From contig JAIVFI010000034.1 of assembly GCA_025558095.1 (NCBI GenBank), forward strand, positions 434,001 to 498,000: a stretch of DNA of 64,000 bases. Direction: 5' to 3'. This document shows positions 1 to 64,000 of this stretch, piece after piece. The position numbers and the translations under genes were made by a program. Position 1 is the stretch's first letter; every line of letters begins with the position of its first letter. The stretch comes from Hyaloraphidium curvatum SAG 235-1. Taxonomy: Eukaryota > Fungi > Monoblepharomycota. Under the pieces are notes generated by a model. That model saw only the letters and a program-made list of their open reading frames with translations, was not told the DNA's origin and did no database searches.

Positions 1-527
1 GCCATTCCTCTCCAGACGGTCTCGGAGTCCTCGGAGGTAACTGCGCCGCGCCGCGCCTCGTCGGATCCCTCTGAGACGGTCGGTCGGTTTGACCTTTGAT
101 AACAACGTGATGCCAGCGGCATGCATGCGCAACGCTCAGACACGTGGAATGTCGAATAGATCGTTCTATCCGGCTCTGAATCCTTCTGCGCGCGCTGCGG
201 ACCCCGTGTGGAACCGTGCTCTGCCGGCCAAAGCCGAGCTGAAGGAGCTGGAGCGCGCCGAGCAGGCGTACAAGGAGACGGTGCGGCCGGGCCCCCCTGG
301 TGCCTCTGCGCGCGCTGACGTCCCCGCAGCTGCTGGCGATTCGCGAGACGAAGCCCGAGAGGCCCATTATTGGCCTGCCGAAGCAGCAGGTGGTTGAGGA
401 GGTGGGTCGCCGGCGCGCACGGGACGGCGGATCGCTGACGCGCCCCAAGCCCGAAGTCGAGGAATCGGAACCCGGTTCGGACGCCAGCGGCGACGGGGAC
501 GCGATGGCGGACATGGTCGGCACCTGA
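1..527 (+). CDS. 3' end of an unidentified multi-exon gene (starts before the window)
   Basis: Coding-like segments (DPVWNRALPAKAELKELERAEQAYKET; LLAIRETKPERPIIGLPKQQ...MADMVGT*) separated by a short GTGCGG...CTGAC...CAG intron; stop at 525-527. Family not recognised. Confidence 0.4.
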
Positions 528-934
528 GGAGGGCGGCGTGGACGCGTTGGTTGGACATTGGGTGCCAGTTGGCAAGAGCACGTCGCCCCGCTCCTGCACG
601 TCGGAGGCACCCGAGTTGCGGAGCCGTCAACATTGGGACACACAAGTCGAATCGGTTACCGCGGGGGGCGGTACCTCGGCTTTGGACCAGCGCGTGCTGG
701 CACGAAATGCGCGGGTGGGCGGAAAGCCCGCTCCCATTTCATTCAAGGCTCCGGCAGTAGTGGAAAGCAGAAGCCTTGCGAGATCGCGTGCCTTGTTCTT
801 CATTTCAACTGGGTTTTCTCCATGCCGATGTATTAAATAATTGAAACAGCGAGAATCGAAGCCAGTTCGCCGACGAGTTGACGTGCGCAGCATCGCAGCA
901 GCAGCATCAGTCACTCTCTCCGCCCGCAACCGCG

Positions 935-3900
935 ATGGACGACTCGCGGAAGCGGCGGCGGTACGACGACGAATACGGCGATCGGCGGCGGGACGATCGC
1001 CGGCGTTCGCGGTCGCGGTCGACGTCGCCGCACCGCAAGCGGCGGGACGAGAAACGGGACGAGCGGCGGGAGGAGCGCCCCCGCGAGGAGCGGCCGCGCG
1101 AGGAGCGGCCGCGCGAGGAGCGGCCGCGCGAGGAGCCGCGCGACGATGCGCGGCCGAACGGCCACGCCGCGAACGGCGGCGGTCCGCCGCGGGCGCCCGA
1201 CGGGGCGGAGCGCGCCGCCGAGGACGACGTGAAGAAGCAGCGGCTGGCGAAGCTCGAGCTGTGGCGGCGCCAGCAGGCCGCGAAGGCGGGCGGCAACTCG
1301 CCGGCGGACCGCGAGGCGTCGCCGCAGCCGCAGCCGTCGCCGCGGAAGGAGCTGGCGCCCCTGGCGCGCCCGTCGCCGCCGCCGCTGGCCCGCCCGGCAG
1401 CCCTCAACGGGCCGGCGAAGTCCGGCCCGGCAAAGTTCGCGCCGACGAACCGGAGCAAGCTGGGCTTCGACGACGACGACGACGAGGAGGGCGCCGCCGT
1501 GGTGCGGCGCGGGCCGAAGCTGAAGAGCATCGAGGAGCTGATGCGGGGCGACGCAAAGGACGATGCGCCCGCAAAGCCCGAGCCATCGCCCGCAAACGGC
1601 GCGGGGCCGAACGGCAGGCAGTCGGACCCCATGGACGTGGACGGCCCGGTCGAGGAGGACCCGCTGGACGCCTTCATGGTCGACGTGTCGGCCGAGATGA
1701 AGAAGCTCGTTCAGGACGGCTCCGGCCCGGCGAGGCCGCAGGACACGCTTCTGGAGGAGGACGAGGGCGCTGTCGGGGAGGCCGTGCTCAAGATCGACGA
1801 GGACGACGAGGACAATCCAGCTGGGGACAATGAGGAGGACATCCTTGCGTGGGTTTCGCTTAATCCGTCTGGCCTTGTCCGCAACGCTGACTGCAATCCC
1901 GCCGCCATCAGGCTCGCGGCGAAAGCCAAGCTCGCAAAGAAGAAGGACCTCGCCGTCGTCGACCACGCTTCGCAAAAGTACGAGCCTTTCCGGAAGGACT
2001 TTTGGGTCGAGCCGCCGGAGCTCGCGCAGATGGCACAGGAGGAGGTGGACATTGCTCGCGCCGAGCTCGACGGGATAAAAATCCGCGGCGTGGACTGCCC
2101 CAAGCCCGCGCGGAAATGGACGCAGCTCGGGCTTCCGCCGGGCGGGATGGAGGTCATCCGCCGAGTGCTGAAGTACGAGAAACCCTCCCCGATCCAGTCC
2201 CAGGCTATCCCGGCCATCATGTCGGGGCGGGACGTCATTGGCGTCGCCAAAACGGGCAGCGGGAAGACCATCGCCTTCCTGCTGCCCATGTTCCGGCACA
2301 TCAAGGACCAGCGCCCCCTGGCGGCGGGGGAAGGACCTATCGCGCTCATCATGACCCCGACGCGCGAGCTGGCACTGCAGATCCACAAGGACTGCCGGCA
2401 CTTTGCGCGGATCATGGGCCTCCGTTCCGTCTGCGCGTACGGTGGGAGCCCGATAAAGGACCAGATCGCGGACATGAAGCGGGGCGCTGAGATTGTCGTG
2501 TGCACGCCGGGCAGGATGATTGACCTGCTGTGCGCTAATTCGGGGCGCGTGACAAACCTGAAGCGGGTGACTTACCTGGTGGGTGCGAGCCGCTGGTTCT
2601 CCCGAAGCGAAGCTGGACGCTCTCCCCGCAGGTGCTCGACGAAGCCGACCGCATGTTCGACATGGGTTTCGAGCCCCAGGTCATGAAGATCGTCAACAAC
2701 ATCCGCCCCGACCGGCAGACCGTCCTTTTTTCCGCCACCTTCCCCCGGCAGATGGAGGCCCTCGCGCGCAAGATTCTCACCAAGCCCCTCGAAATCACCG
2801 TCGGCGGGCGCAGCACCGTCGCTCCCGAGGTGACGCAGATCGTCGAGGTGCTGCCCGAGGAGGCCAAGTTCCTGCGGCTGCTCAAGATCCTGGGCAACTG
2901 GGAGAACGACGGCAACGAGGAGCAGCGCGCCCTCATCTTTGTCGAGAAGCAGGAAAAGTCGGACAAGCTGCTCGGCGACCTCATGCACCACGGCTACTCG
3001 CCGCTGTCCATCCACGGCGGCAAGGACCAGATGGACCGCGACTCAACCATTGCCGACTTCAAGACGGGCGTGACAAAGATCCTCATCGCCACGTCGGTCG
3101 CGGCGCGCGGGCTCGACGTCAAGTCGCTGAACCTGGTCGTCAACTTTGACACGCCGAACCACATGGAGGACTACGTGCACCGTGTCGGACGCACGGGCCG
3201 GGCCGGCAACAAGGGGACTGCCTACACCTTCATCTCGCCAGACCAGGAAAAGTACGCCGTGGACATTGTCAAGGCCCTCAAGATGTCGGGCACGCACGTG
3301 CCGGAGGACCTGCAGGCCCTGGCCGACGGCTTCATCGCCAAGGTCAAGGCGGGCAACGCAAAGTTCCACGGTTCCGGGTACGGCGGCAAGGGTCTGGACA
3401 AGCTGGACCAGCAGCGCGACATCCAGAAGAAGGTGGAGAAGAAGCTGCACGGCGCCGATGCCGGAGAGGAGGAGGAGGAGGAGCCCGAGGCGCTCGAGGC
3501 CGAGGCCAAGAAGCTGGCCGGCGTGGCGGTGCCCGAGCCCGAGGCACCCAAGCCGGCCGCCGAGGCCGCCGCCGTCAGTGCGCTTCCCAAAGGCGCCGTA
3601 TCGGACGCCATCCGCGCGGCCCAGGAGAAGGCCGCGGCCATCAACGCCGCCCTGGGCTTGGGCAAGCCGCCGGCGTCCAACATCATCAACCAGATCAACC
3701 TCAAGTTCCGGACCGACGGCGGCGCAAATCAGGGACCCGCCCTGCCCAGCGCATCGCCCTACTCGCTCGAGATCGAGATCAACGACTACCCTCAAAAGGC
3801 CCGGTGGAAGGTCACGAACAAGGTGGGTTTGACTCGTGCAGTGGTGCGAAGTGCTCATGCTGAAGTTTTCCCCATCGCCGCAGGAACAAATGTCGCAGAT

Positions 3901-4123
3901 CGTGGAGATGACCGGCGCCGCAATCACCACCCGCGGCACCTTCTTCCCCAAGGGCAAGGAGCCGGACGCTTCCAAGGGCGAGAAGAAGCTGTTCCTGTTT
4001 GTCGAGGGCGAGACGGAGCTGATCGTCGACCACGCGAGGTCCGAGATCCTCAGGGTCATCAAGGAGGCCACGTTAGCAGCCGCCGAGGCAGAGGCGCAGG
4101 GTGGACGCTATTCTGTCGTCTGA
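935..4123 (+). CDS. PRP5: Pre-mRNA-processing DEAD-box RNA helicase Prp5/DDX46
   Basis: RD/RS-rich N-terminus, DPLDAFM motif, [35 protein letters not shown]-terminal [15 protein letters not shown]-like region; three short introns (~1850-1911, ~2580-2631, ~3823-3883). Confidence 0.95.
1070..1140 (+). repeat. 15-bp coding tandem repeat (GAGGAGCGGCCGCGC, encoding EERPR) in the Prp5 N-terminus
   Basis: About 4-5 near-identical units directly visible. Confidence 0.85.
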
Positions 4124-4395
4124 GCGACTAAAAGGCCGATCGGAAAGAAGACGTCCAAAACAAACCGTCGCTAGCCGAGACCTCACCGAAGGTGATTAGT
4201 CCATTCCTTTGGGGTGCCGCGGGTATATGCAGGACTGCGCTACTCTTTCCTGGGGCGTTGCGGCGCTAGGGAGGGCGGGATGGGCATCTGCGTGGCGTGG
4301 CGCGAGGGGGACAGGGGACCGCGGCACGGCCTCGGGGGCCCCGACAGGCCCGCATCGCGGTCCCGTGGCCGTCAATCCTATCTTTAGGCATCTGA

Positions 4396-5276
<881 letters not shown>

Positions 5277-5466
5277 GACGAGCCAGCACCAGCTATAGCT
5301 CTCGCGCTCTTTAGCTTGATAGTGGCGGATATGTTTCGATGGTGGCTCAGGCTCGGGGGCACAGATGTAGGTCGACAGCAGGACTCAGTAGATCTGGTGC
5401 GACCGCCACCAGCTTCCGGGCTTCACCCCACTACATCTACCCCGGGCGCCTCGCGGCCTGCCGACG

Positions 5467-6357
5467 ATGTCGCGGCGTGCCTCTCAGCATCAGAAGGCAC
5501 TACAGGAGGCCGCGGCGGAGTCGAGCGGGGTGCCATCTTCCGCTGCGGCCACTCGCACGCGGCCGTCGCCAGCCACGCCACCTGCACCGCTATCGACGCC
5601 TGCGGACGGCTTCCAGGCCGTACAGACGTTCGAAGAGACGCTTAGAGAAGTCATCGGCCCCGAGAACGCCGAGTTCCGCCTCGTGAAGGGACCCAGCCGG
5701 CTTCCGCTTCTGGTCGCCTTGCCGCCCGCGTTCTCCGCCGAAGAGCACGTCAGGGAACGCGCGGAGAAGCGGAAACAGAACCTATTGGCGTCTCTTGCGG
5801 GAACAGCGGGGCGTGGCGGCGAGCGCACCGCGGGAGCTGACGTGGCTTCCCGACCCGCGACCCTCGCCTCCTTGACGGACGAGATCCTTCTTCTAGTCGG
5901 CGGCATGCTGCTTGCATCAGGCCGTCGCGACTCGCTTCTGCGTTTCTCTCTCACTTGCAAAGCCCTTCGCCGCGTTAGTCTGGCCTTGCTGGCGTTCGGC
6001 TCCGGCGAGGACCGTGGCGACAGGGAAGCGGAAGACGAGGATGCCAGATCGGAACTCTTTCTTCACGGATTGATGCTGCATCCGATTCCGGCGCAACCGG
6101 CCTTCACTTTCCCCGACGACGTGACCATCGAGACCGCGATCTACCCGGACATTCGTGCTCGGATATTTGCAACCGCCATCGGCAAGTTGGCGTGCAAGAA
6201 CCCAGCGCAGATGCTCTCGCTCTCGTCCAGGATTCTGGTGCACGTCACGGATTTGCTGCCGGGTCAGATGATGTCGCAAACGAAGATGGTCTTCGGCCAG
6301 ATGCAGAAGCACGGAAAATCGGGGGCTATCGAACGTGATCCATCCAACCGCACTTAA
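5467..6357 (+). CDS. Hypothetical protein with internal F-box-like motif
   Basis: Intronless 296-aa ORF; LASLTDEILLLVGGML...LLRFSLTCKALR resembles an F-box. Confidence 0.5.
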   Translation: MSRRASQHQKALQEAAAESSGVPSSAAATRTRPSPATPPAPLSTPADGFQAVQTFEETLREVIGPENAEFRLVKGPSRLPLLVALPPAFSAEEHVRERAEKRKQNLLASLAGTAGRGGERTAGADVASRPATLASLTDEILLLVGGMLLASGRRDSLLRFSLTCKALRRVSLALLAFGSGEDRGDREAEDEDARSELFLHGLMLHPIPAQPAFTFPDDVTIETAIYPDIRARIFATAIGKLACKNPAQMLSLSSRILVHVTDLLPGQMMSQTKMVFGQMQKHGKSGAIERDPSNRT

Positions 6358-6885
6358 ACGGCATTCACCCGGCCGCTGTTTTGCCGTTCCTGGTTTGCTC
6401 CGGCGATGGGGAAGCGGGAGTAACTAGGAGCGACCGTCGCACTAGGCGGACAAGAGGATGTAGGATGCCTGCTGGCCAAAAACAACTCGCTGGATTAGCT
6501 TTCCATCCGTCTCTGCCTAAGTGGAGGCGGCGAGTCACGGCCTAAATTGAGGCGGCGAGTCGTGGATTGGGCTTGCGGCGGAAAAAGACTCGTTCAAGGC
6601 GGCTGCACCGTGCAGCGCAGGTTGAGGCTGCCCATGTATGCGATCCAATGAAACTATCCCGAGCATCCTCGTCACCCTTCCAAAACCTGGTAATTCATAT
6701 CGATCAGGGCTGTGTTCGGCGCCTTGGTGGGGGGTTGCTGCGGACACGCGCGCCCGCGCTTGCTCCACCCTTCGAACCTTCTCCGTGGAAGGCCTGCGGC
6801 ACACCCGGCGCGCCGCGCGTCCATGCCCGCGCGCTAGTGCCGTTCGTGCCGCCCCGGCCGCCGCCCCCGGGCGCCGCCCGCCAAG

Positions 6886-8380
6886 ATGTCGTCCTCCCTG
6901 GTGGACACGAAACAGTCGCGGAAACCCGCAAGTGCGTCCGCCGGCCGCCGCCCCCGGCGCGCCTGACCGCCGCGCAGACACCGCGTTCAAGCAGCAGCGG
7001 CTGAAGGCATGGCAGCCCATCCTGACGCCCAAGACAGTGATCCCGACCTTCTTCATCATCGGCACCATCTTCGTGCCGATCGGAATCGGCCTGTACATCG
7101 CGTCCGATAGGGTACGCCCGCCGCCCGGCCGTCCGGGGCCGCCGCATTCGGCCGCCAACGCGTCCCGCGTCCGCAGGTGCAGCAGGTCGTCTTCGACTAC
7201 ACCTACTGCAACTCCTCCTCCCCCACCTTCTCGTCGCCCGTCACGCAGATGCTGTACTTCCCCGACACGCAAATCTGCCGGATCCAGTGGCGCCAGGACC
7301 AGACAATCCCCAGCTCGGTCCTGCTCTACTACCGCCTCACCAACTTCTACCAGAACCACCGCCGATACGTGAAGAGCTACGACCCCAACCAGCTGCAGGG
7401 CGCAAAGATTGAGTCTGCGTCGGGCACCAACGTCAATTGCGCGCCGCTGCAGGGACCCGGCGGCAACCCGCAGTACTATCCGTGCGGGCTGATCGCCAAC
7501 TCGATGTTCAGCGGTGGGTGTCGCTTCGAGGCCCGTTCAGGTTTGTCGCTCACCCCCATTCGATGGACAGACTCGATTGGCAGCCCGCGGCTGGTTAGCA
7601 CGACGGACGCCAACTACCAGGCCTTTGTCGGGCAGCAGTTCACCTTCTCGCAGAACGGCATCGCGTGGCCGTCGGACGCGTCCAAGTACCAGACCTCGCA
7701 GTGGTTCACGGACTGGAGCCCCAGCATCCCCGCGACCTCGGTCGGCGGCGCCACCTGGATCCAGCAGAACCTGCTCCCGCCCCCGGCATGGATCACGGGC
7801 TTCGCCTGGGCCGGCTGGGCCAACGGGTACGACGTCACGCGCGGGCCGGTGCAGTTCGGAAGCTCGGTCGACAACGTGACCAACTCGGGCGGATACCCGG
7901 ACCTGGACACGTGGGAGCGGCTGCAGGTGTGGATGCGGGTGGCTGGGCTGCCGACGTTCCGGAAGCTGTGGGGCCGGAACGACGCGCAGACCATGCCGAG
8001 CGGGACGTGGGAGATCGACATTGGCTTCCGTGGGTCCTTTCGCCGCGCTGCTTCACCTCCGACCCGCTGAATTGCGCCGCGCAGATTTCAACGTGGCCCA
8101 GTTCGGCGGCACCAAGGCCATCGTCATCTCCAACGTCTCGGTGATTGGCGGCAAGAACCCCTTCCTCGGCATCGCCTACATGGTCGTCGGCGCGCTCTGC
8201 TGGGTCCTCGGCATCAGCTTCCTCATCCGCCACATGGTCAAGCCGCGCAAGCTCGGCGACCACTCGTACCTGAGCTGGAACCAGACCCAGGCCCCCGGCG
8301 CGCCGGGCACCGCGCAGCTGCAGGCGCCGCCGAGGCAGAAGCCGGCGGAGCCGATCCCGATGCAGCCTCTGAACGGCTGA
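6886..8380 (+). CDS. CDC50: CDC50/LEM3 family P4-ATPase (flippase) beta subunit
   Basis: [70 protein letters not shown]; four short introns. Confidence 0.95.
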
Positions 8381-8516
8381 GCGGGGCAGACACGGTCGAC
8401 AAGCGGGGCGGAGGGCCGACGGGGTGGCGTTGAGCATGGCGTTTATTAGGTTTCCTACACGTTGGGAACACGAATCGCTGGAATAAGAGGGCAAACACAT
8501 CCAAGGATCCCGCCGT

Positions 8517-10887
8517 CTACTCGGCGTTTGCGGGCGCGCTCTCCACCTCGCGCGCGTGCGCGAAAAACAGCCGCGCATTGTTCTTGCCGGCGTTATAGAG
8601 CCGGTACTGGTTCCCTGTCGTCCGCCGGAAGTGAGCGCCGTCCGCTGCGGGGGTTGTCCCGACGACCCACCTCTCGGAACCAGGAACTGGTCGCCCGGCT
8701 TGGCCTCGAACGTCGCGTTGTGCACCGTCGCCTTGACGGTGCCCGACAGCACGACAAACATCTGCCGCGGCGAAACTGTCAGCCTCGTAGTGCTACCGCC
8801 CGAAAGGCCGCCCCACCATGGCGTTGGCCCTCGTGTTCTTGCTCGGCTTCTCGGCGCCGGCGGGGATCAGCATCTGCCCGCACGCGCAGAAATCGCCCTC
8901 GCTGAAGGCCTTGGCGAACTGGTACGTCTCGTTGCTCACGGGGCGCAGGTCGAGCGAGTTCATGGGGCAGAAGATTTCTTGCGGCGGCGGAGGTGCGTGA
9001 GCGCGAGGACCGGCCGGCGCCCGCGCCCGTCACCCACTCTTCTTTGCCGTCCCCGTCGGGTTGCCCTCGCCCGTCCACTCGACCACGTCCATCTCGAGCA
9101 CCTCGATCGGCGTGCCGTTGTCCCCGCCCCGCGACTCGATCTTGATCTCGGGGTCGCGCCCCGAGGACCCGCCGCGCTTGGCGCGGTGCGCGGGGCGGTG
9201 CTTCTTGGCGGGCTCGGGCGAGGTCATGTCGTGCGCGCCGCGGATGACCTCGAACTTGACCTCGCCTGGAAAGCAAGCGTGAGCGGCGGGGCGGGCGGCG
9301 CGCGACGTGGGGTACCCACCCGACTCGGTCTTTATGGGCACCGTCCTCTCCAGCGCCCAGAACTTGAGCGGCGCGACCCTCTGCCTCTTACTCCTCCTCC
9401 CCTGCTCGTCGTCGTCGTCGTCCGACACCACCGCGGGCTTGGGGCGCTTGAGCGGCGCCGGTTTGGCAGGCTTGGCCGCCTTGGTGGCCTTGGCGGCCTT
9501 TGGCGGCCGCCCGCGCAGCTTCGGTGCCGGCGCCTCCTCATCCTCCTCATCCTCCTCTTCTGCCGGCGCCGGCGGCTCCGGCTCCGGCTCGGGCTCGGGC
9601 TCGGGCTCGGAATCGGACGCCAGCCTCCTGCTCGCGAGCGAGCTCCTCGCCGACCCCCTCCCCCCCCTCCCGGACCTGCGCCTCGCCTGCCTCGGCGCCG
9701 GGCTCGCCTCCTCCTCCTCTTCCTCCTCCACCACCTTGGGCGGCCTTCCCCTCCTCTGCGGCGACCCTGCGGTGCGCGGCGGCGACCCCGCCGCGCTCGC
9801 GGGCTGGCTGACCTCGTCCGGCGGGCTGGGCGGCCCGGCGTCGTCGAACCCGGGGTCGTACTCCGCGGGCTGGCTCTGCGACGGGCCGTTGGACGTGAGC
9901 TCGGGGCTGCCGCTGCGCGGGCTCAGCGGGCGGCGGCCGGGGGGGGAGCGCCCGGGGGAGCGGCCGCCGCGGCCGCGCCCGCGCCCGCGGGGGGAGGCGC
10001 GGTTGCTGTGCAGGCTGTAGGTGTGGTCCTCGCCGGGGTATGAGCGGCCGACGGGGTCGGGGGTGGCGGCGGCGGCGGGGACGGGGGTGCGGGCGGTCTT
10101 GGCCTGGACCTGAATCGGGGCGGAGGCGTCGCGGCCGGTCAGCTGGGGTTTGCGCGGGTGCCGCACCCGATGCGACGCACCTGGGACAGGACCAGCCCGT
10201 CCGATTCGGTGTCGTGGATGTGGTGCGCGTCCGAGGCCTGGCGCGAGCGGCCGCGGCCCTTCGTAGGCGGGGCCGCGGTCCGCGGAGCGTCCTCCTCGTC
10301 CTCGTCCTCGGAAATGATCCCCTTTTTGTAGCGGTGGCGCACGTGCGGCGCGGCGGCGGGCGGCGACTCGAGATCCCTGGCCGAGCCGTTGGCTGGTAAG
10401 GGGGGAAGCGTGGCCGTGGTGGTCAGCGACGGTTCCCCGGCTGCGGGGGGGGGGGGTTGGGGACCCCCGGGGCCCACGCACCGCGCGCCTCGATGCCCTC
10501 CTCGATGCCCCGAGCCTCCTCGTCGTCCGACAGCGGCAGCCTGGCGGGCTCCTTGGGCGTCTCCGGGAACCACACCTTGGGGTCCGACACGCCCAGGCGG
10601 TTGTGCTTGACGTTCTCCGGCGGGCGCACGCCGGTCTTGCGGCCCTCCTGGCCGATGTTGTGGTACGTGTTTGCGGGCGGGGCGCCGCGCGTGCGCGTGC
10701 GCTTCTGTTGTTTGGGTGCGCGGGGGCGGGGGTTGTGGCGGGGCGCAGCCGGCGGGGCCGCGAGATCAAGGCACCCGGTACGCCACAGGGAGTTGCGGGG
10801 GCAATGCGCGGGTTAGCGGGGGCTCCAAGGGGCGGGGGTTGCCGGGGCCGGGTGGCGGCCGCGCACCTTCTCCGTGTCGTTTGCCAT
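8517..10887 (-). CDS. MIF2: Inner kinetochore protein Mif2/CENP-C
   Basis: N-terminal YHNIGQEGRKTG...VKHNRLG motif, AT-hooks (RRGRPPK, LRGRPPK), CENP-C motif RRSKRQRVAPLKFW, C-terminal cupin (FVVLSGTVKATVH...GDQFLVPRGNQY); multi-exon. Confidence 0.88.
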
Positions 10888-11381
10888 GTTAGCGGGCGCG
10901 CTGCTGCGGGCGGCTCTCCCGCGCGGCGCGCGCGTCCAACTCGCTGGGCGGCACGGGCGCCCTCGGAATGCACGCTTGAGCGGCGGCGGAGGGGGCTGCC
11001 GGGTGTCGGTTGGTTCGCGGCGGGGGCGCGCGACTCCGCGCGGGGGCGGGGACAACAAGCGGAGTGCTTTCGAAGCCGGACCCAACACACGCCCCAAGCG
11101 GCACGCAGGGTGGTCCCCGCTCCGACAGCAGGCCATCGCGGCATTGCACGGCCGCCGCGCGGGCCCGCACCCGCCGTGCCGGCCGCGGGAGACGGCGCCC
11201 GCCCTCCGCACCCGCCGCCCGACACCGCCGCATCCGGCCCGCTGCACACGCCGCCCGCACGCCTGCAAATGCTCGCGAGCATTGCCAGCGGTGCTCTGAC
11301 CGCGTGAGGGCGCGCACAGGCGCCGCTGGGCACCGATCGGCGGTGTTAGCGCCGGCCGCACCTCGCCCACCCGCACGCGCA

Positions 11382-14300
11382 ATGGACGGCAGCTTCGTCG
11401 ACCAGATCCTGGCAAGGCTGGGCGGCGGCTCAGACCGCGTGCACCGCTTCGTGTCGGCGCCCGCCTACGCCGCAGGCGCGAACCGTGTGGCGCCCGACGG
11501 CCCGTCGCCCGGCGCCGCTTCCGGCTCGCCGTCGCCCGCTGACGACCGCCCGCGCTCGCGGCTGCCGCAGCGCCGCAAGTCGTTCGTCAACGCGACGTAC
11601 GAAAGGCTGGCCGGCGGCGACGATGCCGAGCTGCCGGCCGCGCCGGCCCCCTCGCAGGCCAGCGCGCAGGTGACCCCGCAGTCGTCGGCAGAAACCGCCT
11701 CGCCCGCGGAGGACCCGTCGAAGGAAGCGCGCCCGCGCGACCTCGTCGGCCGCCCGCCGCGCAGCCCCGACCGCGTGGAGCGCGTCTACTCGTCGGACCG
11801 CGTGCTCTCGCGCGCCTGGACGTCGGGCAGCGAGTCCATCGCCGAGGCGCCCGACGAGGACGACGACGACGACGGCGACGCGCCGCCCTCGCCCTCTCCC
11901 GCCCCGGCGCAGCTGGTGCACCGTAGCAGCATGCGCCAGCCGGCCAACCTGCGCATCGACACGGCCGTGGCCGCCGCGGGCCCACAGCCCGAGCGCGCGC
12001 TGCCCCGCGCATCCGTCTCGGCCTCCTTCTCGCGCAAGCAGTCGCTGCCGTGCATGGAGCCCATCTCGATCCCCGAGGGCCAGCCGATCGCCATCCAGCC
12101 GCACGGCGCGCGCTCCGAGAGCAGGCGCAGGAGCATGTCCTACTCGGCCGCGCAGGCCGCGCAGCCGTCGAGCCCCGCGGAGGCGCGCCCGCCCTCGCCC
12201 GACCGCAGGTTCGGCCTGCCCTCGTTCCGCGAGTTCTTCCGCGGGCGAGCGCGCTCCCGCTCCCGCAATTCGAGCCTGAACTTCTCCGAAGCGGACGGGA
12301 TCGGCGCCGTGCGCGCAGAGTTCTGCTCCTCCCCCGAGCCGCACGACGGCGACCCCGTGGTGCCCGAGGCCGTGCAGTGTCGCGAACAGGGGAGCGTCAG
12401 CCGCACCGGCAGCTCCAAGGACCTCGGCATCCTCCCCCCGCGGCCCTTCTTCTCCCTCTCCCGGCGGCGCTCCCTCTCCTCGGGCGACGTGCTGGCCTCT
12501 CGCCCCAACGGCCGCGAGCCCAGCGCCTCCCCCGGCGCACTGACGGACCGCTCCTCGTCGCCCTCCTCCCCCGGCCCGCGGCACCGCCGCACCGTCTCGG
12601 TCGAGACCCGCGACGACGTCCCCCCGGCCGCCAACCCCCCGCAGACCCCGCGCTCGCGCCGCTCCTCGCAGCACCAGCGGGTCGAAGTCTCGGCCATCTA
12701 CCAGGTCTCCTCCAAGCCCTCGCTCGTCTCGACCCCGAGCGGCGACGAGCACACCGAGGGTAAGATCAACCAGTACCACATCCTGCGCGAGATCGGCTCC
12801 GGCGCCTTCGGCCGCGTCGTGCTGGTGCGCGACCAGGACACGGGGATCTACTACGCGTGCAAGATCGTCTCCAAGTCCCGGCTGCGCAAGAAGTTCCGCT
12901 GGCCCGAGGGCACCCCCCGCCGCTCTCCGGGCCGCGGGCCGGGCGGCGCCGCGGAGGAAGCCCGCGACCCCATGGACCCCATCAAGCGCGAGATCGCCAT
13001 CCTCAAGAAGGTCTCGGACCACCCGTGCATCAACCAGCTCGTCGAGGTCATGGACGACGCGAGGGAGGACAACCTGTACATGGTGTTCGAGCTGTGCGAG
13101 TACGGCCAGGTGATGAGGCTCAACTTTGGCGGGGAGCCGGTGAGGCCGTTTTCGGAGGAGCTGGCGAGGAAGTACTTCCGCGACATCGTTCTGGGGCTCG
13201 AGTACCGTGGGTGGACCGCGCATCGGGAAGGATGCGCGCCGGGGCTGACGGGGATGTCGCAGTGCACCACAAGAAGATCATACACAGGGACCTCAAGCCC
13301 GGTGAGCATGAACCGTTGCGGGGCCGGATGGAGCGGAGGCTGACCCGCATGCGATGCAGAGAACCTACTGAGGACGGCCGAGGACACGGTGCAGATCGCC
13401 GACTTTGGCATCTCGCACATGTTCGGGGACGACGAGGAGGATGCGAAGCTGCAGGACAAGAACGCGTCGCCGGTGTTCATGCCCCCCGAGGCGTTCAGCA
13501 GTGGGTTGCCGCGCGGTGCGGCGCCGCGGAGTGTGCTGACGATGCATGCAGGCGACACGTCACACATCAGCGGGAAGGCCTTGGACGTCTGGTCCCTCGG
13601 CGTGACGCTCTACTGCTTCGTGCACGGGCACCCCCCCTTCGAGGACGCCAGCATCATCTCCCTCAGCGAGAAGATCGAGCGCGAGCCGGCCCCCGTGCGC
13701 GAGACGCTCTCGGAGGACCTGCGCGGGCTGCTGGACGCGATGCTGGCCAAGGAGCCGTCCGAGCGGATCCGGCTGCCGGAGATCCGGGGGCACCCGTGGA
13801 CGACGGACAGGGGGAGGTTACCGATGATGAGCAGCGAGGATAACTGCAGGCGGTGGGAGGACGTGACGGAGGACGAGGTCAACGGGGCCGTCAAGTGGGT
13901 GCCGCCCGATTGGCGGAGCATGCAACCGCTTACCGTTGTGTGCGTGCAGGCCCGCGACCAGCTTCCTCGCTCGCATCATCGACCGCATCCGCATCCGCCG
14001 GCCGACCTCGGGCTCGCTCGGGCGGAACAAGTCCCCGGGTCCCCCGCGGGCGTCGACGGACCCCGTCACCGACGCCGAGCGTTCCGGCCTGCGGCAGCGC
14101 GGCTCGCTGTCGCCGACCAAGCGCCGGCGGAGCAAGTCCGAGTCGCGCCCGCGGGAAGCGTTCATCCCGATCCCCGGGCCGTTCGCGCGCAGGGCGGACG
14201 AGGCGCCCCAAGCGGAGCCGATCGCCGAGCGGGAGGAGCCAAGTACAGAGACGCTGGCGGCCGTGGCGACGCCGAGCGACATTGCCACGGCCGTGGATAC

Positions 14301-14607
14301 GCCGGACGAGAGCGCGCTCACGCTCAAGGTGTTCCCGCCCTCGTCCGATCGCCTGGTGTCGCCGGCGCCGATCTCCGCGGGCAGGCCGCACAGCGCAGCG
14401 GGCGCGCTCGGCGTCAAGATCGGCGCGCCGGCGGAGCTCAGGGCGGACGAAGGGCCGGGGTCGCAGTCGACGATCGCCGAGCGGCGGGACGGCAGCTCGT
14501 CGCCGGCGCTGGGGCTCGAGGGGCTGGCGCCGGACGGGCGGGTGCGGCCTGCGCCGGCGGGCAAGGCGGGGGCGGGGGTGCGGCTGCGGAGGGTCGGGAC
14601 GTGCTAG
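11382..14607 (+). CDS. CaMKK/Ssp1/Sak1-like Ser/Thr protein kinase with long disordered flanks
   Basis: INQYHILREIGSGAFGRV, YACK, REIAILKK, DNLYMVFE, HRDLKPENLL (spliced), DFGISH, DVWSLGVTLYCFVHG; four short introns. Confidence 0.88.
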
Positions 14608-14766
14608 ACTGCCAGCGTGATGGTAGCCGGGGATGTACATTGCGCGCGTTCGGGCTCTAGATTCGGGTGGTCAGTGGACGACGGGGCTTTTGTGCGCGGT
14701 GCGAAATCAGCGGTCCGTCGCAAATCACCCAAAACACCACACACACCGGCGACCCCGCGGGCCAGC

Positions 14767-17700
14767 ATGGCGACCCCGCAGCCGCCGCCTTCGGGGCGCG
14801 TTGTGAGCGATCCCGCGCGCGGTCTCAACATGGTGCCGGTTGGGCCGGTGGGCGTGACGTGGCGGTCCGCAGCCAGGAAGCTCACCCGCGCCGCAGCCCG
14901 GCCTCCCGCCGACGCCCAAGCAGACGCCCGGCGCGCTGAGTGCGCACGCGCCCGCCCACGCGCCGGCGCAGCCGATCATGCCGCGGCTGCCACTGCCCGA
15001 CGCGCGGCCGCCCTCGGCTCCGCGCCGCGCCGATCTCGCACCGCGTCCCGACGGCGCGAACCCCGCGCAGGCAATGCAGCTCGCGCAGCGCAAGCAGCGG
15101 CAGGGGAGCGGGACCTCGCCCGCGCTGACTCGCGCCGCGCAGCTGGACGCGTCCTCGCGGCTGGTCGGCCCGGATCTGTCGGCCTCGGACGTGCTGCTCA
15201 TGCTCGTTGCGCGCAAGAGCGAGGAGGAAAAGATACGCAGCGCAAACGCCGAGGCGGTTTCGGATCGGGTGCGTTCGATCAGGGCTTCTATTATGCCAGC
15301 TGCTGACTGGCGATCGCCCCACAGGTGCACGAGTTCGAGGCCGAGCTGGCCAGGAAAGAGGGCAGGATCAGGGACCTGGAGCAGGAAAACAGCAGGATCT
15401 ACGGGGAGGTCAACGCCGTTTCCAACGCCGTCAAGTCGATCAACGACCGCCTCGTGGAGGAGCTCGAGCGCGCCGACGTGCTCGCGCAGGCGCACGCGCG
15501 CCTCGGCAAGGCCAGCGCCTCGGTCAAGGACAAGGCGGCGCAGTTCAAGGAGCGGCTCGAGCACCTGTCCGCCGGTGGGCCCCTTGGAAGCCTCCCTCGC
15601 CTGCCGATCTGACAGCCCTCCGCCCGAGCAGAGAAGGACCGCCTCAAGACCGAGCTCGACGCCGCCGCGGCGGAAAAGACCGCCCTCGCAGCCTCGATCA
15701 AGGAACTCACCGGCCACCTCGCGGCCCGCGACGAGGACCTCAAGGCACTGCAGGCCCAGGCCGGCTCGCACAAGGACGAAAAGGGTGGGCTTCCCGCCCG
15801 CCCGCGCCCGTCCTGCTTCCGACGCATTTCCTTCCCCAGCCACCTGGATGCAGGCCCAATCCCGCGTCGACGAAGCCCTGAAGCGGTCCGAGCAGGAATG
15901 CGCGGGGCTCAGGGACAAGGTGGCCGAACTCGAGGGGCGGCTCGCCAAGATGGGCGACGAGGCGAGGGAGGAGGCGGGCAAGCTGCAGCGGGCGCAGGAT
16001 GGACTCCGCCAGGCCGAGGCGAGGATCGAGGCCGAGGCCAGGAGGTTCGAGGAGAGGTGGGCCGGCGTGCCCCACAACGTGCGATCGGCTTATTGTGCGG
16101 GCAGCGCAAGGGAAGCCTCGCTCAAGCATGCCCAGGAGCTCGAGGCCGCCCAGGTGCGCGCGGATGCTGAGGCGGAGAAGCTGCAGTGCGAGCTGCGTGC
16201 GGCCAAGGAGGCGCTGGCCGACCGCGACGCGAGGTGGACTTCCATCGCGGTCCCCGACCGATGCATGCGCTGACCCGACGTCCAGGCTGCAAGAAGCCGA
16301 CGGATCCGCAAAGGACAAGCAGAAGCAGCTCGATGCCTTGGCGGGCGAGGTGTCGGCCCTGCAGAAGAAAGTCTCGGACGGCGAGGCCCGGATGCAGGAA
16401 CTCCAGGTACCACGGCCGCCGCCCGCTCCCCGCGATCGCTGACCTCTTCCCCGCCTCAGGCATCCCTCGACGCCGCCGCCTCCGCCCGCGCCCAATCCGA
16501 CCTCGAAGCCGCCCGCGTCGCCGAGCAGCTCAAGGAAAAGACCGACGAGAGCGCGGCGCTGATGCAGACCGTGCGCGCGGTCAAGGCCGAGGCCGAGAAG
16601 GCGCGGCAGGCGCTCGAGGGCATGGAGAGCGAGAAGGAACGGGCGTCGGGGGAGTCGCAGACCCGAGAGAGGGCGGTGGCGGAGAGGAGCGCAGCGCTGG
16701 AGGCCGAGGTGGGGCAGGAGAGGGCGGGGAAGGAGGCGGCGCTGGCGAAGGCGGTGGGTGTCCGAGGCGTCGAGGTCATGCGCGATACTGAGGGCCAACC
16801 GCAGAAAGAGCTCGAGGAAAAGCTCAAGCAGGCCGAGCAGGAGCTTTCCAACAAGGACGCCGAGGTGATCGGTGGCTTTTCATGGCTGTTTCCTGGCTAA
16901 CGCCCGTTCACAGCACGACAAGATCTTGCAGGCCAAGACCCGCGATATTGCCGAGCAGTGCAAAATCTTCGGGGAGAAGAACATGATCAATTTGAGTGGG
17001 TACTCCGGACAGGGCAACCCCCCGCCATCTCCTGACTGGTTGGTTTGATCAGCCAACAGCCTCAAGTCCAGGGAGCAGGAGCTCAAGGATGCGCTCGAAC
17101 GCGTCAAGGCCCTGGAGGGCGAGAAGACGTCGCTGGTGCAGGACAACGCCGCCAAGGCGCGGGAGCGCAACCACCTCAACAACGAGGTGCAACGGCTGAC
17201 GGCCGCCCTGCGCGCCGAGGTGCGGCGTCGTCCGTTGCTGTACTTTCCATGCTGATCGCAGGTGCCCGCCAGAAATCGAGGCCCCCTTCGCTGCAGGAGC
17301 GGTTTGTTGTCTCGCCGGCCGTGAACCCGGTCCGTTCCTTTGCCGACGTCAAGAGGGAGTCCGCGGGCGCGCCCGCCGAGGGCATGATGAAGCCGTCGCA
17401 GCTCGTGCAGCTCATCGAGGACGACTTCGTGGGTAGCTCGTCCGCCGCTCGGAATGCAGCTGACCCGGATGGATCCCAGACGCCTACGGAGACCCCCAGC
17501 CGCAAGCAGAACAACGGCCGTCCGGCGAAGCAGGACGCACCGAACCCGCAGATCCAGCTCGACGCCGAAGACGGCCCGGAGGAGGAGATCCACGGCGACG
17601 AGTATGATCCCCCGGTCGAGAAGCCCGCCCCCAGGGGAGGCAAAGTGGGCGATCCTTGCAGGCATTGCCATCATTGTGTGGCTGACCACAATTTGCAGCG

Positions 17701-17976
17701 CGGTGCCAAGGCGGGAGCCGGGTCCGGCAAGCCGAACATCCGCGTGACCAAGGTCGCCAAACCCGCCGAGGCCGCCGCGCGCCCCAACGGCAAGGCCGGC
17801 GCCAGGAAGCGCACCCTGGAGGTCGGCGACAGGGATGACGACATTGTCGACACCCAGGATGCGGCCCTGCGCAGGACCAAGGCGCCCAAGACCTACCACG
17901 TGGGTTCCCAGTGGCCGAGGCGTCGACCGACACTGATCATGTCCCGTCCCAGGCCAAGAGGCGGGCCGGCGCATAG
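14767..17976 (+). CDS. Large multi-exon coiled-coil protein with basic disordered tail
   Basis: Successive E/K/A/L-rich heptad exons (HEFEAELARKEGRIRDLEQE...; LEGRLAKMGDEAREEAGKLQ...) joined by many ~50-nt introns; ends ...AKRRAGA*. Boundaries approximate. Confidence 0.6.
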
Positions 17977-18184
17977 GCAACGGCATCCAGAAAAGGCGAC
18001 TGTGGCCATCTGAATCGCATAGCACTCACTTATTTGGACATGGTTGATGTAACTTGACACCAACGTGAATTACTTACTTAGACCCAAAACCCCTCAGTCG
18101 GACTCGAGCGCGGAAAAGAAGCACATCCAACAGTCACATTAAACCTCGATTCCAGCATCCTGACATGTCCTCTACCCTGCTTTA

Positions 18185-18909
18185 TCAGAACCGGCTCTTG
18201 CCGCGCTGGTAGCCCCCGTCGTCTCCGACGGTGGGCACCTCCTCGTCGTCCAGATCAAATAGCTCCACGTACGCGCTGCCGTTGGCGCCGATGCCCTCGG
18301 ATATGGCCCCGTTCGTGGTCGAGAGCGCGTCCTGCCATTCCGCCATGCGCCGCTGCCTGCGCTGCCGTGCCCGGTATCCGAGGCCTGCAAATGAAAAGAC
18401 CGCTTAGACTGCGGAAACCACCGGGAAGAAACAATAGTCTCACATGCAAATAAGAGGACGGCGGACAGAACGGCCAGGAAAATGCCAAAGATGGCGCCAC
18501 CGCTGAGTCCTCCCTCGCTCGATACGGGAGGAATGACGCTTGTCGGAGACACGGTGGGAACGACCGTGGTAGTCGTGGCAGCAGTTGTCAAACTAGGAAT
18601 TGCGGACGAGACCGCAGTAGTCCGCTCAGTGGTCTGCGTGCTAGCGAAAGGAGTGGTCGTCGACGCCAGTGCCGATGTCGTCGCAACCAAAGAGGAGGAA
18701 ACAAAGCTCGAGGTCGCCTCGGCAGCCTCGGTAGTAGTCTGAGCCAGCGAAGTGGTTTCCAGCACCTCGGTCGTTTCGGCCGCTGCAGATGTTGGCGACG
18801 CAACCACGCCAGAGCTGGTGGCCGTGACCTCGGCCGTCGAGGCCAGTTCGTCCGAGGCCGTCGCCGACGGCGTCGATTCCAGAGACAGAGAGCTCGATGC
18901 CGCAGCCAT
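18185..18909 (-). CDS. Ser/Thr-rich single-pass membrane protein (Mid2/Wsc sensor-like architecture)
   Basis: Long S/T/A stalk, GLSGGAIFGIFLAVLSAVLLF transmembrane helix, then after an intron a basic stop-transfer (RARQRRQRR) and acidic tail. Confidence 0.65.
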
Positions 18910-18960
18910 TCTCGCAGAAAGACGGCGGCCAAGAAAGATAAACAACAACTCAGATGAAGG

Positions 18961-20301
18961 ATGCCGGCAATGTGGCTGGTGATCGAAGGTGCCGGCGACG
19001 ACCAGTCTAGGCGGGCGTCCAACAATGGCTTCGGCGGAAAAGGCCGGTTCCGGCGTCGGACCGACAGTATGGACGCTGCTCGTGAGTCTGTCGCTGTGTC
19101 GGGGCAGGAGCGGCCGGATCCTGAGCTCCTCTCCACCCCCCGTTGCGTCCGTCCCGAACCGTCACAACAGTACTTCCTCGTGAATCTCGGTGGGTCTCCG
19201 GCTATGCTTCTCTTCCAACGGACGGCCTGGAATTCATGCGCCCGTACCCGCTTTCCAGGTATAACGATCCACAACAAGGTCGTCCTGGCCACGCTCGGGT
19301 TCCGGTTCCCGTGGCTCCTCACGGCCGTGCACTCGGCCACGACCTTCATGGGGGCGATCAGCCTGATCCCGCTCGGCGTGTTCCAGCCCAGCAACAAGCT
19401 GACGACCGCGGACCAGGTGACGCTGGCGGGCTTCTCGGTCCTGTACACCGTCAACATCGCCGTCTCCAACATTTCGCTGGGGATGGTGTCGCTGCCTTTC
19501 CACCAGATCGTGCGTGCCATGGGTCCGGCTGTGACGGTGATCCTTGAGCTCCTGGTGTACGGCAAGTCGAGGTCGCGGAGGGTGTACTTGACGCTCGTGC
19601 CCGTCTGCTTGGGCGTAGCGCTGAGCAGCGCCGGCGACCTGGAGTTCACCTGGATGGGGGCCGCCATGACCGTTTTTGGCGTCATTCTGGCCTGCTGGAA
19701 GCAGCTGGTCACCAACCAGCTCCTTGTCGGCCCGCTGAAGCTCCACCCGCTGGACCTGCTCTGGCGCATGTCCCTCCTGAGCGCCATCCAGTGCGCGGCC
19801 ATCTCGCAGCTCAACGGCGAGACCCAGCGTCTGACCGGCTACATGGACAAGCTCTCGTCGGGCGGCATGCCTTTCGACTGGAGCACCTTCACGTTCCACA
19901 TGACCACAAACGCCGTGCTGGCCTTCCTCATCAACTACGTTTCGTTCGCGGCGGCTGCGATCATCGGTCCTTTGGCTATCTCAGTCGCGGCAAACGTGAA
20001 GCAAGTCATGGTTATCATCCTCTCCATTTTCATGTTCGGCTTCCGCATGACCCCGCTGAACGCTATTGGCGTGCCCGTCACCCTGCTGGGCGGAATGCTG
20101 TACTCGCGCGAATCCGCGGCCGAGAAGGCTGCTGCTGCTGCTGGGGCACCGGCGGCCGCAAAGCCGGCGGCCGTCGCAGAGAAAGCGGAGGCTGTTGGCC
20201 CCACCCCGACCATTGAAGAGCCTACACCGACCACGAACGGGAGCGCAAGTCCCGGCAGAGTTCTGAGGTCAACCCCGAGAAGGGCAGCTAGGAAGGACTA
20301 A
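18961..20301 (+). CDS. Triose-phosphate/nucleotide-sugar transporter family (TPT/SLC35E-like)
   Basis: NKVVL...FRFPWLLTAVH, NIAVSNISLGMVSLPFHQIVRA, LKLHPLDLL, VAANVKQ, multiple hydrophobic helices; start codon uncertain (18961 or 19069); intron near 19190-19258. Confidence 0.88.
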   Translation: MPAMWLVIEGAGDDQSRRASNNGFGGKGRFRRRTDSMDAARESVAVSGQERPDPELLSTPRCVRPEPSQQYFLVNLGGSPAMLLFQRTAWNSCARTRFPGITIHNKVVLATLGFRFPWLLTAVHSATTFMGAISLIPLGVFQPSNKLTTADQVTLAGFSVLYTVNIAVSNISLGMVSLPFHQIVRAMGPAVTVILELLVYGKSRSRRVYLTLVPVCLGVALSSAGDLEFTWMGAAMTVFGVILACWKQLVTNQLLVGPLKLHPLDLLWRMSLLSAIQCAAISQLNGETQRLTGYMDKLSSGGMPFDWSTFTFHMTTNAVLAFLINYVSFAAAAIIGPLAISVAANVKQVMVIILSIFMFGFRMTPLNAIGVPVTLLGGMLYSRESAAEKAAAAAGAPAAAKPAAVAEKAEAVGPTPTIEEPTPTTNGSASPGRVLRSTPRRAARKD

Positions 20302-20348
20302 TCAGAGTTTTGAATTGTAGTTGCTCGTTACATGGGTATCAAGAAGAA

Positions 20349-21374
20349 TCACTCCTCGTCCATTTCGACCTCCGTCCCTGGCGGTGCTGGCTCCGCCGAC
20401 CGAGCGTCCGGAATGGCCCCGCGTTTGAGCTGGGCCTCCAGAGCTATGACCTCCTCCATGCTCTTCGCGTTGGCGATCGCCTCGCGGATCCGCGCCGCCT
20501 CCTCCGGCGACGGCCCCTGGTACGGTCTGGCCTCCTTCTTCTCCACCTCCTTGATTCCCTCTCCCGGCTAGGCGACGTGGGCGTTAGCTTTGGAGCACCA
20601 CGAATGTCGGCCAACGTTGCCGCCCACCTCGAACACCTTCGCCTTTTGCTCCGAAAGGCTGTGGTAAAGCGCCTTCCCCTTCGCACCCGAAAACATTTTC
20701 CGCGCCTCTGCCCGCTCCTGCTCGAGGCGCTTAGCACTTAAAGAGTCGTCGGCTGGGATTGCGTGTTCCCACCTTCTCCCCGACCTTCTTGAAATCCAAT
20801 ACCCGCAGCCCCGGACACCGCGCAATCACATACAACCGGTAGTACTTCTTCCCCAGAACCGGATTGTCCATCAGGCTGAGGGAGTGCAGCTCCTTGCACC
20901 CCTCGAGCACGTCCACGTCCCCGAGCTCAGAGATTTGGTTGTTGGTCAGGATGAGGGTCTGCAGGTGCGGGAGGTACTTTGGGAGGTCCGGATCGATCTT
21001 CTGTATCCGGTTGTTGGCACACAGGAGGTGCTTCAGGCGGGTCATGGGCGGGAATCCGTCCAGGCGCCGCAGGTCATTGTCCGTCAAGTCCAGCGTGTCG
21101 TTCAGGTCCTGCGCGTTCCGCGGCGTCAGGGGAGCCGCGACGGCGCCGACAACGTGGAAAACACCTTCGTAATAGCCAAATTCTCCAGTTTTGGTGCCCG
21201 GAGACCTGCAGCAGCCGCGATGCCGGGCAGCAGAGGACGCCGGCGAGAACGCTAAGAAGACACGCTCCGGAGGACGGAGCCGCGAGGCCCACCTCGAAAG
21301 CTCAGCTCCCGGTCCTTGACGGCATTTATGTAGCTCGGAGACCCCGCGATGACGTCCGCTGTCAACTTGACCAT
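20349..21374 (-). CDS. LEA1: U2 snRNP protein A'
   Basis: MVKLTADVI...YINAVKDRELSFRG, LRRs (LDLTDNDLRRLDGFP; LILTNNQI), YRLYVIARCPGLRVLDFKKV, C-terminal IREAIANAKSMEEV; four introns. Confidence 0.93.
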
Positions 21375-21525
21375 TTTGGCTGTTGGCGTTGGGGCCGGCG
21401 CGGTGACGATTGCTGGCGCCCCGATCCCGCCGCCCTCGCCGGACTCGATTTAGTACGCCCGGGCCGCCTAGGCCGCGGCCGAGTCGCTGCAGCCTCCGCC
21501 ACGCAGTGCGCGGGTGCCGGCGGCC

Positions 21526-24500
21526 ATGATTCGGCGCGTGTCGCGGACGCGCGTGTCGTACGTCGTTCAGGAGGACTACTCGGAGTACAACACGCAGCAC
21601 CACGCGCCGGTGCAGGCGCTGGCGCTCGATGACGTGTCGGCCGGGCCGTCGGGCTCGCGCGGCGGCATCCTCTACTCGGGCGGCCGCGATGGCGCCGTCA
21701 ACAGTTGGGACTGCAACCTTGCGCTCGAGTACACGCCGCCCGCGCCGCCGGCAGCCGCTGCGAAGCCGGGATCGCGCGTGCCGAGCGTGTCGTTCACGCC
21801 CCGGGGACACCGCTACACGCTCTCCAGCTCGTCGTCGCAGCTGCAGGCGTTCCGGCAGGGGCACGCCCGGGGTTCCAGCACCGGCGCCGACGTTGCGCCT
21901 ACGATCGCGTTCCCAGCCGATCTGAGCCGGACGGGCTCCGATGCTCTGGAGCCCCCGTCGTCGGAGGCAAGGCCGCTCCAGGCGCGGACTGGGAAGCCCC
22001 CGCAGCTCCAATCGCCCGTGTCGAACCGGGCATTTTCCATCTCGTCGGCGAACGCCATTTCGATACCGGGAATCGCGCTCGAGACTCGGCGGCGGCGCTA
22101 TACTCCCGAGAAGACGACGCATCGGACGAGCTATTTGGGGCACAGCGACTGGGTGAACGACGTTGTGCTGGTCGACGGCAACCGCTCTCGTGGGTTCCGA
22201 AGGTTCGCTGCGGCCTGAAGCGTTCTCATGACTCTTTGTTGCAGTCGTATCTGGCTCCTCGGATCGCACGCTGCTGCTGTGGCCTTGCCATTCTCCCTCG
22301 TTTCCGAATCCTGATCCAACATGGACTCCCACCCCGTCGGCGATCGGGTGCCACTCGGACTATGTGCGCACGATCTGCTACTCTCAACAGCAGAACTGGA
22401 TCGCTTCGGGAGGATTGGATCGCCGAATTTGCATCTGGGATTTGGGCGAGGGACGCAAGGACCCGCTCAAGAGCATGTGGGGCGTTCCTTTGCCTTCGGA
22501 GGCGGCCAGCGGTGAGTTCGTTCACGGTTTGCGGCGCTTCGCTTTCTGACACCAATATCCTTGCCAGCGATTTTCACGGACCAGCCCGCGCACTCCATTT
22601 ACACCCTTGCCACGCCGCCTTCGGGATCCATCCTCGTTTCCGGCTCCCCCGAGAGGGTTGTCCGGGTTTGGGATCCTCGCTCCCCAAACACCCGCCACGT
22701 GCTCAAGCTCAACGGGCACACCGACAACGTTCGGTCCGTCCTGGTTTCCGCGGACGGGAAATGGGTCCTGTCGGCTTCGTCGGACGCGACGGTGAAGCTC
22801 TGGTCCTTGGCCCAGCCGGCACGGTGTGCGGTCACGTACACGCACTTCTCCGACTCGGTCTGGACCCTGTATTCGTCGCATCCGGACCTGGAGACCTTTT
22901 GGACGGGCGGGAAGGACGGCATGGTCTGCAAAGTGAACCGGAATCCGCCGGGACGTGGGCTCGACAGCGAAGTCGAGGAGGTCGGCGACGTCGTGGTGGT
23001 CTGCCGGGAGAAAGGAGGGATCAACAAGGTCAGCCCTGGCTTTGCCGAAAGGCACGATGGCATCCTCATTTGTTTTTCCAGATCGTTGCGATCGACGACC
23101 TATACGTGTTCACGGCCGTCACCAACTCGTCCAGCATCCACCGTTGGAAGGATGTCCCTCTGCGGTCTGCAGAGCCTGCATTCATCGCGACTGCCGGCTT
23201 GGTTTCATCCCCGTCTTCGGAAACGCCCCTGCTTACCCCGGCGTCCCCGAGTATACCGCCTCCCGCCTCGACGAGCAGCACGCCGCAACTTGTCGTGCCA
23301 GGCACCACCTCCTCCGCGCCGCTCGCCGGCGATGCCTCCGAACTCTGGGAACCAGTGCCGATCCCTGTTTTGGCCGTGCTGCGGCCGGCATCCAGCTCGC
23401 TGGCCCTGGCATCTTTCATGCCCGCGGTCGACGCGCTTTCTTACCGCGCAGGATCGAGCGGCCGTGGCTTTCGAGCAAACAGCATGTCCGGCACTGCACC
23501 CGATGGGACTCTATCCGAGGCGCTCCTGGAGGGGGATGCCAAATCGGCCCTCGTGTTCGAAGCCGACTCGGATTCCGACGACGAGGCGGGGTCAGAGCCT
23601 GTCTGGAAGGAACCCGAGGAGACGATTCTCGGGAAGGTCGGGATCGTCAACATTTTCCTGTGCAACGACAAGCGCCGGGTGATTAGCGAGGATGCGGACG
23701 GCGTCGTGAGCATGTGGGACATCGTCAGGGTGAGTTGGTGCCTGTGGCCGCAAGAAACCATAGTCTCACGAACGGTACGACCAGTGCAAGAAGATCCGAT
23801 CCTGGCATCCGGAGGCGTCGCCTTCGGCACCGTCAAAAACCGCTTCGCAGTCCGTCTTCCTCTCCGAGGACACCGGCATCAAATCCAAGAATCCGCTGTT
23901 CCAGCAAGTGGTCGCTCAGGAGAACACGTTTGATTTCGCCGGAACTTGGTGTTCGTTGGACAACAAGACAGGCGCGATCACCGTCCACCTCGAGGAGAAC
24001 AGGTGCTTCGACGCCGAGGCGTACTGGGACGAACTTGTTCCTCCCCCCGTCCCGGAGTCGAAGGAGGAAACCCGAGGTGTGTTTCTTCGTGTGTCTCCGC
24101 ATGCGAGCGTAGCTAAACCTTCCTTCAACAGTGAACATCGGCAAATGGGTGCTTGCATACGTTTTCCAGAACTTTCGTCACGGGTGCCTCTTCCCGAATC
24201 TTCCGAGACCGGTGCAGCCGCGCTTGCCGACCTCGCTCGCGATCGACTTTGCGGAGGACGACCAGTCGGAAGCATCCGGCGCCGGTGGATCCACCACGTT
24301 CGACGGCAGTTCGGTCGCGAGCTTCAACGTTGCGCCGAGCGAGGGGGCTTTGACGGCTGCGCGGAGTGCATCTGAGGCTCAGACAAATGGCGGCACCACC
24401 GCCATGCCCACTTCCATTTTCCCGCAGCAGAAGCCGGCGGTGGCTTCTGGCAGCAAGGCCGGCGGATCTCCGTCGCCTTCTGCTTTGGCCGTGGACGTTT

Positions 24501-25421
24501 CCGAAAGTGTTGCTGTGCAGCAATCGCAAGGCGCCGCGGGGCCGAGCGGAAGCGCGCAGTCTCCGCACAGCCCGCACGGCAGCTTCATGGATCGACTGAA
24601 GCTGCACATGCGCCGCCGGACGACCTCGACGCAGGACAAAGACGGACGATCGTCCAAGCGGTCGTCCAAGGTGCCCACCGACGGTGTGCCGTCCGACCAA
24701 AGCCAGGATGGTTCGGTCGAAACTCCCGCCGAGCCTCAACATCCGAGCGACGTCAACTATCGCGACACTCCGCCCCTCGAACTTCCTCCGGACGTCCCCG
24801 TGATTGTCTCCGTGGAGGAGAGCAACGAAGCGTCTTCCTTCTTGGACCTGTACCGCGGCACCATATGTTCCATGGGCAACCTCGACGAAGTGGAGCGGCT
24901 GAAGCAGGTCATTCCGACCTGGGTCTACGAGTTCACGGTTGAGGGCAAGGCGAACGTCAAGGAAGCGCAGAAGATGAGCTTCCAGCTGTTTGCGTATCCG
25001 GATTGCGGGTTGCCGGAACTGCCTAGCGGGTGCGTGTTCCGTTGACATCCTGGACTCCCCGTTTTCTCATCCTCTTATAGGAACAATCGTTTGTCGGCCA
25101 ACCGAATGCTCCGCATTCGCAAGCTCCTTTCGTACATCGTAGAGAAGCTTGACCTCGATCCGCTCAATCCCCGGAGTATCGCTTCCAAGTTTGTCCCCGT
25201 TTCGGAGCGTGTTCAGGGGATGAAGCCTGAGGCCTGGCTGGAGCTGTGGCTTGGAGACAGAGTGAGTGAATATGTGCGAAAGCGTTGCTCGCTGAGTAGT
25301 GACCCTGGTATGATCCATCCAGCCATTGTCTGCACGGACGACGTTGGCTACGGTGCGGAACTTTTTCTGGAAACAAGGTGGACAGGACGTGATACTGCAC
25401 TACCGTCCGATCAAGCGATGA
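21526..25421 (+). CDS. WDR48: WD40 protein WDR48/UAF1 (Duf1/Bun62-like deubiquitinase cofactor)
   Basis: RVSYVV, LYSGGRDG, HSDWVNDV, HSDYVRTI, VSGSPERVVRVWDPR, GHTDNVR, NIGKWVL, LSANRMLRIRKLLSYI, TLATVRNFFWK..ILHYR; many introns. Confidence 0.9.
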
Positions 25422-25515
25422 TGGATCGGCTGCTTATTGAAGACCTGGCTTGTTGCGTGTTTGTAACGGGTGAGATACATGGTTCGGAGAAGCGTATTTT
25501 TGAAAGCTGCGATGG

Positions 25516-26826
25516 TCAAGGCAGGCCTGCACCGGGCACGTCCACACGGGCGATCTCGATCCTCCCCTCCCGTGCCGCCTTGCGGTTGTCCGAATCCGAG
25601 TCCGGAGCGGTAACGCAGTAGAGTGTCTTGCGGTCCTCGCCGCCGAGCATGCATGCGAAGGCATTCTGGCTGGTTTGAACCTTGGCAAGAATCTCGCCTC
25701 CCTCCTTGAACCGCACCACGGAAGGCTCAAACGGGTTTGCCACCCAGACGGCTAGAAGGAGGCACGGGGAGTCGGGAATGGTGCTTCGGGAGCGATTCAA
25801 GCTCGGCTCCTACCTCCTTCCGCATCCAGGCAGCTGCCGTCGCAAGGGACGCCCGGTGTGGGTGCCCAGATGCGACGGTTCGAAAGGTCACCATCCGGAC
25901 CAATGTCGAAAGCCGTAAGCCTCATTCCGAGTGTCTCTCCGACCTTGCGTACATGTGTCGTTGGCGGTTGAGTTAAGCGAATTTGGGACAAGTATTCAAT
26001 TTCAGTAACGGCAAGAACGCTTGCCGCCATAAAGCTCACGATGAGAGTCTTGCCATCGGGCGTGATCTGGCTGCCATTGGGGAAAAGCATGTCGGGGCTT
26101 GCAACAGAGACTTTCCCGGCGGGTGAAACCTTGATGAGATTCGCGGGGGTCGGGTTGCTCAGGACCGCTTCGACGCCCTTCTCCCGCATTTCATGGTGCA
26201 AGTCGAAGCCTGAAAAATCGAGAGGTGAGAGAGTTGATGCGCGGCTTGCCTGTCGAGAAAACGCACCAAAGTTGCCAACGTACGCCACCCCAGAGCTCGA
26301 AACTACCATGTCGTTGCAGTAGAACCCAGCAAGATCCTTCAGATCCGCGTATTCCTTCAGCTTGCCGTCGTGCTCTCGCACCAAGAGCTTGCGAGCAGTC
26401 ATCGCAACGATCAGCATGCGTCCATCCGGCAGCCAGCCGAGACCAGAGGGCTGTTCCTTGTCGGGCAACTCGACGTACACCTCAGCCTTGTTGGTCTCGG
26501 GATCCAGGACCTTCACTTGGTGAACTGCCCGAACACGGAAGACGTCAGTAGCCTCCTCGACAAGCAGCAATGCTCTAGTTACCATAGAAATCCGAATAGT
26601 ACAGCTTCCCATCGTGCCACCGCGGCCCTTCGCCGAAAGAGAGCCCTTCCACGACAACCTCGCCTGGATAGTTGGATGGGAGACGTTGCGTTCGCGGATG
26701 GGAGACGTGGCGTTCGCGGCGGAGGTTCGTTCGTTCAAGGCCGCGAGACACGATGCACGACGGCAATGCATCAGAAAGAGCAAAATGCAGTTCAAACTCG
26801 CGCTTACTCTTGTAAGTTTTCGCCAT
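25516..26826 (-). CDS. SMP-30/gluconolactonase/LRE family beta-propeller
   Basis: GLSFGEGPRWHDG, PSGLGWLPDG, CNDMVV, FPNGSQITPDG, CDGSCLDAEG, ACMLGGEDRKTLYC; exon 1 MAKTYK; about five introns. Confidence 0.9.
26674..26717. repeat. Two-copy 22-bp tandem duplication in SMP-30 intron 1
   Basis: GGATGGGAGACGTTGCGTTCGC followed by GGATGGGAGACGTGGCGTTCGC (1 mismatch). Confidence 0.85.
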
Positions 26827-26941
26827 CCTGCTATTCGGGGGTATGGTTTCGGCGTCGTTGGCGCGCCGCGACCCGGCTGCGAAACGTCACCCACCACCAC
26901 CTCTTCTGCCTCTCCCGCGCCGCACGGCGTCATCGTGTCCC

Positions 26942-28039
26942 ATGGCGTCTTCCTCGGCATTTCCGGACCTCCGCGTCGAGTCCTTGATTGACGTCAAGGG
27001 CAAGGTCATTCTCGTGACGGGGGGCGGAATCGGTGGGAGGATTCTCCCGTTCTGGCGACGCCTAGAGGCCAATCTTGGACCGCGACAGGTCTGGGTGCGA
27101 TGATGACCAAGGCTCTCGCGCTGCATGGTGCCAAGGTCTACATCGCGTCGCGGAAGCAGGAGGTCGTGAACGAAGCGGCAAACGCGATCAATGCTCTGCC
27201 GGGGGTGGTCAAGAGCGGCGGAAAGGTCGTGCCGCTGCAGGCCGATCTGAGCACCAAGGCTGCGTGCGATGCCCTCGCAAAGAAGGTCGAGGCCGCCGAG
27301 GGAGGGCCGGGGAAGGCCAAGCTGCACGCGTTGGTCAACAACTCCGGGATCTCCTGGGCCGGGACGCTCGAGGACTTTCCGGAGGAGAAAGGGTGGCTTC
27401 AGGTTCTGAAGATCAACGTCGTGGGCATGTACTACAGTACGTCTCGCGGTGGACCTTGCGCTCTCGCCATCTAACGCGTCACCAGTGACGATCGCCTGCC
27501 TGCCGATGCTGCGGAGAGGTGCCGACGGCAACCGTGATCCCGCACGGGTGATCAATCTCGGATCGTCTTTGGGTCAGATGATCCAGGGCGAGGGATACCC
27601 GATGAGCGGACCCGGGCGCGTCAGCATCAGCTGTACGTTGCGTTCGGAGACCGCGCACCCTTCGCTCGCTAACTCTGGATAAACAGACGACGTGTCGAAA
27701 GCAGCGGTCGCCCACATGACCCGGAGCCTCGCGATCGATCTGGCACCGCAGCACATCATCTGCAACAACCTGGCCCCCGGAGTCTTCCCCTCTCGCATGA
27801 CGAAATACTCGCTGAGCCAATCGGAAACGATCCTCCAGCAAGAAACCTTGTTTGGTGGGTTCTTCGGCGCTTGGCTTCGTACCGTGCTTGACGTCACGAC
27901 AGGGCGGTTGGGCAACGAGCCGGACATGGCGGGCACCATCCTGTGGCTTTGCTCCAAGGCATCGGCTCACATCGTGGGCCAGACCATCATCATCGATGGC
28001 GGCTGGAACCTCGCTAGCTCTGGCATGAGCAGGCTTTGA
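26942..28039 (+). CDS. Short-chain dehydrogenase/reductase (RhlG-like), C-terminal PTS1 (SRL)
   Basis: VTGGGIGLG (spliced), LVNNSG, VINLGS, YDVSK, NNLAPGVFPSRMT, GQTIIIDGG; four introns. Confidence 0.9.
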
Positions 28040-28054
28040 TGTTTTCTCTTTGAT

Positions 28055-29260
28055 TCAGAAGACTTGTCTCACATTGATGTTGATGCGCTTCGGCGCAGGA
28101 TCGCTCATGAAGCTCTTTACCGGCTCCCAGGCATCCCCGTCTTCCTCTCCTGTGGCCTCGAGGTCCATCCCGCGTCCGTTGCTAAAGACCCTCGGCACAC
28201 CGTGGAAGCATCGGCGCGAGCTGCCAGACATGACGACGATGTCGCCGCTCCGAAGCCACACTGCGTCGGGCCGTTCGTCCACCGTCATGCCACCCATCAG
28301 GAACACGCATGGCGTCCCGAGCGATATTGAAACGAGGGGCGCCTCAGAGTTTGGTTCGGACCGGTCCTGGTGCGAATGCAGCGCCGAATCGTGTGAGTAG
28401 AAGTTGACGACTCCCGCCTGTGGAATGTAGCGGCTTTCCGGGTATCCGCTGATGCTTTCGACCGCCCTGACAATGACGCGGCAGAGGGAAGCAAGCAGAT
28501 CGGGCACCGGTGGCCCTTGTTTGTCCAGGTTGTATGTCTTCGAGAACCACTCGTAGGCCAATCCGATGGAAGTCCAGCGCATCTTGTGAATGAGATCCAT
28601 GATGGGAAGGGGAGCAAGGGTGGGAACGTTGAGGCGACGGTAGGGATCGGCGGTCTCCTCGCCGTCGGCAGCTTGAGGTTTGAGGGGTACCACAACGGCG
28701 TCGCGCCCTCCGGATCGATGAGCCCGCTCAAAGAGTTCCCAGAGATTTACAGGCCCCTGCCCGTTGTCGGACTCCATGTCCAGGTCCCAGTGGTTGTCAA
28801 GATTGCTCACGGATGGTCTCCGAGTCCATTCCCGGCAGCTCAGTGACACAAGCTCCCGCTGGGCCCGTTCCGTGAAGGGACAAGGAAGCAAAATCAGGCC
28901 GGGATGGCTCGGAAGACAATACGCTTCCGATGAGGCGTTAGCAAGCCAAGTCCGGAACAGCTCGCGGTAACCAGGCGACGCTGCGCCGATTGCGGTGTCC
29001 CAGTCGACCGCCAAGGGGTCCAGATTACAACGTAGTGCCCTCTCCGGAACGCCAAAGTCCGCAATTCTGAGCGAGCATTCGTCCAGGCGCCCCGAGTCGA
29101 CCGAATGCAGTTCCTCGACCGCGGCGCGCTTCCAGCGTCTTTCCTCAATACGGAAGGCCGACAGGCGCTCCGCGACCGCGGGATCATCGAGGGAAGGCCG
29201 CGCATCGCGCTGTTTTCTCAGCCGTTTCAGCGCGCTGTTGGACAGCGCCTTGTCGGGCAT
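28055..29260 (-). CDS. ALKBH1: AlkB homolog 1 (2OG-Fe(II) dioxygenase)
   Basis: KMRWTSIG, GVVNFY...HQDRSE (HxD), PLVSISLG, LRSGDIVVMSG, FHGVPR, RININVRQV; intronless. Confidence 0.92.
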   Translation of the reverse strand: MPDKALSNSALKRLRKQRDARPSLDDPAVAERLSAFRIEERRWKRAAVEELHSVDSGRLDECSLRIADFGVPERALRCNLDPLAVDWDTAIGAASPGYRELFRTWLANASSEAYCLPSHPGLILLPCPFTERAQRELVSLSCREWTRRPSVSNLDNHWDLDMESDNGQGPVNLWELFERAHRSGGRDAVVVPLKPQAADGEETADPYRRLNVPTLAPLPIMDLIHKMRWTSIGLAYEWFSKTYNLDKQGPPVPDLLASLCRVIVRAVESISGYPESRYIPQAGVVNFYSHDSALHSHQDRSEPNSEAPLVSISLGTPCVFLMGGMTVDERPDAVWLRSGDIVVMSGSSRRCFHGVPRVFSNGRGMDLEATGEEDGDAWEPVKSFMSDPAPKRININVRQVF

Positions 29261-29352
29261 CGCTGGCGTCGGCGCCTCGGAACGGACTCGCGGCGCCCGT
29301 GTTTACACGCGTTGCGGGCACGTCTCCCATCGCCACCCGGCAACGATCCACG

Positions 29353-30699
29353 ATGGGCTGGCAGGAATCCGTCAACTACTTTGCCGGCGCAAATCTCGCC
29401 CGGCACAGCGAGCTCCGCACCAACGCGAAGCACATCGTCGGGCTGCTGACGTCTCCCAACGCGCGCTTCCTGATCTTCAACGGGGAATCCAACGCGCTCC
29501 TGACGGCCCCTCCCGGCGAGAAGAAACTGAGCTCGACGTGCGCGTTCCTGGGCTACGAGGACGTGAAAGGGCTCTTGGACCTCAACGGACCCGAGGCATC
29601 GGCTTTCGAAGCCAACGGGACCGCCACGCAATGGGCTTACCTCGGGGAGGACGAGGCGACCGGCACGTCGTACTTTGGCATCGAGATGGTGGCTCCCGAG
29701 GACGGCGATGAAAGCGAGGCGGCCGTCCGGAAGCGCGAGGCGATCAAGGCCTTCACCGACGGGCTCTCCCGATTGCCGCCCGGCACGGCTTTTCATGGCT
29801 TCCGGCCGCACGCCTTCCTGCTCCCGCAAGCCGAAGCTGCGATGCTCGGAACGGCACGCTCCGTTCTGGACTGGAACCGGTCGTCTCGTTTCTGCCCTGC
29901 GTGCGGCCAGCGGACCAGTGGGAACGCCATGGCTGCCGGCCCCGATTGATTGCGCTAATCACCCACTTGTGCAGTCTCCGAAGAAGCGGGTTGGAAACGC
30001 ATCTGCCCCAAGCCTACCGCCGGCACCGACCGCTCCAAGATGTGCCCCGCGCGCCGCTCGACGCAGTCCTACACGCACCCCCGTATCGACAACTCCATCA
30101 TCGTCGCGATCGTCTCCGCGGACGGGGAGCGGCTCATGCTAGGGAGGAAGAAGCGCTCGCCTCCAAAGTTCTTCAGTTGCGTCGCCGGCTTCCAGGAGCC
30201 TGGGGAGAGCATCGAGGAGTGCGTGCGCAGGGAGGCCCGGGAGGAAACAGGGCTGCGGCTCGGCAAGGTCATCTACCACTCCAGCCAGCCGTGGCCCATG
30301 CCGTCGCAAGTCATGATCGGCTGCCTCGCCGTCGTGGAGGGATCGGAGGAGTTCAGACCCGAAGAGGACGAATTCGAAGAGGTTCGTTGATTGCTACCGC
30401 GAGCGAGAGCTTCTAGTGACTTCGAGCAAATCACAGGCTCGTTGGTTCACGCGGGACGAGATCGTGCCAGCGATCGAACGCGCGCGTACGGGAGAAGCGT
30501 CGTTCCTCAACCCGAACCCGGACGTGCCCTTCCTTCTCGCTCCCGTCTGGGCGGTGCGTTGTGCTCCACCGCTGGAACTAGCATGCGCTGATCGGAACGT
30601 CTTCAGATCGCTCACTTCATCATCCGCGCCTGGGCTCTTCGGGAAGTCGACGTGCTTTCTTTTGACTCTGCGCCGGTGCCGGCCCCTGCGAGGATGTAA
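29353..30699 (+). CDS. NPY1: NADH pyrophosphatase / NAD-cap decapping Nudix hydrolase (NudC/NUDT12 family)
   Basis: WNRSSRFCPACG, HPRID, Nudix box GFQEPGESIEECVRREAREETG, SQPWP, IAHFIIRAW; three introns; ends ...PARM*. Confidence 0.92.
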
Positions 30700-30729
30700 T
30701 CCAGCTGTCTACAGATAGAGCTCGGAGAA

Positions 30730-33138
30730 CTACGCTGAGATGTGCGTGCTCTCGATGCCGGCGAGCAGATCGGCAAGCAGCCCTTCGTCCAAGTCGTCGA
30801 AGTCCACCTCGGCATCGGCAGCTGTCCGCACAGCGACAGGCGGCCGACCATCCTCCTCGTCGTCGGACGCGTACACGAGGATCGGCGCCTCGCGGGGGTT
30901 CCCAGATGCTGCCGGCACTCGATCAGCCACGGCGGCGCCAAGTTTTTGCGGCTGCAGCATTGTCCGCGCTGGTACGAAGCCTGGCGCCTGCGCGGGAGGC
31001 GCCCGCGGGCGGTTCTTTGGTTTGACACGAGGGGCATCCGTGCCGCCAGCCGCCATCGGGCCCGGCGATCGGAGCTTTGCTTCCCGGAAATGCGCCGTCA
31101 CCGGCAAGTTCTTCGCGGAATCGTTCTCCTTTCCGACAGGTGGAGTTGCCATGGGATCGGGCGGCGGGACTGTCTTCGGGGGCGGCTTCTTGGAGAAAAA
31201 GTCCGAGATCGGCGCCTGCACGGCCTTCGTTGTGAGGTGCTTGGCCTTTTCGCCGGCAGGCTGGTTGCTTGCGCCCGTCTCCCTGAGGTTGACGACGCTC
31301 GCGTCCCCCTCGACAGTCTTGCTCACGATCTTGAGCTTGGCCAGGTTCATCTCCCACTGCACCGTGTCGAATGTCCCCTCGGCCAGCAGGTACACCACCG
31401 TCACCGCGTCCACCCTCCCGATCCTGTGCGCCCTGTCCTCGGCCTGCAGGAGCAGCGCCGGCGTCCACGAGATCTCTGCAAACACCACCAGGTCCGCCTC
31501 GGTGAGTGTCAGCCCGACCCCGGCGGCGTTGAGCGAGAGCACCGCGGCGCGCACGCCCGAGTCGCGCTGGAACGAGTCGCACAGGGGCTGCCTGTCGGCG
31601 GGTTTGGTCGATCCGTCGATGCGCACGGGGTTGAGCCCCTCGGCCTTGCAGAAGGCCTCGAGGCCATCCATCACCTCGACGTGGTGCGCAAACACGATGG
31701 CCTTCTTGAACTCGGGGTTCTGCAGCGCCTCGCGGAGGTACTCCTTGGCTGCCGGCAGCTTCCCCGTGCCGGTCTTGCTCCACATCTGGCCCATGAGCAC
31801 GATCTGCGACGTCTTCAGGTGCTGCAGCGAGGGGTCCTTGTCCGGCCGCGCTTCCATCCCAAGGATGCGCTTCTCCAGCGAGGTGTGCTCGGCGAGCATC
31901 GCGGCCAGCTCCGCCTTGGCCGCCGGGTCGTGCACGTCCACGTAGACGTGCCGACGGAGCTTCTCGGGGAGCTCCGAGAGCACGTCCTGCTTCAGCCGGC
32001 GGACCATGACGGTCGATCGGAGGATCCAGTTGAGTTCGGCGAGGTGCGAGTGCCCGGAAAAGTCGGCCGGCGCGGTCGGGCCGTCCTCCTTGCCGCCGCA
32101 GTACCGCATCCCGAAGGCCTTGGCCTCGTTGAAGACCTCGGGCTTAAGGACCGAGAGCGAGGTGAAGAGCTCGATCGGGCGCGCGAGGGCAGGGGTGCCG
32201 GTGAGGAGCAGGGTGCGCCTGGCCCTCTTGAGCAGTGGGACGAGGGCCTTTGTCCGCAAAGCCTTGGCGTTCTTGATGTAGTGCGCTTCGTCGCACACGA
32301 CGCTGGGGAAGCCGCGGGCTGCCAGCTGCGCGTGCGTGGCGGGGCGCGACGCGAGGTCGTACGAGACGACGACGACGCGGCTGTCCGGAGAGATCTTGTC
32401 CGAGGAGGAAAAGACGATCTGCACCTGGTCGTCCGTGAGATGTAACCACTTCCTGAACTCGTTACGCCAGTTGAGGCGCAGCGAGCTCGGGCAGACCACC
32501 AGCACGGGCCAGTCCGCGGGCGAGTAGTACGAGAGCACGGCAACGGTCTGCACCGTCTTGCCCAGGCCCATTTCGTCGCAAAGGAATACGCGCCCGCCGA
32601 GCTCCACAGCGCGATGCACCCCGACGGCCTGGAACGGCCTCAGGCAGGCGAGCAGGTCGTCCGGAATGCGGCCGCGGAGCAGCTCCCTGCACTCGTCCGC
32701 CGAGCGCTCGGGGGAGTGGGAGTGTTTGGCGAGCAGCGAGGCGACGAAGCGCGGCAGGGCCTCGAAGGCGAGGGAGCCGCCCCAGCGGGCCTCGATGCGG
32801 CGCCTCGCGTCGTCCAGCATACCGGGCTCCAAGGTGTACGTCCGCGAGCCCGCATCGTAGCGCACCGCGGGGAGGCACCCCGCCCGCAGCCACGCGCCAA
32901 ACTCCTTTGTCGGGGCGCGGAAGGCGATCCGCCCGTCGGCGACAAAGCACCGCACGGCGGGGCCCTTCCGACCGGCGGCCTTCGGCGGCGGCGGCGGCGG
33001 TGCGGCACACCACTCGAACGAGTTGCACTTTCCGTCGGCGCACGTCGCGAACCACCGGCCGTGGTTGGGCCCCGCCTTGCGCACCTGCAGCACGCGCGCG
33101 GGGTCGCCACACCGGCACCGCGGAGGAGGCTCGGACAT
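30730..33138 (-). CDS. SMARCAL1/ZRANB3-like SNF2 annealing helicase with N-terminal GRF zinc finger and PIP box
   Basis: DEMGLGKT, DEAH, LLLTGTP, RRLKQDVL, RIDGST, QAEDRAHRIG; N-terminal CRC...GPNHGRWFATC...CNSFEW; QAPISDFF; intronless from ATG 33138. Confidence 0.9.
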   Translation of the reverse strand: MSEPPPRCRCGDPARVLQVRKAGPNHGRWFATCADGKCNSFEWCAAPPPPPPKAAGRKGPAVRCFVADGRIAFRAPTKEFGAWLRAGCLPAVRYDAGSRTYTLEPGMLDDARRRIEARWGGSLAFEALPRFVASLLAKHSHSPERSADECRELLRGRIPDDLLACLRPFQAVGVHRAVELGGRVFLCDEMGLGKTVQTVAVLSYYSPADWPVLVVCPSSLRLNWRNEFRKWLHLTDDQVQIVFSSSDKISPDSRVVVVSYDLASRPATHAQLAARGFPSVVCDEAHYIKNAKALRTKALVPLLKRARRTLLLTGTPALARPIELFTSLSVLKPEVFNEAKAFGMRYCGGKEDGPTAPADFSGHSHLAELNWILRSTVMVRRLKQDVLSELPEKLRRHVYVDVHDPAAKAELAAMLAEHTSLEKRILGMEARPDKDPSLQHLKTSQIVLMGQMWSKTGTGKLPAAKEYLREALQNPEFKKAIVFAHHVEVMDGLEAFCKAEGLNPVRIDGSTKPADRQPLCDSFQRDSGVRAAVLSLNAAGVGLTLTEADLVVFAEISWTPALLLQAEDRAHRIGRVDAVTVVYLLAEGTFDTVQWEMNLAKLKIVSKTVEGDASVVNLRETGASNQPAGEKAKHLTTKAVQAPISDFFSKKPPPKTVPPPDPMATPPVGKENDSAKNLPVTAHFREAKLRSPGPMAAGGTDAPRVKPKNRPRAPPAQAPGFVPARTMLQPQKLGAAVADRVPAASGNPREAPILVYASDDEEDGRPPVAVRTAADAEVDFDDLDEGLLADLLAGIESTHISA

Positions 33139-33441
33139 GCCGCCTGGCCGTGAGATTCGGGGGGGGGGGGGCCCAGTGCAGCGGAGTGCTGATTCACGCA
33201 ACCCCTTTCGGGAACCCGAGGGTAGGCAAGGGTGGCAGCGGGTAACCCCCGTTCCAACATAACTAATCACCCTCCCTTCCACAGTGTGAGTTCCCTGGCG
33301 CTGCCGATCGCACGGGAGCCGCAGCTTAGCATCGTCCGTGCCTCTCCTCCACCACCGCATCGCGTTCCGGCCGCTCCCGCACCCCAGTGAAGACGTCTGC
33401 TCGACATCTTTGCGGGCCCCGTCAACCCACAACCCGCAATC

Positions 33442-34264
33442 ATGTCGACTGAAGGAGACGTGGAAATGGAGGTCGAAGCCGTCGAGGAGGTCGCCGACGC
33501 CGGCGGCGACGCCGAGGTCGAGGTCGAGGCCGGCGCCGGGGGCGCCAAGGGCTCCATGTCGGTCGAGGAGGCCCTCCAGGAGGTGCTCAAGAAGGCGCTG
33601 ATCCACGACGGGCTGGCCCGCGGGATCAGGGAGGCCGTCAAGGCCCTGGACAGGTGGGCATCGGTATCTGGAGTGGAACTGGGCGGGTGGTGCGGCCTGC
33701 GGCCGACGACGCGACGGGGACGCGTCCCGGCCGGGTTCCGCCGGACGGGAGCCGGCCCGAGGATGAACCTCTTCTTTCAAAAATGTTTCAAGACGGATCC
33801 GACCACATCGTGGAGAGAACCGAAGCTCTGAAGGGCCGGTGGCTGCCACGAGCGGACGGCGGCACGTTGCGGACGGACGCGGCCATCGTGCCCCGTCGAT
33901 GCGCTCTTTGGCCGGCGGTCGCACATCGCGTCGGACACTCTTCGGGGCCTGGATCTACGCCTTCATGCTCGGATGCCAACCCGTTTCCCCCGTTCACAGG
34001 AAGACCGCGCACCTGTGCGTGCTCTCCGAGTCGTGCAACGAGCCCGACTACGTCAAGCTCATCGAGGCCCTGTGCGCCGAGCACTCGATCAACCTGATCA
34101 AGGTCGAGGACTCGAAGAAGCTCGGCGAGTGGGTCGGCCTGTGCAAGATCGACAAGGAGGGCAACCCCCGCAAGATCGTCGGCTGCTCGTGCGTCGTCGT
34201 CCGCGACTACGGCGAGGACTCGGAGGCCATGAACGTGCTGCTCGAGTACTTCAGGTCCAAGTAG
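33442..34264 (+). CDS. RPS12: 40S ribosomal protein S12 (eS12)
   Basis: [56 protein letters not shown]; one ~346-nt intron (33654-33999). Confidence 0.97.
33752..33839 (+). ncRNA. Intronic box C/D snoRNA, U21/SNORD21-like guide
   Basis: Terminal stem CCGGCCC (33752-58)/GGGCCGG (33833-39), box C-like AGGATGA (33760-66), guide TGTTTCAAGACGG (33784-96) antisense to conserved LSU rRNA CCGUCUUGAAACA, D'-like CCGA (33799-802), box D CTGA (33828-31). Confidence 0.85.
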
Positions 34265-34862
34265 ACACCCGGACCGGACTGCCGGAGGTGAGCGTCGGGG
34301 CTGGGCGAGGCGACGGCGGGGTGCAGGGGTGCGACGAGGATTGCAGCTCCCTCTTCCGAACCTGCTGAGGAAAATGCTGCGTTACCGGAATCATTGAACA
34401 TTGTCTGAGCAGCTGCTCTGTGGCGCGGTGGTGTGGTTGCGTTGCCGAATGAGGCGCTGACGTTTTCGCACCTACAGCCGCCGAACCGCTGGATGCTGTT
34501 GCCTGTACTCTGCAGCAGTGACTAGAAGCTAGGGGATCCTCTTACATGCATCATTTGTCTCTTGTCCGTCCCTTCTGTCCTAAACCTCCGATCGGGATTG
34601 AAATCGGGGCTTCGCTTGTGGCGGCGGACCACCGCGGCGCTGACCGCCCGGCGACCCTGCTCCCCGCCGTAACCGCCACCTACTTGTGCCGGCGTCCTCC
34701 TCATCTCCCGCCCGCCTCGCGCGGCGTTCTCGGTCTACCCCAGTCGGCGGGCCGCGCCGCTCCCACCGCGTCCCTCTCAGGTCGCACGCTCCGTGCGACG
34801 TCTCCCCCGTATCCCCGACACCCCGCCCCGCTTGCGCGCGTACACCCCGCCGGCGCGCCGCT

Positions 34863-36634
34863 ATGGTGTTCAAGAAGATATTTAACAAGACGCAGGACCC
34901 GGGTGAGCAGAAGCGGAACGAGTACAATGCCACGAAGCTGCTCGGTGGGTCCCACCGTTCCCGCCCCGTCGCCCGGAGCTAACCCCGATTTCCCTGCAGG
35001 GCAAGGTACGGGATTCGGTGTTGTTGTAGCGCATTCTGGAGGGTGGAAGGGCTGAACGGGGTTGGCTTGCCGTCAGGTGCCCAGGGGACGGTCAAGCTCG
35101 CGACGCACGTGCCCACGGGGAAGCAGGTCGCCCTGAAGACCATAAAGAAGCAGACCGGTGGGGCACATCGCTCATTTCGGGCACGGAGCGCGGGCTGAGA
35201 GGCGACCGGACGGGCGGCAGGGATCATGACGGCGGCCAAGAAGAACGAGAACGCGGACATTGCCCGCGAGGTCAAGACCGAGGTCGACATCATGATGCGG
35301 CTCAACCACCCGCACATCATCAAGCTGCTGGACCACTTCGAGGTCTGGCGGCCTCCTTGCGGGCGGCGGGCCGGGGCTGAAACCTTGCGGCAGACGAAGG
35401 ACAAGCACTACATGGTCTCGGAGCTGGCCACGGGCGGCGACCTGTTCGACCGGATCATGGCTAAGGGGTCCTTCAACGAGCGTGACGCGGCGATTGCCGT
35501 CGCCACGGTGACCAATGCGGTCATGTATCTTCACGGTGGGCCCTGCGGACGTTCGGGGTCGGGCCTCTCTGACGCGGCCCAGACCACGACGTGTGCCACC
35601 GCGACCTGAAGCCGCCGAACCTGCTTTTCAAGGACACGACACCCGAGAGCCCGCTCGTGCTGGTGGATTTCGGGGTGGCGAGAATGGTCGGGGCGGGGGA
35701 GCTGATGCAGACTATCACGGGGACGCCGTACTTTATTGGTAGGCGGCAATTAAGCGATCGGGTCGCCCACAACTGATCCATCCACCTTGGCGTGTGCCCA
35801 CAGCACCTGAAATCCTGCGACAGAACGGGTACACGAAGCAGGTGGACCTCTGGAGCTTGGGCTGCATCACGTACACTATTTTGGCGGGCTACAGCCCGTT
35901 CCAGGAGGCCCAGGACCAACAGGAGCTATGTGGGACCCGCCCAGCTGCGTGTTCGGTGCGCCTGGGCAGCTTCTGATCTCGCCCTCTTCCCAGTCACGCG
36001 GATCCTTAAGTGCGACTACAACTACTCGGGCCCCGAATGGGCGAACGTCAGCACGGAGGCAAAGCAGTTCATCAAGGAGCTTCTGACCGTGAACCCCGCC
36101 AAGCGCCTGACCGCCAAGGCGGCCATGGAGCATCCTTGGTTCAAGAAGTACGTCCCGGCGGCATACCTACAGCTCTTGAAGGAGCTCAACCGGGAGGCCG
36201 ACCCGGCGTTCTACAAACTGGACACGAACGAGGCGCTGGAGCGGCGCGCGCCGACGCTGGCGCGGCTCAAGGGCAAAGTGCCCGGTGCGCTGCAGGTTGC
36301 GGAGGAGATGGTCGCCCCTGAGGAGCAGGCGGTGCCGTTGCCGAACCTGCTGGACAACATCGCCAAGCGACGCTTCAAAAAGGCCGTCAACGCGGTCAAG
36401 ATGATGCGCGCGATGACGGGGGCGGCGGGGGCGCGTTCGCTGACTTCGGTGACGACGGCCGACTCGTTGAATTCGGACATCTCCGGCACGACCACGGCAG
36501 AGGGCATGCCAATGCCGTCAACCGAGGCGCTGGAGCAGGCTGACAATATGGACTCGCTCACATCGCACGATATGCAGACGCAGGAGCTGAAGGAACTCCA
36601 GGAGAAGGTTGCACATGTGGTTCTTTCCGGTTAG
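34863..36634 (+). CDS. Ca2+/calmodulin-dependent protein kinase (CaMK1/Cmk-like)
   Basis: GQGAQGTV (with microexon), [47 protein letters not shown], CaM-binding [11 protein letters not shown]; about seven introns. Confidence 0.9.
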
Positions 36635-36970
36635 TCATTCGCTCGCGCTTTGAAGTGTTGTGCTGACGTCGGCGGCCAAAGAACCGACAGAGGGGCCGAA
36701 GGAGTGATTGGATTGTGGAGTATTGCTCATGCCGTGGAGTGCTTGCTAGACAATGTAATCTCTGTCGCCAAGGGTGTTTCCATCCGTGTTGTTGCGCCCC
36801 CCTTTGGGTTGTCCCTGACTGTATCCCTTGGCCGGAACAATGCTACCAGCCGACACGGAGCCCCCGGATTATTTGATTCGAGACCCCTTTCAGCTTCCGC
36901 ACGCTTTGAACTTACTCTTCCGGACCGTCGATCCCGGAGTCCGGAGGGGTTACACCTCGTCGCTGCGCAA

Positions 36971-39900
36971 TCACAACCATTGGTCGGCGATGCCAAACCC
37001 CTCGACGGCCCCTCTTAGCGCCCTCGACAGCCCCTGCGTTCCGAAGTTCGCCCCGTACGCCTCGAACTGCTCGAGCACATCCGCCAACTCCGTGCACCCC
37101 GTCGTCAGCATGCTGCGGACATGCATCAGCATCCTAAGTACGTTGGTGTCCGCCAGCCTCCTCCTCTGCACGTCGCGCTGCCGCCGCCGCTCCAGCAGCT
37201 CCTCGAACGGCATCCCCGACGCCGTGTCATCCGCGTCCTCGACCGCCTGCTGCGCCTCAAGCTTCCACTGGGGTTCGGAGATCGCCGACAGGGTGCCCGA
37301 GTCGTAATGGCCGCAGAACTCAGCATAAGTGTTGGCGGTGTCTAGCAACTTAAAGAGGTCCTTGCGCACGTTGGAGGCCCTGGAACTCATCAGGCAACGG
37401 TAGGAGATGGTCGAGAGGGCTTTGGCGTGCTGTGCTGCGAGGTCCTCGGGTGGATCCGGCAAACGGAGAACCGCACGGATCTCATCAAGCTGGGGAGCGA
37501 TCACCTGTGTGCCATCGCGTCAGCCGAATCGCACGCGACTTTGGCCCCGCCAAAGTACCCACCGTGCCCAGGAAATGCCCGCACATTGCGCCCGTCACCG
37601 CTAGCAGCGCCTGCCGTACGCACGCCCTCAGCCTCCGCACCACCTGGCCCGACGAGGAGCTCGCATCGCCCGCCTCGCGGAGCCGAAGCCACCCGGCGTC
37701 GAGGGCGAGCCGGTGTGCGCACGCCATCTGCATCACGAAGCTGCCCACGCGCCGCCAATCTCCTCCTTCGGAGCGAAGCGCGGCGCCCACTGCCGCGGAA
37801 GCGCGGAACTCGGGGTACACGCCGTCCCATGCGCCGGTGCCCGTGGCGTCCGAAGGCGTCATCCGCATGCGCACGCTGACGGGGCCCGGAGGGAGGTATG
37901 CGGCCAGCACGCGGTTCAGGTGGGCTTCGGAGCGCCATGCGGCGGGGTCACGGTCGCCGGCGGCGTCGAGGAGGGCGGAGCGCCATGCGGGGTCGGCGGC
38001 AAGGCCGACGGACCAGAAGAGCTCGAGCGCGGCGGGCGCCCCTTCGGCCTGGAGGACCGACCAGAGCTCGCGACGGGTCGAGAGCGCGGGTGCACCAGCA
38101 TGCAGGCGGATGTGCGCGGCGAGCGCGCGGGAATAGGGTCCGGGTCCAGGTGCGGGGAGTTGGGGCGGGATGCGGAAGGAGGCGGGAGGCTTGCCGAGGG
38201 CGCGGAGGAGCTGCGCCGAGCTGCCAGCAGAAAGCAGCTCCTCGAGCTGATCCGCAGGGAGGAAAGTCGGAACCAGCGGTGCATCGAGGATGTAGGTGAA
38301 GCCTGTCGGAGCCAGCGGATCTGGGTCACGGCTGATGGCTGTTGTCAAAGTCCGGTCGCAGCCTCGCCGAACGATCCGCAGCTCACCGGACGAAGTAGCC
38401 GCCCTCGAAATCGGCGCCAGACAGCCATCCCGAAAGCCACTCGATCGTTGGTCCCGCAGCCTCCACGAAAAGCTCATGCCATGCCTCTTCAGTCCTCGCA
38501 GGCCAGGAAAGCCTGTTGTCCTCGATTCCCCTGAAAAGCGCCGCGAGGAGTGACGCAGCCTGCTTCGCGGGATCGCCGTGCTGCGCATCGTCGAGCAGGT
38601 CCAACAGAGGCCGGAGGGTACGAAAGGGGGCCAGACGCGGGCGCAGGTCGGCGAGCAGGCCTAGCAACGTGGGTACCTCTTCGGGGTGCTTGCGGAAGCG
38701 CAGGTCCAGCTCGGCCAGGCGAAGGTCCGAAGCAGAGATGAGCGAGGCGAGAGCAGAGAGGAAGGCGTGCACCGTCGGGGACGAGCGGCGGGCGTATGCC
38801 GGACTAGAGAGCCTAGAAGAGCGGGCACGAACCATCAGAACCAAGCAATATCCGAGGCGCCGCTACGCCAACCTCGAGGTCCAGCTTCGCACCAGCCGCA
38901 CTGCCGCGAGGTCCTCGCCAATCTCGTGCAGGCAGTTGTTGACCGCGGCCTCGGAAAGGTCCAGCAGCGCCGCGTCCCTGCACACCAGCGGTGCGTCCCC
39001 CGGTTCGGCGTCCGGCCCGGGATCCGGAAACAGCCACGAGCTCCCCGCGGGGCCGAGGGCAAAGAGGACCTGCGAGACCAGCATTGGCGGCGGGAGGAAG
39101 CGGCGGAAGGGGCGGGAGCCGTGCAAGGTGTGCACGAGGCGTGCAAGGGCCGGGGCCAGGGAGAGCGGATCTGCAGGACGGTACATGGCGTCTGACGTTC
39201 CGCCGAAAGGTAAGCAAAGCGAGGCAATGGAAGCGAGAAAGCATGGGAACGCACCCGAGACGTCACGGATCCAGCTGTCGCTCCACGGCTTGCCCTCGTT
39301 CCACCTCCTAAGCCAGCCCTGCGCCCTGGCCCGTTCGGCCTCTGCGGCCGCCTCAATGTCCTCGCCAATCTGCGTATCATCGTCGCGGAACAGCGCCTGC
39401 AGGTCCGGGGTGTCCTCGACCGGCACCATTGGGAAGGCCGACGAGGCGTGCCCCGAGAGGTCGGGCAGCTCCCAGGCGGCCGACGGGAACGACGCGCCCT
39501 CTGGCGGGCCAAAATCGGGCACCTTAATGCCGTCGCTGTCGTCTGCTGGGTCCACGTCCGGGGCCAGCCTCAGCAACATGTCGTCGGCGGCCATTGTTTC
39601 GGGGCCACGTGGCAGCGAGCGTGCGAGCGCGTCCAGCCTCTCGGCAGCGGCTACCCGGCCCCAAATGCGCAGACGGTCCGCACGGGCGGCGAGCTCGGCG
39701 AGTGGGGCGGCTTTGCCCTCCGAGGCGGCCCCGCCGGCCCCAGTGTCCGCGCCCTTTCGCGCTCTGAGGTCCCCCGACCCGCCCAGCCCGCCGACCGCCG
39801 ACTTCTCCGGCCTGTCGGTGACCAAGCTAATGTTTCCCAGCACGGCGGCCAGCGCCGTAACGTCCGACGCGTCGGTCGACCGCGACGCGCCGCTGTGCGC

Positions 39901-40002
39901 AGTGGTCGGGCTCGGCGTCGCGGGGGACAAAGCGGGCTCCGCCGGCGGCAAGCCGCGCAGCAGGGTGTCGGCAGAAGCGCCGACGCCGTCGGCAGACAGC
40001 AT
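36971..40002 (-). CDS. Probable gamma-tubulin complex component (Spc97/98 family, GCP5/6-like), divergent
   Basis: GRIP-like segments: SPTVHAFLSAL, PTIEWLSGWL, VPTFLPADQLEELLSAGSSAQLL, LAAQHAKALSTISYRCLM; multi-exon. Confidence 0.55.
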
Positions 40003-40122
40003 GGCGCCGAACTGGTCCTACCGGGGCGCCCGAATTTCAAACAGAAACGCGGAATGACTTGACTTCGGGGGGCAACTCCTCACCCATGCATCATTTTAGA
40101 TCACTGGAAAAAAAGCCGATGT

Positions 40123-40817
40123 CTACATCCTAGCGCGCACAGGGTCCACGCTATTCCCTCTTTGCGCCCGTCTGGTGATCGGCTTGGCCGGAACGCCGAC
40201 CCAAGTCTGCCCGGGCTCCGTGATGTCCTTGTGCACCACCGCATTCATCCCGAGCGTCGTCCTTTCCGCGACCGACACGTGGTCCGCCACGCACGAACCC
40301 ATGGCGAGCGCCGATCCCGATCCGATCTTTGCGTATCCGCCGAGGTTGACAGCGGCGTTCAGGTTCACGAAGTCGCCCAACTCAGCGTCGTGCGAGAGCA
40401 GGGAGTTGTACCCGAGGATGCAGAAGCGCCCGACGCGCGCGTGGGAGCTGACTATCGCGCCGAAAATGTAGCAGCCCTCGCCAATCTCGGCCAGGTCGGA
40501 TACGTAGCCCGCGCCGACGACCGAGGGGAACTCGGCACCGGGGAAAGCCGTCCGCGCCTCCTCGGCTAGCCGGGCACGCAGGGCCGGGCTGCCGACGCAA
40601 ACGTAACATGAGACTTTGCCCTTGCCGGCGGCCCACGCCAGCGCCTCGACCGCCGAGCGGAGCAGAGGCAGGCCGCTCAGGGCCGGATGCACGGACTCGC
40701 CGTCGTCCCACACGGCCACCGGCTCCCTGCGTGGGTGCGCCGCGCCTTGTCCCACACGGCGTTTGCATGGCCGCCGCCGCCGCGGAGGATGACGCAGCGA
40801 GAAGGGGCGGATCCCAT
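40123..40817 (-). CDS. PglD/NeuD-family sugar acetyltransferase (hexapeptide repeat), with apparent 1-nt frameshift
   Basis: ATG 40817 gives MGSAPSRCVILRGGGGHANAV; the second frame continues EPVAVWDDG...VCVGSPALR...hexapeptide repeats, SHDAELG, WVGVPAKPI; ends ARM*. Confidence 0.8.
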
Positions 40818-41058
40818 CAGCTGTTTTGCGGGATGGGACGCAATCGGGACGCGATCCGCTTATTGGCTGCGCTCGTCCCTCACGGAATCCGCGCGGCCGA
40901 AGATCCTAAGGTGACAAGCAGCCGATTGATTTGATGGCTCTCCGGCAATCCAGCCCGAGCTCATATAAGAGCGCGCTCGACTTGCGATCTATCCTCACAC
41001 AGCCAATACATATTCGTTCTCGACGTCGAATAAGACACATCCATCGCCGGCGACGTAA

Positions 41059-43029
41059 TTACACCTTGAGAACCTCCGTGGTTCCAACGCTGCCCTTGAG
41101 GGCCCCTTCCCCGGCCGCCTTCATTTCGAGCTCGTGCAGCTCCTCATCACTGATAAGCTTCTTGATCCCGGTCCAGTTCCTGCTTGCGGATGCGAACCAC
41201 CATCCGATGACGAAGATCAGCGACGCTCCGAAGACGACGGGGGCATAGTTGAGGTTGAGGGCGTCGACCGGCATGGCTTGCGGCAGGCACAGAACGATGG
41301 TGATGAAGGGCACAAAGAGCGACGCGACCGCGGCGGCGATCATCGAGTAGCCGCCCAAGTTGAATCTGCCGGGCTTGAAGGTCTCGCGCCCGTGGGGGGT
41401 GAGCCGCATCATGCAGGGAATGCCGTAGGAGATGACGGATCCGATCGTGGAGATCGAGGTCAGGGCCGGGAAAGCAACGTCCGAGAAGGATGCCAGACCG
41501 AGGACAACCACAATAAGGGTGCAGATCAAGATCGCGCGCACGGGGGTGCCAAATTTAGGGTCGATGACATGCCAGATGTCCGATTTGGGCAGCGCATGGT
41601 CCCGAGCGAGGGCGAAGAACATCCGCGACGAAGTAAGCATCGTCGTGGAGTTGGAAACCGAAAAGCACACGAGGCAGATGCTGAGGAAAGTCGACACGAT
41701 CGCGGCGCTGTCCGGAAAGCACTGCTGCAGCAGCGTGAGGATCGGGTCGTCCGACTCGCGGATGGCGTCAATGTCCTGGATGCTGAGGTAGAGGCAGAAG
41801 TACAGGATGTACCCGCTGATTAATCCCCACACGGTCGTGATGATGATACCGTAGGACGCGGCGCGGTCGGAACCATGGCTCTCTTCCGAGACGTGAGACG
41901 AGGCATCAAGGCCGCTGGATGAGGAGACGTTGATTAAACGGTGAACAGCGACCGAAGCACGAAAATTGACCAACATGAAGTTCCATGTAGCGGGCAGCAT
42001 GGCGATCAGGTACACCACCCCCGCCGAGCCCGCCTCAGTCCAGCCGGTGCCATCATAGAATTCGGTAAACATCACACTAGTGGGGAAAAGGTTCCCCCCA
42101 GTGGACACAGGGAGCCAGATGATGAACATCAGCCATCCGATGATCACGAGATAGGAGATCCAAGTCGAGACGATCGGCAGAACCGTCTTCCCGAAGATGT
42201 TGAGGATAGTACAGAAGGCGACGAAGATCAGGTAGAATCCATAGAGCACTCCGGAGCTGGCCTCGAATTCCGGGTTGTTCTCCGTGATAACCGAGGCGAG
42301 GAAGGAGGCCGTGCCCGCGCAGCCGGCAGCGACGGCCGCAAGGTTGCCTAAAGGGTGGCAGAGAGGTGGAGGTCGTTCGACCGTCAGCGACGCCAGGCAA
42401 AAGCGGCCCGAATACACTCGCCTATTAGGTTCATCCAAGCGCATAGCCAGGCGGCGAAGGGGCCGTACTTCTCGCCTCCGAGGATGAACGAGAACATATA
42501 GAGGCTTCCCATGACGGGCATGGCACTGCAGAGCTCCGACAGAGAAAGGGCCAGGTTGAGCATGCAGAAGGAAACTATCCACCAGACGATGTTGAGCGTG
42601 TAGAATCCACCGGTGGCCACGACGTAGCCGAACAGCGGGATGTTGAGCAGCACGCAGACCTGAAAGATCGGAAGGGTCGTGGTTCAAGCCGCAGCAGAAA
42701 GAGGCCGGGCCCAAACTCACGTTGGAGATGTTGACCATGATCGTAGTGAAGATATTGAACTGCCTGGGAGTCTCCTGTTTGTACTAGGGCCGTGGAAGCG
42801 GATCAGTTCTCGATCAGGAGATAAAGGCCGGCTGCCTCACCCCTTGGCGGGCGAGCAGGAGCTCGTCAGCGGGAGAGCCTTCGGTCTCTGGCAGGCCCAG
42901 GACGGTCGTGAAGAACTTCTTGACGCCGCCTTTCGCTGCGGGGGGTGGCGGCGCAGGGGCAGCTGCCATGTTCGAAGTGGCTGGGGCCTCAACGCTCGAA
43001 GCGGCGTTCGTCGGCGGGGCGTCCGCCAT
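41059..43029 (-). CDS. APC-superfamily amino acid/choline/GABA permease (Uga4/Hnm1/Tpo5-like)
   Basis: LARQGYKQETPRQF (spliced), LSELCSAMPVMGSLY, GLDASSHVSEE, SSRMFFALARDHALP, FKPGRFNLG, LNYAPVV; four introns. Confidence 0.9.
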
Positions 43030-43314
43030 GGCGATGGAGCCGGACTGCGTTTGGAGTACGAAGGCGAGCCCGGATACGGAGCGGCACCGGTCGCCGCCGC
43101 AGGAGAAATGAGTGAGTTGGTCCCCTCCGGGCGGGTTCAGGCGCGCCTGACCCGCAAAAACGTCCGCTGCTGCGCCTCACGCTCCAAACTCTTCACATGT
43201 GAGAGCGTGGACAGCAATCGCCCTTTCAAAAGCAAGGCCATCACATATCTACGAGCGTGCGGCAGCACTGAGATCCACTTCAGGCAGCGTGGAGGTATGG
43301 GTGGATCCGGTTAT

Positions 43315-44430
43315 CTATGAGACGTACAATCGAGCGATCGTATCTCGCGGAGTCTTCTCGAGCACCTCGGTGCTGTCCGTCACGCAGTCTATGCTGCCGA
43401 TCAGGCCCCGATCGCACAGTTTCCGGAGCCCCTCGTTGCGGATCTCGGCCACCAGCGCCTGCGCGAACCTCTCACCGTGAATCACCGTAAACGGCCGATT
43501 CCAGAACTTTGTCTGCTCCGTCGGCAGCGTCCCGTGCGTCAGACCCAGCTGAGCATGCTTGCGGGCAAGGTACGCGTAGACGAACCCCAGCGTCCGGTCC
43601 CGCTCCTGCCACGTCCGTGCGGCCATCACCGCCTCCAGCAAGGGCCCAAGCTCCTTGGAACCATCGAGCTGCGCGAACGCTGTGCCGAACCACTTAGCGT
43701 ACGGCGCGTACCGGCGTTCTTGCAGGAACCGCAGCTTCATGGCCGCCGAGACCAGCCTGGCCGCGATCAGGGCCGACCCCAGCTCGTCCGCAGCTGAGCC
43801 TGCGCGGCCCATCAGGTGCTCCTCCTGCCCAATTGAAGTCCAGACGCCTGCCATGGAGAAAAGCCAGGGGTCTCTCGGGTAATACCTGAACTGCTCGAGG
43901 GTGGGGGCGAGTCCGATACCGTCGTGGTAGATTGTGCCTTCCACCAGCGTCCGGAGCTTCTGCTGCGGAAAAGAAAGCCATTGCGCGGCCGATATCTCGG
44001 CATCGGGGGGTGATCCGATGTCGAACCCCAGATAGTCTAAGACGAAGTCACGCAAAACAAACAGCTCGACCCGGTGATCGATCGGCCCCTCGCTAGTCTC
44101 CTGGAGCATTCTGGTGCCGGGATCCTCGTCCGTCGGCTGCGCGAACCCGGTCGGGTAGCCTCCGAACGTCCGAGGCAGCTTCCAACGGAATGACTCGGTC
44201 AAGGCGTCCCCATGCGCAGCCAAGTCATCCGCGGACAGAAAAAGCATGGCGCGCGGGCCCCAATGATGGTCGGAGCTCATCGCGGTGTCGAAGCCGAGGA
44301 CTTCGGAGCCAGGGCCGATGAGGGCAGCCGAGTGTTCGACGTTGGGAAAGTCCGCGTCCAGCACCGGCCGGACGGCCTGCCAGTAGAAATCGCGGCAAAG
44401 ATCGATTCCGCGGACAAACTTCGACGTCAT
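43315..44430 (-). CDS. DUF4037-domain protein (bacterial-type, nucleotidyltransferase-like N-terminus)
   Basis: AALIGPGSEVLGFDTAMSSDHHWGPR, WLSFPQQKL, YYPRDPW, IGQEEHLMGR, YAPYAKWFGTAF, FWNRPF, IGSIDCVTDSTEVL; intronless. Confidence 0.85.
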   Translation of the reverse strand: MTSKFVRGIDLCRDFYWQAVRPVLDADFPNVEHSAALIGPGSEVLGFDTAMSSDHHWGPRAMLFLSADDLAAHGDALTESFRWKLPRTFGGYPTGFAQPTDEDPGTRMLQETSEGPIDHRVELFVLRDFVLDYLGFDIGSPPDAEISAAQWLSFPQQKLRTLVEGTIYHDGIGLAPTLEQFRYYPRDPWLFSMAGVWTSIGQEEHLMGRAGSAADELGSALIAARLVSAAMKLRFLQERRYAPYAKWFGTAFAQLDGSKELGPLLEAVMAARTWQERDRTLGFVYAYLARKHAQLGLTHGTLPTEQTKFWNRPFTVIHGERFAQALVAEIRNEGLRKLCDRGLIGSIDCVTDSTEVLEKTPRDTIARLYVS

Positions 44431-44526
44431 TTCGGGAGTGCGCGGCCGAATGCCTCCGGGGAATCAAGACGCGATCAGACCGCGCTCCAGCGTCTCCCAC
44501 TCGCGCGCACATTGCGCCAAGAAGCA

Positions 44527-45730
44527 ATGGAGCCGGTCGGCATCGGCTACATCGGAGCCGGCACTTTCGCGCTCTACAACCATCTCCCGCCCTTGATCGA
44601 GAACCGCAGCACCGCGGTGCTGGCCGGCGTATGGTCGCGCAGCGAGAAAAGCGCGTCAACCCTGGCCGCCAAGTACCTCTCCGCGACCGGGACGCAGGCA
44701 CCGGTGCATTACGGACCCGATGGGCTTGACAAGCTGCTGGCAGACCCCAAGGTTGAGGGCGTTCTAGTGTCGACAAGCATTTCGAGCATGCCAGAGATGA
44801 TCCGTCGCGCGTGGAAGGCGGGGAAGCACGTGCTGTCGGAGAAACCGGCGGCGCCGGACGTTGCGGCGGGTCTGGCCCTCCTGGCCGAGTACGAGAAGGA
44901 GTACAGGCCGAAGGGGATCGTGTGGCAGGTCGCTGAGGTGAGATCTCCACGGAAAGGCGATCGGCATGTTCGAAGAGTTGACGGACCCGCGGCCGACCAG
45001 AACTATCGTGCCGATCCGGGGGTCCGGCTCGCTGCCAGCGAGGCCCGAAAGCTCGGCAAGCTCCGCTTCTTCGATATGCGGATCGGCCTGAGCGTGCCTT
45101 CGGTCCCGGATTGGAGGGCGACACCGGACTACCAAGGAGGGCTGGTCCTTGACGCAGGTAGGTCTTTTCGTTCCGATCGCGTCTTCCTAGCGCTCGGCTT
45201 ATCTTTGGCTAGGCGTTCATTTCGCGGCCCTCGCGCGTGCCCTTGCGGGGACCGAGCCCGCCACCGTTTCGGCCTTTTCCAGCGCCAGCAATCCGAAGCT
45301 GCCGCCTCTGGACTCCGTCGTTGCGGCCGTGCGCACGGCCGACGGCGGACACGGCGTCGTGAACATCACCGTCTCGTCGCCCGTCCTCCTGCCCGTCATC
45401 GCGACGGCCGTCTTCGAGCGCGGCGCGGTCAAGATCGAGGCTGCCAGCGGCGGCTTCAAGGTCACCACGACCGAGGCGCAGACCAAGGGCCGGCCAAAGG
45501 TGTCAGAGCAGACGGTCAAGTCTGGCGCTGGGGCGCAGGGCGGCGTACGTGAGGAACTCCTTGGGTTCTGCGAGGCGGTGAGGGGCCGGCCGCCGACCGA
45601 TTACGACAACTCGGCGTGGCAGGGCGTCGCGGACGTGGCGCTGATCGAAGCCATGCTGCGATCGGCCGAGGCGGGCGGCAAGCCGGTGGAGGTGGCGAGG
45701 ATCGCGGCCGGCAAGGGAGCCAGGCTGTAG
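44527..45730 (+). CDS. Gfo/Idh/MocA family oxidoreductase, C-terminal PTS1 (ARL)
   Basis: IGYIGAGTFA, AGKHVLSEKP, WQVAENYR (spliced), WRATPDYQGGLVLDAGVH; two introns. Confidence 0.9.
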
Positions 45731-47476
<1,746 letters not shown>

Positions 47477-47768
47477 ATGGATTGTATTTGACTTGGAGCT
47501 GTATGTACGCATTGGGACCAAACGCACGGAACCAGTCTGGTCTGGTCTAGTTTATCCGCCGGCGTCGTACTACATGAGTAACTCGATGCCACTAGGTTTT
47601 CAGAGGCAAACTGATCTACTCGCCCTACTACAACAACCTAATCGGACCGACGGTTGCCCCGTTGAATAGTGGTGTTTTCAAAACAACCGGGACTCTTTGC
47701 AAAAGAAGTTCTATATATCACTACCTATGTAAAGCGAATACCCTTCACGTCTCTATCTCCACCATAAG

Positions 47769-48791
47769 CTAAACAACAACTACCAAATTGCCGAGCTGGA
47801 AGCGCACGTCGATCGTCAGCGTCGTCAGCCCGGTGGTCATGGGGAAGGCGGTTCCGGAATTCTGGCCGATGAAGTCGATGATCAAAGGCTTGATCCTCAG
47901 GTACCGAAAGTGCATCAGAATGGGTATTGCGTCGATGTTTTGAACCGTCCTGGTCGAGCTATGAAGTCAGTAGTAGAGGTCTCGATCGATGATTGCTTAC
48001 GCACTGCCATAGGGCGGGTCCGTTGAAGACGTTCTGGCAGAAGACCTTGATGACCGCCTGTGCAGGCGGAAACCCGGGCGTGCCTTGATGTCCAGGTATG
48101 AGCAGTATGGCAAGGATGTGGGGCGCCAGTCCGTTCATGATGGCATTGCCAAGCGCCCGGAACTCCCTGTTGACCATGTTGGATGTATCACCGTTGGCGA
48201 TCTGGAAGTAGCGTATCCCGATTGCATTCCATGGTTCATCCCCATGTTGATCACATTCATTTTCTTAACTGCCGGACCAACGGGCTGCGCCATCAGGATG
48301 TTTCCGTGGAGCACCCTATTCATTGCGTGCAACGAACCAGGGAGGCATTGGCAGCCACCAAAAAGGGTTGTATGCTGGATTGGAGACCGCCAGAGAAGGG
48401 ATGAGGGCCCACTGCAAGGGGCCGAAGACGCCAAAGTATTGAAGAAAGTTGTGCACAGTCCCGTGAACGGTGGGATCGTAGACCAGGGCGCCCCAACGCA
48501 CCCGAATGAAGTGGTCTATGGAAAGAAAATCCCGAGGACCGGCCAATGCCAGGGGAAAAGCCATGTGCCGGCCTCAAGAAACCGGGGGTGCAGAGGATTG
48601 ACGGGATTCGCGCGGGGATCCGTGCTCGAGCCGGGTGAGCCGCGAACCCCAGTCGCGACAACCTCATTCACACAATTCCTGCAGTTCGTTGGTGAGCTCG
48701 ACTCCGGATTGCCTCCGACGTAGTTGCTGACCTTCTTTCTTTCAGACGTCGGTAGTTTCGCGCCCCGCTTCGCTCTCCGCCGGCATGGCAT
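47769..48791 (-). pseudogene. Degenerate unknown ORF divergent from the Fanzor gene
   Basis: Coding-like fragments in shifting frames (RDFLSIDHFIRVRWG; MVNREFRALGNAIMNG...VIKVFCQNVFN; VQNIDAIPILMHFRYLRIKPLIIDF...) and one GTAAGC..CTGAC..TAG intron (~47959-48000). Confidence 0.35.
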
Positions 48792-48983
48792 TCGGGTGCG
48801 GAGTCCGAATCCGCCTCGCCGGTCGCATGGTCATCCACTGCACCAGCCGGTTCTAGGTGGGCCGCAAGTACACGGCCATTGCCTCCGACCTCGACCCCTG
48901 CCCAAGTCACCGCATCGAGGTCCGTTCCCTCGACCGTCGACGTGTATCAATCGAGCTCTAACATTGTTTGCAACAGCAGTGAC

Positions 48984-51900
48984 ATGGGGTCGAAACGAGG
49001 GCGAACATCGGACAAGGGGTCGGACAGCGACGATCCCGGCGAAGGGTCTTCGGCACACCCACCTGCTCCCCGGAAGCGCGCCAACCAAGCCGGCGAGTCC
49101 GAGGTCGTCGATGCTGCAGCTCAGCTTCCCGTGGCCGTGGCCGTGCCGCCCAACTCCGAGTCCGACGACACGGAGCTCGCATCGTCGCTGGTGGCCGCCG
49201 TGTCGCAGAATGACACCGAGTCGGACGACTCCCGGCCCAAGGAGGCGATTCCCCAGAAGCGGCCCCGCAAGGACGGCGACAAGGGCAAGGAGCAGGCCGA
49301 ACCCGTCCCGTCGTCTCCGAAAGGCCCCGAGCCCAAGAAGGCGAAGAAGAAGGGCTACGATGCCGCCGCCGCCGCTGCCCAGGCGGCCCTGGCGCCCGAA
49401 CATTCTGCCCACCTCGAGCAAGCCAACGTGCCCACCGGTTGCCCCGCCCTGCTTTGCGGAAACACTGATCATTGGGATGCCGGTCACGGCGACGGGAGCG
49501 GCTGCCAGTTGTTTCCCTGCGGGAGCCTCTACCACAACACCAAGGAACATCTGAAGCGGCCCGATCCCCGCATGCCTTTCATGTGCCCGCACTGCGACCC
49601 GCTCAACACGCTCGACCACGACGAAGGTTTTCACTCGGTCTGCGGCACGTGTGGCGAGCGTGACCATGGCGACATCGCCCACGCGCACCCTTGCGACGCC
49701 CTCGTGTGTACCGGGAGGATCTGGGCGTCGCGTTCAAAGGAGGAACTGTGGGAGATGGTCGCAAATGGCTTCCTGTCCGAGAACGTGCTGTACTCGTGGT
49801 TCCCCCTGATCTCGTACGAGGACCACGTGCTCGAGCACAAGCATACCTTCGTTTCCGTGGAGGAGCCCAACGGTTGCCGGCCTTTCCTCGTTCACTGCGG
49901 CTCGCTGGGCCACACTCGCGCGGCGCACGACGGGGTAGAGCCTCTGTACTGTTCGCAGTGCGGATCGTTTGAGCACCGGGCCAAGGAGCACGTGCACTAC
50001 ATGTCTGCGTGCCACACGAGCGCCAACGGCTGCGGACAAAGGGGTCACTCGAAGGTTACCGCCGGGGCCTGCGTGCTCAACATCAACGATCTGAAGAAGC
50101 TCACGCCCAAGGAGGCGCTGGACGAGCTCATGGGCCCGCAGTCTGCCCAGAGGACCGTTGTCATGGCGTTCCAAAAGTTCCTGAGGTACGGGGACCGGAC
50201 GGCGCGGGAACCCGCGAGCCCAGAGGAGGAACTAGCTGCCACGCTCTACGAGGTCATCGAGGATGCCATCGGGCGGTTCACGAAGCTCTCGTTCGAGATG
50301 TCTCTGTTCATGGACCTCTTCTTCAAGTACGTGCGCGACTTGCGGCTACTGGGAGGGAACCTTCGGTACCCTCACCTGGACATGAGCCTCGGCCTGAACG
50401 CCTTCTTCGCCGTGGCGGCGCCACTCGACGGCGACGAAGACCACGCCGATACTCTGGTGCCGCTTCTGAACACGTTCCGCGACACGGAATGGCTGGGCTG
50501 CGTCAAACGAGCTGCTCGTCACGGCTACAAGCGGACGTCACGCGTTGGCCTCGACCAGATCATGCGGACCGCGTCACAAGGCTACGTGACGGCTGCCATG
50601 AACTCGGCGAAGGAAAACCTGCACGATCGGGTGCGCGCGTGGACGATCTGCAGGCTGCGCATCCCGCTGCAACCACGGCCATCGCGACCCACTTTGTCAA
50701 CAGCCTGAAGTTCTGGGATCCGAGGGAGCACCCCGCCAACACGAACCGGCCCTTCACGCTGCCAAACAACGAGCTCTACGACAAGGTCATGACCGACCCG
50801 CTGCTCCTGGAGATCTGCCGCGACGTCTACACCGAGCTGCGCGACGACCTGCTCAAGGGTCTCTACCTCAACCCGTACTGGGTCGCGTACCACTGGCAGA
50901 GGTTCTTCGACGTCCTGTTCCGCATCCAGCGGGAGCACGAGGCGCTGCGCAAGAAGCTGGTGCAGTGGACGGAGAACTTGAGCAAGAGCGAGAGGAAGTT
51001 CGCTCTCCGCAACTTTCCCTACAACCACAAGCTCGTGAAGCCCTTCAACGTCCTCCCGCGCTTCTCGACCGAAGCCAAGCACATCCTCATCGACCGCATC
51101 GCTCTTCACCAGCTCATCCAGGTGGCGCAGCGGCGGCTCGGCCAGGAGCCCACCTCGCTGGCCGACTACCTCGCCGCGGAAGCCGAGGATCCGGAGCACT
51201 GGTGGCGCATGTTCTTCCGGCCGGAGAAGGTCAACACCGGCGGCGCCGAGAATCCATCGAGGCACTTCGACTACTCCTTCTCCACCGATGCCGTGAAGGC
51301 CTCGATCACGGTTCGCGTGCGGAAGCCGGCAGAGGAGCAGCCCGGCACGTCGTTCTCCGACATCAAGATCCCCGGCATGTCCGTTGCCGGGCTCGACCCC
51401 GGCAGCACAGCCATCCTCACGATTTCGACGGGGCTCTCGACGCCGGGGGACGACAAGCACCACGGCCACAGCAAAGCCGTCAGCGTCTCCGCGGGCGAGT
51501 ACTACCACCTCGCCCGGTACAAGAACAACACGTGGAAAGCAAACCAGCGCAAGAAGCGGCACCCGTCCATCCTTGAGATCGAGCGCGACACGCCCGTGGC
51601 CAAGGCCTCCACGGTCGCTCACACCAAGCTGTACATCCACCACTGTCTCAAGCACCTCTCCACGATCGTCGGCTTCTACGGGACAAAGGTCCACCGGCGG
51701 TCTCGGTTCGACCGGTACATCGGCAAGCACACCGCGCAGGAAGCCGTTGCCGAGAAGGTCATCAAGGGCTGCGGCGTCGAAGCGGAGCGCCTTATACTTG
51801 CGTTCGGCAAGGCCAGGTTCCGTCACAACATGCGCGGCGGCGTCACGACTCCAGGGTCGGCACTGGCGTGGCTGAAGCGCATCCTGCGCCGCCGCGGCGT

Positions 51901-52239
51901 CACGGTCACCGAGGACGTGGAGGAAGACATGACGTCGCAGATCTGCGCGGCGTGCTGGGAAAAGGTCGGCAAACAACACCCGAAGAACGGGCACTACCAG
52001 ATCAAGGATTGCAGAAATCCGGATTGTTTGATCAAGTGCTGGAATCGGTTCGTTGCCTTAGGTTCTCGTCACGCAGCTCCTGACACTTCGGCCGCAGGGA
52101 CGTCATGGCTGCCACCAACATCCGCACCATTGCCTTGTCGGAGATCCTCCACGGAGGCAGGCCTCCCGTGTTCTTCTCGACGCGGAGGGCCAACTTCGAG
52201 GGACGCGATCCGGCGAGCGCGGGTGTCATCGTCAACTAG
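48984..52239 (+). CDS. Fanzor1-like (TnpB-derived) RNA-guided RuvC endonuclease, ~1,070 aa, one frame disruption near 50630-50670 and one intron 52048-52097
   Basis: FSTDAVKASI, RuvC-I VAGLDPG (D 51395-97), SVSAGEYY, ILAFGKARF, RuvC-II VEEDMTSQICAAC (E 51923-25), CRNPDC, spliced RuvC-III WNRDVMAATNI, terminal GRPPVF. Confidence 0.9.
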
Positions 52240-52520
52240 GGTCTTTCGGCCCTCCAACGACTCCTGCGTGTGTGACGATCCCGCTCAACGGTCAACTCTT
52301 GCGATCTTGAGTTCGCTCTCGAAAGCAAGGGTCGTGGCCGATCCGATCCCGACTGAGCTATGCAATGATGTTTTGATCGGGCGGGGCATCTATCCGCGGG
52401 CTCGGTCCGGGCGATCAGTGATACGGAGAAGACCCCGGCGGGTGGGAGCAGGAACCAAAACAATGGAGGTAGGGTTCATTGCTCCGGAGTCGGCGTAACC
52501 AATCGCCGTAGTACGAGCAG
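52240..52520 (+). ncRNA. Putative Fanzor omegaRNA scaffold region
   Basis: Series of stem-loops directly 3' of the Fanzor stop, the position where omegaRNAs occur; exact ends unknown. Confidence 0.55.
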
Positions 52521-52685
52521 GATGCCGGGAGGTATTGTGGTTGGCTTAGTTTTTGGTTTCTTAGAGGCTCCCGTTCATTCTGTAAACGGTACTAGAAACT
52601 TTTTCGATCACGCTACTTAAGCGCCGTGACACCGACACCGACCGTAAACAACTTAACAAAGAACCTTCATCTCTTTCTCGCAGCC

Positions 52686-54271
52686 ATGATCAGCGCGCTG
52701 GCGTTCCTGCCGCGCGGGGCGGCTGCCGAGAAGCCGTCCGTGTATCGGCCGAGCGCCGAAGACCTCGAGAAGCTGCGCGAGCTCGCCGGCGAGGAGGTCG
52801 AGGCCGCCCGCAGCGACCTCGAGCGGGCGATGGGCGAGCCCGGCGACGGCATGGAGGACGACTCGGACGCCGAGTCCGGCAGCGACAGCGGGGACAACAA
52901 AAAAAAGATCTCCCGCAAGGCAGTGCCGCCGGGCAAGGCGAACCCGGAGGACCTCAGCGAGTACCACCTGGAAGATTACGACGACGGCGAGGGCCCCGCG
53001 GACCCCGCCTCCCGGCTTTTCTCCAACGTTTCTGCCCTTGCGGTTCCTGGGCCGGACCCGTACCTGGACACTGAGGCTGCGGACAGCGACGACGACGAGC
53101 TGGTGGTCCTGGCTTCTGACGGCGTAATCATCGCCGCCCGCACCGAGGACGAAGTGAGCACCGTCGAAGTGCTGGTTTACGAGAGGGAAGAGGGCAATGC
53201 TTATGTGAGGAACGACTGGATGGTGACGGGAATGCCGCTGTGCCTCGAATGGATGGACTTTGGTCCCGGTGCCGAAAAGGGTGGGTGTTACTTGGTAGCG
53301 CCGTGGAATCTCCACCAACATTACCTTCTTATTCATTCATAGGTTCCTACATTGCCGTCGGGTCTTTCGAGTCGACCATTGACGTGTGGTCTCTGGACGT
53401 GGTCGACGCCATGCTCCCCACCTTCGTGATCGGCACCGCGCTCCCGAAGAAGACCGGCAAGAAGAAGTCCAAGCTCGTCCAAAAATCCGACGTCCAGCAC
53501 ACGGGCGCCGTCGTTTCTCTAGCGTGGAACCGGAACGCTCGGCATCTGCTCGCTTCCGGGTCCGCCGACACGACCGTGAAGCTCTGGGACCTCAATTCGC
53601 CGTCTGCCGCGGTGGCGAGCTACGCGCACCACACTGCGCCCGTTCAGGCGCTGCAGTGGCATCCTACGGACGCACCGCTGCTCGTCTCTGCCTCGCACGA
53701 CAAGACCGCGCGCGTGATCGACTCCCGTGCCCCCGCTTCCGGCCTTTCCTTCGACCTCCCCGCCGATGCCGAGGCTGCGCGCTGGCTTCCTTCAGGCGAC
53801 CGCTTCTTAGTTGCCTGCGAGGACGGTGCGGTGTTGTGCTTCGACCCGCGTTCGTCGCAGCGCGTGTGGACTCTGCAGGCCCACGAGGGTGCCTGCTCCG
53901 GCCTCGACGCCTCGCCCACATTCCCTGGGCTTGTCGTGACGGGCGGCGCAGACCGGACTTGCAAGGTCTGGGACATGCGGGAGAAGCCCCGCATGCTGGC
54001 CAGCAGGGAGTTCCAGGCCGGCCGCATCTTCTCGGCACAGCTGGCGCCGGATGCCGCCTGCGTCGCGGTCGGTGGGACTGGCGGCAAGGTGGTCCTGTGG
54101 GATCTTGGCGAAGTCGACTCCGTTCGGCGCGCCTGGGAAGGGGTCGAGGGAGAAGGCGAGAACAGGCGGGAGGTTGTGGTTGTGGAGGAAGGCGGCAGCG
54201 GGGACGAGGCGGACAGCGACGACGAGGAAGGAGAGAACGCGGGTAGTGATGGGGAGATGGAGGAAGATTGA
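52686..54271 (+). CDS. PWP1: Periodic tryptophan protein 1 (WD40, ribosome biogenesis)
   Basis: MISALAFLPRG, LSEYHLEDYD, DPYL, RTEDEVS, PLCLEW, IDVWSLDVVD, HTGAVVSLAWN, LASGSADTTVKLWDL; intron 53281-53342. Confidence 0.93.
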
Positions 54272-54334
54272 TGGATTCGGTCCGCGCTAGTGAGCGTGCC
54301 CTGTTGTCTACGGAATGACTTCAATTGATTCGGT

Positions 54335-56109
54335 CTAGACATCGCCCATTCGCCCATCCTGAGAACAAGGAGCCGAACTGTGCTCCGTGCCCGACGTTGC
54401 GGGTCTGGACGATGCTCTCCGTAGCGCAGTTGCCATTGGCCCTTCGTCCGCTGACGGCTTCCCAGCAAGATCGCGGCCGCGAAGAGTCTCGAGCTCCTTC
54501 CGAACTTCCTCCAGCTGCGCCTTGTACATGCCGATCTCGCTCTCGAGAGACTGATTGCGACAACGGAAGTGTAAGAAGCCGCTTGTTTCGGTCGAGAAGC
54601 AATACTGACCCGAATCCGCCCCGCATCCCCTGTCTTCTTTCCCTGCGTGCCGCCATCTCCGCACACCTTGACTGCTCTCTCGCAACGCTCGGCCCACTCT
54701 CCTGCCTCCCTCTTCGCGGCATCCAGCTCCGCCTCGAGACGGGCATGCTCGTCTGCGCGCGCGATCAGGCGCCGCTGCAGAGCAGAGCACTTGGCCGAAA
54801 GCTCGGCCAGCGGCGGATCCGTTGCAGGAAGCGTGCGCAGGCGGTGCACGTTCATTGGGTTGGCAAGCTCCTCTGATCGGGCGGGAAATGGGCAACGTAA
54901 AAGGGTGCCTTTGCCGCGGCTCGCAGAAAGCGCTCACCCTCCAGCGCTCTGACGCGGATGCGTTCCTTGGCCAAAGCCTCTTCAGTTGCTAACAACTCCC
55001 GACGCAAGCCGCCAGCACGTTTGTCTGCCTCATCCGCGCCTTTCTTCTCGGACCGTAACCGCCGCAACGCCAAAGCCGCCCGAGCAAGGGCCTCGGCCCG
55101 TTCCGCCAGCTCGCTCCTTAGCGCATCCGCTTCGGCACGCAGCGCTTCAGCATCTGCTCGCCGCACTTCCTCGTCCTCGCGCGATCGGTCGAGTTGATTT
55201 GACAAGGCGTCGCGTTCGGAGGCAGCGTCCCCTGCCTGACGCCTCAGCACCGCCTCCCGGGCTTCTCCCTCCACTACTCTCTTCCTCAGCTCGTCAATAT
55301 CATTCCCGAGCTCTCTCCGCTCTTCCCCCGCCCGAGCGAGCTCGGCGTGTAGCCGCTCGCCTTCGCGCCGCAACGAAGCCACCTCCCTCTCCAGCTGGGC
55401 GCGCTCCGCACGGCCTTCGCGGAAGGCGGCGCCGGCTTCCGCCCGAGCGAGGTCGAGCGCGTGTTGTGCGGTGCGGAGTGTTGCCGTGCGCGCCTTCAGG
55501 TCCAAGTGCGAGGAGAGGAGCTCGGCGTGGAGGCGGTCCCGATCGGACCGCATGTCCGCGTAGGCCGCCTAGTGCCGTCCAACGCAGTCAATACACACCT
55601 CAATGCCGTTTGGTGCAAAATACCGCACCTCAAGGTCTGTGAGCCTGCGTGCCCGCTCGAGGTCGACCCTTTCCCGTTCGACTTCGGCGGCCTGCGCCTC
55701 CGCCAACCTCCGCGCCGTGCTCTCCAAGTCCGATTCCGCTTCCTGCAGCCTCGCCATCAATCCTTGCCTGTCCCTTTCGAGGGCATGCACCGCCTCGCCC
55801 GAAGGTCAGCACCCGTGAGGGCGTCGGCACGGCAAGGCGCTCCACCTTGCCCAACCTCCCCGCATCCTCCCTCACCCTCTTCAGCTCCTCCTCCGCCCTC
55901 CCTTCCCGCTCGGGTCGCAGCTCCCAGCCGCCATGCCACCGGCCGAAGGACCGCACGCGCGCCTCGCGGGCCTTGCCGAGTCCTGCGAGGGCGGCCCAGG
56001 CGCGGCGGAGCTCCCGGTCCAGGGCCACTTCCGCGGAGCTCGATGGTGCATTTTGGGGCAGGAGTGGGAGGGAATGGGGAGCGGAGGGGCCGGAGGGGTC
56101 GGGCGCCAT
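54335..56109 (-). CDS. Multi-exon coiled-coil protein, unknown family
   Basis: E/R/A/L-rich heptad exons (54852-55553, 55569-55790, 54335-54937 frames) linked by short introns. Confidence 0.55.
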
Positions 56110-56383
56110 GCCGCGGAGTCCGTCGGGGGGGCGGTCTTCAGACCCTGGCAAAACCCCGGAACAGACGCTGGGGGGCCATCACGGTCCGAGATTCAGTGTG
56201 CCGGTCAAAAGAGGAGGCTCCAGGCTCCCCGTGGGCCGGCGTGGTTCGGGCGCAGAGCGGAGCTTCGGTGGTCTTCGGGCGGAAGCCACCGCGGCATCCT
56301 TGGCTCTCAATCGCCACGCGTGCGCCAACTTGACCGTCCACACACACACGAAGGACCGGCGCCGCGCCCACATCGGCGCCAAG

Positions 56384-56730
56384 ATGGTTGGCCTTTTCGA
56401 CCGCCATCTGCTGGCCGGGAGCTGAGCCGCGACGGATGACAGCCTAAGGCCGGGAAGACGAAGCCGTCAACGAAGACCGAGAAGGGCAAGAAAGGCGGGG
56501 AGGACAAAGAGCGCAAACCCCCGACCAAGTATAACGAGTTCATGAAGGTGCTCTATTGCGTCTCGACGTGGCGAGTTTTCTGACGCCGTCGTTCCTCGGT
56601 TCCGCGTCCCGACAAGACGGAGCTGCCCAAGGTCAAGAAGGAACACCCCGAGCTCGACCACAAGCAGGCTTTCGCCCAAGCTGCAAAGAACTGGGGCACC
56701 AGCAAGGAGAATCCAAAGAACCAGAAGTGA
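56384..56730 (+). CDS. Small basic YABBY-C/HMG-box-like DNA-binding protein (~73 aa)
   Basis: ATG (56384-86), intron 56387-56442, exon PKAGKTK...PPTKYNEFMK, intron 56548-56616, exon TELPKVKKEHPELDHKQAFAQAAKNW...ENPKNQK*. Confidence 0.88.
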
Positions 56731-56940
56731 TCTGGACGCGGCGCCCGAGACGATGGGCGTATTTGCCATGGGACGGCGCCGAAGGGGGATTGCGGAGCGG
56801 ACCGGACCGCTCAAGATGCCAGATCACCGCTGCCGATGTCTCACCGACGGACCCCGGCCGCCTCCGATGGGAAAAAGAGACCTGTAATCCGCACTCGCTC
56901 AAAACCGCCGCGCCTCCTCCCTGCTTTCCGCCGCACCGAT

Positions 56941-58327
56941 CTAGAAGTCGGGCGCCGCGGCGGTCGGCTTGAGCTTCTCGGCAGCCTCCTTGGCGTTCTT
57001 CGCGGCGCGGGCGTCCAGCTCGGCGAGCTCGGCGTACAGGCGCTGGCGAGGGAACGGATCAGCTTTTGCCCAACCCCACGCTGCCGCCTCGAACGGATGC
57101 CCACCTCGCTGCCGGCCGGGCGGGGCACGCTGCCCTTGAGGATGTCCTCCGCCCGGACGCCTTTGCCGTACTTGGCCTCGTTGGCCCACTGGCGCTCGAT
57201 GATCACGGAGCCCTCGAGCGAGATGCCGGCGAACAGACCCTTGGTCTCTGCAAGTCGGGGCCGTGGTCAGCCGCCGATCGCCGCAGATTCGGCCCGCCCG
57301 GACCCACTCGAGTAGGTGTACAGCGGGGCCAGGTCGGCGAGGGCAATGTCGAGTTCGCCCGTGCGGCCGATGGGCCCGATCGCGAAGGCGATCTCCACGC
57401 CGAACGTGAGGTTCGCGCGAGACTGGAACGACCTGACGGCGTCGTCGGTGGCGAGCACCATGACGATGTCCGACACCTGCGCGCCCATCTGGGCACCCCA
57501 GCCGGCGCCGACGATGCCGATGGCCGAGGGGGCGGACCAGGTGCCGTCGGGGAGCTTGGCGACGACGATGCCGGAGCCGGCGCGGCCGGACCAGCCCCAC
57601 GCGACCTTGATGACGTGCATGATGGCGAGGCCCTTGGCGCGGTCGAGGATGGACTTGGGGATGAAGAAGTCGATGCCTGCGTGCCGGATCGGGGAACGTC
57701 AGGGAAGCTCCGCAATCCGCGGTGGTCCTCGGGGCAACGCACCCTTGCCGGGGTTGATCACTGGGCGGGATTGGAAGGTCAGCTTTCCGGAGCCGACGGC
57801 GCGACAACAATCGGCCCACCGTTGTTCAGGGTCTCGGCGGCCTTCTCGCACTCCTTGTCCATGTTCTCGGGCAGGGGGTTCATGTGCATCACGTTCTCCT
57901 TGACCTCCTTCATGAACTGGAACGGGACGGCAACGTTGGCGACGGGCCCGCCCTTCCCTCAGACCGAAACCCACGTCAGACTCCTCCTCGACCATCTGGC
58001 CTGCAACACAGCAAAGTCAGCAGCCGGAATGCGCTTCCGACGGGTGGCCGCCTTACCGTTGGGGCCCTGGACCATCTGCGTGGGCGGCGGCAGCTGCTGG
58101 GCACCGACGGGCGCCGCGTAGGTAGCGCTGCCGACGGGGGCCGCGGCCTGCTCGGTGGGGTAGGAGATCTCATCGGCGTAGGCTGGATTCCGTGGCGGTC
58201 GGGCGTTTTCGACGGATGCGGGCGGGGAGGTCAGGCCTGGGGCTGCGGCTGCGGCGGCCCACGCACCAGGCGGGCCGGGGAGGGGCGCGGCCTCGGCGGG
58301 CGCGGCGCGTTCTTGCTGGGCGGCCAT
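56941..58327 (-). CDS. SYLF/Ysc84 (DUF500) lipid/actin-binding domain protein
   Basis: IPKSILDRAKGLAI, SGRAGSGIVVAKLPDGTWSAPSAI, GAQMGAQVSDIVMVL, YTYSKTKGLFAGISLEGS (spliced), ANEAKYG; several introns; no SH3 seen. Confidence 0.88.
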
Positions 58328-58514
58328 CGTGTGTCGCGGGGCGGCGGCGGTGGGCGGGATGCACGACGAGTTGCGGCCTCAGGGTCTCGTTCACCGGGAG
58401 GCGGTCGGCCCCCTGAACCCCTGACCCTTTCTCCGCACATCCCGACTGCCCTGCTGCCGTCTTCCCCCGGCTCGCCGCCGCTCCCTTTCCCGCAGGAAGC
58501 TCCGCTCCGCAGCG

Positions 58515-60070
58515 ATGGGCGACAAGAAGGTGCAGCGCAAGATCCCCGTGCCGACCGGGCACATCTCCATCAAGGGCAAGGTCGTGCCCATGATCGACGA
58601 CTACAAGCTGTACCAGCTCGGCTTCATCTGGGTGGGTGTCTGGACTCCAGAGAGGCGCTTGTGGGGGATGGCGGGGCCTGGAGGCCGCGATGCGCGCGGG
58701 TGCGGGCGGCGACGGACCCTCGGATTCACGCGGCTGCTGCGGTGGCGCCCTCGGCCTCTTCCGGCCGTCGTTCGGGCCGGAAGCCGGCCCGTTGGGCTGC
58801 ATAGCAGCGGGAGAAAGTGGCCGATGGCGGCCGGAGACAAGTCGGGCGGCGAACCTGGCCCGCCGATAGTCACGGAGTTTTCGCGGCTTGGGAACATGGC
58901 CGCCCCAGCATCTGGCTTCTGCGAGTCTGCGTGGAGCCATTTTGGGTGCTCTGCGCTTTCCCAGTGCTTGGCCGGAGTTGGATTCTGGCTTGGGAGTGTG
59001 TTATCACCGTGGCCGACGGGGCCGTGCTCGTGTGAGGGGTCGGACCGCTCCGAGATTGCGCCGCGGAACGCTTCCGCCGTTGCCAACCATCCAGAACATG
59101 GTTCTGACCCCTCGTCCCTCCGTTTGCAGCAAGTCTGCTCGGGTGGCGACAGCATCCCGCCGAACGCGGTGCCGCTAGGCGACGTCGAGGGCAAGAAGGG
59201 CGAGAAGATCCGGCTCTTTGTCGCGCGCGTGCAGTACGAGAAGGCCACCTACGGCGCCAAGGCCTCCCCCGCGCTCAACAAGGGCGGCTGCAACTTTGTC
59301 GCCCACGACGAGGGCAAGGAGCTCCAGACCTCGCTCTTTGACGTTCTCACGGCGCCGGACTCGATCCAGTCCCGCATCGTGTGGAAGAGCGTCAAGACGG
59401 TGGATGACCTTGCGGCCCTCAAGGACGTCGTCTCGGGCGGCCTGGAGGACGCGGCCAACAACCCGCTGCTCATCGCGCGGGTGCAATACAAGAACGGCTT
59501 CCACGGCGGGTACGCCGCCAAGCCCTCCGACCCCGGTGCGCCCCCCGCGTTCACCTCTCACGGCGGCGGCTGACCCCCCGCTCCCCGACCAGGGATCTGC
59601 TTCGGCTGGGGCGGCAAGCACCAGTACCAGGAAACCGACTTCCAGGTCATGACCATCCCCGGCGACCACGACGCCATGATCAACTCGGCGTCGACCAAGG
59701 AAGCCATCACCTCGGCGCCCCCGCCGCAGACCGGGCCGCCGCCGGAGGACCCCTCGGCGCCGTACCAGAAGTACGTCGGCAAGGACGTGACCATCATGAG
59801 CAAGCACGAGGCGGGGAAGGCCAGCGAGGTGGGTTTTCCGGGGGCGGCGCGGCGTCGTGCTCGTGGGCTGACGGGATGGGGCGGCAGCTTTCGGTCGAGA
59901 AGGACGACAAGGTGACGATCGAGGCCGTCAGCAAGACCCTCTGGGTCAAGGGGTGGGTTTCGCCGTCCGTCGTCGCAGAGTGCCCGGCTGATCCCGGTTG
60001 CAGGACGCACAAGGGCAACGGCAAGGTCGGCTGGTTCCCGTTGGTGTGCCTGAGCTCGGCGGCGCCCTGA
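58515..60070 (+). CDS. DM9-repeat (DUF3421-like) protein with C-terminal SH3 domain
   Basis: W..SGGDSIPPNAVPLG...LFVARVQY and WKSV...SGGLE...LLIARVQYKNGFHGG repeats; ELSVEKDDKVTI...WVKG...GKVGWFP; introns include 58632-59129. Confidence 0.75.
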
Positions 60071-60318
60071 TCGCGCGGCTGTCTGGAGGTGTGATGGGTC
60101 AGCGTGGGGGCAACGGAAACGGAAAAGATCGCTCGGGCCGGGCGAATGAATATGGTGTGCATGCAGTACGGATACTAGATACTCACTTTTGCGCCTGCCT
60201 TCCTTGGCGACTGGTTCCACGAGATTGATTCGTCCAAAGATCATGAAGCGGAACACCAGCCCTGGGATCATCGGCCCACCAACATTGTTTTCCCACCCCA
60301 CCCTGCCCAGCGGCGGAC

Positions 60319-61578
60319 ATGGCAGCGACCGGCAAGCCCGGGTTTGTGCTGCCCGTCGGGCTCGAGTGCGCCGTCACGGGCGGCTCGGGGCTCGTCGGGC
60401 AGCGGCTCGTCGAGATGCTCGTCGAGCGCGGCGCGGCGCGCGTGGTGTCCTTCGACCTCGCCGGCCGCCCGCGCGACGCGTCGGACGATCCGCGGATCGA
60501 ATACGTGCAGGGCGACATCACAAAGTACGAGGACTGCGTCAAGGCATTCAAGGGCTGTACCGCGGTGTGGCACATCGCCGCCGCCGTCGGGCCGTACCAC
60601 CCGCCCGAGGTGTTCGAAAAGGTCAACTACCACGGTAGCCTCAACGTCCTCGAGGCGTGCAAGGCGCTGGGCATCAAAAAGCTGGTCATGTCGTCGTCGC
60701 CCTCGACGCGCTACCCGTACCCGGACCCGAACATGCACGACTGCACCGAGGACGACCTGGAGCGGCTCAACGGCGGCGAGTTCACGAAAAAGTTCCTGAG
60801 CTCCTACGCCGAGTGGAAGGCCGCCGGCGAGAAGGCCGTGCGCGAGGCGTGCGACCCGCCCAGGATCTACACCGTGGCCGTGAGCCCGCACCAGGTCTAC
60901 GGCCCCCGGGACTACCTCTTCCTGGACGCGCTCATGGAGGCCGCCGGCTCCGGCCGGCTGCGCGTGTTCGGCGACGCGACCAACAAGGTCTCGTTCACGC
61001 ACGTGGACAACTACTCGCACGGCCTGATCCTCGGCGGCGAGGCCCTCTACGACGGCAGCCCTGCGCTGGGCAAGTTCTACATGATCACGGACGGGCCCGC
61101 GGCCAACTTCTGGGAGACCGTGGACCGCGTGGCGACGGGCATCGGGTTCGATAGCGTGCTCGCGCGGCGGCCGTGGATTCCCGAGTGGTTCGGCATGTGG
61201 CTCGGCTGGGGCGCCGAAAAGGCCGGCCACGTCATCTCGCTGGCCACGGGCGAGCCGTACCACAAGGTCATGCGCCGGGTCAAGCTGTCGCAGTTTTCCA
61301 TCAAGATGCTCTGCATCAACCGGTCCTTCTCCACGGCCAACGCGCGGCGCGACCTCGGCTACGTGCCTGTGCTCACGTTCGAGGAGGGCATGGCGCAGAC
61401 GATCGCGTGGTTCCGGGACGTGTGGCTGGCCCGCAGCCGGTTCGCGGGCAAGGTCGGGAAGGGGAAGGCAGCCAATGGGACGGCGGGGGGCGCTAAGGCC
61501 GCGGGCGGGACGCAGGTTGGTTGGATCGCGGCGCTCGTCGGCGTCGCGCTGCTGTACTGGCTGTTCCTGGCTAACTGA
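60319..61578 (+). CDS. ERG26: 3-beta-hydroxysteroid dehydrogenase family, sterol-4-alpha-carboxylate 3-dehydrogenase-like
   Basis: VTGGSGLVG, GDIT, VNYHGSLNVLEAC, YAEWK (YxxxK), YGPRD, FTHVDN, ARRDLGY, C-terminal transmembrane helix; intronless. Confidence 0.85.
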   Translation: MAATGKPGFVLPVGLECAVTGGSGLVGQRLVEMLVERGAARVVSFDLAGRPRDASDDPRIEYVQGDITKYEDCVKAFKGCTAVWHIAAAVGPYHPPEVFEKVNYHGSLNVLEACKALGIKKLVMSSSPSTRYPYPDPNMHDCTEDDLERLNGGEFTKKFLSSYAEWKAAGEKAVREACDPPRIYTVAVSPHQVYGPRDYLFLDALMEAAGSGRLRVFGDATNKVSFTHVDNYSHGLILGGEALYDGSPALGKFYMITDGPAANFWETVDRVATGIGFDSVLARRPWIPEWFGMWLGWGAEKAGHVISLATGEPYHKVMRRVKLSQFSIKMLCINRSFSTANARRDLGYVPVLTFEEGMAQTIAWFRDVWLARSRFAGKVGKGKAANGTAGGAKAAGGTQVGWIAALVGVALLYWLFLAN

Positions 61579-61768
61579 AGGCCAGGGGGTGGAGGCATGA
61601 CGGACATCCGAGTTTCTAGATGAGATGAATAGACCTGTACGATTCGTTGAACGGGGCTCCTTCGGCTCGTGCCCGGTCTCCAGAGCAGTCTCGCGATCGT
61701 TTCCCTTCCGTGCACATACAAAACCACTGCCACGGGGCCTCCACACCGCCCACCCCTGGTGCCCGCCT

Positions 61769-64000
61769 TCAAAATATGTCCGGCAGATCCTCGGGCCACC
61801 GTCCCTCGGCGCGGCACTCCCAATAACCCCCCTTGTACTCCCACCCCGTCTCCACCCCCACGAACCACCTCGCCCTGGCCTCCCTCCCCTCTCTCCTCGC
61901 GGCCCGCTGCTTCTCTTCCAGCCTCGTCTTCTCCGCCTCGGCGTTGTCAATCCTCCCTTCCTCGAAGAGCCGCTGGTCCGGCCGCAGCCTCGAATCCGTC
62001 GGCGCCGTCCCGTCCTCGGCCTCGTTGAGCTGCGCCGCGAACGCCGTGAACCCGTACATCCGCTGCGGTGAACCCGGCGGGACGGGCTCCCCGCGCCAGA
62101 CCACCTCGAGCACCTCCCTGCCCCCTTGCCCGCCCGGGCCGACCGAGCGCGAGATCACGGAATCCCAGCGCCCAGTCACCTTCCCCACATCCCTCCCGTC
62201 CCCGTCTCTCACGCTACCCGCGACCTCGTTCTTGGCGGCGGAAAAGTACCCCGACTCGCGGAACTGCAGCACGCACGCGTGCCCCGTGTTTTCGTTGCGC
62301 ACGAGCAACTCCCCGACGTGCTCGAGGTACCGCGACCCGCCGCCGATGAGGTTGCGCATGCACGTGGTGACGCGGTTGTAGGTGTAGCGCTCCTCGCGGC
62401 CGTTGCCGAGGCGCAGGAGCACGCGCACGGGGGAGCCGACGGGGAGGAACTCCATCGTCTTGCCCTGGAAGGGGGCGGGGGGTCAGCGATCCCGGCAATG
62501 TCCCCGCATGTCCATGTGGGGCAACCAACCCAGAACTTGCTCTTGACCTGGCTGTCCCCCCACACCTTCCACCCCCTCCCCCCCGCGCACCATCCCTCCC
62601 CCTCGTACGCCAGCACGGGCGGGTGGTGCGACACCTTCTCCGCCAGGAACCTCCACCCCGCTTCCGGCCTCGCGAGCTCGTACGTCTCCCCCAGCAGCGG
62701 GTTGAACGGCTTCCTCCCCGCGCGGTGGACCGTCCCCGCGTACCCCGACACCGCAAATGCCGCGACGAGCACCGTCCTCTCCGCCGCATCCCCGCTCGCG
62801 CACGCCCGCACGAGGAGGTCCGAGTACTCGAACTCCTCCGCCAGCCGCTGCAGCGCGCTCAGCGGCTCGTTGAGCTGGATCGGCATCGAGATGGTCGAGA
62901 GGTCCTTGCCCATGCTGCCGCGGAGGATGGAGAGGATGCTCACGGGGCTCTCGCACGAGCCCGGGGCGGGGAGCACGGCGCGGCGCGGGCGGGCGGGGGG
63001 GAAGAAGGGGGCGCCGGGTTCGGCGGGGGCCGGGGTGGGCGGGGGGAGCTCCGCTGCGGATTCGAAGGCGGGGGGTTCGATGCCCACGGCCGACCCTGCG
63101 GAGCTCGGCACCCCCTCGCCCTCCATCCCCTCCTCCCCTTCCTCCTCCTCGCCCTCCCCGGGCTCGCTCTCCCCCTCGTACGCATCGAAGAACTCGCCCT
63201 CGTCGCTGACCCCCGTCGCCGCCGAGAGGATGCTCGCCGCGCGCCCGGCGACCAGCCTCCTCCCCAGGCTCGGGTGGAACATCGCCCCCGGGGACGGGTT
63301 CCCAAGGAGGAGGCCCTCGGCTGCGCGCTGCAGCCGGGACTGGATGGAGCGCAGGAGCGGGGCGAGGTCGGAGGCGGCGCCGTCGGGGTCCGGGGGGAGG
63401 AGGGAGGCCAGGTGCGCGGCCTCGGCGACGCGCGCGATCTCGCGCTTGAGGATGTCGTAGGGCGATTCCTCGCCCGTGAAGGAGCCGCGCGGGCCCAGGG
63501 GGGAGGGCCGGGCGTCGGCGGGGGTGATGGTGAGGGCTTCCAGGGTCGGCGGGGCCGGGAGCGGCCGCTCGCCGTCCTCGTGTTCGGGCTCGCCGTCCGG
63601 TTCGGCGTCCTCCGGGAGCTCGAAGGAGCGCAGCGCCGAGGACCAGGCGGCAAAGTCGGCGTCGTTGGCGCAGCGCATGTGGAACAGGGCCGATCCCGAG
63701 TCTTGCACGGAAAGGGGGTCAGCGTCGTCCCAAGGCCGCGGCGCGCCCCCGTGGACGCACCGACGTCGATCCGCAGCCGCTTCGCATCCTCCGTCACCAC
63801 CGCCGCCGGCACCCTCGCCGCGCCCCTGATCTCCCCGCCCCTCTTCTCGGCGTACTCGAGCGTGCCGTCCGACAGGAGGCGGAACCAGCGCCGCGCCCAG
63901 CCCTGCATCTTCTTGCTGCGCTTCTTGGAGAGCCAGCCCTCGATGACCACCGCGGGCGCGCCGGGCTGCGGGTCCGCGGGGGGCACGTAGGGGACCACGC
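61769..64000 (-). CDS. Oxysterol-binding protein with N-terminal PH domain (Osh3-like), 5' end beyond the window
   Basis: EGWLSKKRSKKMQGWARRWF (PH), EFFDA (FFAT motif), GKDLSTISMP, NEPLSALQR, KPFNPLLGETYE, EKVSHHPP, PTDSRLRPDQ. Confidence 0.93.

Follow-up and report, generated by a model that had tools for sequence, protein, structure and literature searches.

The window analysed here is a stretch of 64,000 nucleotides from Hyaloraphidium curvatum, and one locus on its forward strand raises a twofold question: does it encode a working RNA-guided nuclease, and what kind of element carries it? The earlier note, made from the letters alone, had joined two reading frames and a last exon into a Fanzor-type nuclease of ~1,070 aa, hidden by an intron and a frameshift, and had placed it in an early-diverging fungus, which H. 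curvatum is. We consider it very probable that the locus is one copy of a selfish Tc1/mariner (IS630-like) transposon, non-autonomous and equipped with a Fanzor1 OMEGA system, and that this copy has recently become a pseudogene for the protein. The gene comprises the following parts:

48874–48875, + strand: site where 74 bp, and with them an intron-like stretch ahead of the Fanzor ATG, are missing from the window copy alone
48984–52047, + strand: exon 1 of the Fanzor1 gene, with the ATG at 48984; a 61-bp deletion breaks its frame in the window copy
48984–49427, + strand: N-terminus, charged and disordered (pLDDT ~30); its basic clusters KRGR, KRPR and KKAKKK resemble an NLS
49428–50087, + strand: Cys/His-rich array of ~7–8 zinc-knuckle-like modules
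50136–52047, + strand: nuclease core WED-REC-RuvC-TNB, which superposes on solved Fanzor1s (model from the intact sister copy L023)
50671–50672, + strand: junction of the 61-bp coding deletion, private to the window copy; the frameshift leads to a stop at 50706–50708
51395–51397, + strand: codon of the RuvC-I catalytic Asp in the DPG motif (GLDPG), aligned with SpuFz1 D383 (PMC10432273)
51923–51925, + strand: codon of the RuvC-II alternative Glu (VEEDMTSQICAAC), six residues N-terminal of the zinc finger, aligned with SpuFz1 E541 (PMC10711439)
52048–52097, + strand: spliceosomal intron of 50 nt that splits the Arg codon of WNR/D; GT..CTGAC..CAG
52098–52239, + strand: last exon, with the RuvC-III Asp at 52099–52101, the RP motif and the stop at 52237–52239

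The motifs named in the earlier note, LAFG and CRNPDC among them, all sit where it had put them, from the ATG at 48984 through the stop at 52237–52239, and reading through the break computes to about 1,067 aa. The D-E-D residues are complete in the window copy and align with SpuFz1 D383, E541 and D606. The hidden intron at the WNR/D junction is also borne out: it has GT and CAG boundaries with CTGAC as its branch site; among six copies it varies at 11 of 50 columns (22%), against 3 of 142 (2%) in the last exon; and the last exon, once spliced, aligns to the unbroken WNRD..A..I..RP of relatives. Judged from these comparisons, 52048–52097 is a real 50-nt intron.

The break in the frame is equally real, but more than a simple slip. 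When the organism's own genome was searched at the DNA level for paralogous copies, as the earlier note had proposed, five near-full sister copies at 95–98% identity came up, together with one decayed copy and a single distant relative. All five near-full copies contain 61 bp after position 50671 that the window copy alone lacks. This segment is coding and in frame, specifies about 20 REC residues that are partly aligned in relatives, and lacks GT-AG bounds or other splice signals, which rules out a hidden intron or a programmed slip. Because the lost 61 bp are coding, the protein joined from the two window frames lacks a piece and is not a natural enzyme; because the deletion is private to the window copy, the window gene is a pseudogene. 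Its frame stops after 574 aa, N-terminal of RuvC, so no open frame runs from the ATG through RuvC, and the idea that the window locus itself is a working nuclease does not hold. Intact copies lie elsewhere. Two of the five near-full sister copies keep an open Fanzor frame: L023, on contig 31, has no interruption between ATG and WNR, would encode 1,088 aa after splicing and retains both element ends; L024 has an open frame and a lost right terminus. L021, L022 and L025 each have frameshifts of their own, and an H. curvatum database protein, KAI9033133.1, is 97% identical to L023. Besides the 61-bp deletion, the window copy bears two further marks of decay: 74 bp in front of the ATG are missing in this copy alone, and its cargo gene is broken. 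Provided that the assembly is correct, this sequence record makes the window gene a recent pseudogene for the protein.

What the intact protein is can be judged from L023 and its relatives. Searches with single sequences give little (Pfam TNB E 0.025; no match in PDB by phmmer). One search with exon 1 of L023 as query gives 247 proteins at E ≤ 0.001, and the median length of complete homologues is 652 aa. A profile of the seven closest rows reaches GtFz1, SpuFz1 and PpFz1 at E 1e-12 to 7e-7, and a wide-alignment profile reaches Fanzor1s at 2e-69 (SpuFz1) to 9e-53, versus 8e-14 for a Fanzor2. This wide profile places the three acidic residues opposite SpuFz1 D383, E541 and D606, the L023 model itself being without the last exon. 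The AlphaFold2 model of L023 exon 1 (pTM 0.71) matches Fanzor1s in Foldseek at E 1e-15 to 1e-17, with the next match at 1e-3, and its VIA Z scores are 22.8 for PpFz1, 20.8 for SpuFz1 and 16.9 for GtFz1, versus 10.8 for TnpB. Fold comparison gives the same outcome for P0155, a relative with an uninterrupted gene. A tree of 130 homologues was built without named Fanzor1 or Fanzor2 references; the profile from the same set is the one that matches SpuFz1 at 2e-69. About two dozen further Fanzor-like matches, all weaker, were found by profile search in the H. curvatum genome. Fanzor1 is itself a well-studied family, with three solved structures.

The catalytic signature agrees with this placement. 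The TnpB/Fanzor superfamily pattern, D-X(125,275)-[TS][TS]-XX-C4 finger-X(5,50)-RD (PMC3627910), is found in the intact copy as D825, T1004-S1005 (X=178), C1008/C1011/C1030/C1035 and R1042-D1043 across the intron. Fanzors further carry DPG at RuvC-I and an alternative Glu six residues before the zinc finger (PMC10711439), with a Gly at the canonical RuvC-II site (PMC10711439, PMC3627910). The intact copy has GLDPG, LAFG962 and E1001-x6-C1008, and G962 and E1001 are conserved at 90% or more across 148 alignment rows. No near-full copy has lost the D-E-D residues or the C4 finger, and relatives keep both as well. A crude count among these close copies gives a pN/pS of 0.41 overall and 0.31 in RuvC/TNB, which indicates purifying selection on the Fanzor gene family.

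Profiles and predicted folds, run on L023 exon 1 and its relatives, thus all favour Fanzor1, and the assignment in the earlier note stands: on these models the family is a true Fanzor1, closer to Fanzor1 than to Fanzor2 or TnpB. TnpB, Cas12f and Fanzor2 share the WED/RuvC/TNB architecture and the RNA-guided principle, but their matches are much weaker (Z no higher than 11, profile E no better than 1e-13); the window family has a long REC of Fanzor1 type, unlike theirs, and no IS605/IS607 TnpA. SpuFz1 of Spizellomyces punctatus (PDB 8gkh, 9ceu–9cez; PMC10432273) has the same fold over the whole core (Z 18–21) and D-E-D residues in like positions, at an identity of only 15–16%, and PpFz1 (Parasitella, 9cf0–9cf3) and GtFz1 (Guillardia, 9cer–9cet; PMC11423790) likewise share the core fold (Z 22.8 and 16.9). 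The earlier note had suggested a larger nuclease and possibly a new subtype. The protein is indeed longer, with about 385 extra N-terminal residues relative to SpuFz1, but residues 385–1041 of L023 superpose on ordinary Fanzor1s. In the model the core is that of an ordinary Fanzor1 of normal size (most Fanzor1s have 600–700 aa; PMC11423790); the excess lies in the N-terminus and a Cys/His array, and what is left of the subtype is an accessory N-terminal addition.

This addition has two parts. The first 150 residues are disordered (pLDDT ~30), are rewritten in L024 and L025, and contain basic clusters that may act as nuclear localisation signals. They are followed at residues 150–370 (about 220–230 aa) of the intact copy by an array with 17 Cys and 22 His in ~7–8 modules of the form C-x2-7-C-G-x-x-x-H-x-x-x-x-H. 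Most modules finish in His-His, not His-Cys, and the final one ends in Cys. The array is also conserved in L027, P0002, P0155 and P0156. In a tree from the C-terminal part only, the five array rows form one group with support 86, the inner four with 99, so that the array is limited to a five-member clade of two families in H. curvatum and three metagenomic lineages. A pN/pS of 0.28 among copies, again a crude count, points to purifying selection on the array. Its resemblance to zinc knuckles stays below threshold: the Pfam zf-CCHC profile (PF00098) does not reach its cut-off (E 0.018, 15.5 bits versus 20.8), three of six members match it weakly (E 0.01–0.02), and the atlas value is 0.87. The array has a pLDDT under 50 in the L023 model and of 66–79 in P0155. 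A profile of the array had no match in PDB, the zinc region as sole query gave no further matches, and a search of metagenome and viral contigs found no more clade members. In the literature searched we found no description of a zinc-knuckle or CCHC array in a Fanzor, and large surveys may hold such proteins unremarked; the accessible text of Bao and Jurka 2013 (PMC3627910) mentions variable N-termini and no zinc-knuckle array, and the accessible parts of the supplements of two Fanzor surveys do not list Hyaloraphidium. A lineage-specific accessory domain has a precedent in PpFz1 (PMC11423790), where a ~100-aa RuvC insertion binds cyclophilin, whereas the addition in the window family is N-terminal and Cys/His-rich.

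The earlier note described the gene and was silent on the transposon that surrounds it, whose parts are:

47667–47668, + strand: left TA target-site duplication, with GAATA as the flank on the predicted TAM side; empty paralogous sites have a single TA
47669–52592, + strand: non-autonomous Tc1/mariner-type DNA transposon of 4,924 bp, the sequence shared among copies
47669–47692, + strand: left imperfect terminal inverted repeat (TIR), 16/24 matches to the right one (p about 3e-5)
47769–48564, − strand: cargo gene in divergent orientation, about 250 aa, its one intron at about 48004–47950; frame-broken in the window copy
52569–52592, + strand: right imperfect TIR
52593–52594, + strand: right TA target-site duplication, defined by empty paralogous sites

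Six near-full copies, the window copy included, have common ends; in four of them ATA precedes the element and TA follows it, and L024 and L025 have irregular ends. The window copy is inserted in a member of a small host repeat of which other members are empty and have a single TA; the empty site is exact at contig 8 and near-exact at three more. Comparison of the filled TA..TA site with the empty single TA establishes a TA target-site duplication. No transposase, and hence no DDE transposase of its own, lies inside the 4,924-bp element. The distant relative L027 is a complete, TA-flanked element of 5,538 bp with a 25/30 TIR. It holds a transposase of IS630/Tc1/mariner type (HTH + DDE_3), a Fanzor that is 41–45% identical, and a cargo ORF. 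P0155, a metagenomic relative of 911 aa, likewise lies behind an HTH_23+DDE_3 transposase. By its sequence, the element is of Tc1/mariner (IS630-like) type and non-autonomous. Since the TIRs of the window family match each other at only 16/24 positions and differ from those of L027, the L027 transposase may not be the one that moves it. Similar elements are known: PGv-1, PUl-1 and PUl-4 (PMC3627910) are Fanzor1s in TA-flanked TIR elements, with or without a Mariner-like transposase and sometimes with a further cargo gene.

The cargo gene occupies the left part of all six near-full copies. Its exon 1 is open in the five others, and NCBI has annotated the splice of one copy identically. A pN/pS of 0.15, a crude count among close copies, suggests purifying selection on this gene as well. 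It is unrecognised: no homologue was found outside the window family, and an HxxxxR-like stretch that could suggest a Crypton tyrosine recombinase was ruled out, with no family, homologue or atlas match.

Fanzor1 scaffolds are reported to include the TIR and target-site duplication and to be followed by a guide of about 15 nt (PMC10711439). A corresponding layout is predicted for the 3′ end of the element:

52238–52594, + strand: predicted omega-RNA scaffold, with P1 at 52238–52253 and P2 at 52259–52264 paired with 52486–52491 around a variable insert
52492–52507 and 52509–52594, + strand: 3′ part of the predicted scaffold, with P3 and the terminal stem P4, which includes the right TIR and the TA
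52595–52609, + strand: predicted guide of the window copy, about 15 nt, its length taken by analogy (PMC10711439, PMC10432273)

Only 4% of columns vary among copies in the 355 nt from the stop codon to the TA. On its own, the window 3′ region does not exceed shuffles in stability (z −0.8 to −1.4), and it has no Rfam match. Folded with no constraints and compared by hand, the divergent window, L027, L065 and L068 elements show a common plan. In three of the four a hairpin follows the stop. A short linker leads to P2, a long-range helix, behind which come a small hairpin and a long terminal stem. This stem incorporates the right TIR and, in three of four, extends as far as the TA. P2 has a pair probability over 0.9, is canonical in 24 of 24 cells with three two-sided changes in the four sequences, and encloses an insert of about 50–220 nt. 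A 45-nt motif is common to the window and L068, and 0 of 300 shuffles reach it. All stems are kept in the window copy. These folds predict an omega-RNA fold of ~355 nt, from stop codon to TA, that recurs in four divergent elements with compensatory changes; the predicted omega-RNA would measure about 370 nt, and the mature RNA may be shorter. A 10-mer shared between L027 and the right end of the window family was considered as a fixed internal guide in L027 and discarded: the 10-mer forms the terminal stem's 5′ arm, and genome-wide it is no commoner than its control.

The left flanks of five copies read GAATA, CTATATA, CGATA, AGATA and AGATA, and because of them the TAM is predicted to be ATA, probably RATA. 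The window copy's guide has no TAM and target elsewhere in the assembly, either perfect or within 3 mismatches. These features recall Spu-1 (PMC10432273), also a multi-copy, transposase-less element with inverted repeats in an early-diverging fungus, in which conserved bases left of the element end in TA (TAM CATA there, ATA/RATA predicted here) and the omega-RNA includes the right inverted repeat, as predicted here. The differences are of size and content: 5 kb with a cargo gene here versus 2.1 kb, imperfect TIRs, an intron in WNR/D, the zinc-knuckle-like array, and a predicted omega-RNA of about 370 nt against 90 nt for SpuFz1 and 75–150 nt for the solved Fz1 omega-RNAs (PMC11423790). Unlike the SpuFz1 system, the H. 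curvatum genome yielded no ghost elements when searched with the 3′ region.

A coherent cycle can be proposed from these parts. Intact copies would yield a spliced protein of ~1,088 aa that enters the nucleus and binds an omega-RNA of ~370 nt; this transcript would cover the 3′ end, the TIR and the TA and run on into the flank. The complex would cut where ATA (probably RATA) precedes a match to the right flank, so that its target would be the site left by element excision, or the empty allele. Repair from the filled copy would restore the element and offset cut-and-paste losses, while movement itself would depend on transposase supplied in trans. The cut-and-restore step is modelled on TnpB and SpuFz1, for which it is likewise in part only proposed. 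Omega-RNA and guide might still come from the window copy and serve the protein of other copies, as with ghost elements.

Other explanations of the same locus have to be weighed. That the window locus codes for a working Fanzor after all, by ribosomal frameshifting, cryptic splicing or a break that is an assembly error, is highly improbable: although the catalytic residues and RNA stems are all intact in the window copy, and a database gene call (P0157) takes as its start an out-of-frame ATG, which the deletion has brought into line with the nuclease frame, the product of P0157 would miss the first WED strand and part of REC, the break is 61 bp of lost coding DNA that has no splice signals, and the 74-bp deletion and broken cargo gene are what decay predicts. 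The family as a whole could be catalytically silent or repurposed, for example as an RNA-guided repressor whose zinc array recruits partners. The large accessory N-terminus would suit such a DNA binder, as would the conserved TDG of WED, which reads TDA or TNA in the window family, and one algal Fanzor1 that shows no cleavage in vitro (PMC10530073). We regard this as improbable, given that all near-full copies and relatives keep D-E-D and the C4 finger and that the element still resembles a mobile one, with variable flanks and hence variable guides. A different mobility route, by Helitron, Crypton or the cargo protein as the element's own transposase, is quite improbable: the absence of an internal transposase, the weak TIRs and a cargo gene under selection with no known relative would allow it, but the empty sites show the TA duplication, the GT..AC ends resemble those of L027, two close relatives accompany DDE_3 transposases, and the cargo matches no DDE or tyrosine-recombinase family.

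The preferred reading, a non-autonomous Tc1/mariner-type element with a Fanzor1 system, leaves room for a role of the array that is the most speculative part of our account. The array might bind nucleic acid in single-stranded form, with the long omega-RNA or the 3′ end of its own mRNA as the likeliest partner, and might serve as a loading or folding aid that is dispensable for catalysis; single-stranded RNA seems the most plausible ligand because the omega-RNA is unusually long, which is a guess. A fuller version, in which a small Fanzor1 clade gained both an atypical zinc-knuckle array and a long omega-RNA with a variable insert, the array binding this omega-RNA or helping to process it out of the 3′ end of the mRNA, is possible and rather doubtful. 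If true, it would give the array an accessory role for which no OMEGA nuclease is known to offer a parallel.

What seems new here is the zinc-knuckle-like extension and the long predicted RNA; the Fanzor1 core and the presence of Fanzor1 in Mariner-type elements were already known. Fanzor1s are candidate genome editors whose natural role is still inferred. This family offers an intact natural copy, ends and a target-site duplication fixed by empty sites, a testable predicted TAM (ATA/RATA) and a comparatively derived omega-RNA model with a potentially removable variable insert, and these assets make it ready for the standard assay. What the zinc array does, as a conserved accessory module, can be tested by deleting it.

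The element lies between two host genes:

45989-47476: flavin-containing monooxygenase gene, left of the element
52688-54271: WD40 gene, which we take to be PWP1-like, right of the element and starting ~95 bp past its end

A (GTCTG)n-headed repeat family, with at least 20 matches in the genome and perhaps corresponding to the 3' tail of a minus-strand non-LTR retroelement, is split at this locus, its first part lying to the left of the element (47535-47601) and its continuation to the right (52600-52630). Nested inside it is a second short repeat of ~105 bp with a dozen matches, present in the window as 47597-47668 and 52595-52599 in an internally deleted member. The actual insertion target of the element is this nested repeat, and other members of the same repeat provide the empty sites, which carry a single TA and lack the element.

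At about 49720-49830, the zinc array of the Fanzor gene carries a partly helical 35-aa insertion found only in the window element's family. Two of the five near-full sister copies, L024 and L025, are 99.5% identical to each other, have irregular element ends, and show a rewritten disordered N-terminus over the first 150 codons; within these codons L024 also carries compensating frameshifts, and its right terminus is missing. In the divergent related element L065, the start of the P0152/P0002 gene (P0002 is another member of the zinc-array clade) seems to lie further upstream, within L065:540-1150, adding an intron and one extra CCHC-like knuckle, so the true length of its product is probably >1,000 aa.

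Two further loci place Fanzors beside transposase genes:

JGI 3300059473, 13 kb: contig of the metagenomic relative P0155
L027:545-6082 (G000 C14, about 720.0-725.6 kb): single-copy Tc1/mariner-IS630 element

The metagenomic contig encodes two long, divergently oriented Fanzors of 911 and 1,009 aa; between them lie genes for a transposase (HTH+DDE_3) and a PLD-family protein. The L027 element looks autonomous; its transposase gene contains an intron, and a 231-aa cargo ORF on the minus strand gave no Pfam hit. Its Fanzor belongs to a second family, with an intron at another position than in the window family. Some two dozen weaker Fanzor-like matches occur on G000 C2, C12, C18, C20, C45, and other contigs, forming several groups of identical score, some within open frames of ~1,000 aa; these are other Fanzor families of the H. 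curvatum genome.

Follow-up and report, generated by a model that had tools for sequence, protein, structure and literature searches.

A candidate omegaRNA scaffold at the right end of a Fanzor1 element in Hyaloraphidium curvatum

The Fanzor1 gene and its element

The window analyzed here, a 64,000-nt stretch of contig JAIVFI010000034.1 from Hyaloraphidium curvatum SAG 235-1, contains an element of ~4.9 kb (47667-52594) with TA at both ends and imperfect inverted ends, which carries a Fanzor1 gene. The omegaRNA candidate lies in the 3' part of this element. Fanzors are eukaryotic RNA-guided nucleases and are under development as compact genome editors; to our knowledge, their guide RNAs are known from a handful of species. 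None of the papers searched links Fanzor with Hyaloraphidium.

The core exon of the gene (50690-52047, + strand) encodes the REC/WED region, the DPG of RuvC-I, the glutamate of RuvC-II and the zinc finger up to CWNR. It is followed by a 50-nt spliceosomal GT..AG intron (52048-52097, +), located between WNR and D of the RuvC-III motif, and by the last exon (52098-52239, +; DVMAATNI...VN), which ends in the TAG stop codon at 52237-52239 and encodes a C-terminus with homologous counterparts in relatives. The motifs GLDPGS, E-DMTSQI-CAAC (E-x6-CxxC) and, across the intron, WNR followed by DVMAATNI were recognized in the translation. The intron is real, because RNA contigs from two runs, X1 and X2, splice 52048 to GACGTCATG, and because a paralog (L025) and a metagenomic relative (P0154), in which it is absent from the RuvC-III site, read straight through. 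An apparent intron elsewhere in the paralog lies between ..HYRVK and DCKNPNC (~L025 7070-7137), seemingly at the same position as one in the relative L048. A coding reading of the region 3' of the gene was rejected: the long ORF at 50009-52498 is an unspliced read-through frame, the stop codons of the relatives precede the region, and their indels there are not in threes.

The Fanzor exons were used as separate queries and not as one spliced model. The Fanzor exon alone had no matches among Pfam and PDB sequences, and a word-based protein search returned matches solely from its own genome. A total of 705 relatives were found by an exhaustive HMM search, the profile combining the window exon with another copy and the paralog. 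Relatives have Pfam PF07282 on record, and the window exon itself is without it. A profile of 92 relatives matched the solved Fanzor1 proteins SpuFz1 (8gkh, E 1.9e-71), GtFz1 (2.4e-62) and PpFz1 (9.6e-49). The AF2 model of the core of P0154, a 44%-identical relative, reached a pLDDT of 89 and had SpuFz1 as its best match with a TM score of 0.57-0.58; AF2 without an alignment was uninformative (pLDDT 34). The protein thus has the RuvC D-E-D residues, the DPG, a shifted glutamate six residues before CxxC and a profile and fold like those of SpuFz1. Since both the profile of the relatives and the modelled fold match SpuFz1, the gene 5' of the candidate omegaRNA is a Fanzor1, and its designation as a Fanzor in the earlier note is borne out.

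In the window copy the gene is disrupted. A six-copy alignment shows a frameshifting 61-bp deletion at 50671-50672 (+) in this copy only, which is also without 74 bp at 48875, near the 5' part of the gene. Both stretches are present in all five other copies, and the copies on contigs C31 and C1 at least retain long open frames. The RNA contigs show the undeleted form at 50671 and come from other copies.

Six copies of the element were found by a DNA search of the genome with window positions 52100-52700, with similarity stopping at ~52594-52598. Longer comparisons showed them to be 97-98% identical from ~47667-47750 through 52594. In the right-end alignment the copies are alike as far as ...AACGGTACTA at 52594 and share nothing from 52595 on, with the exception of the C1 copy (L010), where similarity stops at ~52585. 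The sharp loss of conservation that the earlier note expected at the element end is therefore present, and the candidate region does lie on the strand of the gene and abut the right end of the transposon, as had been suggested. The interval proposed there, ending at 52520, was too short, as the conserved element continues to 52594.

The left end (47667-47696, +), where copy similarity starts, is an imperfect TIR preceded by ..A-TA, and 20 of its first 30 bases are shared with the right end read in reverse complement. The right-end TIR occupies 52565-52594 (+), with TA at 52593-52594; the right ends of all relatives finish in ...ACTA. TA borders both element ends, and the 5' flanks of the copies read AATA, TATA, GATA, GATA and GATA, with an A before the left TA in every readable copy. 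Being without a transposase gene, the element is of the non-autonomous TIR type. P0157, a 911-aa relative, adjoins a gene with HTH_23 and DDE_3 (Tc1/mariner-type) domains, which may represent the family of transposases by which these TA-flanked elements are moved. Gene-less 'ghost' copies with the element ends were sought in the genome, and just the six copies were found. A degenerate seventh copy (L026; contig C2, ~590.4-591.8 kb), with 83-92% protein identity and in-frame stops, stops at the position corresponding to window 52084 and has neither the right end nor the 3' region. The paralog L025 (2043-7584, contig C14) is a single-copy Fanzor1 element with 42% protein identity and a TIR matching at 27 of 30 positions.

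The gene 3' of the window element encodes a WD40 protein, with an mRNA start near 52658; its identification as PWP1 is compatible with the data. Members of the proposed Fanzor1 clade tend to sit just 5' of a host gene that runs in the same direction. In three cases from different lineages, the element stops 3-93 nt before the start codon of such a gene: the window element before the WD40 gene (interval 52595-52690), L025 before an ankyrin-like ORF (7585-7645) and L044 before a short-chain-dehydrogenase-like ORF (4019-4030). This placement could be due to chance, target preference or selection.

Helices in the interval from stop codon to right end

The earlier note listed six stems in the proposed interval, and all of them are present, ACTCTTGC/GCAAGGGT pairing with one G.U. 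Five of the six appear in the minimum free energy (MFE) fold, from which CCGATC/GATCGG is absent. The energy of 52239-52520 is -111.5 kcal/mol; its dinucleotide shuffles average -105.6 +/- 5.5 (z -1.07), and 29 of the 200 equal it in folding. For the full interval 52237-52594, stop codon to right end, z is -1.59, with 5 of 100 shuffles folding as well. The corresponding z values on the minus strand are -0.10 and -0.83. The comparison with shuffled sequence, put forward as a check, thus came close to failing, neither value being significant, and the six hairpins as a set are not clearly beyond chance by folding energy. An Rfam scan of 51500-52800 gave two chance-level matches (E 3.6 and 9.5), neither within the region of interest. 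Among the six copies, 24 columns vary; three changes preserve wobble or Watson-Crick pairs and a few break pairs of the MFE fold, and these substitutions are too few to test structure.

A comparison between lineages was more informative about structure. DNA 3' of related Fanzor genes was compared from the window, the L025 paralog and metagenomic or transcript contigs (L044/L045; L049/L050, with ~80% protein identity to L044; L046; L047; L048), together with the more distant L053 and L051, giving a total of just 7-8 lineages. Independent folds of seven lineages, with 25-45% protein identity where measured, gave the same helices in the same order.

Hairpin A (GGGUC-UUUC-GGCCC, 52239-52252, +) overlaps the stop codon by one base and is a candidate for the first stem-loop. 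Its consensus, GGGUC-N4-5-GRYCC followed by UC, was found in the window, L025, L046, L047 and L048. In these five lineages it lies 0-12 nt from the stop codon, which in L047 falls inside the loop, and has a stem of 5-6 bp with pair probability >=0.97; variation is limited to exchanges of U.G with U-A and of G-C with G.U. A different hairpin takes its place in L053. A scan of metagenome contigs with an 18-base DNA pattern of hairpin A and its linker met 30 unrelated contigs with no Fanzor nearby, which is about the number expected by chance.

The conserved linker after hairpin A (CCA-N-UGAC-like) provides the 5' strand of the helix P1 (CGACUCC, 52258-52264, +), which pairs with GGAGUCG at 52486-52492 (+), just before hairpin B. 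Equivalent strands are UGUCUCGGCG/CGCCGGGACG in L025, UGACUUCCG/UGGAGGUCG in L044, ACCUCCGGC/GCCGGGGGU in L047 and AUCUC/GGGAU in L048. P1 is present in the MFE folds of all seven lineages folded separately, with pair probabilities of 0.90-1.00. Sequence anchors guided a manual alignment of the helices, so that all pairing counts given here carry a selection bias: in P1, 46 of 48 cells are canonical, compared with 35-60% when the partner strand is slid, and three of the five scored columns show compensatory changes, with a fourth if the helix is taken as seven pairs long. When partners were swapped among lineages, the observed 30 of 30 was not reached in any of 265 swaps (maximum 27).

P1 encloses a variable domain (52265-52485, +) that differs greatly in length between lineages and contains the listed stems at 52295-52332, 52343-52380 and 52445-52485. 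GGAGCA/UGCUCC is the sole hairpin of this domain that recurs, in L046. The stems at 52295-52380 are uninformative, since they lie in a lineage-specific insert that is 100% identical across the six copies. The listed stems retained in relatives are thus that at 52239-52252 (five lineages), GGAGCA/TGCTCC (L046) and CGGCG/CGCCG (all seven).

The last of these is hairpin B (CGGCG-loop-CGCCG, 52491-52508, +), the outer pairs of which compete with the last pairs of P1. It directly follows P1 in all seven lineages with differing stem sequences of 4-9 bp and pair probability >=0.64. All 24 of its cells are canonical, whereas 265 partner swaps gave 16.8 on average and 20 at most.

A third helix, P3, is formed by UAGUAC (52509-52514, +) and the last six bases of the element (GUACUA, 52589-52594), that is, by the tip of the right-end TIR. 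Its layout is one G, then U-R-G-U..., pairing with the terminal ...ACUA. The equivalents are UGGUGCGCGG/CCGCGCACUA in L044 (10 bp), UGGUGC/GCACUA in L048 (6 bp), UGGUA/UACUA in L025 (5+5 bp around a bulge) and UAGUAAGA/UUUUACUA in L053 (an 8-bp terminal hairpin). Two lineages, L046 and L050, show P3 weakly or not at all, and just one of its columns is compensatory. The domain that it encloses (52515-52588, +) has two CUUAG motifs. A pair of CUUAG-like motifs with a U-rich spacer (window 52540-52566) also occurs near the right ends of L025, L044 and L046; the two pair with each other in L044, and in the window and L025 such pairing would have a central U-U mismatch. These motifs may be halves of an RNA stem or DNA binding sites.

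Hairpin A, P1, hairpin B and P3 were thus found in five to seven lineages, with the TIR and TSD in the stem next to the predicted guide, as described for Fanzor1 reRNAs (PMC10711439). In characterized Fanzor1 omegaRNAs the first stem-loop has 7 bp. Among the paired cells, 24 of 149 are G.U and none is non-canonical; the 24 would be A.C mismatches on the other strand, in agreement with RNA of the + strand rather than a DNA hairpin or the opposite strand. The MFE of the region is -140 kcal/mol on the + strand vs -111 on the - strand. L053 has a compact form, with three hairpins in the 83 nt from its stop codon to the ...UACUA end.

P1 and hairpin B thus show compensatory changes in the hand alignment. 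Automatic methods did not retrieve this structure: a covariance model of one lineage (R1, from the 3' domain of the L044 family) found no homologous match in the others. A MAFFT alignment of the 3' regions was poor, and RNAalifold gave no consensus structure on it. A protein-pattern scan of JGI metagenome contigs for further members confirmed none.

Transcription and the omegaRNA reading

Run X1 represents RNA, because two GT..AG introns are spliced out of its contig for the neighbouring WD40 gene. X1 contigs cover the whole Fanzor element, including 52240-52594, and some of them carry on past 52594/52595 for 221-255 nt, into flanks belonging to other copies; RNA ends and abundance are not resolvable from contigs. 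One of these flanks belongs to the C2 copy L007. Transcripts thus do read through the right end of the element, as a guide derived from the flank would require. At a loose end at 52594, RNA contigs run into ACGAACGAAGCATC..., which matches none of the six assembled flanks and suggests a further copy or a strain difference. In run X2, a biofilm metatranscriptome from an environmental oligo-dT library, a correctly spliced fragment of window 51915-52048 was found with 99% identity.

The region lies on the strand of the nuclease gene at the 3' end of the element, between the stop codon at 52237-52239 and the end of similarity at 52594 with its TIR and TA. This same-strand position at the right end, the compensatory structure, the read-through transcription and the Fanzor1 gene upstream fit an omegaRNA with a guide read from the flank. 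We therefore consider it likely that 52237/52239-52594 (+) is the scaffold template of a Fanzor1 omegaRNA (reRNA). The spacer had been expected within ~52510-52620. The part up to 52594 belongs to the scaffold and cannot hold the guide, because P3 and its enclosed domain fill 52509-52594; solely the sequence from 52595 onward can serve. Published Fanzor1 RNAs reach 14-15 nt past the right end or TSD (PMC10432273; PMC10711439), and by analogy the guide would start at 52595 and be ~15 nt long (predicted at 52595-52610, +). It differs in every copy, because each has a different flank. The predicted TAM, taken from the 5' flanks of the copies, is (N)ATA.

On this basis a mechanism can be proposed. 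Transcription of the Fanzor gene would continue through the 3' UTR and over the right end into host DNA. The transcript would fold into hairpin A (52239-52252) beside the stop codon, P1 (52258-52264 with 52486-52492) around the lineage-specific insert, and then hairpin B (52491-52508). P3 would close the fold by pairing the TIR tip and TA (52589-52594) with 52509-52514, leaving ~15 nt of flank from 52595 as the guide. Processing would yield a discrete RNA with a defined 5' end, and once bound to this RNA, Fanzor1 would cut DNA matching the flank beside a 5' (N)ATA, which is the element's own empty insertion site. As in TnpB systems, such cutting would help the element to be retained or copied. 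The RNA of the window copy would be used by the protein of intact copies, such as those on contigs C31 and C1, because its own nuclease gene carries the frameshift. Five consecutive T residues are present at window 52600-52604, 6 nt past the right end, and are not found in the other copies; if the omegaRNA is made by Pol III, this run would truncate the guide of the window copy.

The structured stretch measures 355 nt, compared with 75-150 nt including the guide in characterized Fanzor1 omegaRNAs (PMC11423790). The Hyaloraphidium form looks like a three-hairpin core with large insertions in P1 (220 nt) and P3 (74 nt). We tentatively propose that the whole 355 nt is one scaffold, more than twice the size of the largest characterized one, with domains inserted in a core that would consist of the stop-adjacent stem-loop, hairpin B and the TIR-closing stem. 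It would belong to an undescribed clade with long N-terminal extensions, made up of Hyaloraphidium and uncultured relatives.

Given the excess length, the mature omegaRNA may instead be the last ~105 nt alone (52491-52594, hairpin B and the P3 domain), a variant within the omegaRNA reading that is plausible though less likely than not. Hairpin A and P1 would then be parts of the mRNA 3' UTR that serve processing or insulate translation from the RNA module. Such an RNA would agree with the 75-150 nt of characterized Fanzor1 omegaRNAs, in which the guide is preceded by a first stem-loop and a variable part (PMC11423790; PMC10432273), and the position of hairpin A, fixed at 0-12 nt from the stop, is what a translation- or processing-linked signal might show. 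However, all lineages, with compensatory changes, have the 5' motif tied through P1 to the base of hairpin B, and this suggests that the two form a single folded unit; in L053 the stop-adjacent hairpin is just ~50 nt from the terminal hairpin, so that both fit within the size of a whole omegaRNA.

It is improbable that the region is a structured 3' UTR joined to subterminal transposon DNA with no guide role, in which mRNA stability, export or 3'-end formation would account for the helices, and transposase binding alone for the terminus. The region does lie within a polyadenylated-type transcript assembly, and the TIR is constrained as DNA. Yet the last helix includes the TIR and TA and extends exactly to the element's final base, as in published Fanzor1 RNAs (PMC10711439), transcripts run through into the flank, and the members of the protein's family that were examined have such RNAs (20 loci in ten organisms; PMC10432273). 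That the hairpins are chance stems in G+C-rich DNA is very improbable and already disfavoured: the z values of -1.07 and -1.59 and the chance-level number of pattern matches would agree with it, but the same helices recur at homologous positions in seven divergent lineages with compensatory changes. The feature at 52239-52594 is real and probably functional, and an omegaRNA scaffold remains our preferred reading.

An omegaRNA template is an expected part of Fanzor elements; this candidate is new for the organism and the clade, and unusually long. For a new fungal Fanzor1 clade, the locus supplies predictions of the scaffold, the guide start and the TAM ((N)ATA), and the comparison between lineages gives evidence on which helices are under selection. 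The natural series from the ~83-nt compact to the ~355-nt expanded form could reveal which parts of Fanzor1 RNAs are dispensable.

Comparison with known Fanzor and TnpB RNAs

The omegaRNA of ISDra2 TnpB follows the same logic as proposed here, with a right-end scaffold, a guide derived from the flank and a TAM at the target site. Unlike the present case, ISDra2 is a bacterial, ssDNA-transposing IS200/IS605 element, and its scaffold is pseudoknotted and overlaps the tnpB ORF extensively.

The closest solved structure to the Hyaloraphidium protein is SpuFz1, from the Spu-1 element of Spizellomyces punctatus (Saito et al. 2023, PMC10432273). As in Hyaloraphidium, the host is a chytrid-grade fungus and the element is non-autonomous, carries Fanzor1 only and has inverted ends of ~30 nt. 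SpuFz1 has the TAM CATA, a CA being conserved ahead of the left end (PMC10432273), and the 5' flanks here read (N)ATA. The scaffold of SpuFz1 has 75 nt and two stem-loops (PMC10432273), whereas the conserved structured stretch in Hyaloraphidium has 355 nt, a long-range helix and two inserted domains. The Hyaloraphidium protein differs further by its long N-terminal extension and the intron in its gene, and no 'ghost' copies were found in this genome. The window copy, with a dead nuclease gene and an intact RNA module, is nevertheless like the 'ghost' elements of S. punctatus.

Fanzor1 reRNAs are also known from SfAV and other insect viruses (Yoon et al. 2023, PMC10711439); their fold takes in the TIR and TSD beside the guide, as here. 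These RNAs extend ~15 nt past the TSD and form three stems without a pseudoknot (PMC10711439), resembling the compact L053. They belong to another host group and another transposon family and are known from small-RNA sequencing (PMC10711439), whereas the evidence here comes from contigs. The GtFz1 omegaRNA (Xu et al. 2024, PMC11423790), with 150 nt and four stem-loops, is less than half the length of the 355-nt stretch. It also has additional stem-loops that separate the first one from the guide, and it starts near or overlapping the end of the ORF, as in the Hyaloraphidium candidate. The compact form of L053 is close in size to the characterized Fanzor1 RNAs of 75-150 nt and to the 75-nt scaffold of SpuFz1 (PMC11423790; PMC10432273).
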